A stretch of DNA of 39,508 bases, from contig JBJDXJ010000031.1 in assembly GCA_051866635.1 (NCBI GenBank), positions 1 through 39,508 of the forward strand, given 5' to 3'. The stretch's first letter is position 1. The number at the start of each line of letters is the position of its first letter. The stretch is from Clostridia bacterium. Lineage in GTDB: Bacteria > Bacillota > Clostridia > UMGS1883. Of this stretch, positions 1 through 39,508 are shown one piece after another. Below the pieces are notes generated by a model. The model was not told the origin of the DNA and made no database searches. It saw only the letters and a list, made by a program, of their open reading frames with translations. Position numbers and translations under genes: made by a program.

Positions 1-446
1 GCGGCGGCAAGAAGCCTTTCAGACAGAAGGGTACAGGCCGTGCAAGACAGGGTTCCACTCGTGCTCCCCAGTGGACAAAGGGTGGTGTAGCTCTCGGTCC
101 TAAGCCCAGAGATTACTCCTACAGCCTTAACAAGAAGGTTAAGAAGCTTGCTATGGTAAGCGCACTTTCCGCAAAGGCGGCAGAAGGCGAAGTTGCAGTG
201 GTTGAAAGCCTTGCAATGGACGAAATCAAGACAAAGACAATGGCAAATCTCCTTAGTGCTGTAGGTGCTAAGAAGGCCCTTGTTATCACAGGCGAAATGA
301 ACGAAAATGTTTACCTTAGCACAAGAAACATCAAGGGTGCTAAGACAGCATTCGTTGGTATGCTTAACGTATACGATATCCTTAACAGCGACATCTTGGT
401 TGCAGGTAAGGATGCTGTAGCTAAACTTGAGGAGGTGTATGCATAA
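1..446 (+). CDS. rplD: 50S ribosomal protein L4 (5'-truncated by window edge)
   Basis: Frame open from base 3: [24 protein letters not shown] (L4 signature), continuing into ORF 153-446; precedes L23. Confidence 0.97.
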
Positions 447-736
447 TGACAGCTTACGAAATCATTAAAAGACCTATCGTAACAGAACAGTCTATGGATC
501 AGATGGCTGACAGAAAGTATACATTTGAAGTAGCAGTTTCAGCTAACAAGATCGAAATCAAAAAGGCAGTCGAAGAAATCTTCGGCGTTGAAGTAGAAAA
601 AGTAACAACTATCAACATGGACGGCAAAAGAAAGAGAATGGGCATGAACATCGGCAAGCGTGCTGACTGGAAAAAGGCAGTTGTTAAGCTTACCGAAAAG
701 AGCAAGACCATCGAATTCTTTGACGGCTTAATGTAA
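446..736 (+). CDS. rplW: 50S ribosomal protein L23
   Basis: IIKRPIVTE...KYTFEV...WKKAVVKL; S10 operon order. Confidence 0.97.
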
Positions 737-754
737 GAGAAGGAGTGAATAGTA

Positions 755-1588
755 ATGCCTATTAAAAAGTATAAACCTACTACTCCTGCTCGCAGACAGA
801 TGACAGTATCTACATTTGAAGAAATCACAAAGAAGACTCCCGAGCGTTCTCTCGTGGTAACACTTAAGTCTTCCGGCGGTAGAAACTCCTACGGTAGAGT
901 TACAGTTCGTCATCGTGGCGGCGGCGCAAAGAGAAAGTACAGAATTATTGACTTCAAGCGTAACAAGATGGATATGACAGCAAATGTAATTGCTATCGAA
1001 TACGATCCTAACAGAAGCGCAAACATCGCTCTCGTTCAGTACGAAGACGGCGAAAAGAAATATATCATCGCTCCCGTAGGTCTTATGGTTGGCGACGTTA
1101 TCGTTTCTTCCGAAACAGCAGATATCCGTCCCGGTAATGCACTTCCTCTTAAGTCCATTCCCGTTGGTACAGTTATCCACAATATTGAACTTCAGCCCGG
1201 TAAGGGCGGTCAGCTCGTAAGAGCTGCAGGTAACGCTGCACAGCTTATGGCTAAGGAAAACGGTTATGCACAGGTAAGACTTCCTTCCGGTGAAGTTAGA
1301 ATGATCAGCCTTGAATGTAAGGCAACAGTTGGCCAGGTTGGCAACATCGATCATGAAAACGTTTCCATCGGTAAGGCGGGTAGAAAGAGACATATGGGTT
1401 GGAGACCTACAGTACGTGGTGTTGTAATGAACCCCTGCGACCATCCTCATGGTGGTGGTGAAGGTAAGTCCCCCGTTGGTATGCCTTCTCCTGTTACTCC
1501 CTGGGGCAAGCCTGCTCTTGGTTATAAGACTCGTTCTAAGAAGAAGCAGAGCGAAAAGTTTATCGTAAAGCATCGTAATGCGAGATAA
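755..1588 (+). CDS. rplB: 50S ribosomal protein L2
   Basis: [26 protein letters not shown] motifs. Confidence 0.99.
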
Positions 1589-1601
1589 GGAGGAAGAGTA
1601 A

Positions 1602-1868
1602 ATGAGCAGATCTATTAAAAAGGGTCCTTTTATCGATCCTAAGCTTTTATCCAGAGTTCAGGCAATGAACGAAGCAGGCGAGAAGAGAGTTTTAAAAACT
1701 TGGTCTCGCAGCTCTACAATTTTCCCTGATTTCGTAGGACACACAATCGCTGTTCACAACGGTAAAACACATGTTCCCGTATACGTAACAGAAGATATGG
1801 TTGGTCATAAATTGGGTGAATTTGCTCCTACAAGAACATTCAAGGGTCACGTAGGCGCAAAGAAGTAA
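1602..1868 (+). CDS. rpsS: 30S ribosomal protein S19
   Basis: [23 protein letters not shown]. Confidence 0.99.
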
Positions 1869-1887
1869 GAAAAGGAGGACAAGACAA

Positions 1888-2235
1888 ATGGAGGCTAAAA
1901 GAGAAGCTAAGGCAGTTCTTAAATATGCAAGAATTTCGCCCAGAAAAGTCAACATTGTAAACGACCTTATAAGAAATAAGCCCGTCGGAGTTGCAATGGG
2001 TATCCTTAACAACACACCCAAAGCTGCAAGTGCACTCCTCATCAAGCTTTTGAACAGTGCAGTCGCAAATGCAGAACACAACTACCAGATGGATGTAGAT
2101 AAACTCTATGTTGCGGAAGTATATGCTAATGCAGGCCCCACTCTTAAGAGAGTAATGCCTCGTGCACAGGGTAGAGCATTCCGCATCTTGAAGAGAACAA
2201 GTCATATTACAATCGTTGTAAAAGAAAAAGAATAA
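1888..2235 (+). CDS. rplV: 50S ribosomal protein L22
   Basis: ARISPRK, SAVANAE, PRAQGRA...KRTSHIT. Confidence 0.98.
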
Positions 2236-2247
2236 GGAGGCGCTCTT

Positions 2248-2952
2248 ATGGGTCAGAAAGTTAATCCCCATGGTCTTAGAGTAGGCGTTATTAAGGACTG
2301 GGATTCCAGATGGTACGCTGAAGATCATGAATTCGGTGATAACCTTGTAGAAGACTACAAGATTAGAGAATATGTAAAGAAGAAGCTCTATGGCGCAGGT
2401 GTTCCTAAGATTGAAATCGAAAAGACAGCAAACGCTATTAAGCTTTATGTTCACACAGCTAAGCCCGGCATCGTAATTGGTAAGAAGGGTGAAGATATCG
2501 AAAAGCTCAAGGCAGAAATTTCTCGCCTTACAGGCAAGCAGGTATCTATCGAAATCGTTGAAGTTAAGCAGGCTAACCTTTCTGCTCAGCTTGTTGCTGA
2601 AAACATTGCAGCACAGCTTGAAAAGAGAGTAAGCTTCAGAAGAGCTATGAAGGGTGCTATGAGCTTCGCTATGAAGGCAGGCGCTAAGGGTATTAAGACA
2701 ACTTGCGGCGGCCGTCTCGGCGGTGCTGAAATCGCAAGAAAGGAAACATACCATGAAGGTACTATTCCTCTTCAGACTCTTCGTGCAGATATTGACTACG
2801 GTTTTGCAGAAGCTAACACAACTTACGGCAAGATTGGTTGTAAGGTATGGATTTACAAGGGCGAAGTCCTCAATGTAAATGCTGCTAAGAGAGCTCCCAA
2901 GGCTCCCAAGGCTCCTAAGAAGGAAGGGGGACGCAAAAATGTTAATGCCTAA
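2248..2952 (+). CDS. rpsC: 30S ribosomal protein S3
   Basis: [33 protein letters not shown]. Confidence 0.99.
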
Positions 2953-3370
2953 AAGAGTAAAGCACAGAAAGCAGTTTCGTGGCAGAATGACAGGTACTGC
3001 TCTTCGTGGCAATAAAGTAACAAACGGTGAATTTGGTCTCGTTTCTTTGGAACCTGCTTGGATCACAAGCAACCAGATTGAAGCTGCCCGTATCGCTATG
3101 ACACGTTACATCAAGCGTGGCGGTAAGGTATGGATCAAGATTTTCCCCGATAAGCCTATAACAGAAAAGCCTGCTGAAACACGAATGGGTTCCGGTAAGG
3201 GTTCTCCCGAATACTGGGTAGCAGTTGTTAAGCCCGGTAGAGTAATGTTCGAAATCGGCGGCGTTGCAGAAGAAACAGCAAGAGAAGCACTTCGTCTTGC
3301 TATGCACAAGCTCCCCGTAAAGTGTAAGATTCTTGCACGTGCGGAACAGGAAACGGAGGGTGACAACTAA
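2939..3370 (+). CDS. rplP: 50S ribosomal protein L16
   Basis: [11 protein letters not shown] start at ATG 2939 (ORF track start 2879 is too long); RMGSGKG motif. Confidence 0.98.
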
Positions 3371-3570
3371 TGAAGGTAAAAGATATCCGTGCAATGAGCA
3401 CAGAAGAATTAGAAGTAAAACTCTTTGACCTTAAGAAAGAACTTTTCAATTTAAGATTCCGTAACGCAACTAACCAGCTCGAAAACCCGCTTGAAATTGC
3501 TAACGTTAAGAAGGCAATTGCACGTGTTAAGACTGTTATCCGCGAAAGAGAACTTGAAAAGACTGTTTAA
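3370..3570 (+). CDS. rpmC: 50S ribosomal protein L29
   Basis: [10 protein letters not shown]...[10 protein letters not shown]; operon position. Confidence 0.97.
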
Positions 3571-3593
3571 TGAGCGAAAGGAGGATATTATAA

Positions 3594-3851
3594 ATGACTG
3601 AAAGAAATTATCGTAAGACAAGAATCGGCAAGGTAGTAAGCGATAAGATGGATAAGACTATCGTAGTTGCTATCGAAGACAGTGTAAAGCATCCTCTTTA
3701 CGGCAAGGTTATTAAAAGAACCGTAAAGTTTAAGGCTCATGATGAAGAAAATCAGTGCGGTATCGGCGATCGCGTAGAAATCATGGAAACAAGACCGCTC
3801 AGCCGCGATAAGAGATGGAGACTTGTCCGCATTGTGGAAAAGGCTCGCTAA
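3594..3851 (+). CDS. rpsQ: 30S ribosomal protein S17
   Basis: [31 protein letters not shown]. Confidence 0.98.
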
Positions 3852-3872
3852 TTGGAAAAGGAGTGAACTAAC

Positions 3873-4241
3873 GTGATTCAACAGCAGACTCTGTTAAAGG
3901 TTGCTGACAACACAGGTGCTAAGGAACTTATGTGCATCAGAGTGCTTGGCGGCTCCTTCAGAAGATATGGTAACATCGGTGATGTTATTGTTGCTTCCGT
4001 AAAGAAAGCAGCACCCGGCGGCGTTGTTAAGAAGGGTGATGTTGTAAAGGCAGTTATCGTACGCAGCGTTAAGGGCGTAAGAAGAGCTGATGGCAGTTAT
4101 ATCAAGTTTGATGAAAACGCAGCAGTTATCATCAAGGAAGATAAGAACCCCAGAGGTACTCGTATATTCGGACCTGTTGCAAGAGAACTTCGTGACAACG
4201 ACTACATGAAGATTCTTTCTCTCGCACCCGAAGTTCTGTAA
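3873..4241 (+). CDS. rplN: 50S ribosomal protein L14
   Basis: GTG start; [27 protein letters not shown]. Confidence 0.99.
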
Positions 4242-4254
4242 GGGAGGCAACATT

Positions 4255-4581
4255 ATGAGTAAGAGAATTAATATCAAAAAGGGCGATCAGGTTATCGTCA
4301 TTTCCGGTGAGGAAAAGAACAAAAAGGGCAAGGTAATAAGCGTTGACCCCGCCTCCTCCCGTGTTATAGTTGAAGGTATCAACATGGTTACAAAGCACCG
4401 TAAGCCTCGCAGTCAGGCTGACCTTGGTGGCATCGTTCATCAGGAAGCAGCTATTGACGCATGCAAGGTAATGCATATTTGCGACAAGTGCAAGCAGCCT
4501 ACAAGAATCGGTTACAAGATGCTTGAAGACGGTGCAAAGGTTCGCGTATGTAAGAAGTGCGGCGAAACATTTGAAAACTAA
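4255..4581 (+). CDS. rplX: 50S ribosomal protein L24
   Basis: IKKGDQVIVISG KOW motif; operon position. Confidence 0.97.
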   Translation: MSKRINIKKGDQVIVISGEEKNKKGKVISVDPASSRVIVEGINMVTKHRKPRSQADLGGIVHQEAAIDACKVMHICDKCKQPTRIGYKMLEDGAKVRVCKKCGETFEN

Positions 4582-4598
4582 GAGAGGAGGACTAAGCA

Positions 4599-5138
4599 AT
4601 GTCAACACTTAAGACACTTTATAAAGAAGAAGTAGCAGGCGCTCTTATGAAGAAGTTTGAATACAAGAGTGCTATGCAGATTCCCAAGATTGAAAAGGTT
4701 GTAATCAACATTGGTCTTGGCGAAGCTAAAGACAATGCTAAGGTTATTGACTCCGCTGCCGCTGATCTTATGTTAATCACAGGTCAGAAGCCTGTAGTAA
4801 CAAAGGCAAGAAAGTCCGTTGCTAACTTCAAGATCAGAGAAGGAATGAGCCTTGGTGTAAAGGTAACACTTCGTGGCGAAAAGATGTACGAATTCATCGA
4901 CAAACTCTTCAACATCGCTCTTCCCAGAGTTAGAGACTTCAGAGGCATTAACCCCAATGCTTTTGACGGAAGAGGTAACTATTCCTTAGGTATCAAGGAA
5001 CAGCTTATTTTCCCTGAAATCGATTATGATAAGATCGATAAAATCAGAGGTATGGACATCATTTTCGTTACCACAGCTAATACAGACGAAGAGGGCAGAG
5101 AGCTCCTTAAGCTCATGGGTGCCCCCTTCACAAAGTAA
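4599..5138 (+). CDS. rplE: 50S ribosomal protein L5
   Basis: [27 protein letters not shown]. Confidence 0.99.
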
Positions 5139-5157
5139 GCAGGGGAGGAGAATAATT

Positions 5158-5343
5158 ATGGCAAAGAAATCTATGGTTTTAAAGCAGCAGAAGACACCTA
5201 AGTTCGCAACAAGAGCTTACAACAGATGTAAAATCTGCGGAAGACCCCACGCTTATCTCAGAAAGTATGGCGTTTGCCGTATCTGCTTCAGAGAACTTGC
5301 GTATAAGGGTGAAATCCCCGGTGTTAAGAAGGCAAGCTGGTAA
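5158..5343 (+). CDS. rpsN: 30S ribosomal protein S14, zinc-binding type Z (61 aa)
   Basis: MAKKS start at 5158 after GGAGG; CKIC...CRIC zinc motif; ends KKASW. Confidence 0.97.
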
Positions 5344-5372
5344 TATACAGTCAGAAAAGGAGGTTATTATCT

Positions 5373-5771
5373 ATGCAGATTACAGATCCTATCGCTGATA
5401 TGCTTACAAGAATTAGAAATGCTAATTCTGCAAAGCATCAGACAGTTGACGTTCCCGTATCCAAGATGAAGACAGCTATCGCTGAAATCCTCAAGGAGGA
5501 AGGTTACATCAAAGGTTATGAAATAGTTGACGACGGAAAGCAGGGTATGATTCACATTACTCTCAAGTACGGCGCAAATAAGGAAAAGGTTATTTCCGGT
5601 ATCGAAAGAGTTTCCAAGCCCGGTCTTCGTGTATACGCAGGTGCAGATGAACTCCCCAGAGTTCTTAAGGGCCTCGGTATCGCAATCGTTTCCACTTCCC
5701 AGGGTATCATGACAGACAAAAATGCAAGAAAGCTCCACACAGGCGGCGAAGTTCTCGCATTTGTTTGGTAA
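5373..5771 (+). CDS. rpsH: 30S ribosomal protein S8
   Basis: [30 protein letters not shown]. Confidence 0.99.
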
Positions 5772-5792
5772 TATAGATTAGAGGTGAAATAA

Positions 5793-6341
5793 ATGTCAAG
5801 AATAGGTAGAAAACCTATCGCCATCCCTGCAGGCGTTACAGTTACTGTAGGCGAAGGTAATGTTGTTACTGTTAAGGGTCCTAAGGGCGAACTTACACAG
5901 ACAATGCATGGCGATATGATAATTAAAGTAGAAGCATCAGAAGTTATTGTTGAACGTCCTTCTGAACAGAAGCTTCACAAGTCCCTTCACGGTCTTACAA
6001 GAACACTTGTTGCTAACATGGTAACAGGCGTATCTACAGGCTTCTCAAAGGAACTTGAAATCAACGGTGTTGGTTACCGTGCTCAGAAGCAGGGCAATAA
6101 GCTCGTATTAAGCCTTGGTTACTCCCACCCCGTTGAAATGGAAGATATTCCCGGATTGACAGTTGAAGTACCTGCTCCCAACAAGATTGTTGTTTCAGGT
6201 GCAGATAAGCAGGCAGTTGGTCAGCTTGCTGCTAAGATCAGAGAAAAGAGACCGCCGGAACCCTATAAGGGCAAGGGTATTAAGTATGTCGACGAAAGAA
6301 TCATCCGCAAGGAAGGTAAAGTCGGCAAGGCTAAGAAGTAA
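5793..6341 (+). CDS. rplF: 50S ribosomal protein L6
   Basis: [22 protein letters not shown]. Confidence 0.99.
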
Positions 6342-6358
6342 GAGAGGAGATAGGCATT

Positions 6359-6715
6359 ATGATAAGTAAGCCCAATAGTAATAAGGCAAGACTTAAGAGA
6401 CATGCAAGAATTCGTAACAAGATCAGCGGCACAGCAAGCTGTCCCCGTCTTTGCGTGTTCCGTTCTCTTAAGAACATTTACGCACAGGTTATCGATGATG
6501 TTAACGGTGTAACTCTTGTTTCTGCTTCCAGTCTCGAACTTAAGGACACTTATGGCGGAAATAAGGATGCTGCAACAGAAGTTGGTAAATTGGTTGCAGA
6601 AAAGGCATTAAAAGCAGGTATTAAAGAGGTCGTTTTCGACCGTAGCGGTTATCTCTATCACGGCAGAGTTGCATCCCTTGCAGCAGGTGCCCGTGAAGGT
6701 GGATTAGAATTCTAA
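6359..6715 (+). CDS. rplR: 50S ribosomal protein L18
   Basis: [30 protein letters not shown]. Confidence 0.98.
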
Positions 6716-6732
6716 GGTGAGGAGGTAGAAGT

Positions 6733-7230
6733 ATGAACGAGCGTATAGATGCATCCACATTGGATCTTAAAGAAAAATTAGTACACGTTAACCGTGTTTC
6801 TAAAACTGTTAAGGGTGGTAGAACAATGCGTTTCTCCGCACTTATCGTTGTAGGTGACGGTAACGGTCACGTAGGTTGCGGTATGGGTAAGGCTGCTGAA
6901 ATCCCCGATGCTATCAGAAAGGGTATTGAAGCTGCAAAGAAGAACTTAATCACTGTTCCTCTTCTTAATACTACTATCCCCCACGAAGTTATTGGCGAAT
7001 ACGGTGCAGGCAGAGTTCTCATCAAGCCTGCAGCTGAAGGTACAGGTGTTATCGCAGGTGGCGGTGTAAGAGCCGTACTTGAACTTGCCGGTATCCAGAA
7101 CGTAAGAACAAAGTGCCTCCGCAGCAACAACCCCACAAATGTTGTTAAGGCAACAATCGAAGGCCTTGCTTCCTTGAAGAGCGCTGAAGAAGTTGCTCGT
7201 CTCCGTGGCAAGGACGTTAACGAACTGTAA
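6733..7230 (+). CDS. rpsE: 30S ribosomal protein S5
   Basis: [19 protein letters not shown]. Confidence 0.99.
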
Positions 7231-7244
7231 GGAGGAGTAATACA

Positions 7245-7424
7245 ATGGCTAAACTTAGAATTACTCTCGTAAAGAGTACAGCAGGCAGAAAAGCTAATCA
7301 GATTGCAACTGTTAAAGCTCTCGGCCTTAAGAAAATCAGAGACGTGGTTGAACAGAACGACACACCTCAGATAAGAGGTATGATCAATGTTGTCAGCCAT
7401 TTGGTTAAGTACGAAGAAATCTAA
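7245..7424 (+). CDS. rpmD: 50S ribosomal protein L30 (59 aa, absent from ORF track)
   Basis: Manual translation [59 protein letters not shown]; RBS AGGAGG; between S5 and L15. Confidence 0.96.
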
Positions 7425-7444
7425 CTTTAAGGAGGTGCACTGCA

Positions 7445-7885
7445 ATGAAATTATATGAACTTACACCTGCTCCCGGTTCCAAGAAGGAAGGCTTTAGAAA
7501 AGGTCGCGGTGCCGGTAGCGGTAACGGTAAGACAGCAGGCAGAGGTCACAAGGGTCAGAACGCTCGTTCCGGCGGTGGCGTTAGACCGGGCTTTGAAGGC
7601 GGTCAGATGCCCTTATATCGTCGTCTTCCCAAGCGTGGCTTTACAAATATTTTTGCTAAGGATTATGTAGCAATCAACGTTGAAAAGCTTGAAAAGTTTG
7701 AAAACGGTGCAGTAGTTGATGCCCAGGCTCTTAAGGATGCCGGCGTTATCTCTAAAATTCAGAATGGCGTAGTTATCATGGGCAGAGGCGAAATCACAAA
7801 GAGTCTCACAGTAAAGGCAGTTCGCTTTACTGAAAGCGCAAAAGAAAAAATCGAAAAAGCAGGCGGAAAGGCTGAGGTGATCTAA
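7445..7885 (+). CDS. rplO: 50S ribosomal protein L15
   Basis: [30 protein letters not shown]. Confidence 0.99.
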
Positions 7886-7886
7886 C

Positions 7887-9170
7887 GTGCTTCAGACACT
7901 CAGAAATGCATGGAAGATACCGGATTTAAGAAAGAAAATTCTTTACACAGTACTTCTTATTGTTGTTTTCCGTTTCGGTAGTTATATTCCCGTTCCCTGG
8001 ATTGACGCAAGTGCAGTTGCTTCCTGGCTTAACAATGAAACAGGCAACACACTCTTCAATCTTATGGACTCTTTCTCCGGTGGTTCATTGTCAAATGCAA
8101 CAATTTTTGCAATGAGTATCTCTCCCTACATCAACAGCTCCATTATTATGCAGCTTTTGACTGTTGCTATTCCCGCTTTAGAGAGAATGGCAAAAGAGGG
8201 TGCAGAAGGCAGAAAGAAAATCACAAAGATTACAAGATATGTAACAGTTGTTCTTGCTGCGGTTCAGGCTCTTGGCCTTTACCTCACATTAAGGAGCCAG
8301 AATGCTATTATGCTTGGTGCTATGCCCGAAATTTTCATAGCTCTTTCCATTATATTTGCTTTCACAGCAGGTACAGCATTCCTTATGTGGCTTGGTGAGC
8401 AGATTACAGGTAAGGGTATCGGTAACGGTATCTCCATGATAATCTTTGCAGGTATCGTAGCAAGCGTTCCCAACATGATTCGTACAGCGGCTGAAAACTT
8501 CGGTGCTTGGTGGAACTGGGTTCTCCTGTTGGTATACGTACTTCTTTCCATCACATTCGTTGTTCTTATCAACGATGCTGAAAGAAAGATTCCCGTACAG
8601 TATGCAAAGAGAGTTGTAGGTAACAAAATGTATGGCGGCCAGTCCTCCAACATTCCCATCAAGGTTACTCAGGGCGGTGTAATTCCCATTATCTTCGCTA
8701 TGAGCATTATGACATTCCCTGCAACATTAGCTCAGATTATTGCACAGAATGACTACAACAGCGTGCTTTACACGATTGCAAACTTTGTAACAAGCGGCTG
8801 GTTCTATCCCACATTCTACTTTATTCTTATTATTGCATTTGCATATTTCTATGCTTCAATTACTTTCAATCCTATTGAAATTGCAAACAATATTAAGAGT
8901 AACGGTGGTGCTATCATGGGTATCCGTCCCGGCAAACCCACAAGCGATTATATCGCTAAGGTTGTTTCCAAGATTACTCTTATCGGCGCTATCGCACTTG
9001 CAGTTATTGCTGTTCTTCCCATCGTTGTTACAGCAGTAATAGGTATGCAGGTTGCTTCTCTTGCTCTTACAGGTACATCACTCCTTATCGTAGTTGGTGT
9101 TGCTCTTGAAACAGTACAGCAGATTGAAGCACAGATGGTAATGAGACATTATAAGGGATTCTTAGAATAA
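7887..9170 (+). CDS. secY: Preprotein translocase subunit SecY
   Basis: GTG start; multiple TM segments; MWLGEQIT, GIGNGIS, GIRPGKPT, GTSLLIVVGV. Confidence 0.99.
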   Translation: MLQTLRNAWKIPDLRKKILYTVLLIVVFRFGSYIPVPWIDASAVASWLNNETGNTLFNLMDSFSGGSLSNATIFAMSISPYINSSIIMQLLTVAIPALERMAKEGAEGRKKITKITRYVTVVLAAVQALGLYLTLRSQNAIMLGAMPEIFIALSIIFAFTAGTAFLMWLGEQITGKGIGNGISMIIFAGIVASVPNMIRTAAENFGAWWNWVLLLVYVLLSITFVVLINDAERKIPVQYAKRVVGNKMYGGQSSNIPIKVTQGGVIPIIFAMSIMTFPATLAQIIAQNDYNSVLYTIANFVTSGWFYPTFYFILIIAFAYFYASITFNPIEIANNIKSNGGAIMGIRPGKPTSDYIAKVVSKITLIGAIALAVIAVLPIVVTAVIGMQVASLALTGTSLLIVVGVALETVQQIEAQMVMRHYKGFLE

Positions 9171-9196
9171 GACTTTGCCTTTGAAAGGGAGATATC

Positions 9197-9832
9197 ATGA
9201 AGTTAGTTTTATTAGGCGCTCCCGGTTCCGGTAAGGGCACACAGGCTGAAAAGCTCTCTGCTCTTTTAGGAATACCGACAATATCTACAGGCGCAATTAT
9301 CAGAGCACATATCAACGGCAAGACCGAACTGGGCCTTAAGGCAACAAGCTATATCCAAGACGGTAAACTTGTTCCCGACGAATTAGTCCTTGATATTGTG
9401 AAGGACCGTCTTAGTAAGGATGATTGTAAGAATGGCTTCATCCTTGATGGTTTCCCCAGAACCATTCCTCAGGCAGAAGAAGCCGAAAGACTTGGTTTTG
9501 GTATCGAAAGAGTTTTGGACCTTTATGTTTCGGACGAAGCAATCGTTGACCGCCTTTCAGGCAGACGTGAATGTAAAGTTTGCAGAACTCCTTTCCACAC
9601 TGTTTACAACGCTCCTCATGTTGACGGAATTTGTGACAAGTGTGGCGGCGAATTAATCCGCCGTGCAGACGACGAACCGGAAACCATCCGAAAGAGACTT
9701 GAAGTTTACCATAAGGAAACTGAGCCTCTTGAGAACTTTTATAAAGAACGCGGTATTCTTACTGTTGTTGAAGGCAGAAAGAAAATCGAGGACACAACAC
9801 GAGATGTTCGCAAGGCACTTGGCCTTGACTAA
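9197..9832 (+). CDS. adk: Adenylate kinase (zinc LID type)
   Basis: GAPGSGKGT P-loop, FILDGFPRT, CKVC...CDKC LID. Confidence 0.98.
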   Translation: MKLVLLGAPGSGKGTQAEKLSALLGIPTISTGAIIRAHINGKTELGLKATSYIQDGKLVPDELVLDIVKDRLSKDDCKNGFILDGFPRTIPQAEEAERLGFGIERVLDLYVSDEAIVDRLSGRRECKVCRTPFHTVYNAPHVDGICDKCGGELIRRADDEPETIRKRLEVYHKETEPLENFYKERGILTVVEGRKKIEDTTRDVRKALGLD

Positions 9833-9845
9833 GTCGAGGTAGAAT

Positions 9846-10598
9846 ATGATAGTTCTCAAAACAAGCAAAGATTTACAGGCTATGGCGAAAAGCGGTTTAA
9901 TCGTTGCCAAAGCCTTGGAAGCTGCCGAAGAGGCAGTGAAACCCGGAATGACAACGGCACGGCTTAACGAAATTGTGGAGAAGGTTATAGTAGGCGAAGG
10001 TGCGAGACCCTCTTTCAAAAACTACAGAGGCTTCCCTGCCTGCTGTTGTATCTCTCCCAATAACGTTGTCGTTCACGGAATACCTTCTGACAAGGTTGTT
10101 CTTCAGGAAGGTGATATCGTAAGCATAGATGTGGGTGCCTTTATCGGAGGCTTCCACGGCGATGCTGCGAGAACGCTTGCCGTGGGCAAAATATCAGATG
10201 AAGCCAGAAGGCTCATCGAGACAACAAAGGAAGCATTTTTCAAGGGAATGGAACAGGCTGTCGATTCCAACCGTATCGGTGACATCGGTCATGCAGTCCA
10301 GACCCATGCGGAAAATGCAGGTTACAGTGTTGTCAGAGAGCTTGTCGGTCACGGCGTGGGGCATGAGCTCCATGAGTCACCTGATGTGCCGAACTTCGGC
10401 ATGCCGGGTAAAGGAGTGAGACTGACGAAAGGCATGGTAATAGCAATCGAGCCGATGATAAACATGGGTGCTAAAGAAGTAAGCTTCTCCAAGATAGACG
10501 GTTGGACCGTAACTACAAAGGACGGCTCTCTTTCAGCCCATTATGAAAACACGGTTGCCATTACGGAAGACGGGCCCAAAATACTGACCCTGAGGTAA
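9846..10598 (+). CDS. map: Methionine aminopeptidase type I
   Basis: VVHGIP, DIVSIDVG, GHGVG, AIEPM, SAHYENT. Confidence 0.98.
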   Translation: MIVLKTSKDLQAMAKSGLIVAKALEAAEEAVKPGMTTARLNEIVEKVIVGEGARPSFKNYRGFPACCCISPNNVVVHGIPSDKVVLQEGDIVSIDVGAFIGGFHGDAARTLAVGKISDEARRLIETTKEAFFKGMEQAVDSNRIGDIGHAVQTHAENAGYSVVRELVGHGVGHELHESPDVPNFGMPGKGVRLTKGMVIAIEPMINMGAKEVSFSKIDGWTVTTKDGSLSAHYENTVAITEDGPKILTLR

Positions 10599-10603
10599 CA
10601 AAT

Positions 10604-10882
10604 ATGAAAATATCAGATGTTGTTATTTCCAAAAAGGGTAAATATGACGGCGAAGTATTTTTCGTAATAGACGTAAAAGACGGTTTTGCGTATTTGTGTG
10701 ACGGAAAGAAACGGAAGGTTTCAAATCCCAAGAAGAAAAACATTCTTCATCTGGAAAAAACAAATCTTTCTTCTCCTATTGTTGCCGAAAGGCTTCAAAG
10801 TGGTGAAAACACCGTAGACGCACTGATGCGAGCAGAACTTAAAAGATTAAAATTCATGTTAGAGTCGAAAGTTTCAGATTAG
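10604..10882 (+). CDS. KOW-domain RNA-binding protein (L14e-like)
   Basis: [11 protein letters not shown]...[14 protein letters not shown]; typical map-KOW-infA slot in Firmicutes. Confidence 0.85.
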
Positions 10883-10893
10883 GAGGTAATACC

Positions 10894-11112
10894 GTGGCTA
10901 AAGAAGATGTTCTTGAAATGGAAGGTACCGTGCTTGAAGCACTGCCCAACGCAATGTTTCAGATTGAATTAAGTAACGGTCATAAAATATTGGGACACGT
11001 TTCCGGTAAGTTAAGAATGAACTTCATCAGAATTTTACCGGGAGATAAAGTAAAAGTAGAGCTCTCGCCTTATGACCTCACAAGAGGCAGAATAACATGG
11101 CGTTCTAAATGA
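10894..11112 (+). CDS. infA: Translation initiation factor IF-1
   Basis: GTG start; [33 protein letters not shown]. Confidence 0.99.
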
Positions 11113-11161
11113 GCGTATTGATAAATATTCGTAATTAAAAACATTTGAGGAGGAATTCACT

Positions 11162-11275
11162 ATGAAGATTAGACCCTCAGTTAAACCGATTTGCGAAAAG
11201 TGCAAGATTATCAAGAGAAAAGGTAAAATCATGGTAATCTGCGAAAACCCCAAGCACAAGCAGAAGCAGGGCTGA
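11162..11275 (+). CDS. rpmJ: 50S ribosomal protein L36 (37 aa, absent from ORF track)
   Basis: Manual translation [37 protein letters not shown]; RBS GGAGG. Confidence 0.97.
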
Positions 11276-11337
11276 TTAATTTTTTCGGCGCGGCTGAACA
11301 CTAAAAGTGTTGTCGGGAAAAATTTTATCCCTCATTT

Positions 11338-11346
11338 TGGTATAAT
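11338..11346 (+). promoter_or_regulatory. Extended -10 promoter for the alpha operon
   Basis: TGGTATAAT (TGn-TATAAT) about 80 bp upstream of rpsM; no clear -35. Confidence 0.55.
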
Positions 11347-11426
11347 TGTAAGCTGATCAAAATTTTCGGTGTCGGATCCGTCAATAGATGCGGGTCAACA
11401 ATCATATTATGAAAGGATGAGAAAAC

Positions 11427-11795
11427 ATGGCAAGAATATCTGGCGTGGATTTGCCCAGAGAAAAGCGCGTTGAAATTGGTCTCACATACGTATACGGTAT
11501 TGGTAGAACAAGCGCAAACAAGATCCTTGAAGCAACAGGTATCAATCCTGATACAAGAGTAAAGGACCTTACAGAAGATGAAGTTGCAAAACTCAGGGAT
11601 GTTATTGATAACAATTACACAGTTGAAGGTGACCTTCGCAGAGAAGTAGCTCTTAACATTAAGAGACTTATCGAAGTAGGTTGCTACCGTGGCGTTCGCC
11701 ACAGAAAAGGCCTTCCCGTAAGAGGTCAGAACACAAAGAACAATGCCCGCACAAGAAAGGGTCCCAAGCGTACAATCGCTAATAAGAAGAAGTAA
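11427..11795 (+). CDS. rpsM: 30S ribosomal protein S13
   Basis: [36 protein letters not shown]. Confidence 0.99.
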
Positions 11796-11809
11796 GGAGG
11801 AGAGCATAG

Positions 11810-12208
11810 ATGGCTAAAGCAGTTAAGAAGACAGCCGTTCGTAAGAGACGCGAACGTAAGAACATTGAACGTGGTGCAGCACATATCAGAAGCACATTTA
11901 ACAACACAATCGTTACAATTACAGACGTTAACGGTAATGCTCTTTCCTGGGCATCCGCAGGCGGACTTGGTTTCAGAGGCTCCAGAAAGAGCACTCCCTT
12001 TGCTGCACAGATGGCAGCAGAAACAGCAGCAAAAGCTGCAATGGAACATGGCTTAAAGACAGTTGAAGTTTATGTTAAGGGCCCCGGTGCCGGTCGTGAA
12101 GCTGCAATTCGTGCACTTCAGGCAGCAGGTCTTGATGTAAGCCTCATTAAGGACGTAACACCCATTCCTCACAATGGTTGCCGTCCCCCCAAGAGAAGAA
12201 GAGTTTGA
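11810..12208 (+). CDS. rpsK: 30S ribosomal protein S11
   Basis: [39 protein letters not shown]. Confidence 0.99.
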
Positions 12209-12229
12209 TTTAGAAGGAGGTTTACTGAT

Positions 12230-12826
12230 ATGGCTAAGAATACGCAACCCATTTTAAAGCGTTGCAGAACTTTGGGCATTGAACCCACAGTTATGGGCGT
12301 TGATAAGAAGAGCAACCGTAATCCCGGTGGCAACCAGAGAAAGAAGAAGAGCGAATACGCTATTCAGCTTAACGAAAAGCAGAAGGCAAAGTTTATCTAT
12401 GGCGTTCTTGAAAAGCAGTTCAGAAAGTACTTCACTATGGCTGAAAAGAAGGAAGGCATTGCCGGTGAAAACCTTCTCGCTATTCTTGAAAGCAGACTTG
12501 ATAATGTAATTTTCAGACTTGGTCTTGCTGATACACGTCGTCAGGCTCGTCAGATTGTTACACACGGTCACGTGCTTGTAAACGGCAAGCGTGTGGACAT
12601 TCCCTCCTACCTTGTTTCTGTAGGTGAGGTTGTTTCCCTTAAGGAATCCGTAGCAACAGGCGACTGGATGAAGGACATTGTTGAACGCAATTCTTCAAGA
12701 AGCGTTCCCCAGTGGCTCAGCTTGGATAAGAACACTCTTTCCGGTACAGTTACAGCTACTGCTAAGAGAGAAGATATCGACTACGAAATCAACGAAACAC
12801 TTATCGTCGAACTCTACTCCAAGTAA
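12230..12826 (+). CDS. rpsD: 30S ribosomal protein S4
   Basis: LESRLDNV, RQARQIVTHGH, IVELYSK. Confidence 0.98.
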   Translation: MAKNTQPILKRCRTLGIEPTVMGVDKKSNRNPGGNQRKKKSEYAIQLNEKQKAKFIYGVLEKQFRKYFTMAEKKEGIAGENLLAILESRLDNVIFRLGLADTRRQARQIVTHGHVLVNGKRVDIPSYLVSVGEVVSLKESVATGDWMKDIVERNSSRSVPQWLSLDKNTLSGTVTATAKREDIDYEINETLIVELYSK

Positions 12827-12921
12827 TAGCAAGGTCCGGGTGCATTGAACACATTGGGTTCAACTCACTTTGACCTATCCCGACACTATGTAACAAATAA
12901 ATATATAGGAGGGTGTATTAG

Positions 12922-13878
12922 TTGAACGATTTAAGATTTGAAAAACCCCGTATTGAGAAGGTTGAACAGTCCGAGGACTGCTCTTACGGTAAATATACCG
13001 TGGCTCCGCTTCAGCGCGGCTATGGTACAACCCTCGGAAACTCACTGAGGAGAATGATGCTTTCAAGCCTTGAAGGTGCTGCTGTTACTTCTATTAAGAT
13101 TAACGGTGTTCAGCATGAGTTTTCCACAATTCCCGGCGTTAAGGAAGATGTATCCGAAATCGTGCTTAACATAAAGCAGATTATAATCAAGCTCCACAGC
13201 GATGGTCCAAAGACTGTACGCATCGAAGCTAACGGTACAATGGACCTTACTGCAGGTGATATTATCCGCGATGCTGATGTTGAAATCCTTAACCCCGATC
13301 TCCATCTTGCAACTTTAAACGAAGATGCATCATTGTATATGGAGCTTACCATTGACCGCGGCAGAGGTTATGCATCCGCTGAAAAGAATAAGGCTATGGG
13401 CCAGCCTCTTATCGGTCTTATTCCTGTGGATTCTATCTACACTCCTGTTCCCAAGGTAAACTACACTGTAGAAAATACCCGTGTAGGACAGGATGTTGAC
13501 TATGACAAACTCACAATTGAAGTTTGGACAAACGGCACAAAGACTGCAGATGAGGCAATCAGCCTTGCTGCAAAGATTATAAACGACCACATGATGCTCT
13601 TCATTCAGCTTACAGATGAAGCTATGAGCACTGAAACTATGGTCGAAAAGGAAGAAACCAAGAAAGAAAAAGTATTCGAAATGACTATCGAAGAACTTGA
13701 CCTTTCCGTTCGTTCTTACAACTGCTTGAAGAGAGCAGGCATCAACACCGTTGAAGACCTTACTCTCCGCAAGGAAGAAGAAATGATGAAGGTTAGAAAC
13801 CTTGGCAGAAAGAGTCTTGACGAAGTATTTAACAAGCTTCAGGCTCTTGGTCTTTCCTTTGCTCCCGATGAGGACTAA
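12922..13878 (+). CDS. rpoA: RNA polymerase subunit alpha
   Basis: TTG start after AGGAGG; [35 protein letters not shown]. Confidence 0.99.
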
Positions 13879-13902
13879 TAGTTTATAAGGAGGTACGAAA
13901 CA

Positions 13903-14244
13903 ATGGGTACAAGAAAATTAGGCCGTCCTACCGACCAAAGAATAGCTATGCTTCGTAACTTAGTTACTTCTTTGCTTGAAAACGGTAAAATTGAAACTAC
14001 AGTTACACGTGCTAAGGAAGTTCGTTCTCTTGCTGAAAAGATGATTACTCTCGGTAAGACAAACACACTTCATTCCCGTCGTCAGGCTCTCTCATTCATC
14101 ACAAAAGAGTCTGTTGTAACAAAGGTTTTTGAAGAACTCGCTCCTAAGTATGCTGACCGTAACGGTGGCTACACAAGAATAGTTAAAACAGGCGCTCGCC
14201 GTGGTGACAATGCTCCCACAGCAATAATTGCCCTTGTTGACTAA
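13903..14244 (+). CDS. rplQ: 50S ribosomal protein L17
   Basis: [34 protein letters not shown]. Confidence 0.99.
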
Positions 14245-14255
14245 TTAAAAAATAC

Positions 14256-14287
14256 AGGTGTTGCAAACGCAACACCTTATTTTTTTT
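14256..14287 (+). terminator. Intrinsic terminator of the ribosomal operon
   Basis: AGGTGTTGC-aaac-GCAACACCT stem followed by T-rich tract. Confidence 0.85.
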
Positions 14288-14322
14288 CAAGAGCAAGCCC
14301 TCTTCGCTCTTCTCTTTCCCTC

Positions 14323-14415
14323 AAATGTAGGGGACGGCGTCCTCGACGTCCCGTAAATATTACGATGCAACTGCCTTTATCCTATATGACGGTGTCCTCG
14401 ATGTCCCCTACATTT
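14323..14415. repeat. Inverted doublet of GTAG-type REP-like palindromes
   Basis: Outer 13-bp perfect IR AAATGTAGGGGAC/GTCCCCTACATTT; each half carries GACGGYGTCCTCGAYGTCCC. Confidence 0.7.
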
Positions 14416-14507
14416 TCCCCTTAAAAATTGCTAAATTGTGTCCCCTGTAAGGGCAAACTACAATATATAGAAACGTAAAAAAAATACCATAAAATTCAAC
14501 TTTATAG

Positions 14508-14536
14508 TTGACTTTTGGATTAAACAGGTGTAATAT
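14508..14536 (+). promoter_or_regulatory. SigmaA-type promoter of the large surface-protein gene
   Basis: TTGACT-17 bp-TAATAT with AT-rich upstream tract. Confidence 0.6.
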
Positions 14537-14739
14537 TATTATGTGTGATACCCTGATAATGGTGTAGAATCGTTAAATTGGGTTCATATCTTAAATGACT
14601 TTAATTTTGGAGCAAGGAATGTCAGGAAACTTTGAGGTCGACAGGGTGGATATTCCTCCGTTCCGCATCCGGGATGATGTTTTTATCCCAATATCAGAAC
14701 AGTCGGATGACTGAAATAAAAAATTTGGAGGAATTAAAA

Positions 14740-17700
14740 ATGAAACTTAAAAAGATTTTAGCTCTTGCAGTTTCCCTTGCAATGGTACTTACAATGGTAC
14801 CGGCTTTCAGCCTTGTTGCAAATGCTGCAGGGACTACAGGCGTTATTGACGCTCTTGGCGGCAGTGTTCTTTGGGCTTGCCCCGACGGCAGCTTCAACGA
14901 CACAGCTATCGGAACAGCTTTTTCCGGCTGGTCATCCAGCATTACAAGCGGTTATGTAAATGTTAAAACATATTCCGTAGGTAACGTTATTCAGTACTAT
15001 GTAAACGGTACAGCTAACGTAACAACAATCACTTCTCCCGGCTACGGCGGTGAAGGTGAAGATGCCCTTGTTATTGAATGGATAATGAAGAGACAGAATC
15101 CTTCCGATTTGTACTTCGACTTCTCCTTTACAGATAAGAACGGCACAGAAATTGCTTTCTTAAAGCTCGATAAGAACTACACATCTGTTACAGGCGAGTA
15201 CTACATGGGTTATCCCGCAGAAGGTACAGACTGTGCTATCGTTGCAACAAACAATGGCGACGGTACTCATAAGGTTGAATACTATGTAGCAGGTTCCGTT
15301 GTATCTACAATTGCAAGTAAAGAGGGTGAAATCTCCGGCTTCGGCGGTATCACATCTTCTAACGGCCGTTGGTCCACAGCTTGGAACCATATCGGTTTTG
15401 CTAACCTTACAATCGGTGCTGTTTCTTTCTCCGCAACAAAGGTTGACGTTACAGCTACATACACTGCAAACGGCGAAACAGTTAAAACAGCTACAGGCAG
15501 CTACGATACCGAAAAGGGTGAAACAGGCAAAACATTTGACGCATACAGCTATTCCGCAAACGGCAGCAATGTTATGTACCACACAGATGGCGCAACTCTT
15601 TCCGAAAGCGGCGACATTGTAATGGATGTTGTTACAAACAACGGTACATACGCTTTGGGCGAGTGCTTTATGTATGATAGTTCTGCTTATGAAGTTGCTT
15701 CCGGCAACCTTGTTCCCAACGGTGACTTTGCTTACGGCACAGCAGGCTGGTACAATGGTGCAGGCGGTCAGGCAGGCTTCTTCGCCTCTAACGGTGACGG
15801 CACTATGACCCTTACAGCAGGCGGTACAGGTGCAGGCGGCGACAACTCTCTTTACAGAGCATGGGCAATTGAAACAGGTAAGACATACCTCTTCACATTT
15901 GACGCAAGTGCTACAAACGGATATGATAAAGTTTCTGTAAAGGACGACATCTCTGCAACAGCAGACGGTACAGTTATTCTTGACGGCGGCAAAGCAGGCA
16001 CAAACCAGATTATATTTACAGCTGCAAACAGCTATATCCAGGTTAACTTCCGCTGGCTCGGTTCCGGCGACAAGTTCGGTAACTTCGGTCTTTATGAATT
16101 GGCTGACGCTTCCGCTAAGGTAGCTTCCACAACAATTAAGTTTGTTGATGCTGAAGGTACAGAACTTCAGACTGCTAAGACAGTAGCAGGCTTTATCGGC
16201 GATGTTATTGACCTTACAGATACAGCAGTTGTTCCCGAAACAATCACATATAACGGCAATCTTTATTCTAAAGATGCTTCCAACCCTGCAAGCCATACAG
16301 TTGCTACAGCAGCAGATGAAGTTACAGTTACATATTCTACCGACGCTGTAACAAGCATTTCTACAGCTTCCGCAACAGTTATCGACGGTCACACACCCCT
16401 TCTTCCCACAACACTTGCCGCTACAACAGGTACAGGTGCTGAAACTACTGTTAATGTAACTTCTTGGGATACATCTTCTCTTACAGTGGGTTCTAACACT
16501 GTTTACGGTACAGTTGAAGGTCTTGAACTTAAGGCAGAAGCTACAGTAACTGTTCTTCCCGAAACATTTGCACTTGCTGACAAGACAACTGTTAACGGTC
16601 AGACAGAAGCAAACAACAATGTAACAGCATTCCCTGCTTCTATTACAGACAGCTTCGTAATGGAAATGGACATTGTTGTTGAATCTTACGGCGACCTGTT
16701 CATCACATTAAAGACAGCAGCTGACACAGGCTTCTTCGGTCCTGAACAGATAGCTCTTGGTTTTGAAAAGAATTCCGGCGCATTCCGCCCTGTAAACGGT
16801 AACGGTTCCGGCGGCAGAACAACAGCAGATGCTGACTTGTTTGCAATCACCGCAGGTACTACATACCACCTTCAGGTAGTTTCCGATCCTGCACAGCATA
16901 AGTACACAGCAACAATTTTTGACGATAACGGCAATTCTGCTGTAGCTGAAAACTTTGGTTACAGAACAAACGCTGATTCTATCGGCTACCTTGCTATGCT
17001 TACAAATAACGGTGCAGGCGCTATCACAGCAACAAGCATTAAGGTTTACAATGCAACACTTGAAGCAAGCAAGGCTGAATACACAGTTGTAACAATTGTT
17101 GACGGCGTTGAAGAATCAAGAACAACAGGCACATTTATTTCCGCAGATGCGATTACAGCAGCTGAACGTGAAGGCTACGTTCTCACAAAGACAGTTGAAG
17201 GCAACACAGTAACATTTACTTATGTTTCCACAAAGACTGTTGACGTTAAGTTTGTAAATGCAAATGATGACGTTATCTACTCTGATTCTCAGGTAGTATC
17301 AAAGGACGGTAGCTTTACAGTTTCTGCAATGGAAATCTTTGCTCTTGATGCTTCCTATAACGGTGCATTCTACCAGATCCCCGAAACAGTAGTTGACGTA
17401 GCAAACATGGTAGTTGTAGTTTCCGAAACAGCTAACAAGTATGCCGCAATGGAAGATATGCTTGTTTCCGATAACGAAGTTTGGGGTATGAAGGCTACTA
17501 ACAGTAACAGCGTATTCGTTGCTGCCGGTGCAGATGCTAACCGCGGTCCCGAATATGATGCTAACGGCGCTTCAGTTACAGACGGTAGCCATACACCTTC
17601 ATTACTTGGTAAGTCTCGTGTAGGCTTCTTCCAGTTCCCTGTTGTTGACGTAACAGAAGGAGCTAAAGTAACAGCTAACTTCTACGTTCGTACATGGCAT

Positions 17701-18999
17701 GGTAACGGTTTCTCTAACGGAAACACATCACTTCGTCTTGCAGCTACAGTTATAAATGACGACAGCTGGACAACACTTACTGACGGTGGCGATTACGACA
17801 GTGCAAACGCTCCCGTGTTTGAAGGTTGGACATCACCCATCTTCTCAAATGCACACGGTAATTATAACGACTATATCACATTTGATATTACAGAAGCTAT
17901 GATGGCAGCAAAGTCTGCAGGTCTTACAACAATCACACTTCGTCTTAACACAGGTTGGGGTGCTGCATACATTGCAGAACGTGAAGCCGCTGTATTAGGC
18001 GGTGCATACGAAGGCAAGGCTGCATACATTGAAGTTTCCGACGCAGGTCTTGTTAAGGTAACTGCAGACGGTGCGGCTGAACTTACAAAGAACGGTTCTT
18101 CCATGAACGGTGTTGCATACGTTGCGGCAACAGACGATGTTCGTCTTAATGCAACAGGTGCAATCGTAGTTAGCACAGACGCAGGTTACTACTATGCTAA
18201 CAAGGCAATGTCAATTGACACAGCTACAGACTTTGCAAATACAGAACCTAAGGGTCTTGGTCTTGCAATGGTTGATGGTGCTCAGGTAAGAATTGGTGAG
18301 GGTACAGATGAAGACGGTAAGCTTCTTGCCGATTCCGGTCTCCGTTTCCTTGCAACAGCAGATAAGACCGATACAGTTGTTGGCGATGGTGTTGAATTCG
18401 GTATTAAGTTAACAGCAGACGGTTCAAGCTCTCCTGCATACGTCAAGGCTACAAACTTCCAGGATGAAGCAGGATCTGTATTCTCCGTAGCTATCACAAA
18501 CCTTAGTGCAGGTAACTACAACCGTCCTTACACAGCTACAGCTTACGCAAAGGTTACAATGGCAGACGATTCAGAAGTAGAATTCAATTCCGCTTCCTCC
18601 GTAACAAGAAGTATTTACCAGGTATCAGCAGGTATTATGAAGAACAACGTATTGGACGGTGGCGAATATGCAAACGCTGTCAACAGTACAATAATAGACG
18701 TTCTTAACGCTTACATCAACAGTGTTGGTGTACGTGTTGACCGTGGTGAAACATGGACAGCAGACGATGTTTACACAGGTGATGTATTCTTCACAGTTTC
18801 TTCCGTAACAGACGGTGACGTAACAACAGTTACAGTAACTCCCGATGATACATGGGCTAACCCTGTTAAGATCGCTTCTTGGTGGAAGGACTATGTAAGA
18901 GTTAACAACAACCATTCTACAGCAGTTAATTACATTGAAGGTGCTGTAGATGAAAACGGCGTTCTTACATTTACATTCACAGTTCCCGCTTCTGAATAA
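14740..18999 (+). CDS. Large secreted multidomain cell-surface protein (1419 aa)
   Basis: ATG 14740 after GGAGG; Sec signal MKLKKILALAVSLAMVLTMVPAFSLVANA; Thr/Ala/Gly-rich; motifs judged by eye as CBM-like (NLVPNGDF), MucBP-like (TIKFVDAEGTEL) and Ig-like (PLLPTT...VTSW). Confidence 0.85.
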   Translation: MKLKKILALAVSLAMVLTMVPAFSLVANAAGTTGVIDALGGSVLWACPDGSFNDTAIGTAFSGWSSSITSGYVNVKTYSVGNVIQYYVNGTANVTTITSPGYGGEGEDALVIEWIMKRQNPSDLYFDFSFTDKNGTEIAFLKLDKNYTSVTGEYYMGYPAEGTDCAIVATNNGDGTHKVEYYVAGSVVSTIASKEGEISGFGGITSSNGRWSTAWNHIGFANLTIGAVSFSATKVDVTATYTANGETVKTATGSYDTEKGETGKTFDAYSYSANGSNVMYHTDGATLSESGDIVMDVVTNNGTYALGECFMYDSSAYEVASGNLVPNGDFAYGTAGWYNGAGGQAGFFASNGDGTMTLTAGGTGAGGDNSLYRAWAIETGKTYLFTFDASATNGYDKVSVKDDISATADGTVILDGGKAGTNQIIFTAANSYIQVNFRWLGSGDKFGNFGLYELADASAKVASTTIKFVDAEGTELQTAKTVAGFIGDVIDLTDTAVVPETITYNGNLYSKDASNPASHTVATAADEVTVTYSTDAVTSISTASATVIDGHTPLLPTTLAATTGTGAETTVNVTSWDTSSLTVGSNTVYGTVEGLELKAEATVTVLPETFALADKTTVNGQTEANNNVTAFPASITDSFVMEMDIVVESYGDLFITLKTAADTGFFGPEQIALGFEKNSGAFRPVNGNGSGGRTTADADLFAITAGTTYHLQVVSDPAQHKYTATIFDDNGNSAVAENFGYRTNADSIGYLAMLTNNGAGAITATSIKVYNATLEASKAEYTVVTIVDGVEESRTTGTFISADAITAAEREGYVLTKTVEGNTVTFTYVSTKTVDVKFVNANDDVIYSDSQVVSKDGSFTVSAMEIFALDASYNGAFYQIPETVVDVANMVVVVSETANKYAAMEDMLVSDNEVWGMKATNSNSVFVAAGADANRGPEYDANGASVTDGSHTPSLLGKSRVGFFQFPVVDVTEGAKVTANFYVRTWHGNGFSNGNTSLRLAATVINDDSWTTLTDGGDYDSANAPVFEGWTSPIFSNAHGNYNDYITFDITEAMMAAKSAGLTTITLRLNTGWGAAYIAEREAAVLGGAYEGKAAYIEVSDAGLVKVTADGAAELTKNGSSMNGVAYVAATDDVRLNATGAIVVSTDAGYYYANKAMSIDTATDFANTEPKGLGLAMVDGAQVRIGEGTDEDGKLLADSGLRFLATADKTDTVVGDGVEFGIKLTADGSSSPAYVKATNFQDEAGSVFSVAITNLSAGNYNRPYTATAYAKVTMADDSEVEFNSASSVTRSIYQVSAGIMKNNVLDGGEYANAVNSTIIDVLNAYINSVGVRVDRGETWTADDVYTGDVFFTVSSVTDGDVTTVTVTPDDTWANPVKIASWWKDYVRVNNNHSTAVNYIEGAVDENGVLTFTFTVPASE

Positions 19000-19041
19000 T
19001 CAGTAAGCGTGAAATATATAGAATAGAGAGGATGATACCCG

Positions 19042-19200
19042 ATGAAGAAGAAATATATTTCACCTCTTTTTGCAGAACTTGAACTTGAGCTTGAAGATGT
19101 TTTGTTTGACAGCACACTCGATAACGAAGGCGGCGATGACGACTTCGGTGACGGCGATCCCGAAGGCGGCTTTGACGCAGAAGAAGACTTCGCAATTTAA
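19042..19200 (+). CDS. 52-aa acidic small protein with MKKxYxxP N-terminus (absent from ORF track)
   Basis: RBS AGAGGA; MKKKYISPLFAELELELEDVLFDSTLDNEGGDDDFGDGDPEGGFDAEEDFAI; lies before the terminator. Confidence 0.75.
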   Translation: MKKKYISPLFAELELELEDVLFDSTLDNEGGDDDFGDGDPEGGFDAEEDFAI

Positions 19201-19243
19201 GCTTATAACTCTGTTTAAGAGGCAGAATTGGATGAAATCCACT

Positions 19244-19277
19244 AAAAAAGGCGACACATTTGTGTCGCCTTTTTTTT
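19244..19277. terminator. Bidirectional intrinsic terminator
   Basis: AAAAAAGGCGACACA-tt-TGTGTCGCCTTTTTTTT between convergent genes. Confidence 0.9.
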
Positions 19278-19291
19278 CACACATAAGAATA

Positions 19292-19353
19292 TACCATTTA
19301 CCACTGGGGACGGGTTAGTATTCACACTAACCCGTCCCCAGTGGTAAATGGTA
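19292..19353. repeat. Perfect 28-bp inverted repeat with 6-nt loop
   Basis: TACCATTTACCACTGGGGACGGGTTAGT-attcac-ACTAACCCGTCCCCAGTGGTAAATGGTA. Confidence 0.9.
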
Positions 19354-19360
19354 AATAATT

Positions 19361-19864
19361 TTAAAGGAAATCTATTTCGTCTATCATACGTGAAAAGGAC
19401 TCTAAAAACTGTTTGCCATGTAAATCTTTAATAAGCTCTGTCCCTACCTTTTCCACAGCAGAAACAAAATCAGGGTCAAAGTCTGTCAGGTACAACGCAC
19501 TCAAAGGGCACATGCCCTTTGCCCTCGGGTCAACAATAACGGTTAAATCCCCATCTTTATCTATGTAAGGCGTCAGTGGGAAAATCCTACAGGCAAGGGG
19601 TCTTAATTTTCTGTCACAAATGCCGTCACAGGAAAAAAGCGGTGCAAAGGAGCCCTGTGCATATTCAAAATCAGTTTCGCTTATTGCCGCCCATGATGGG
19701 ATTGGCTTGTAAACTTCCTCCTCACCGGGGAAAAGATACATTCCATCTCCATCCTTATCGCCCACACAACAGGCTTTGTTGCACGCCCTTCCGCAGTCGC
19801 CTTTAAGAGGTGTGTAATTGGCAATGATAGAGTAAATTTTATTATAAAACCCAATATATTCCAT
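19361..19864 (-). CDS. Cys-cluster (YkgJ-like, putative Fe-S/Zn chelating) protein
   Basis: Start MEYIGF after AAAGGAG; CGRACNKACC, CDGIC, RPLACRIFP motifs. Confidence 0.7.
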   Translation of the reverse strand: MEYIGFYNKIYSIIANYTPLKGDCGRACNKACCVGDKDGDGMYLFPGEEEVYKPIPSWAAISETDFEYAQGSFAPLFSCDGICDRKLRPLACRIFPLTPYIDKDGDLTVIVDPRAKGMCPLSALYLTDFDPDFVSAVEKVGTELIKDLHGKQFLESFSRMIDEIDFL

Positions 19865-20035
19865 GATAATCTCCTTTCTGTTTTGCATGGCATAAATTTA
19901 AAGTGTCCTATCCGTAAAGCATAATTATAAGAGTTTATTTTCCAATTTAGACATGGTAAATTCAAAGATAAAAATGATAACCCTTTTATCTAAAATATAA
20001 AGGGCAAATTCTCAAAGAAACTGCCCTTGTCAAAG

Positions 20036-20947
20036 TTATTGAAGATTGTATGGTGTGGTCTGGTATACAAAATAATTAAGCCAGTTGGAAAACAAAAGGT
20101 CATTGTGACTACGCCATGTGACAACAGGCCTTTTCTCAGGGTCGTTGTCGGGATAGTAATTTTTGGGAAGAGGAACATTGTCAAGCCCCTTTGCCATGTC
20201 ACGTTTATATTCCTTATCCAAAGTGTCAAATTCATATTCACTGTGACCTGTTACAAACACCTGGGAGTCGTCCTCGCTTTTTACAAGATACACACCGGCT
20301 TCATCGCTTACCGCCAGAATATTTAACTCCTTATGCTTTTCAATATCAGACTGCAAAACCGTTGTATGACGGGAGTGAGGTGCCATGAAAACCTCATCAA
20401 AACCACGCATAAGCCGTGAGGATTTGTAAAGATTTTTATGCTCAAAAACACCGAAAACCTTTTGAGGCAGAATAACCTTATTAATACCGTAAAAATAGTA
20501 AAGAGCCGCCTGTGCCGCCCAGCATATGAACAAACTGCTTGTAACATTTGTTTTTGACCAATCCAAAATCTCGGTCAATTCTTGCCAGTAGTCAACCTCC
20601 TCAAAAGGAATCATTTCAACAGGTGCACCTGTAATAATAAGAGCGTCGTAGCGGTTATGCTTTATTTCGGAAAAGGTGGTATAAAATGTGTCCAGATGCT
20701 TCTGAGAAGTATTTTTCGACTCATGTGAATCCATGCGGATGAAAATAGGCTCAATCTGCAATGGTGTATTTGACAGGGCACGAAGGAGTTGTGTTTCAGT
20801 AGCGATTTTCGTAGGCATGATGTTTGCAATAACGATTTTTAAGGGACGTATATCCTGACTGAGTGCCCTTTTTTCCGTCATAACAAATATATTTTCGCTT
20901 TGAAGCGTTTTTGTTGCAGGTAAATCGTTAGGTATTTTAATAGGCAT
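20036..20947 (-). CDS. metA: Homoserine O-acyltransferase MetA (probably acetyl-CoA specific)
   Basis: MPIKIP, QDIRPL, ITGAPVE (Glu at the specificity position), ICWAAQA catalytic Cys, APHSR, GHSEY. Confidence 0.95.
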
Positions 20948-20970
20948 AAAATCATTCCTTTCCTAACTGT

Positions 20971-20999
20971 ATTATATCTAAAAAATAGAGCTTAGTCAA
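20971..20999 (-). promoter_or_regulatory. SigmaA promoter for metA
   Basis: Minus strand TTGACT-17 bp-TATAAT. Confidence 0.8.
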
Positions 21000-21009
21000 C
21001 AATATATAG

Positions 21010-21038
21010 TTGACGGAAAAGATAGTTTAAGATAAAAT
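21010..21038 (+). promoter_or_regulatory. SigmaA promoter, divergent from the metA promoter
   Basis: TTGACG-17 bp-TAAAAT. Confidence 0.7.
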
Positions 21039-21066
21039 AAATATATCAAATTTTGGAGAATTGACT

Positions 21067-22506
21067 ATGAAAAAGTTTGCATATTTATATATTACTGATA
21101 CTGTTGACCCAAAAGGGGCTTCGGACAGCCTTCTTCAGGCAAAGGAAGAAGGCTTTGACAATGTAATACTGCTCCACCATAAAGATGCTGATATCAGAAA
21201 CGTGAAGTATAAGGAAAAAATCCTAGCCTTTCTTCGTGGGGCTTATCGGCACAAAATGTCACTTTATATTTCAGATGACTGCTTTACATCCTCCGGTACT
21301 GCCTTCGGCGGTCTATGCTCGGTAAAGGATTTGTGGCAAAAGCGGATTTTATCTGCCACAGATTCGATAGATAAAAGCGATATTATAACAGAACGTGACG
21401 GCGCCTTAGTAACCTATGGCTTATCTGACGAAAACTATCCTTATTATCATTATCCCGACCTTACAAACCCCCTTGTGGCAGATATGATTATCCAAGATGT
21501 GTATAAGCCTCTTGTGAAGGAGTTTTCAAAATTTACAGGCTATGAATTTAAAGGATTTATCTCTGTAAAGCCAATGGTTGACAGCCTGAAGGGTGACGTT
21601 ATCTATTCGGAGGAGGCTTTAAATTTATATAAAGAAAAATACGGAGAAATCTCCCTTTCCACCCTTTTGAAAAAGGGGGAGGAATATTCAAAATATATGT
21701 CTTTGGCGGAAAAATGCGTTGAGCAAAATTTCGTTTGGAAATTGAAAAACTTTTGCCGTGACAATAATCTGGAATATATTGTCTGCGGTGGTGAAAATTC
21801 CTTAAGTGATGCTTCGTTGAAGCAAAGTGCATATTCTTTCACAGACAAGAAGGGCAACGGATATTTAATGTGGGCAGACAGCTTGAAAAAGGTTATAAAT
21901 GCAGGCCTTTACAAAATGGGCGTTGTAATGCCCATAAGCCCCGCCATGAAAAAGATGGAGTCCATACGTGAGTTTTTAGAGCTGGTGCCCACAAATTGCC
22001 CCGTTAAGGACCTTAACGAAATTGACGGCTTTGAAAACAGACTACTTATTACAAATATGACCGATAATGTAAGAAGCGTGTGTCTTTTGTTTAAGGATGC
22101 TTATATATATGACTTAAAGGCAAAGGAGGCATACCCCATCGAAAAGACAACATATACCTTCCACCCATACAGCTATTTATATATTGTGAAGAAAAAGAGC
22201 GATATGTACACCTCGGATTTGCCTGCTATTATAGGCGGTGTAAGAATTGGTGAAACAGGAGATGCAAAAATACAGGAATTTGAAAAGCGTGACAATATCT
22301 GTACTTTCTATCTTCCTGAAGAAAATCTTGCAGGAAAATGCCTTGAATTTGAAGGTGATTTTGACTATCTTTGTGTAAGAGTCGGGTCAATGGAGGAGGT
22401 TATTGTGCAAAAACCCTTTGCATTGCCGCTTTACGGTTTCCTTCGCGGTGCAAGAGGTGCGGTGGAAGCCTTTGGCGGAGTGGTAAGTACAATTAAAATA
22501 AGATAA
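21067..22506 (+). CDS. Hypothetical protein, distant GH106 (alpha-L-rhamnosidase)-like
   Basis: Long ORF with RBS GGAG; N-terminal half echoes GH106 motif order (LYISDD..SSGTAFG; PDLTNP...KEFSKFTGYEFKGFISVKP); family call by eye. Confidence 0.5.
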   Translation: MKKFAYLYITDTVDPKGASDSLLQAKEEGFDNVILLHHKDADIRNVKYKEKILAFLRGAYRHKMSLYISDDCFTSSGTAFGGLCSVKDLWQKRILSATDSIDKSDIITERDGALVTYGLSDENYPYYHYPDLTNPLVADMIIQDVYKPLVKEFSKFTGYEFKGFISVKPMVDSLKGDVIYSEEALNLYKEKYGEISLSTLLKKGEEYSKYMSLAEKCVEQNFVWKLKNFCRDNNLEYIVCGGENSLSDASLKQSAYSFTDKKGNGYLMWADSLKKVINAGLYKMGVVMPISPAMKKMESIREFLELVPTNCPVKDLNEIDGFENRLLITNMTDNVRSVCLLFKDAYIYDLKAKEAYPIEKTTYTFHPYSYLYIVKKKSDMYTSDLPAIIGGVRIGETGDAKIQEFEKRDNICTFYLPEENLAGKCLEFEGDFDYLCVRVGSMEEVIVQKPFALPLYGFLRGARGAVEAFGGVVSTIKIR

Positions 22507-22537
22507 AAAAAGCGTGCCGGTTCGACACGCTTTTTTT
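22505..22537. terminator. Bidirectional intrinsic terminator
   Basis: A-tract-GCGTG..CACGC-T7 between convergent genes. Confidence 0.85.
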
Positions 22538-22548
22538 GTCTTATTTAA

Positions 22549-22794
22549 TTAGTCAGCACTATAAGGAATAAGAGCGATATGTCTTGCTCTCTTTATAGCT
22601 GTTGTGAGCTGACGCTGGTGCTTTGCACATGTGCCTGTGATTCTTCTGGGAAGAATCTTTGCTCTTTCGGATACGAAACGACGAAGCTTTGCAACGTCTT
22701 TGTAATCGATATATTCAACCTTATCAGCACAGAACTGGCAAACCTTTTTCTTAGCCTTACGGTTTCTGAATGTCTTTTCGGACTTTTCTGTCAT
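22549..22794 (-). CDS. rpsR: 30S ribosomal protein S18
   Basis: [31 protein letters not shown]. Confidence 0.98.
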
Positions 22795-22812
22795 AGCTTG
22801 TAACCTCCCTTT

Positions 22813-23253
22813 TTAAAATGGTAAATCATCATCAGTTCCCAAAGGTGAGATAGGATCGGGAAGATTGCCGAAGGGCGAATCGTTGAAAACGGGGGCATCG
22901 AAAGAAGCCGCCTCGGAAGATGCTTGTGCACTCTTCTTACTTTCCACGAAATAACTTCTGTCCACAACAACATCTGTTGCATAACGGTTGTTACCGTCAT
23001 TATCCTTCCAGGAACGTGTCTGAATACTTCCTTCAACGCAAATCAAATTGCCCTTCTGAAAGTATTTGGAAATAAATTCGGCGGTCTGTCTCCAGGCAAC
23101 ACAGTTTATGAAATCTGTCTGTCTTTCGCCGCCGGCACTCTGATAGTTACGGTCAACAGCCAGAGAAAAAGAACAAGTGCTTATACCCTGGGGAGTTGAA
23201 CGGAGTTCGGGATCGCGAGTAAATCTGCCAATCAAAATAACCTTGTTTAACAT
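22813..23253 (-). CDS. ssb: Single-stranded DNA-binding protein
   Basis: MLNKVILIGR, C-terminal DDDLPF. Confidence 0.98.
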   Translation of the reverse strand: MLNKVILIGRFTRDPELRSTPQGISTCSFSLAVDRNYQSAGGERQTDFINCVAWRQTAEFISKYFQKGNLICVEGSIQTRSWKDNDGNNRYATDVVVDRSYFVESKKSAQASSEAASFDAPVFNDSPFGNLPDPISPLGTDDDLPF

Positions 23254-23265
23254 ATTATCCTCCGA

Positions 23266-23565
23266 TTATTCTTCCACTCTGATAACTATTGTTCTGAGAA
23301 CGCCTTCAGTAATTCCGTAAATTCTCTCAAGTTCCTTGGGGAATTCGGGATTAGCTGTGAACTTTACAAGTGTGTAGTGACCTTCGCTCTTGTAATCGAT
23401 AGGATAAGCAAGTCTCCTCTTACCCCATACGTCAACACTTTCAACAGTACCGTTCTTTTCGATAAGCTGTGTAAACTTTTCGGAAAGAGCTGTAATCTTT
23501 TCTTCGTCAAGTGCTGCGTCAAGAACAAAAATGGTTTCATACTTGTTTGTCATGATTTCTGCCAT
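23266..23565 (-). CDS. rpsF: 30S ribosomal protein S6
   Basis: Start ATG 23565 after AAGGAGG; KYETIF, WGKRRLAYPI. Confidence 0.97.
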   Translation of the reverse strand: MAEIMTNKYETIFVLDAALDEEKITALSEKFTQLIEKNGTVESVDVWGKRRLAYPIDYKSEGHYTLVKFTANPEFPKELERIYGITEGVLRTIVIRVEE

Positions 23566-23569
23566 TTTT

Positions 23570-23620
23570 TTACACCTCCTTATGGTCTCTGGCCCCGCAA
23601 GATTACGGAGCAAGGAATTG
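23570..23620 (-). promoter_or_regulatory. S6:S18 ribosomal leader (autoregulatory RNA)
   Basis: Minus strand TTCCTTGCTCCGTAATCTTGCGGGGCCAGAGACCATAAGGAGG: CCTT pairs with the SD, inner hairpin, position matches the known rpsF leader. Confidence 0.7.
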
Positions 23621-23649
23621 CGGAAGGGATTTAGTTTCCGCAATTAGTT

Positions 23650-23679
23650 ATTATAAAGCAAAACACCTCATCTTGTCAA
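23650..23679 (-). promoter_or_regulatory. SigmaA promoter for rpsF-ssb-rpsR
   Basis: Minus strand TTGACA-18 bp-TATAAT (perfect hexamers). Confidence 0.85.
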
Positions 23680-23887
23680 TATCTTTTTCAGAAAAAATGT
23701 GCGTTTTTTCCGTAATAATCGGTAATTTCAAAACTTTTGTGCAAATTGTATATTTTTATTTGCGAATTTTGTACAAAAAATCAAAAGGATTTCATATTGT
23801 TTTTGTCGAAAATATACAAATAAGTGAATGTTGGCAGAGGTATCCGACAATATTCTTAAAAAAATTACATAAATGGAGGACAGAAAA

Positions 23888-25933
23888 ATGAAAGTGTATG
23901 AAGGAAAAGACATCAGAAACGTTGCCGTGGCAGGCCATTCGGGCTCCGGCAAAACAGAGTTTATAGAAGCAGCTTTGTTTAAAGCCGGAGTGACTGACAG
24001 ATGGGGCAAAATTAGTGAAGGCAACACCGTGTGCGACTATGATGCGGAAGAAATTAAGCGTCAGATGTCTGTAAACTGTACTGTTGCACCTTTCTCATGG
24101 AGCACTGCAAAAATTGCTGACACAAAGGTTAATTTAATTGATACTCCCGGATATTTCGACTTTGTGGGCGATGTTAAGAGTGCAGTAAGAGTAGCAGACA
24201 GTGTTTTGATAGTTGTGAACGGCAAAGAAGGCGTTGAAGTCGGTGCTGAATTTGCATGGCAGTATGCAACAGAACAGAATAAACCAAAGATGATTTTCGT
24301 AAATAACATGGATGATACTGATGTGTCATTCAGACAGACTCTTACACTTTTAAGAGATAAATTCGGTACAAGTATCGCACCCTTCCGTGTTCCCACACGT
24401 GAGGACGGCTCTCTTACAGGCTATGTAAACATCGTTTCCGGTAAGGCTTATTCCGTTAAGGGTGAAACTGAAATGGAAGTTCCCATCCCGCATAAGTATC
24501 TTGCAAGTTATGAAGGATATCATGATATATTGGTAGAAGCCGCCGCAATGAGTGACGACGACCTTATGGAAAAGTACCTTGGCGGTGAACAAATAACAGA
24601 CGAGGAAATGCGTGGCGCACTTAAGAAGGGTGTTAAGTCAGGCGATATTGTTCCCGTTTACGGCGGCAGTGCAACAAGCGGCTTTGCTATCCGTTCCGTT
24701 ATGGATGCAATTTTAAAGTATCTTCCCTCTCCCGTTGAAGCAAACAACGAAGCGGTTGACTGTGACAGTGCAGCTCCCGTATCTTTAATCACATTTAAGA
24801 CAATTGCCGACCAGTACGTTGGTAAAATTTCAATGTTCAAGGTTGCATCAGGCATTTTAAAGAGCGATTCAAGCCTTTATAACCCCAGAACAGGTGAAAT
24901 GGAAAAGCTGGGCAAAATTTACGTAATGTGCGGTAAAAAGCAGGAGGAGGTCAGCGAGCTTCACGCCGGTGATATCGGTGCCGTCACAAAGGTTAACGAG
25001 CTTAAAACAGGCGATACACTTTGCGAAAAGGGCAGTGATATTGAGCTTGAAGGCATTAAGTTTGCAAAGCCCATGCTTTCAATGGCTATCCGCCCAATGG
25101 CAAAGGGTGATGAAGAAAAGATTAATGCCTCCTTGGCACGTCTTATGGAAGAAGACCCCACATTTACAGTTGAACAGAATACTCTTACAGGTCAGATGAT
25201 TTTGTCAGGTAAGGGCGAACAGCATCTTGACATTATCTGTAGTAAGCTTAAGAGTAAGTTCGGTATCGGTGTTGACCTTATTAACCCCAAGGTTGCATAC
25301 CGTGAAACTATTAAAAAGACAGTTACCGTTCAGGGAAGACATAAGAAGCAGTCAGGCGGTCACGGTCAGTTCGGTGATGTATGGATTGAATTTTCACCCA
25401 GCGGTGAAGAAGGTCTTATATTCGACCAGCGTGTTGTAGGCGGTGCAGTTCCCAAGAACTTCTTCCCGGCAGTTGAAAAGGGCTTACAGGAATGTATGGC
25501 TGAAGGCGTTTTGGGCGGCTTCCCCGTAACAGGAATAAAGGCCGTTCTTACAGATGGTAGCTACCACCCGGTTGACTCTTCCGAAATGGCATTTAAGATT
25601 GCCGCATCCATCGCTTTCAAGGAAGGTACAGCTCAGGCACAGCCTGTCCTTTTGGAACCTATCGGAACGCTGGAGGTTACTGTTCCTTCAAAGAAAATGG
25701 GCGACGTCATCGGCGACTTGAACAAGCGTCGCGGCAGAATACTTGAAATGAACGAAATCGGAAACAACCTTGGTAAGGTTGTGGCTGAAGTTCCCATGAG
25801 CGAAATGACACGTTATGCAATAGACCTTCGTTCAATGACAAAGGGCCGTGGTCAGTTTGATTTTGAATTTGTACGCTACGAAGAAGTTCCCGCACAGAAC
25901 GTGGCAAAAATTCTTGCGGACAGAAACAGATAA
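23888..25933 (+). CDS. Elongation factor G paralog (EF-G2-like)
   Basis: Full EF-G architecture (KKQSGGHGQFGDV, YHPVDSSEMAF, LRSMTKGRG) with divergent G motifs; not in the str operon; start after GGAGG. Confidence 0.92.
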   Translation: MKVYEGKDIRNVAVAGHSGSGKTEFIEAALFKAGVTDRWGKISEGNTVCDYDAEEIKRQMSVNCTVAPFSWSTAKIADTKVNLIDTPGYFDFVGDVKSAVRVADSVLIVVNGKEGVEVGAEFAWQYATEQNKPKMIFVNNMDDTDVSFRQTLTLLRDKFGTSIAPFRVPTREDGSLTGYVNIVSGKAYSVKGETEMEVPIPHKYLASYEGYHDILVEAAAMSDDDLMEKYLGGEQITDEEMRGALKKGVKSGDIVPVYGGSATSGFAIRSVMDAILKYLPSPVEANNEAVDCDSAAPVSLITFKTIADQYVGKISMFKVASGILKSDSSLYNPRTGEMEKLGKIYVMCGKKQEEVSELHAGDIGAVTKVNELKTGDTLCEKGSDIELEGIKFAKPMLSMAIRPMAKGDEEKINASLARLMEEDPTFTVEQNTLTGQMILSGKGEQHLDIICSKLKSKFGIGVDLINPKVAYRETIKKTVTVQGRHKKQSGGHGQFGDVWIEFSPSGEEGLIFDQRVVGGAVPKNFFPAVEKGLQECMAEGVLGGFPVTGIKAVLTDGSYHPVDSSEMAFKIAASIAFKEGTAQAQPVLLEPIGTLEVTVPSKKMGDVIGDLNKRRGRILEMNEIGNNLGKVVAEVPMSEMTRYAIDLRSMTKGRGQFDFEFVRYEEVPAQNVAKILADRNR

Positions 25934-25952
25934 AAAGAAATTAATAATACAT

Positions 25953-25988
25953 AAAAAGAAGACAGGGAAAATTCTCTGTCTTCTTTTT
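25953..25988 (+). terminator. Intrinsic terminator
   Basis: AAAAAGAAGACAGGGAA-aa-TTCTCTGTCTTCTTTTT. Confidence 0.85.
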
Positions 25989-26011
25989 GTGCTCTAAAGT
26001 GGAAAAATGTG

Positions 26012-26040
26012 TTGAATAAACGGAGCAGAAGTGATATAAT
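26012..26040 (+). promoter_or_regulatory. SigmaA promoter for the recJ-rel operon
   Basis: TTGAAT-17 bp-TATAAT with TGn extension. Confidence 0.75.
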
Positions 26041-26084
26041 ATAGTATAAAATTGTTTTCAGCTTAAGAAAGGGGAGGATATATT

Positions 26085-28088
26085 GTGGGAATAACAACAA
26101 AAAAGTGGGTTTATCTTGATAAAAACACAGATGAAAACATGGTTTTTGCCTACAGTAAGCTACTTAATGTTTCTCCGTTAATAGCAAAGGTTCTTATTAA
26201 TCGAGGTGTAACCGATGCAGGTGAAGCGAAAAGGTTCATTGAAAGAGATATTAATTCCCTTTATTCGCCCTTTTTGATTAAAGATATGGACAAGGCTGTT
26301 AAGCGTATTAATAATGCCATTGAAAATAAAGAAAAAATCACAATCTACGGTGATTATGACGTGGACGGTATTACCAGCACCGCGGTACTGGTATCTGTTC
26401 TTAGTAAAAAGGGTGCATTGGTGGATGCCTATATCCCCGACAGACAGAACGAAGGCTACGGTGTAAACTGTGATGCCATTGAAAAAATCGCCAAGGAGGG
26501 CACAAAACTTATCATAACTGTTGATACGGGTATTACCGCCGGGGATGAAGTGGTTTTTGCCCAAAGTTTAGGCGTTGATGTTATAGTAACAGACCATCAT
26601 GAATGTAAAAATACGGTTCCTGATGCAATTGCCGTTGTAAACCCCAAAAGAACAGATTGCGATTATCCCTTTAAGGAATTGGCAGGTGTAGGCGTTGCCT
26701 TTAAACTCGCCTGTGCCCTTACCGATGAAGAAGACGGTGCTGAAAAAATTCTTGATGAATATTCCGACATTGTGGCTGTAGGCACAATTGCCGATGTTGT
26801 CAGCCTTACAGGTGAAAACAGGGTGATTGCAGGGGTTGGTTTGGAAAAGCTTAAGAAAAACCCCAATCTTGGTCTTGGAGAGGTTATAAAGACAATAGGG
26901 TCAAATCCCAAGTGGAACAGCAGTGCTGTTGTAAGCTATTCCATAGCACCTAGAATTAATGCATCCGGCAGAATGAGCAGTGCAATGACTGCAGTAAACC
27001 TCCTTTTAACAGATGACCCGGTAAAAGCATCTGAGCTTGCTTTAGAGCTTGACCGTGAAAATAAAGAAAGACAGAACAAGGAAAGCATTATTTTTGAAGA
27101 AGCGGTCCGCATGATTGAGGATGAATACTATGCGGATAAAAAGGTTCTTATACTTGCAAAAAAAGGTTGGCATCACGGCATTATCGGTGTGGTTGCCTCA
27201 CGTATTTGCGATAAGTACCAGAAAAGCTGCATACTTATTTCAATAGAAGAAGATAAGTGCAAATCCTCAGGCAGAAGCATGGGCGGAATAAACCTTTTTG
27301 AAGGCTTGTCTAAATGTGCCGATATATTGGAAAACTTTGGCGGACATGCTTATGCCGCAGGCTTTTCCATAAAAGAAGAAAATATTCCCGAACTTGACAG
27401 ACGTCTTAATGAATATGCGGCAAATGTGCTTCCTCCCCGTGTAAACCGTGACATACATATAGACGCAAAGGTTGAAATAAGCGACATTACACTTTCCGCA
27501 ATCAGGGAAACAGAAATTTTAGGCCCTTACGGTGTAAGCAACAAAATGCCCATTGTTGCAATAGAAGGTGCTGTTATTTCGGATATAAGAACCTTATCCG
27601 ACGGAAAGCATTGCCGTATACTGGTGGAAAAAAATTCAAAGCGTATTGAGATTATTGCCTTTGGCAGAAGCTATATTGCATCGGATTACTCTGAAGGCGA
27701 TGTGGTTGATGTTGCCGGGGAAATGAACATTAATATTTACAACGGGCAGTCCCGTGTTCAGATTATATTGGAGGACATGAAGCTTTCAGGTAGCGTGATG
27801 CCCCAAAGGGAGGATTTTGTACTGTTTTATAAATACCTCCGTTCCCGAAAGGAGGATTATGACAACACCGTTATGCACCTTGCAAGGGAATTGAGTGAAT
27901 ATGCAGGCGAGGTTGTCACTGTTGAAAAACTTGAGAATATGATATTAGTGTTTGAAGATGTTAAAATGATTGAATACTCTGTTTCAGGGGACAGAATAAA
28001 AATATCACTTCTCCCGGCTGAAAAGGGAACGAAGATAAATATTAATGCAAGTAGGGTTTATCAGGAGCTTCTTTCGGAACAAATTTAA
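26085..28088 (+). CDS. recJ: ssDNA-specific exonuclease RecJ
   Basis: GTG start; YGDYDVDG, ITVDTG, TDHH, GTIADVV, APRINASGR, FGGHAYAAG. Confidence 0.97.
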   Translation: MGITTKKWVYLDKNTDENMVFAYSKLLNVSPLIAKVLINRGVTDAGEAKRFIERDINSLYSPFLIKDMDKAVKRINNAIENKEKITIYGDYDVDGITSTAVLVSVLSKKGALVDAYIPDRQNEGYGVNCDAIEKIAKEGTKLIITVDTGITAGDEVVFAQSLGVDVIVTDHHECKNTVPDAIAVVNPKRTDCDYPFKELAGVGVAFKLACALTDEEDGAEKILDEYSDIVAVGTIADVVSLTGENRVIAGVGLEKLKKNPNLGLGEVIKTIGSNPKWNSSAVVSYSIAPRINASGRMSSAMTAVNLLLTDDPVKASELALELDRENKERQNKESIIFEEAVRMIEDEYYADKKVLILAKKGWHHGIIGVVASRICDKYQKSCILISIEEDKCKSSGRSMGGINLFEGLSKCADILENFGGHAYAAGFSIKEENIPELDRRLNEYAANVLPPRVNRDIHIDAKVEISDITLSAIRETEILGPYGVSNKMPIVAIEGAVISDIRTLSDGKHCRILVEKNSKRIEIIAFGRSYIASDYSEGDVVDVAGEMNINIYNGQSRVQIILEDMKLSGSVMPQREDFVLFYKYLRSRKEDYDNTVMHLARELSEYAGEVVTVEKLENMILVFEDVKMIEYSVSGDRIKISLLPAEKGTKININASRVYQELLSEQI

Positions 28089-28106
28089 AAGAAAGGCGGG
28101 GGTTAT

Positions 28107-30260
28107 ATGAGTGTTACAATTGAACAGGTTATTGAGAGGGTAAAGGAATATAACCCTTCTGCGGATACGGACCGTATTATGAGGGCGTACAATTTTTGTG
28201 TCGAAGCCCACGGCGACCAGATGCGTAAAAGCGGTGAGCCCTACTATATTCACCCCTTGGAAGTATCATATATATTAGCTGATATGGAGCTCGACTGTGA
28301 TACTGTTATAGTGGGTCTTTTGCACGATGTTATTGAAGATACACCCTACGGATACGAGAAACTGAAAAATGACTATGGTGAACAGGTTGCATATCTTGTT
28401 GAAGGTGTGACAAAGCTTGAAAAAATCAAGTCAACCTCCCGTGAAGAACAGCAGATTGAAAACTTAAGAAAAATGATTCTTGCCATGGCAAAGGATATAA
28501 GAGTTATTCTTGTAAAGCTTGCGGACAGACTTCATAATATGCGTACCATGAAGTTCATGAGTGAGGAAAAGCAAAGGGAAAAATCCCACGAAACACTGGA
28601 GGTTTATGCACCCCTTGCCCACAGACTGGGTCTTTCAAAAATTAAGGGCGAGCTTGAAGATTTGGCTATCAAGTATCTTGACAGTGTGGGCTACTACGAA
28701 ATCGTTGAGGGATTGAAGCAGAAAAAGTCCCAAAGGGATGAATATGTAACTCTTATAAAGAACACCTTGGGTCATAAGCTTCAGGAATTGGGCATTAACG
28801 CCCATATTGACGGCAGAGCAAAGCATATTTACAGTATTTACAGAAAAATGTATACACAGGGTAAAACCTTAGATGAAATATACGATATTTTTGCAGTGCG
28901 TATCATTGTTGACAGCGTAAGTGAATGTTACAACGTTTTAGGCATGGTACACGAGCTTTACAAGCCTATCCCCGGTAGGTTCAAGGATTATATCGCAATG
29001 CCTAAGCCAAATATGTATCAGTCACTTCATACAACCCTTATCGGTCCTACAGGTCAGCCCTTTGAGGTTCAGATACGAACATGGGAAATGCACCTTGTGG
29101 CTGAACAGGGTGTTGCGGCACACTGGAAATATAAAGAGGGCGTTTCGGGCAGAACTGACCAGGACGAAAAACTGGCATGGGTTCGCCAGCTGTTAGAGGT
29201 ACAAAGCGAAGCGGCAGATTCGGAAGACTTTTTGAAGAGCTTTAAAATTGACCTTTTTGCAGACGAGGTGTTCGTATTCACTCCCCGTGGCGATGTTATC
29301 AGCCTTCCCCATGGTGCAACACCTATCGACTTTGCTTTTTATATTCATTCCGCTGTGGGCTATAAAATGATTGGTGCAAAGGCAAATTCCAGAATTGTGC
29401 CTCTTGACTATCAGCTCCAGAACGGTGATATTGTTGAAATTATTACAACCTCTGCTGTTAAAGGCCCCAGCCGCGACTGGTTAAATGTTGTTAAAACGGC
29501 ACAGGCAAGGACAAAGATTAACAGCTGGTTCAGAAAAGAAAACCGTGACCTTAACGTTGAAAAAGGTAAGGAAGCGGTTGAAAGAGAAATTAAAAAGCTG
29601 GGCCTTGCTCCTCACAGCCTTCTTGTAGGGGGATATGTTACTCCCATGCTCAGAAGATACGGCTTTAAAACCTTGGATGATGCCTATGCGGCAATAGGCT
29701 ATGGCGGAATTACCGCATCAAAGGTGGCACAGAGACTTCGTGAATATGCCGCAGTTGATGAAGCGGTTGAGGACAAAATCCCCATTTCTGAAACAAAGAA
29801 AAAATCAAAGAGCAGTAACGGTATTGAGGTGGAAGGCGTTGATAACTGTCTTGTAAGGCTTTCAAAGTGCTGTAACCCTGTACCGGGGGATGAAATTGTC
29901 GGGTTTATCACTCGTGGCAGAGGGGTAAGTGTACACCGTGCCTCCTGCATAAATGTAAGGGAAGAAAAACTTGACGAGGAGTCAAAGGCAAGGCGTATTC
30001 GCTGCATGTGGAGCGATATTCAATCAGGAAAATATAACGCAGAGCTTAGTATTGAATGTGCTGACCGTAAGGGTATTCTGGCGGATATTGCATCTGTGGT
30101 TGCGGAAAATTCAATAAACATAGTTTCAGCCACATCACGTTCAGACAGGGCTAAAATTGCAATTATAACCTTGGAGGTTGAAGTGTCCGACCGTGAACAG
30201 GTGGACTTGCTTGTTAAAAAGCTCTACCGTGTACCCAATATTTTAGATATCAGAAGTTAA
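28107..30260 (+). CDS. relA: Bifunctional (p)ppGpp synthetase/hydrolase Rel
   Basis: RKSGEPY, LHDVIED (HD hydrolase), KLADRLHNMRT, YQSLHTT, EVQIRT, TGS and CC/ACT C-terminus. Confidence 0.97.
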   Translation: MSVTIEQVIERVKEYNPSADTDRIMRAYNFCVEAHGDQMRKSGEPYYIHPLEVSYILADMELDCDTVIVGLLHDVIEDTPYGYEKLKNDYGEQVAYLVEGVTKLEKIKSTSREEQQIENLRKMILAMAKDIRVILVKLADRLHNMRTMKFMSEEKQREKSHETLEVYAPLAHRLGLSKIKGELEDLAIKYLDSVGYYEIVEGLKQKKSQRDEYVTLIKNTLGHKLQELGINAHIDGRAKHIYSIYRKMYTQGKTLDEIYDIFAVRIIVDSVSECYNVLGMVHELYKPIPGRFKDYIAMPKPNMYQSLHTTLIGPTGQPFEVQIRTWEMHLVAEQGVAAHWKYKEGVSGRTDQDEKLAWVRQLLEVQSEAADSEDFLKSFKIDLFADEVFVFTPRGDVISLPHGATPIDFAFYIHSAVGYKMIGAKANSRIVPLDYQLQNGDIVEIITTSAVKGPSRDWLNVVKTAQARTKINSWFRKENRDLNVEKGKEAVEREIKKLGLAPHSLLVGGYVTPMLRRYGFKTLDDAYAAIGYGGITASKVAQRLREYAAVDEAVEDKIPISETKKKSKSSNGIEVEGVDNCLVRLSKCCNPVPGDEIVGFITRGRGVSVHRASCINVREEKLDEESKARRIRCMWSDIQSGKYNAELSIECADRKGILADIASVVAENSINIVSATSRSDRAKIAIITLEVEVSDREQVDLLVKKLYRVPNILDIRS

Positions 30261-30300
30261 GGGGTTAACGTGAAAGTTTCTTTCACGTTAGCCTCCGGCG

Positions 30301-30356
30301 GATTTAATTGCCCGTGCGAAATTTTCCAAGGCTACGCCTTAAAAACGCACATGGGC
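30301..30356 (-). repeat. Imperfect hairpin element, copy 1 (related to 33314-33365)
   Basis: Reverse complement GCCCATGTGCGTTTT...GGAAAATTTCGCACGGGCAATTAAATC aligns to copy 2. Confidence 0.65.
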
Positions 30357-30445
30357 GTAATAATCTCTTGTCATTCCTTGCCCTGATGATAAGAGAACCT
30401 TAATTACTATTTGTGCCTTGGCAGGGCGGCGGAATGGAGATTATT

Positions 30446-31051
30446 ATGCAAATAAGAAAATTTGTAATAGGGCAGTTCGGAACAAACTGCTATATATTAG
30501 GGGATAAGAAGGTTACTCTTATTGACCCCGGTGCAAATGCGGAAGGGATAATAAATTATCTTAATAAAGAAAACATGATTCTTGAAAAAATCCTTGTTAC
30601 TCACGGCCATTTTGACCATGTGGCAGCTCTTAAAGAGCTTCGTGAAAAAACTAATGCAAAAGTTTATATGCACAAGGATGATATATGTATGCTGGGCGAT
30701 ATGGAGAAAAGCCTTGGCTTTATGGCAAAAGTAACCCCGGAGAAATGTGAGATTGATGTGGTTTTGTCAGGTGGCGAAAAAATAGAAGTGGGGGATGAGG
30801 TTTTAGAGGTCCTTCACACACCCGGTCACAGTCAGGGTTCTGTCAGCTATATGGGAAAAGACATTGTTTTTTCAGGCGACCTTATTTTCCGAGGAAGTAT
30901 CGGCAGATACGACTACGGTGATTATAATACAGAAATTCAGTCAATTGAAAAGCTTTTGAGTAAACTTAGTGACACCGCTACAATTTTCCCGGGACACGGT
31001 GAAGAAACAACAGCAATTTGGGAGAAGGAAAACAACATCTTTTTAAGATAA
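30446..31051 (+). CDS. MBL-fold metallo-hydrolase (glyoxalase II-like)
   Basis: THGHFDHV, HTPGHS, FSGD, FPGHG motifs. Confidence 0.93.
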   Translation: MQIRKFVIGQFGTNCYILGDKKVTLIDPGANAEGIINYLNKENMILEKILVTHGHFDHVAALKELREKTNAKVYMHKDDICMLGDMEKSLGFMAKVTPEKCEIDVVLSGGEKIEVGDEVLEVLHTPGHSQGSVSYMGKDIVFSGDLIFRGSIGRYDYGDYNTEIQSIEKLLSKLSDTATIFPGHGEETTAIWEKENNIFLR

Positions 31052-31077
31052 AAGTCAAAGCAGAATGGTATGATAAA

Positions 31078-32481
31078 ATGGAAATAGTAACAATAGGTCA
31101 CGATGCCGAAAATGCGGTAAGACAGATAATGCAACTGTTTTTTTCCTTGGATGATAATATTAAAGTGGAAAGCAGCCTTGAACATAATAAGGCTAAGGCG
31201 ACAATATTTTCATCGGGCAAAACCTATGACGGTTACGCAGTGGCAAGCTGTGATGAAAAGCTTTATATTACAAATGCAATTAAAAAATCTGTCTTTTACG
31301 CCGCAAAACAGCTTTCAGATATGCCTACCCCGTGGGGGATTTCCACAGGTATTCGTCCTGCAAAAAATGTAAACAGGCTAAAGGAAGCAGGCTTTGATGA
31401 AAAGTATATTATAAACCATTTAAAAGAGGAATACTTAATGGAGGATAATAAGGTTTCTCTTAGTATGTTTGTGGCAGAAAAGGAAAGACATATTATTGAC
31501 AATATGTACTCCGACGGGGTAAGCCTTTATGTTGGTATTCCCTTTTGTCCTTCAAGATGTTCATATTGCTCCTTTATAAGTCAGGCAACAGAACATAATA
31601 ATAAATTTATAACGCCCTATACCGATGCACTTTTAACTGAAATTGAATACACGGGAAAAAGGCTTAAAGAGATAAACAGACGGGTTGAAAGCGTATATTT
31701 CGGCGGAGGAACCCCCACCGCCATAGATGTGGACTTGCTCAAGAAAATCATATTAAAAATAGGTGAATGTTTCGATTTGTCCCATGTGAAAGAATTTTGT
31801 GTGGAAGCGGGACGGCCCGACACTTTTTCAAAAGAAATGATGGATATGCTTGTGAAAAACGGTGTTGACCGCATAAGCATAAACCCCCAATCAATGCACC
31901 GGAAAACACTGGACACTGTTGGTAGGAGACACAGCGTAGAAGATATTTACAAAGCCTTTTACCTTGCCCGTGAAGCAGGCATTAAAAGCATAAATGCAGA
32001 CCTTATTGCAGGGCTTCCGGGCGAAGATGAATATATGATGGAATACAGCCTAAAGAAAATTTTACAGGAGAAACCTAACTCTGTTACCATTCATACACTG
32101 TATATGAAGCGTGCTTCTTATATGATTGATGAATTTTCTACACTAAGGTTTGCAAAGAACACTGCAAAAATGGTTGATGAAAGCTCCAAAATATTGACAC
32201 ATGAAGGTTTTGAACCCTATTATATGTATAAGCAAAGAAATACTTTGGGGAACCTTGAAAATGTAAGCTATGCACAAAAGGGTCATGAATGTATATACAA
32301 CGTGTATATAATGGAGGAGGTACAGCCCATTATCGCACTTGGTGCAGGCGGGTCCACAAAAATGGTAAAAGGCGATGTTATTGAAAGGGTTTACAACCCC
32401 AAAGATGCAAGCGACTATACAAAACGTATAAAGGAAGTAATTCAAAGAAAAGATGCTTTCTTTGAATTTTATAAAAAATAA
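31078..32481 (+). CDS. hemZ: HemN/HemZ-family radical SAM protein
   Basis: PWGISTGIRP, IPFCPSRCSYCSF (CxxxCxxC), YFGGGTPT, EAGRPD, YYMYKQ; clostridial rel-MBL-hemZ synteny. Confidence 0.9.
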   Translation: MEIVTIGHDAENAVRQIMQLFFSLDDNIKVESSLEHNKAKATIFSSGKTYDGYAVASCDEKLYITNAIKKSVFYAAKQLSDMPTPWGISTGIRPAKNVNRLKEAGFDEKYIINHLKEEYLMEDNKVSLSMFVAEKERHIIDNMYSDGVSLYVGIPFCPSRCSYCSFISQATEHNNKFITPYTDALLTEIEYTGKRLKEINRRVESVYFGGGTPTAIDVDLLKKIILKIGECFDLSHVKEFCVEAGRPDTFSKEMMDMLVKNGVDRISINPQSMHRKTLDTVGRRHSVEDIYKAFYLAREAGIKSINADLIAGLPGEDEYMMEYSLKKILQEKPNSVTIHTLYMKRASYMIDEFSTLRFAKNTAKMVDESSKILTHEGFEPYYMYKQRNTLGNLENVSYAQKGHECIYNVYIMEEVQPIIALGAGGSTKMVKGDVIERVYNPKDASDYTKRIKEVIQRKDAFFEFYKK

Positions 32482-32498
32482 GAAAGGGGAAAATATAA

Positions 32499-32858
32499 AT
32501 GGCATTTTTAGATGAATTAAAGGATATGGCAACAGATGCCGCACAGGTGGCAAGCAAAAAGGTTAATGATGTCTATGCTGTTACAAAGGTAAAAATGGAC
32601 ATATCCGAAAACAAAAGCAAAATTCGTGCTTTGTACCGTGAACTGGGCGAAATGGTTTACAAAGCATCGAAGGGCGAAGTGGAGGAAGACAGCAACGCAA
32701 TCGAGGACAAAATTGCGGAAATAAGCCTTGTAATGGATGCCTTGGAGGAGCTTAACGAGGCAGAAAGACATATTAAAAAGGTAAAGGTTTGCCCCACTTG
32801 TAAGGAACAGATAGACGAAAAATCAGCCTATTGCCCCAGGTGTGGCAACGAGGTTTAA
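32499..32858 (+). CDS. Coiled-coil protein with C-terminal zinc ribbon
   Basis: Helical N-terminus; CPTC...YCPRCG. Confidence 0.8.
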   Translation: MAFLDELKDMATDAAQVASKKVNDVYAVTKVKMDISENKSKIRALYRELGEMVYKASKGEVEEDSNAIEDKIAEISLVMDALEELNEAERHIKKVKVCPTCKEQIDEKSAYCPRCGNEV

Positions 32859-32887
32859 AAGGTGAATGTAAAGTAGGAGGTATACTT

Positions 32888-33244
32888 ATGAAAATAACTG
32901 TGAAAAAAACAGCAGTCGGTGTTCTTGCGGCGGCGATTGTGCTTTCTGTGGGAGCAGGTGCATTTGCGGCAGATAAAGTCTGCATAAGAAATTTCAAATG
33001 CCAAGATAGCGTTTGTGAATATGCCGAAAACATCTGTATCCATGGAGATATGGACTCTGACGGCATTTGTGACTGCGGAAAAAATAACTGCAACTATGTT
33101 GACGCTGACGGCGACGGCGTGTGCGATAATGTGAAAGCCGAATGTAAATTAGGCGAAGGTAAAGGTTTAGGCTTGGGACACACTAAGCACGCTATGGATA
33201 ATTGTGGCAACGGCCACAGTAAAGGTCACGGTAAGTGCAAATAA
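32888..33244 (+). CDS. Secreted Cys-rich protein with DxDxDGxCD motifs
   Basis: ATG after AGGAGG; signal peptide ending AFA; DMDSDGICD and DADGDGVCD; Gly/His tail. Confidence 0.75.
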   Translation: MKITVKKTAVGVLAAAIVLSVGAGAFAADKVCIRNFKCQDSVCEYAENICIHGDMDSDGICDCGKNNCNYVDADGDGVCDNVKAECKLGEGKGLGLGHTKHAMDNCGNGHSKGHGKCK

Positions 33245-33245
33245 G

Positions 33246-33310
33246 AACAAAGTGTCTCCTCACTTTTGGCAATAGCTTAGCTAAGGTAGACAGAGGAGAA
33301 AACACTTTGT
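33246..33310 (+). repeat. Left 65-bp boundary hairpin element
   Basis: Inverted copy at 37441-37506; shared blocks AACAAAGTGTCTCC, GCAATAGCTTAGCTAAGGTA, AAAACACTTTGT. Confidence 0.88.
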
Positions 33311-33313
33311 AAT

Positions 33314-33365
33314 GCCATGTGCGTTTTCCGAGTTTTCGAGGAAATTCTCGCACGGCAATAAAATC
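33314..33365 (+). repeat. Imperfect hairpin element, copy 2
   Basis: GCCATGTGCGTTTT...GGAAATTCTCGCACGGCAATAAAATC; see 30301-30356. Confidence 0.65.
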
Positions 33366-33375
33366 AAAATTTATT

Positions 33376-33418
33376 TTTTTACATTATAGGAAATGAGGAA
33401 TTTCCTATAATGTAAAAA
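33376..33418. repeat. 19-bp perfect inverted repeat (possible terminator)
   Basis: TTTTTACATTATAGGAAAT-gagga-ATTTCCTATAATGTAAAAA. Confidence 0.85.
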
Positions 33419-33438
33419 GCATTTAAAATCCATATAAT

Positions 33439-33480
33439 AAAAATGGAGTAGCTCCAAAATTTTGGAGCTACTCCATTTTT
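33439..33480. repeat. Spacerless 42-bp perfect palindrome (possible bidirectional terminator)
   Basis: AAAAATGGAGTAGCTCCAAAA|TTTTGGAGCTACTCCATTTTT. Confidence 0.88.
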
Positions 33481-33597
33481 TTGTTATCCAACCTTATACA
33501 TAATAATATTAACAGTAAATGTTAAAATTCATTGATATCCTCTAATAGTATGTTTTTGTAAGTGGTAGAATACATAGAGGAAAGGAAGTTGATTTGA

Positions 33598-34437
33598 ATG
33601 AGAAAAATCACAAATGAGCTAATTCATAGCTTTAAAAACTATTTAATTGAGGAGGAAAAAAGCGAAAACACCGTAGAAAAATATATCCGTGATATTACCT
33701 TTTTTATGGCTTGGCTTTGCGGCAAAGAAGTAACAAAAATATTGGCTTTGGAGTATAAAAAGGAACTTTGCGAAAAATATGCCCCTGCAAGTGTAAATAG
33801 CGTAATATCTTCCCTAAACAGCTTTTTTGCATTTATGGAATGGCATGATGTACGCATAAAGGCACTAAAAATACAAAGGCAGATATTTTCAAGCAAAGAC
33901 AAGGAACTGACCAAAGCTGAATATGAAAGACTACTCACAGCAGCTAAAAGCAAAAAGAATGAAAGATTATATTACCTTATACAGACAATTTGTTCAACGG
34001 GCATCCGTGTAAGCGAATTACGCCACATTACCATATCAGCCGTGAAATCAGGACAAGCCGCAATAAATTGCAAAGGCAAAATGCGTGTGGTAATACTTCC
34101 AAAAGAGCTATGTAAAATGTTAAAGGTATATATTAAAGAAAATAATATTAAAAACGGTTCCGTATTCGTAAGCAGAAACGGCAAACCCTTGGACAGAAGT
34201 TATATATGGAAGATGTTAAAAGCATTATGCGACACTGCCGGAGTGTCAAAGGACAAGGTGTTTCCGCACAATTTTCGTCATCTTTTTGCAAGAACTTATT
34301 ACAGCTTGCAGAAAGACGTGGTAAGACTTGCCGATATATTAGGACATTCTTCCGTAAACACTACAAGGATTTATACAATGAGCACGAGCGAGGTACACCG
34401 CAAGCAAATACAAAAGCTTGGGCTTTTAAGGTGTTAA
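33598..34437 (+). CDS. Tyrosine recombinase (Xer/Fim-like, putative invertase)
   Basis: 279 aa; TGIRVSE (R), FPHNFRH (HxxR), LGHSS...TTRIY (H, Y) catalytic residues intact. Confidence 0.93.
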   Translation: MRKITNELIHSFKNYLIEEEKSENTVEKYIRDITFFMAWLCGKEVTKILALEYKKELCEKYAPASVNSVISSLNSFFAFMEWHDVRIKALKIQRQIFSSKDKELTKAEYERLLTAAKSKKNERLYYLIQTICSTGIRVSELRHITISAVKSGQAAINCKGKMRVVILPKELCKMLKVYIKENNIKNGSVFVSRNGKPLDRSYIWKMLKALCDTAGVSKDKVFPHNFRHLFARTYYSLQKDVVRLADILGHSSVNTTRIYTMSTSEVHRKQIQKLGLLRC

Positions 34438-34447
34438 AATAAAAAAG

Positions 34448-34471
34448 CCACATAATTGTGATTATGTGGAA
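34448..34471 (+). repeat. Left recombination site (IRL) of the invertible segment
   Basis: CCACATAAT-TGTG-ATTATGTGG-AA; 22 bp perfectly inverted at 34697-34718. Confidence 0.88.
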
Positions 34472-34506
34472 CGCTTATATAAATAAACTTGTTACATATT
34501 TACTTA

Positions 34507-34534
34507 ATTCTAACATACATAGTCAAAAAGTCAA
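34507..34534 (-). promoter_or_regulatory. SigmaA-type promoter inside the invertible segment, facing away from the peptide gene
   Basis: Minus strand TTGACT-16 bp-TAGAAT with TGn extension. Confidence 0.65.
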
Positions 34535-34696
34535 TAGTTTTAGCAAAATTTACAAGAAAATCTCTATAGGTGCACAATAAAACTCTAATATGCATAAAAA
34601 ACGACATCAAAAATCGACCGATGAAAATTAATTGACTAACATCGGTCTTGTTTTCATGTCTAAAATTACTAATACAGGCACTTATTTGTTATATTT

Positions 34697-34720
34697 TTCC
34701 ACATAATCACAATTATGTAG
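34697..34720 (-). repeat. Right recombination site (IRR) of the invertible segment
   Basis: TTCCACATAAT-CACA-ATTATGTAG; reverse complement of IRL at 23 of 24 positions. Confidence 0.88.
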
Positions 34721-34801
34721 TAATATATAATTTTTTGTTATAAAGCGACTATTCCGCTTTATATATTATTTATTTCTTTTAAAGGGGAGGTGAAATGAAA
34801 T

Positions 34802-35011
34802 ATGAAAACAATGAATACTGTAGAAATGCAATTAGTAAATGCTGGAGCCACATATGCAACTTGTCCTGTTTGTGGATATTCACGTAAACTTTATTGGACT
34901 GAATCAATTTTAGGTAAAAAAGCCGGTATTAAAAGAGCAGAGTTTAGCCTTAGTGTCCAGCACCAGAAAATAGGAAAAGCTACTAACAAAAGCAAATCTG
35001 TCCATAATTAA
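34802..35011 (+). CDS. Double-glycine-type leader peptide precursor (bacteriocin- or pheromone-like)
   Basis: Leader MKTMNTVEMQLVNAG, cationic core with CPVC; RBS GGAGG; adjacent to a C39 exporter. Confidence 0.78.
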   Translation: MKTMNTVEMQLVNAGATYATCPVCGYSRKLYWTESILGKKAGIKRAEFSLSVQHQKIGKATNKSKSVHN

Positions 35012-35108
35012 ATATTATAAGATACTATAGGATATTTTAATAACAATAATAAAGCAATAGAATAGTTATTGCTTTATTATATAAAATTGAAATAAAGGAC
35101 AATTGTAA

Positions 35109-37265
35109 ATGTTTAAATATGTAAAACAACACGATATAAAAGATTGTGGTGCCGCTTGTCTTTCAATGATATGCAGATATTATAAATTAAAACTGCCTAT
35201 GGCAAGATTTAGAGAGCTTATTAAGGTTGACAACAACGGAGCAAACATATATGGCATCGTTGATGGTGCAAAAAAATTAGGTTTGAAAGCAACAGCGTTA
35301 CAAGGTAATGCTGATGAATTTATAGATAGTGTTCAAAAAAAGGAGTTTTCTTTTCCTGTCATTGCAAGGGTTATAATTGATGAAGTGTTGGAGCATTATG
35401 TAGTTGTATATAAAATGACAACCAGATACATATATGTTGCTGACCCCGGCAGAGGAAAGAAAAAGTATAAATATGATGAATTTTTTAATATTTGGACAGG
35501 ACACATTGTAACATTTGAAAAAACAGCGAATTTCAAAGAAGCAAATGAATGTAAAGGCACACTCACACGATTTGTTAAATTAGTAACCAATCAAAAGAAA
35601 TTACTTGTTGCGGTTTTCTTTATTTCGCTCATAATTTCCTTAATTAGTGTGTTGGGTGCTTTTATTTTTCAGATAATAATTGATGGCATTGAAACCGGGC
35701 AAACAGACGGCTTTTTAGGTTTAACTTTAGGTCAGATTTGCATTGGAATAATGGTATTGTATTTATTCCAAATGATTATAAATATTCTAAGGGGATATTT
35801 TCTGTCTGTTCTATCAAAAAATGTGGATTTACCACTTATGTTAAACTATTATAATCACATTGCAGATTTGCCAATTAAACAATTAAGCGGAAGAAAAACA
35901 GGAGAACTGATGTCACGCTTCAATGATGCATCAAGCATTAAAGATGCTATTTCAAGTGCGACACTATCCCTTATGCTTGACACACTTATGGTTGTTCTAT
36001 GTGTATTTATATTATATGCACTTAATCCTATCTTGTTTTTTATTACATTATTTACCGTTATAGCGTATGCAGTAGTTGTTATTTGCTTTCTCAATCCCAT
36101 AAAGAATATTAACGAAAAACTTATGGAAGAAAATGCTGAGGTAACATCGTACTTAAAAGAATCGGTTGACGGAATTGAAACCGTAAAGGCTTTTGGAGCT
36201 GAAAATATAATAAAAGAAAAGACTGCAAGCAAATTTACAAAGTTTGTCCAAAAATCTATGAAAGGCTCTATTATTTACACCATACAGGACAGCTTATCGG
36301 GATTAGTAGCTTCTGTTGGAGTTATTATTCTTCTTTGGTGTGGAACAATGCTTGTAATGAAAGATATTATTTCGCTTGGAACTTTGATAACATTTTATTC
36401 GTTGCTTGGATATTTTTTAGACCCAATTCAGAGTTTGATAAATTTACAGCCTGAAATTCAAACTGCGGTTGTTGCAGCTGACAGATTAAATGATATTCTT
36501 GATTTGGAAACAGAAAGTGAAACAACAGACAAATTAGAACTTGATAATAATATTGACATAAAAAATGTTAGTTTTAGATATGGGAATAGAGAGCTTGTAT
36601 TACAGAATATTGATATGACGATTGCACAAGGCGAAACGGTAGCATTAGTCGGTGAAAGCGGTTCGGGAAAAACAACGCTTGCTAAGCTGATTATGGCATT
36701 TTATGAGCCGGAAGAAGGACAGGTTTATATCGGTGGAAAAAACATAGCTGAATTAAATTCCCGAAGTGTTAGAGAAAATATTGCATATATTTCACAAGAT
36801 GTATTTCTTTTCTCTGATTCCATAAAAAATAATCTTACTCTTGGCAACAAGGACATCGCTATGGAAGAAATTGAAAAGGCTTGTAAATTAAGTATGGCAG
36901 ATGAATTTATTAAGAAAATGCCTATGGGTTATAACACGCTCATTGGTGAAAACGGACACGATTTATCCGGAGGTCAAAAACAGCGACTTGCAATAGCAAG
37001 AGCCTTATTAAAAAAACCAAAGATACTTATTATGGACGAAGCTACAAGTAACCTTGATACTGTAACAGAAAAAAGTATTAAAGAAACTATCAATAATCTA
37101 AGCGGGGATATCACTTGTATAATTATAGCTCACCGATTAAGTACAATAAAAAACTGTGATAAGATTTATGTTATGAATAGAGGAATTATTGTTGAAAGCG
37201 GAAATCACGATGAATTGGTAAAAAAGAATGGACTGTATAAAAAGTTTTATAATGAAAATGTGTAA
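35109..37265 (+). CDS. Peptidase-containing ABC transporter (C39 + TMD + ATPase)
   Basis: QHDIKDCGAAC, HYVVV, ADPG; TM segments; GESGSGKT, LSGGQKQR, IMDEATS. Confidence 0.96.
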   Translation: MFKYVKQHDIKDCGAACLSMICRYYKLKLPMARFRELIKVDNNGANIYGIVDGAKKLGLKATALQGNADEFIDSVQKKEFSFPVIARVIIDEVLEHYVVVYKMTTRYIYVADPGRGKKKYKYDEFFNIWTGHIVTFEKTANFKEANECKGTLTRFVKLVTNQKKLLVAVFFISLIISLISVLGAFIFQIIIDGIETGQTDGFLGLTLGQICIGIMVLYLFQMIINILRGYFLSVLSKNVDLPLMLNYYNHIADLPIKQLSGRKTGELMSRFNDASSIKDAISSATLSLMLDTLMVVLCVFILYALNPILFFITLFTVIAYAVVVICFLNPIKNINEKLMEENAEVTSYLKESVDGIETVKAFGAENIIKEKTASKFTKFVQKSMKGSIIYTIQDSLSGLVASVGVIILLWCGTMLVMKDIISLGTLITFYSLLGYFLDPIQSLINLQPEIQTAVVAADRLNDILDLETESETTDKLELDNNIDIKNVSFRYGNRELVLQNIDMTIAQGETVALVGESGSGKTTLAKLIMAFYEPEEGQVYIGGKNIAELNSRSVRENIAYISQDVFLFSDSIKNNLTLGNKDIAMEEIEKACKLSMADEFIKKMPMGYNTLIGENGHDLSGGQKQRLAIARALLKKPKILIMDEATSNLDTVTEKSIKETINNLSGDITCIIIAHRLSTIKNCDKIYVMNRGIIVESGNHDELVKKNGLYKKFYNENV

Positions 37266-37440
37266 AGGAACGAAATAACTATAAAAAATAGCTTTGATTA
37301 TTGTTGCGGCTTTAATTGTATTAGATATAAAAAGATTATGGAGCTGATGGAGGTGCTGTTAAATGGCAAAAAAAGAAGTTAAAACAGATTTATATGCTTT
37401 CTAAAATCAATTTTCTCGCAATTATAAATGCACACATATA

Positions 37441-37506
37441 ACAAAGTGTTTTGCCTCTCTTTACCTTAGCTAAGCTATTGCAAAAGAGTAATGGAGACAC
37501 TTTGTT
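37441..37506 (-). repeat. Right 66-bp boundary hairpin element
   Basis: Reverse complement aligns with 33246-33310. Confidence 0.88.
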
Positions 37507-37693
37507 TTTTTATTAATAAAATGTTCATAGAATAAAAATGGTTTAAACATGAATAGGCTTTATCATATGCTGTAAGAGTGAATTATAATGCAAATGGCAA
37601 CATGAATATAATTCATTATACAACCTTGCCCGCCACCGCAAGGCTGTAGTAAGTTTTATTTCTACTTGTGGCAGAAAGGCTATGTGGATTATC

Positions 37694-39508
37694 ATGAAGA
37701 ACAAAAAGGCAGCAAAAATTGTAAAATGTGTTGTAGCAGTTCTGGTTGTGGCGGCATTGGCGGCAGGCGGTATTTTTATTTTTAAAAACCGCAAAACAGA
37801 AGAAACGGAAGAAGCAATTCCAACTGCTGTGGCAACAAGACGGACAATCGTTAACACCGTTACAGGCTCAGGCACTGTCGAAGCCTATGAAACCTACAAC
37901 ATTGTTCCCAAGGTTACAGGCGATATAATTTACTGTAATGTGGAAGAAGGGGACTGGGTTGAGGAAGATCAGGTCTTGTACAGATTTGACTCTGAAAAAA
38001 GTGACAACGCCATCAAAACAGCTACAAACAGTGTGGAATCTGCCAAGCTTTCCCTTGATACAGCAAAGGAAAATGTAGAAAAGCTTACTGTAACTGCAAA
38101 GGAACAGGGAATTGTAAGCAATCTTACAGTTCTTGTGGGCGAAAATGTCAGCGGAAATATATGCACTCTTACAGATAATACATACATGATTGCCGAAATC
38201 CCCGTAGCTGTAGGCATGGTGGGAAATATTCATGTGGGCGAAGAAGTAAGTGTAAGCCTTGAAAAGTACATGACAACAGTTACAGCTACTGTTGACAGAA
38301 TTTCAGGTGCTTCCTTTGCAGGTGAAAAAGGTGCCATGGTTAAAACTGTGGACGTTAAAATTACAAACCCCGGCTCAATCGAAGAAGGTACAATGGCTTA
38401 TGCAACTTTCCATACTTCGCAGGGTGACATTGAAGGTGCACAGGCGGCAGAGCTTCATTACCCTTCAAGCAGTAAGGTAACGGCTGAACAGTCCGGTACA
38501 CTGGTAAAACTTACCGTTAAGAACGGTGACTGGGTAAACAAGGGTCAGGTAATTGCCGTTCTGGAAAATTCCTCCGTTGAAAACCAGCTTACAAATGCCA
38601 CTATGAGTTATGACAATGCTGTTTCAAACCTCAGCGACAGAAAAAAGGAAGCGGAAGACTATACCGTTACTTCCCCTATTGCAGGCAAAGTGCTGGAAAA
38701 GACATATAAAAAGGGCGACACCGTTGCAGGCAGTAACTCCACAACATTAATGGTAGTTGCCGATACTACAAAAATGAAATTTACAATCAATGTAGACGAA
38801 CTTGACGTAGCAAAAATTGCTGTAGGACAGAGCGTTGAAATAACAGCAGATGCTATCGAGGGTGTAAATTTTGAAGGTATTATTGAAAATGTTTCAATGC
38901 TCGGCACATCTTCCTCCGGTGTAACATATTACCCCGTAGTTGTAAGAATTGATGAGCCCGGTGACCTTATGCCCGGCATGAACGTAAGTGCTGAAATTAT
39001 TGCCGAAAGAGCAGACAATGTTGTAGCCGTTCCCACAGGTGCCGTAACATATTATGACGGTAAGTATTATGTTACTGTTGTAGGTGAAGTGGACCTTGGT
39101 ACCAATATGGGTAAGGATATGGCAGATGTAGGCGAACAGGCACCCTTTGAAATGTCTTCTATGCCTGAAGGAGGCGAACAGCCACCCTTTGAAATGTCCT
39201 CTATGCCTGAAGGCGGCATGGGCGGCGGTATGCCACAGGGTGAAATGGGAGGAACAATGGGCGATATGCTCCAAGGTTCACAAAGTCAGCACGGCGGCAA
39301 GGGACAGAAAGGCACAAAGGGTGAAGAGGCTAACGGTGATATAACAGCAAATCAGACTATGTACGAAGAAGCACGGCGTGTTGAAGTTACAACAGGTGTT
39401 TCCGATGACGATTATATTGAAATTAAAGAAGGTATATCTGTAGGTCAGATAGTTAATGTTACAGACTCATCACAGTCAAGCTCTTCCGGCTTCTTTGGCG
39501 GCATGGGC
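37694..39508 (+). CDS. Efflux periplasmic adaptor / membrane-fusion protein (HlyD/MacA-like), 3'-truncated by window edge
   Basis: Not in ORF track (no stop in window). MKNKK + TM anchor; lipoyl-like halves VEEGDWV, VKNGDWV, VTSPIAGKV; VDELDVAKIAVGQ; LMPGMNVSAEI. Confidence 0.9.
   Translation, partial: MKNKKAAKIVKCVVAVLVVAALAAGGIFIFKNRKTEETEEAIPTAVATRRTIVNTVTGSGTVEAYETYNIVPKVTGDIIYCNVEEGDWVEEDQVLYRFDSEKSDNAIKTATNSVESAKLSLDTAKENVEKLTVTAKEQGIVSNLTVLVGENVSGNICTLTDNTYMIAEIPVAVGMVGNIHVGEEVSVSLEKYMTTVTATVDRISGASFAGEKGAMVKTVDVKITNPGSIEEGTMAYATFHTSQGDIEGAQAAELHYPSSSKVTAEQSGTLVKLTVKNGDWVNKGQVIAVLENSSVENQLTNATMSYDNAVSNLSDRKKEAEDYTVTSPIAGKVLEKTYKKGDTVAGSNSTTLMVVADTTKMKFTINVDELDVAKIAVGQSVEITADAIEGVNFEGIIENVSMLGTSSSGVTYYPVVVRIDEPGDLMPGMNVSAEIIAERADNVVAVPTGAVTYYDGKYYVTVVGEVDLGTNMGKDMADVGEQAPFEMSSMPEGGEQPPFEMSSMPEGGMGGGMPQGEMGGTMGDMLQGSQSQHGGKGQKGTKGEEANGDITANQTMYEEARRVEVTTGVSDDDYIEIKEGISVGQIVNVTDSSQSSSSGFFGGMG
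39130..39213 (+). repeat. Two 42-bp in-frame tandem repeats (GEQxPFEMSSMPEG)
   Basis: AGGCGAACAGSCACCCTTTGAAATGTCYTCTATGCCTGAAGG x2, 2 mismatches. Confidence 0.9.

Follow-up and report, generated by a model that had tools for sequence, protein, structure and literature searches.

Most known cases of phase variation by invertible promoters concern surface structures. In the fim system of E. coli, a local tyrosine recombinase gene accompanies an invertible promoter segment (fimS, about 300 bp) that turns the neighbouring operon on and off; the repeats are 9 bp long, IHF and Lrp are needed, the cargo is fimbriae, and the two recombinases (FimB and FimE) differ in directional bias. The dif sites of Xer recombination consist of two short inverted arms around a short central region. 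In carotovoricin-type phage-tail bacteriocins the killing range changes when a serine invertase exchanges the ends of the tail fibres, and the known peptide-export systems of the PCAT1/ComA type are described as having fixed promoters, which quorum-sensing two-component systems often control. A short intergenic invertible segment beside a tyrosine-type recombinase gene has been described in the class Clostridia (inverton group 139 with invertase group 35); the group 139 promoter cannot itself regulate the adjoining recombinase, and many strains carry several copies (PMC11892184). The regulated genes named in the main text of that source specify cell-surface products, and the terms bacteriocin, peptide, and ABC transporter occur zero times there (PMC11892184).

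A 3.7-kb unit in the window (the whole 39.5-kb stretch of DNA analysed) appears, with a probability of roughly 0.8, to be a phase-variation switch, complete in itself, that controls an operon for peptide secretion and is OFF as assembled; its predicted features are listed in Table 1. As in fimS, a local tyrosine recombinase gene stands beside a predicted invertible promoter segment; the window differs in its dif-like palindromes with a 4-nt asymmetric centre, in having one adjacent recombinase, and in carrying a bidirectional terminator in the segment. The carotovoricin systems likewise tie DNA inversion to a bacteriocin, whereas the window has a tyrosine recombinase and would turn a peptide operon on and off. 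The switch resembles inverton group 139 and invertase group 35 in layout, in its occurrence in the class Clostridia, and in being present in several copies (PMC11892184).

Table 1. Predicted features of the switch, the operon, and the surrounding insertion (window coordinates)
Feature	Position	Strand	Remarks
Insertion relative to same-genus genomes	32852..37769	.	About 4.9 kb; holds the whole module
Xer-like tyrosine recombinase, 279 aa	33598..34437	+	Presumed invertase of the adjoining switch; open frame, no internal stop
Left site, CCACATAAT-TGTG-ATTATGTGG	34448..34469	.	9-nt palindromic arms; asymmetric 4-nt centre TGTG at 34457-34460
Invertible interior	34470..34698	.	About 230 nt between the two sites; holds promoter and bidirectional terminator
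Promoter TTGACT-16-TAGAAT, TG before the -10 box	34507..34534	-	Faces the recombinase gene (OFF)
Hairpin GACCGATG...CATCGGTC	34603..34660	.	Bidirectional terminator in the interior, with a U-run on either strand
Right site, CCACATAAT-CACA-ATTATGTAG	34699..34720	.	Inverted copy; centre CACA at 34708-34711; one outer-arm mismatch
Leader hairpin	34739..34763	+	Between switch and peptide gene; terminator-like match; conserved in orthologous module L040
Peptide precursor, 69 aa	34802..35011	+	15-aa double-glycine-type leader ending Asn-Ala-Gly, then 54-aa cationic CxxC peptide
Perfect 14-nt inverted repeat	35046..35080	+	Between peptide and exporter genes; 100% match
Peptidase-C39 ABC exporter (PCAT/AMS type), 718 aa	35109..37265	+	Pfam C39, ABC_membrane, and ABC_tran

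An earlier note on this DNA had described an intact tyrosine recombinase gene ending 10 nt before a recombination site, an inverted second copy of the site about 250 bp further on, a leftward promoter between the two, and peptide and C39 exporter genes downstream. The arrangement holds throughout: the recombinase stop codon ends at 34437 and the left site begins at 34448, the sites lie 251 nt apart from start to start with CACA as the second core, the promoter is recognized by consensus match on the minus strand (34534..34507), and the two cargo genes are at 34802-35011 and 35109-37265.

The recombinase contains the Phage_integrase domain (PF00589, E 2.7e-31) and an N-terminal SAM-like domain (PF02899), and its catalytic motifs are intact (R137, H224-x-x-R227, H250, and Y259, in motifs starting at GIRVSE 135, HNFRH 224, GHSS 249, and TRIY 256). 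The nearest solved chains are XerA (5hxy, E 3.5e-24) and XerD (1a0p). It falls under every NCBIfam Xer cut-off, and its best scores, 151 bits for XerA (cut-off 220) and 141 for XerD (cut-off 329.6), are far too low for these equivalog models; the protein is accordingly classed by its predicted sequence as Xer-like and outside the Xer chromosome-dimer resolvases (XerC/D/A/S/H). Its best structural and NCBIfam matches and the arm-centre-arm form of its sites are shared with Xer/dif, from which the window differs in belonging to a genome with four such paralogues and in having inverted site pairs about 250 nt apart, not one site per replicon.

Over the 18-nt ACATAAT-N4-ATTATGT part, each window site is the exact reverse complement of the other, and the inverted repeat that the sites form reaches 37 nt at 81%. 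With up to one mismatch this pattern occurs twice in the 39.5-kb window against 0.02 expected, and two or more copies were seen in none of 100 shuffles. Identical arms with reverse-complementary 4-nt centres leave inversion as the only productive outcome of recombination, and tyrosine recombinases acting on sites in inverted orientation are known to invert DNA, not to excise it. The left site also resembles a terminator for leftward transcripts, since its minus strand folds into a 9-bp hairpin (-9.2 kcal/mol, z -3.5) with a T-run after it.

That hairpin, the palindromic form of both sites, and the location of the module in an insertion would also suit a very improbable reading, in which the palindromes are ordinary terminator hairpins or attachment sites for integration and excision of the island. 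Against it, the island borders (32852 and 37769) lie far from the sites, and across the family the cores differ from module to module between unchanging arms, yet covary as reverse complements. Among the sites listed from 64 family genomes, all 33 pairs are exactly reverse-complementary in the 4-nt core (75 listed sites make up these 33 pairs and nine single sites, with 78 further rows outside the count). Segments are also found inverted between collinear flanks: in three orthologous pairs of loci (L006/L031, L023/L027, and L015/L026) the flanks, recombinase on one side and cargo on the other, run in parallel at 66-86% identity, and the site-bounded 274-287 nt alone are inverted, at 78-81%. 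Both orientations thus occur in the family; of the window locus itself two copies are known, in the window and in its only ortholog found, L040, and both are OFF.

Inversion at the window sites, favoured by this covariation and by the inverted segments of relatives, is our reading of the palindromes, and the same switch layout recurs in the genome and its relatives. The window genome encodes four paralogous recombinases (100, 74, 64, and 50% identity), each next to its own site pair, with a site of the ACATAAT-N4-ATTATGT type after the recombinase gene and an inverted copy 210-314 nt on; the cores are TGTG, TTGT, CTAC, and GTGT. A site pair is present in 22 of 23 fetched loci of the same recombinase type, and the exact site pattern in 38 of 64 family genomes, a backwards control giving 0 of 64. 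Switches might be kept from cross-reacting by their different cores, but one genome (G088) is an exception, with two modules that have the same TGTG core. The switch type itself is already known and widespread among gut Clostridia; what is new is the cargo.

The segment promoter has 10 of 12 consensus matches, the best among five promoter-like sites in 33300-35200, and is the weakest of 25 module promoters scored (TAGAAT, 16-nt spacer). These 25 modules each have one near-consensus promoter in the interior, facing the cargo in six and the recombinase in 19, and in 22 of them 34-39 nt separate the end of the -10 box from the site faced. The window promoter, at 39 nt from the site it faces, fits this geometry. 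Because the distance from promoter to site is fixed whichever way the modules point, it follows that the window is OFF as assembled and that a flip would bring the promoter near the right site, as the earlier note had argued. The terminator hairpin in the segment folds on both strands (-18.1 kcal/mol, z -4.0, on the plus strand; -23.3 kcal/mol, z -5.2, on the minus strand), and a GACCRRT...AYYGGTC hairpin occurs in 17 of 24 short module interiors, most of the rest having a near variant.

It is unlikely that the segment inverts without gating the operon, as it would if the operon had its own promoter 3′ of the right site and the flipping promoter only modulated expression or acted mainly on the recombinase side. 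A weak pair resembling -35 and -10 boxes (TTGTTA-17-TTTATA) can be read by eye outside the segment, around 34731-34759, as a possible promoter, and the conserved hairpin between switch and gene (34739-34763) is a possible separate control point. A plus-strand promoter scan from the right site to the peptide gene (34720-34802), in contrast, gives no good sigma-70-type promoter, and the geometry of the segment promoter equals that in modules whose cargo begins directly after the site. In addition, exporters 87-91% identical to that of the window occur in two other genomes in cassettes that have no switch and carry instead, at the equivalent place, a fixed near-consensus TTGACA-17 promoter with a divergent gene for an HTH-type regulator; that these switchless orthologous cassettes carry a fixed upstream promoter indicates that the cassette depends on one. 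In the window the inverting promoter would then presumably be the operon's only one.

The leader region (34725-34801) folds at -15.3 kcal/mol (z -2.5), and the core of its hairpin, GCGACTATTCCGC, is identical in L040. The peptide ORF is preceded by GGAGG 9 nt upstream, and, judged by eye, the leader of the precursor conforms to the double-glycine pattern (E at -8, hydrophobic residues at -4, -7, and -12, and an Ala-Gly end). The peptide matches no Pfam or NCBIfam family (NCBIfam gave no match at E up to 10) and no bacteriocin model; the peptide of one other cassette (G087) passes TIGR01847 (16.6 against 15.7). One homologue (P0002) is 78% identical. A query with the peptide against 86 other genomes of the order did not find it, the sole other row being weak (G041, E 0.01), and a pattern search of the genome contigs was also negative. 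The family is rare, with seven small representatives in 1.84 billion proteins, and has no name in Pfam or NCBIfam; its members share a double-glycine-type leader, a CxxC motif, an invariant Trp, and a C-terminal His/Cys, and 11 sequences have M1, E8, M9, G15, C21, C24, and W32 as invariant residues. An AlphaFold2 model (pLDDT 76.9) comprises a beta-hairpin and helices. Foldseek returned nothing from the PDB for this model at E ≤0.001, and the best ESM Atlas score for the peptide, 0.85, is among unnamed clusters. Zinc fingers head the weak Foldseek matches (E 1.5 and above), a lead only.

The unit common to the window and L040 consists of recombinase, switch, peptide(s), and exporter only, with no immunity gene. 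No histidine kinase or response regulator is encoded among the ORFs of the island (32852-37769), and the peptide is not classed as a ComC/BlpC-type pheromone; the secreted product is most likely a putative bacteriocin-like effector.

The exporter scores 653 bits against NCBIfam TIGR01193 (cut-off 523.85) and aligns with PCAT1 (4ry2) at E 1.6e-202, its DCGAACLS, HYVVVY, and VADPG segments falling on the PCAT1 peptidase motifs. With peptidase, six-helix membrane, and ATPase domains in one chain, a score above the cut-off, and the peptidase motifs, it is predicted to be an exporter of the PCAT/AMS (TIGR01193) type. As in PCAT1 of Clostridium thermocellum, with which it aligns end to end, and in the ComA-type AMS systems, a small precursor gene lies directly upstream; the window differs in its promoter on invertible DNA, in the Ala-Gly end of the leader, and in an island without a kinase or regulator gene. 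The gap between peptide and exporter genes (35012-35108) folds at -18 kcal/mol (z -4.5), and the 14-nt repeat within it may act as a partial terminator or mRNA stabiliser. Other C39 exporters in the family (G002 twice, G013, and G033) are about 30% identical, and no recombinase or site was found near any of them. The earlier note had supposed that ON/OFF control of a bacteriocin- or pheromone-type module is not well described; our literature search agrees, having found no published case of an inverton before a peptide-bacteriocin or C39-exporter cassette.

In eight of nine same-genus genomes the insertion is lacking, and the zinc-ribbon (left) and HlyD-like (right) flanks lie 233-606 nt apart on one contig; in the ninth the flank genes are on two contigs. 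The HlyD-like gene, which runs from 37682 to the end of the contig, was considered as a part of the module and rejected, being flank DNA in the islandless genomes and absent from L039-L041. One orthologous module was found, L040, with a 76%-identical recombinase, an 84%-identical exporter, and two CxxC peptides with Ala-Gly/Gly-Gly leaders; its similarity is confined to window positions 33575-37248. Its sites have the same TGTG/CACA cores with one arm mismatch in each, and its interior is homologous to that of the window and oriented alike, scoring 47 in forward and 13 in reverse alignment.

A decaying switch fixed OFF, in a module that came by insertion and whose cassette is now silent, would account for the OFF state of both known copies, the weakest promoter of the 25, the arm mismatches (one per L040 site and one in the right outer arm of the window), and the recent insertion of the region. 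We regard such decay as distinctly improbable: both genomes keep intact frames for recombinase, peptide, and exporter, with proteins 76-84% identical, which points to selection since the window and L040 diverged, the two window sites match as perfect reverse complements over their 18-nt cores, and OFF is the commoner state in the family (19 of 25).

Searches beyond these loci gave little more. Window DNA 34300-35300 matched, among 64 family genomes, the recombinase end and left site only. No linked recombinase and exporter homologues appeared among the best 120 recombinase clusters, a count that is uninformative because the L040 recombinase (76%) would rank below the top 120. A sequence run search gave one run (0.06 of words) and no RNA data set with the locus; the contigs of that run are from relatives only, mostly 85-95% alike. 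A joint skipping 277 nt (34421 to 34699) was rejected as evidence of inversion or expression, since one side is 26 nt and is taken as cross-matching of the two similar sites in other organisms. A metagenome scan with the 22-nt site returned one unrelated high-GC contig.

A working switch would operate as follows. The adjoining recombinase (33598-34437), or one of the three paralogues in the genome, would recombine the two dif-like sites and invert the roughly 250-nt segment. In the OFF state the promoter would fire left into the left-site hairpin and U-run while the internal terminator halted read-through from the recombinase gene, and the operon would be silent. In the ON state, with the promoter now some 39 nt short of the right site, transcription would pass through a leader of roughly 130 nt into the genes for the 69-aa precursor and the C39 exporter; the exporter would then cut the leader after Gly15 and secrete the 54-aa cationic CxxC peptide, which may be active as an antagonist.

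A broader picture, possible though at less than even odds, is that of a mobile 3.7-kb cassette uniting a flip-switch with a new, probably metal-binding CxxC...His peptide family. Production and export of the peptide would be limited to a heritable, reversible subpopulation, a division of labour in bacteriocin-like warfare by DNA inversion and not by quorum sensing or stress, and the exporter lineage would have exchanged one front end for another, the stochastic switch and the regulator-controlled fixed promoter.

In the window, inverton machinery stands before a peptide-secretion operon. Invariant arms with covarying 4-nt centres offer a compact, testable model for the coexistence of many switches in one genome, and the switch, set against the orthologous exporters that a regulator and a fixed promoter control, gives a natural pair for testing the benefit of stochastic control. 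If the segment flips, subpopulations would differ heritably, on or off, in their production of a secreted and possibly antagonistic peptide, and such phase variation of a peptide bears on the upkeep of costly public goods and toxins in gut communities.

The locus in the window does belong to a known family of invertible switches and is assembled in the OFF state, with its promoter directed towards the recombinase gene rather than towards the cargo (ON). The module comprises a recombinase gene, an inverted pair of sites, an internal promoter and the cargo genes. The tyrosine recombinase is intact, as the earlier note had described it: the 279-codon frame is uninterrupted, the protein matches Phage_integrase in Pfam (E 2.7e-31) and has a SAM-like domain at its N-terminus, and a motif search found the Arg, His-x-x-Arg, His, and Tyr motifs. 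The solved structures closest to it are Xer proteins (XerA 5hxy, E 3.5e-24; XerD 1a0p), and its score lies far below the curated Xer cut-offs.

Features of the switch and its cargo, in window coordinates
Feature	Position	Strand	Remarks
Tyrosine recombinase	33598-34437	+	279 codons, frame unbroken
Left site CCACATAAT-TGTG-ATTATGTGG	34448-34469		ten bases past recombinase stop
Promoter TTGACT-16-TAGAAT with TG extension	34534..34507	-	best promoter-like site of the region, inside segment
Interior hairpin GACCGATG...CATCGGTC	34603-34660		U-runs on both strands
Right site CCACATAAT-CACA-ATTATGTAG	34699-34720		inverted copy of left site
Hairpin	34739-34763		first element past right site
Peptide gene	34802-35011	+	69 codons, GGAGG box upstream
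C39 ABC exporter	35109-37265	+	718 aa, past perfect 14-nt inverted repeat

The two sites that the earlier note reported, one 10 bp past the recombinase gene and the other an inverted copy with a CACA center, are both present; their 18-nt parts (ACATAAT-N4-ATTATGT) are exact reverse complements, and the surrounding inverted repeat reaches 37 nt at 81%. The window contains the site pattern twice where 0.02 occurrences would be expected by chance, and no shuffle out of 100 reached that number. Read on the minus strand, the left site is a hairpin of 9 bp with a T-run behind it; the right-site hairpin has no directly adjoining T-run.

Site pairs of this type recur beside the recombinase in related genomes. 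In the own genome, which has 63 contigs with the window as C31, there are four paralogues (identity 100, 74, 64, and 50%), each with a same-type site within tens of bases and an inverted copy 210-314 nt further on; the centers are TGTG, TTGT, CTAC, and GTGT. Of 23 loci compared around recombinases of this type, 22 have a pair; the exception, L028 (1.9 kb, at the beginning of a contig), shows a single site. The exact pattern was found in 38 of 64 family genomes (backwards control, 0/64). Among the matches listed from these 64 genomes there are at least 75 distinct sites (33 pairs and 9 singles); the pairs are spaced 178-347 nt apart, with three near 1050 nt. The arms are invariant across the listed pairs, and the centers are exact reverse complements in 33/33, the covariation to be expected were strand exchange to require the same central region in both partners. 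A class with interiors of about 1050 nt and the same arms includes locus L022, G033:C28:3740-4806, G035:C60:9404-10484, and G042:C70:30348-31415. Six loci (L013, L016, L019, L020, L023, and L024) have a third site 32-35 nt past the second, a tandem copy of the distal site with an identical center; such modules possibly undergo two alternative inversions.

Among the matches listed, all eight genomes with two or more pairs have a different center in each. Another genome, G088, has two TGTG modules (L048 on G088:C25 and L045 on G088:C60), so separation of switches by center is a tendency and not a rule. These modules could recombine with each other if both lie on one chromosome; alternatively, the G088 assembly may be mixed.

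Promoters were scored as TTGACA-16..18-TATAAT on both strands of the interiors of 25 modules. Each interior has one clearly best promoter, mostly TTGACA-17-TGnTATAAT, with the -10 box ending 34-39 nt short of the facing site in 22 modules and 17-18 nt short of it in three; six promoters point towards the cargo and 19 towards the recombinase. The window promoter is the weakest of the 25, yet its distance (39 nt) is typical. Both the left-pointing promoter between the sites and the OFF assignment of the earlier note therefore stand. Homologous interiors occur in both orientations between species: in three locus pairs (L006/L031, L023/L027, and L015/L026) the recombinase and cargo flanks are collinear at 66-86% identity, and an exactly site-bounded segment of 274-287 nt is inverted (78-81%). 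L006, the module on contig C38 of the own genome, is in the ON state, and its G033 ortholog is in the OFF state. The comparison of orientation in relatives that the earlier note proposed thus bears out inversion for the family but not for the TGTG switch, for which no ON copy was seen in the window or in L040, a related whole module. The C38 module (G000:C38:75586-76707) has TTGACT-17-TATAAT towards a signal-peptide protein; of the other own-genome modules, G000:C49:35536-36713 is OFF, as is G000:C35:5495-6555, which precedes a 374-aa protein that is glycosyltransferase-like by eye.

The interior hairpin folds at -18.1 and -23.3 kcal/mol (z -4.0 and -5.2), and 17 of 24 short interiors contain a GACCRRT...AYYGGTC hairpin, with near variants in most of the remainder. 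In the OFF state the promoter would produce a short leftward RNA ending at the left site, and transcripts running on past the recombinase gene would end at the interior hairpin, acting as a terminator. Inversion would turn the promoter rightward and place it about 39 nt ahead of the right site.

The exporter scores 653 bits with TIGR01193 (cut-off 523.85) and aligns end to end, including the peptidase motifs, with PCAT1 of Clostridium thermocellum (4ry2; E 1.6e-202). The first 15 residues of the peptide form a leader that ends in Ala-Gly, with Glu at -8 and with hydrophobic positions at -4/-7/-12. Neither Pfam nor NCBIfam has a model that matches it. One homologue (P0002, 78%) turned up among 5.8 billion proteins, and a profile run against 1.84 billion representatives had nine matches at E <= 0.001, namely the window peptide, six others 62-72 aa in length, and two long proteins (858 and 4125 aa). 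M1, E8, M9, G15, C21, C24, and W32 are invariant in 11 aligned peptides, most of which end in His or Cys. The predicted model (pLDDT 76.9) has a CxxC beta-hairpin followed by helices, and a structural search with it gave no significant match; that the CxxC peptide binds metal is a guess. No kinase, regulator, or immunity gene is found among the genes of the island (32852-37769). Elsewhere in the family, the commonest first cargo gene encodes a protein of about 185-200 aa whose N-terminus is TetR-type-like by eye (L013, L016, L017, L019-L021, L023, L024, L027, and L049).

Exporters 84-91% identical to that of the window were found in three genomes; among the exporter orthologues P0004-P0018 (81-93% identity) are a dozen or so more. 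One of the three, L040, has a recombinase 76% identical to that of the window, the same TGTG/CACA centers, an interior in the window's orientation (score 47 vs 13) with TTGACT-17-TATAAT pointing left, and a cargo of leader hairpin as in the window, two leader-bearing CxxC peptides, and exporter. Homology between the two is confined to window positions 33575-37248; the flanks are unlike. The remaining two, L041 and L046, have neither recombinase nor site. In place of the switch (at L041:3700-4050 and L046:880-1200) they carry a small divergent gene, HTH-like by eye and a putative regulator, and a fixed near-consensus TTGACA-17 promoter whose spacer contains ACACATATGTGT, a palindrome that looks like an operator, or a close variant of it. 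Their leader peptides are unrelated to the window peptide, and one of them is picked up by the double-glycine signal model.

The genes flanking the island are 233-606 nt apart on one contig in eight of nine same-genus genomes, indicating that window 32852-37769 is an insertion. A 176-nt repeat (33243-33418) has 45 BLAST matches in the own genome (13 of at least 150 nt), and same-genus genomes contain numerous copies, 80-97% alike. Across the module, at 37438-37509, is an incomplete copy in inverted orientation (about 72 nt, 86%), so that the module is bracketed by repeat copies. A second repeat of about 100 nt (37600-37698), just upstream of an HlyD-like gene, has six matches in the own genome and 77-79% copies in relatives. 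An ORF of 118 aa (32888-33244), with a signal-peptide-like start, rich in Cys, His, and Gly and with no Pfam match, is within the insertion and outside the unit common to the window and L040.

Switches of this family are common: among 7997 candidates scored, 7932 protein clusters match the recombinase at E <= 1e-60. The cluster table gave the impression that many close homologues are on contigs of 0.9-3 kb; as an impression only, this would fit assembly breaks at switches present in both orientations. In the inverton catalogue paper (PMC11892184), tyrosine recombinases are described next to the members of inverton group 139, which comprises 33 invertons, 32 of them from Clostridia; the words 'bacteriocin', 'peptide' and 'ABC transporter' do not appear in its main text. 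Searches of open-access text found no paper in which an inverton stands ahead of a C39 exporter or a bacteriocin of the peptide type, in keeping with the earlier note's view that such a cargo is not well described. The switch family itself is known; novelty appears to be confined to the cargo and its packaging with the switch as a single movable unit, a combination that appears to be undescribed.
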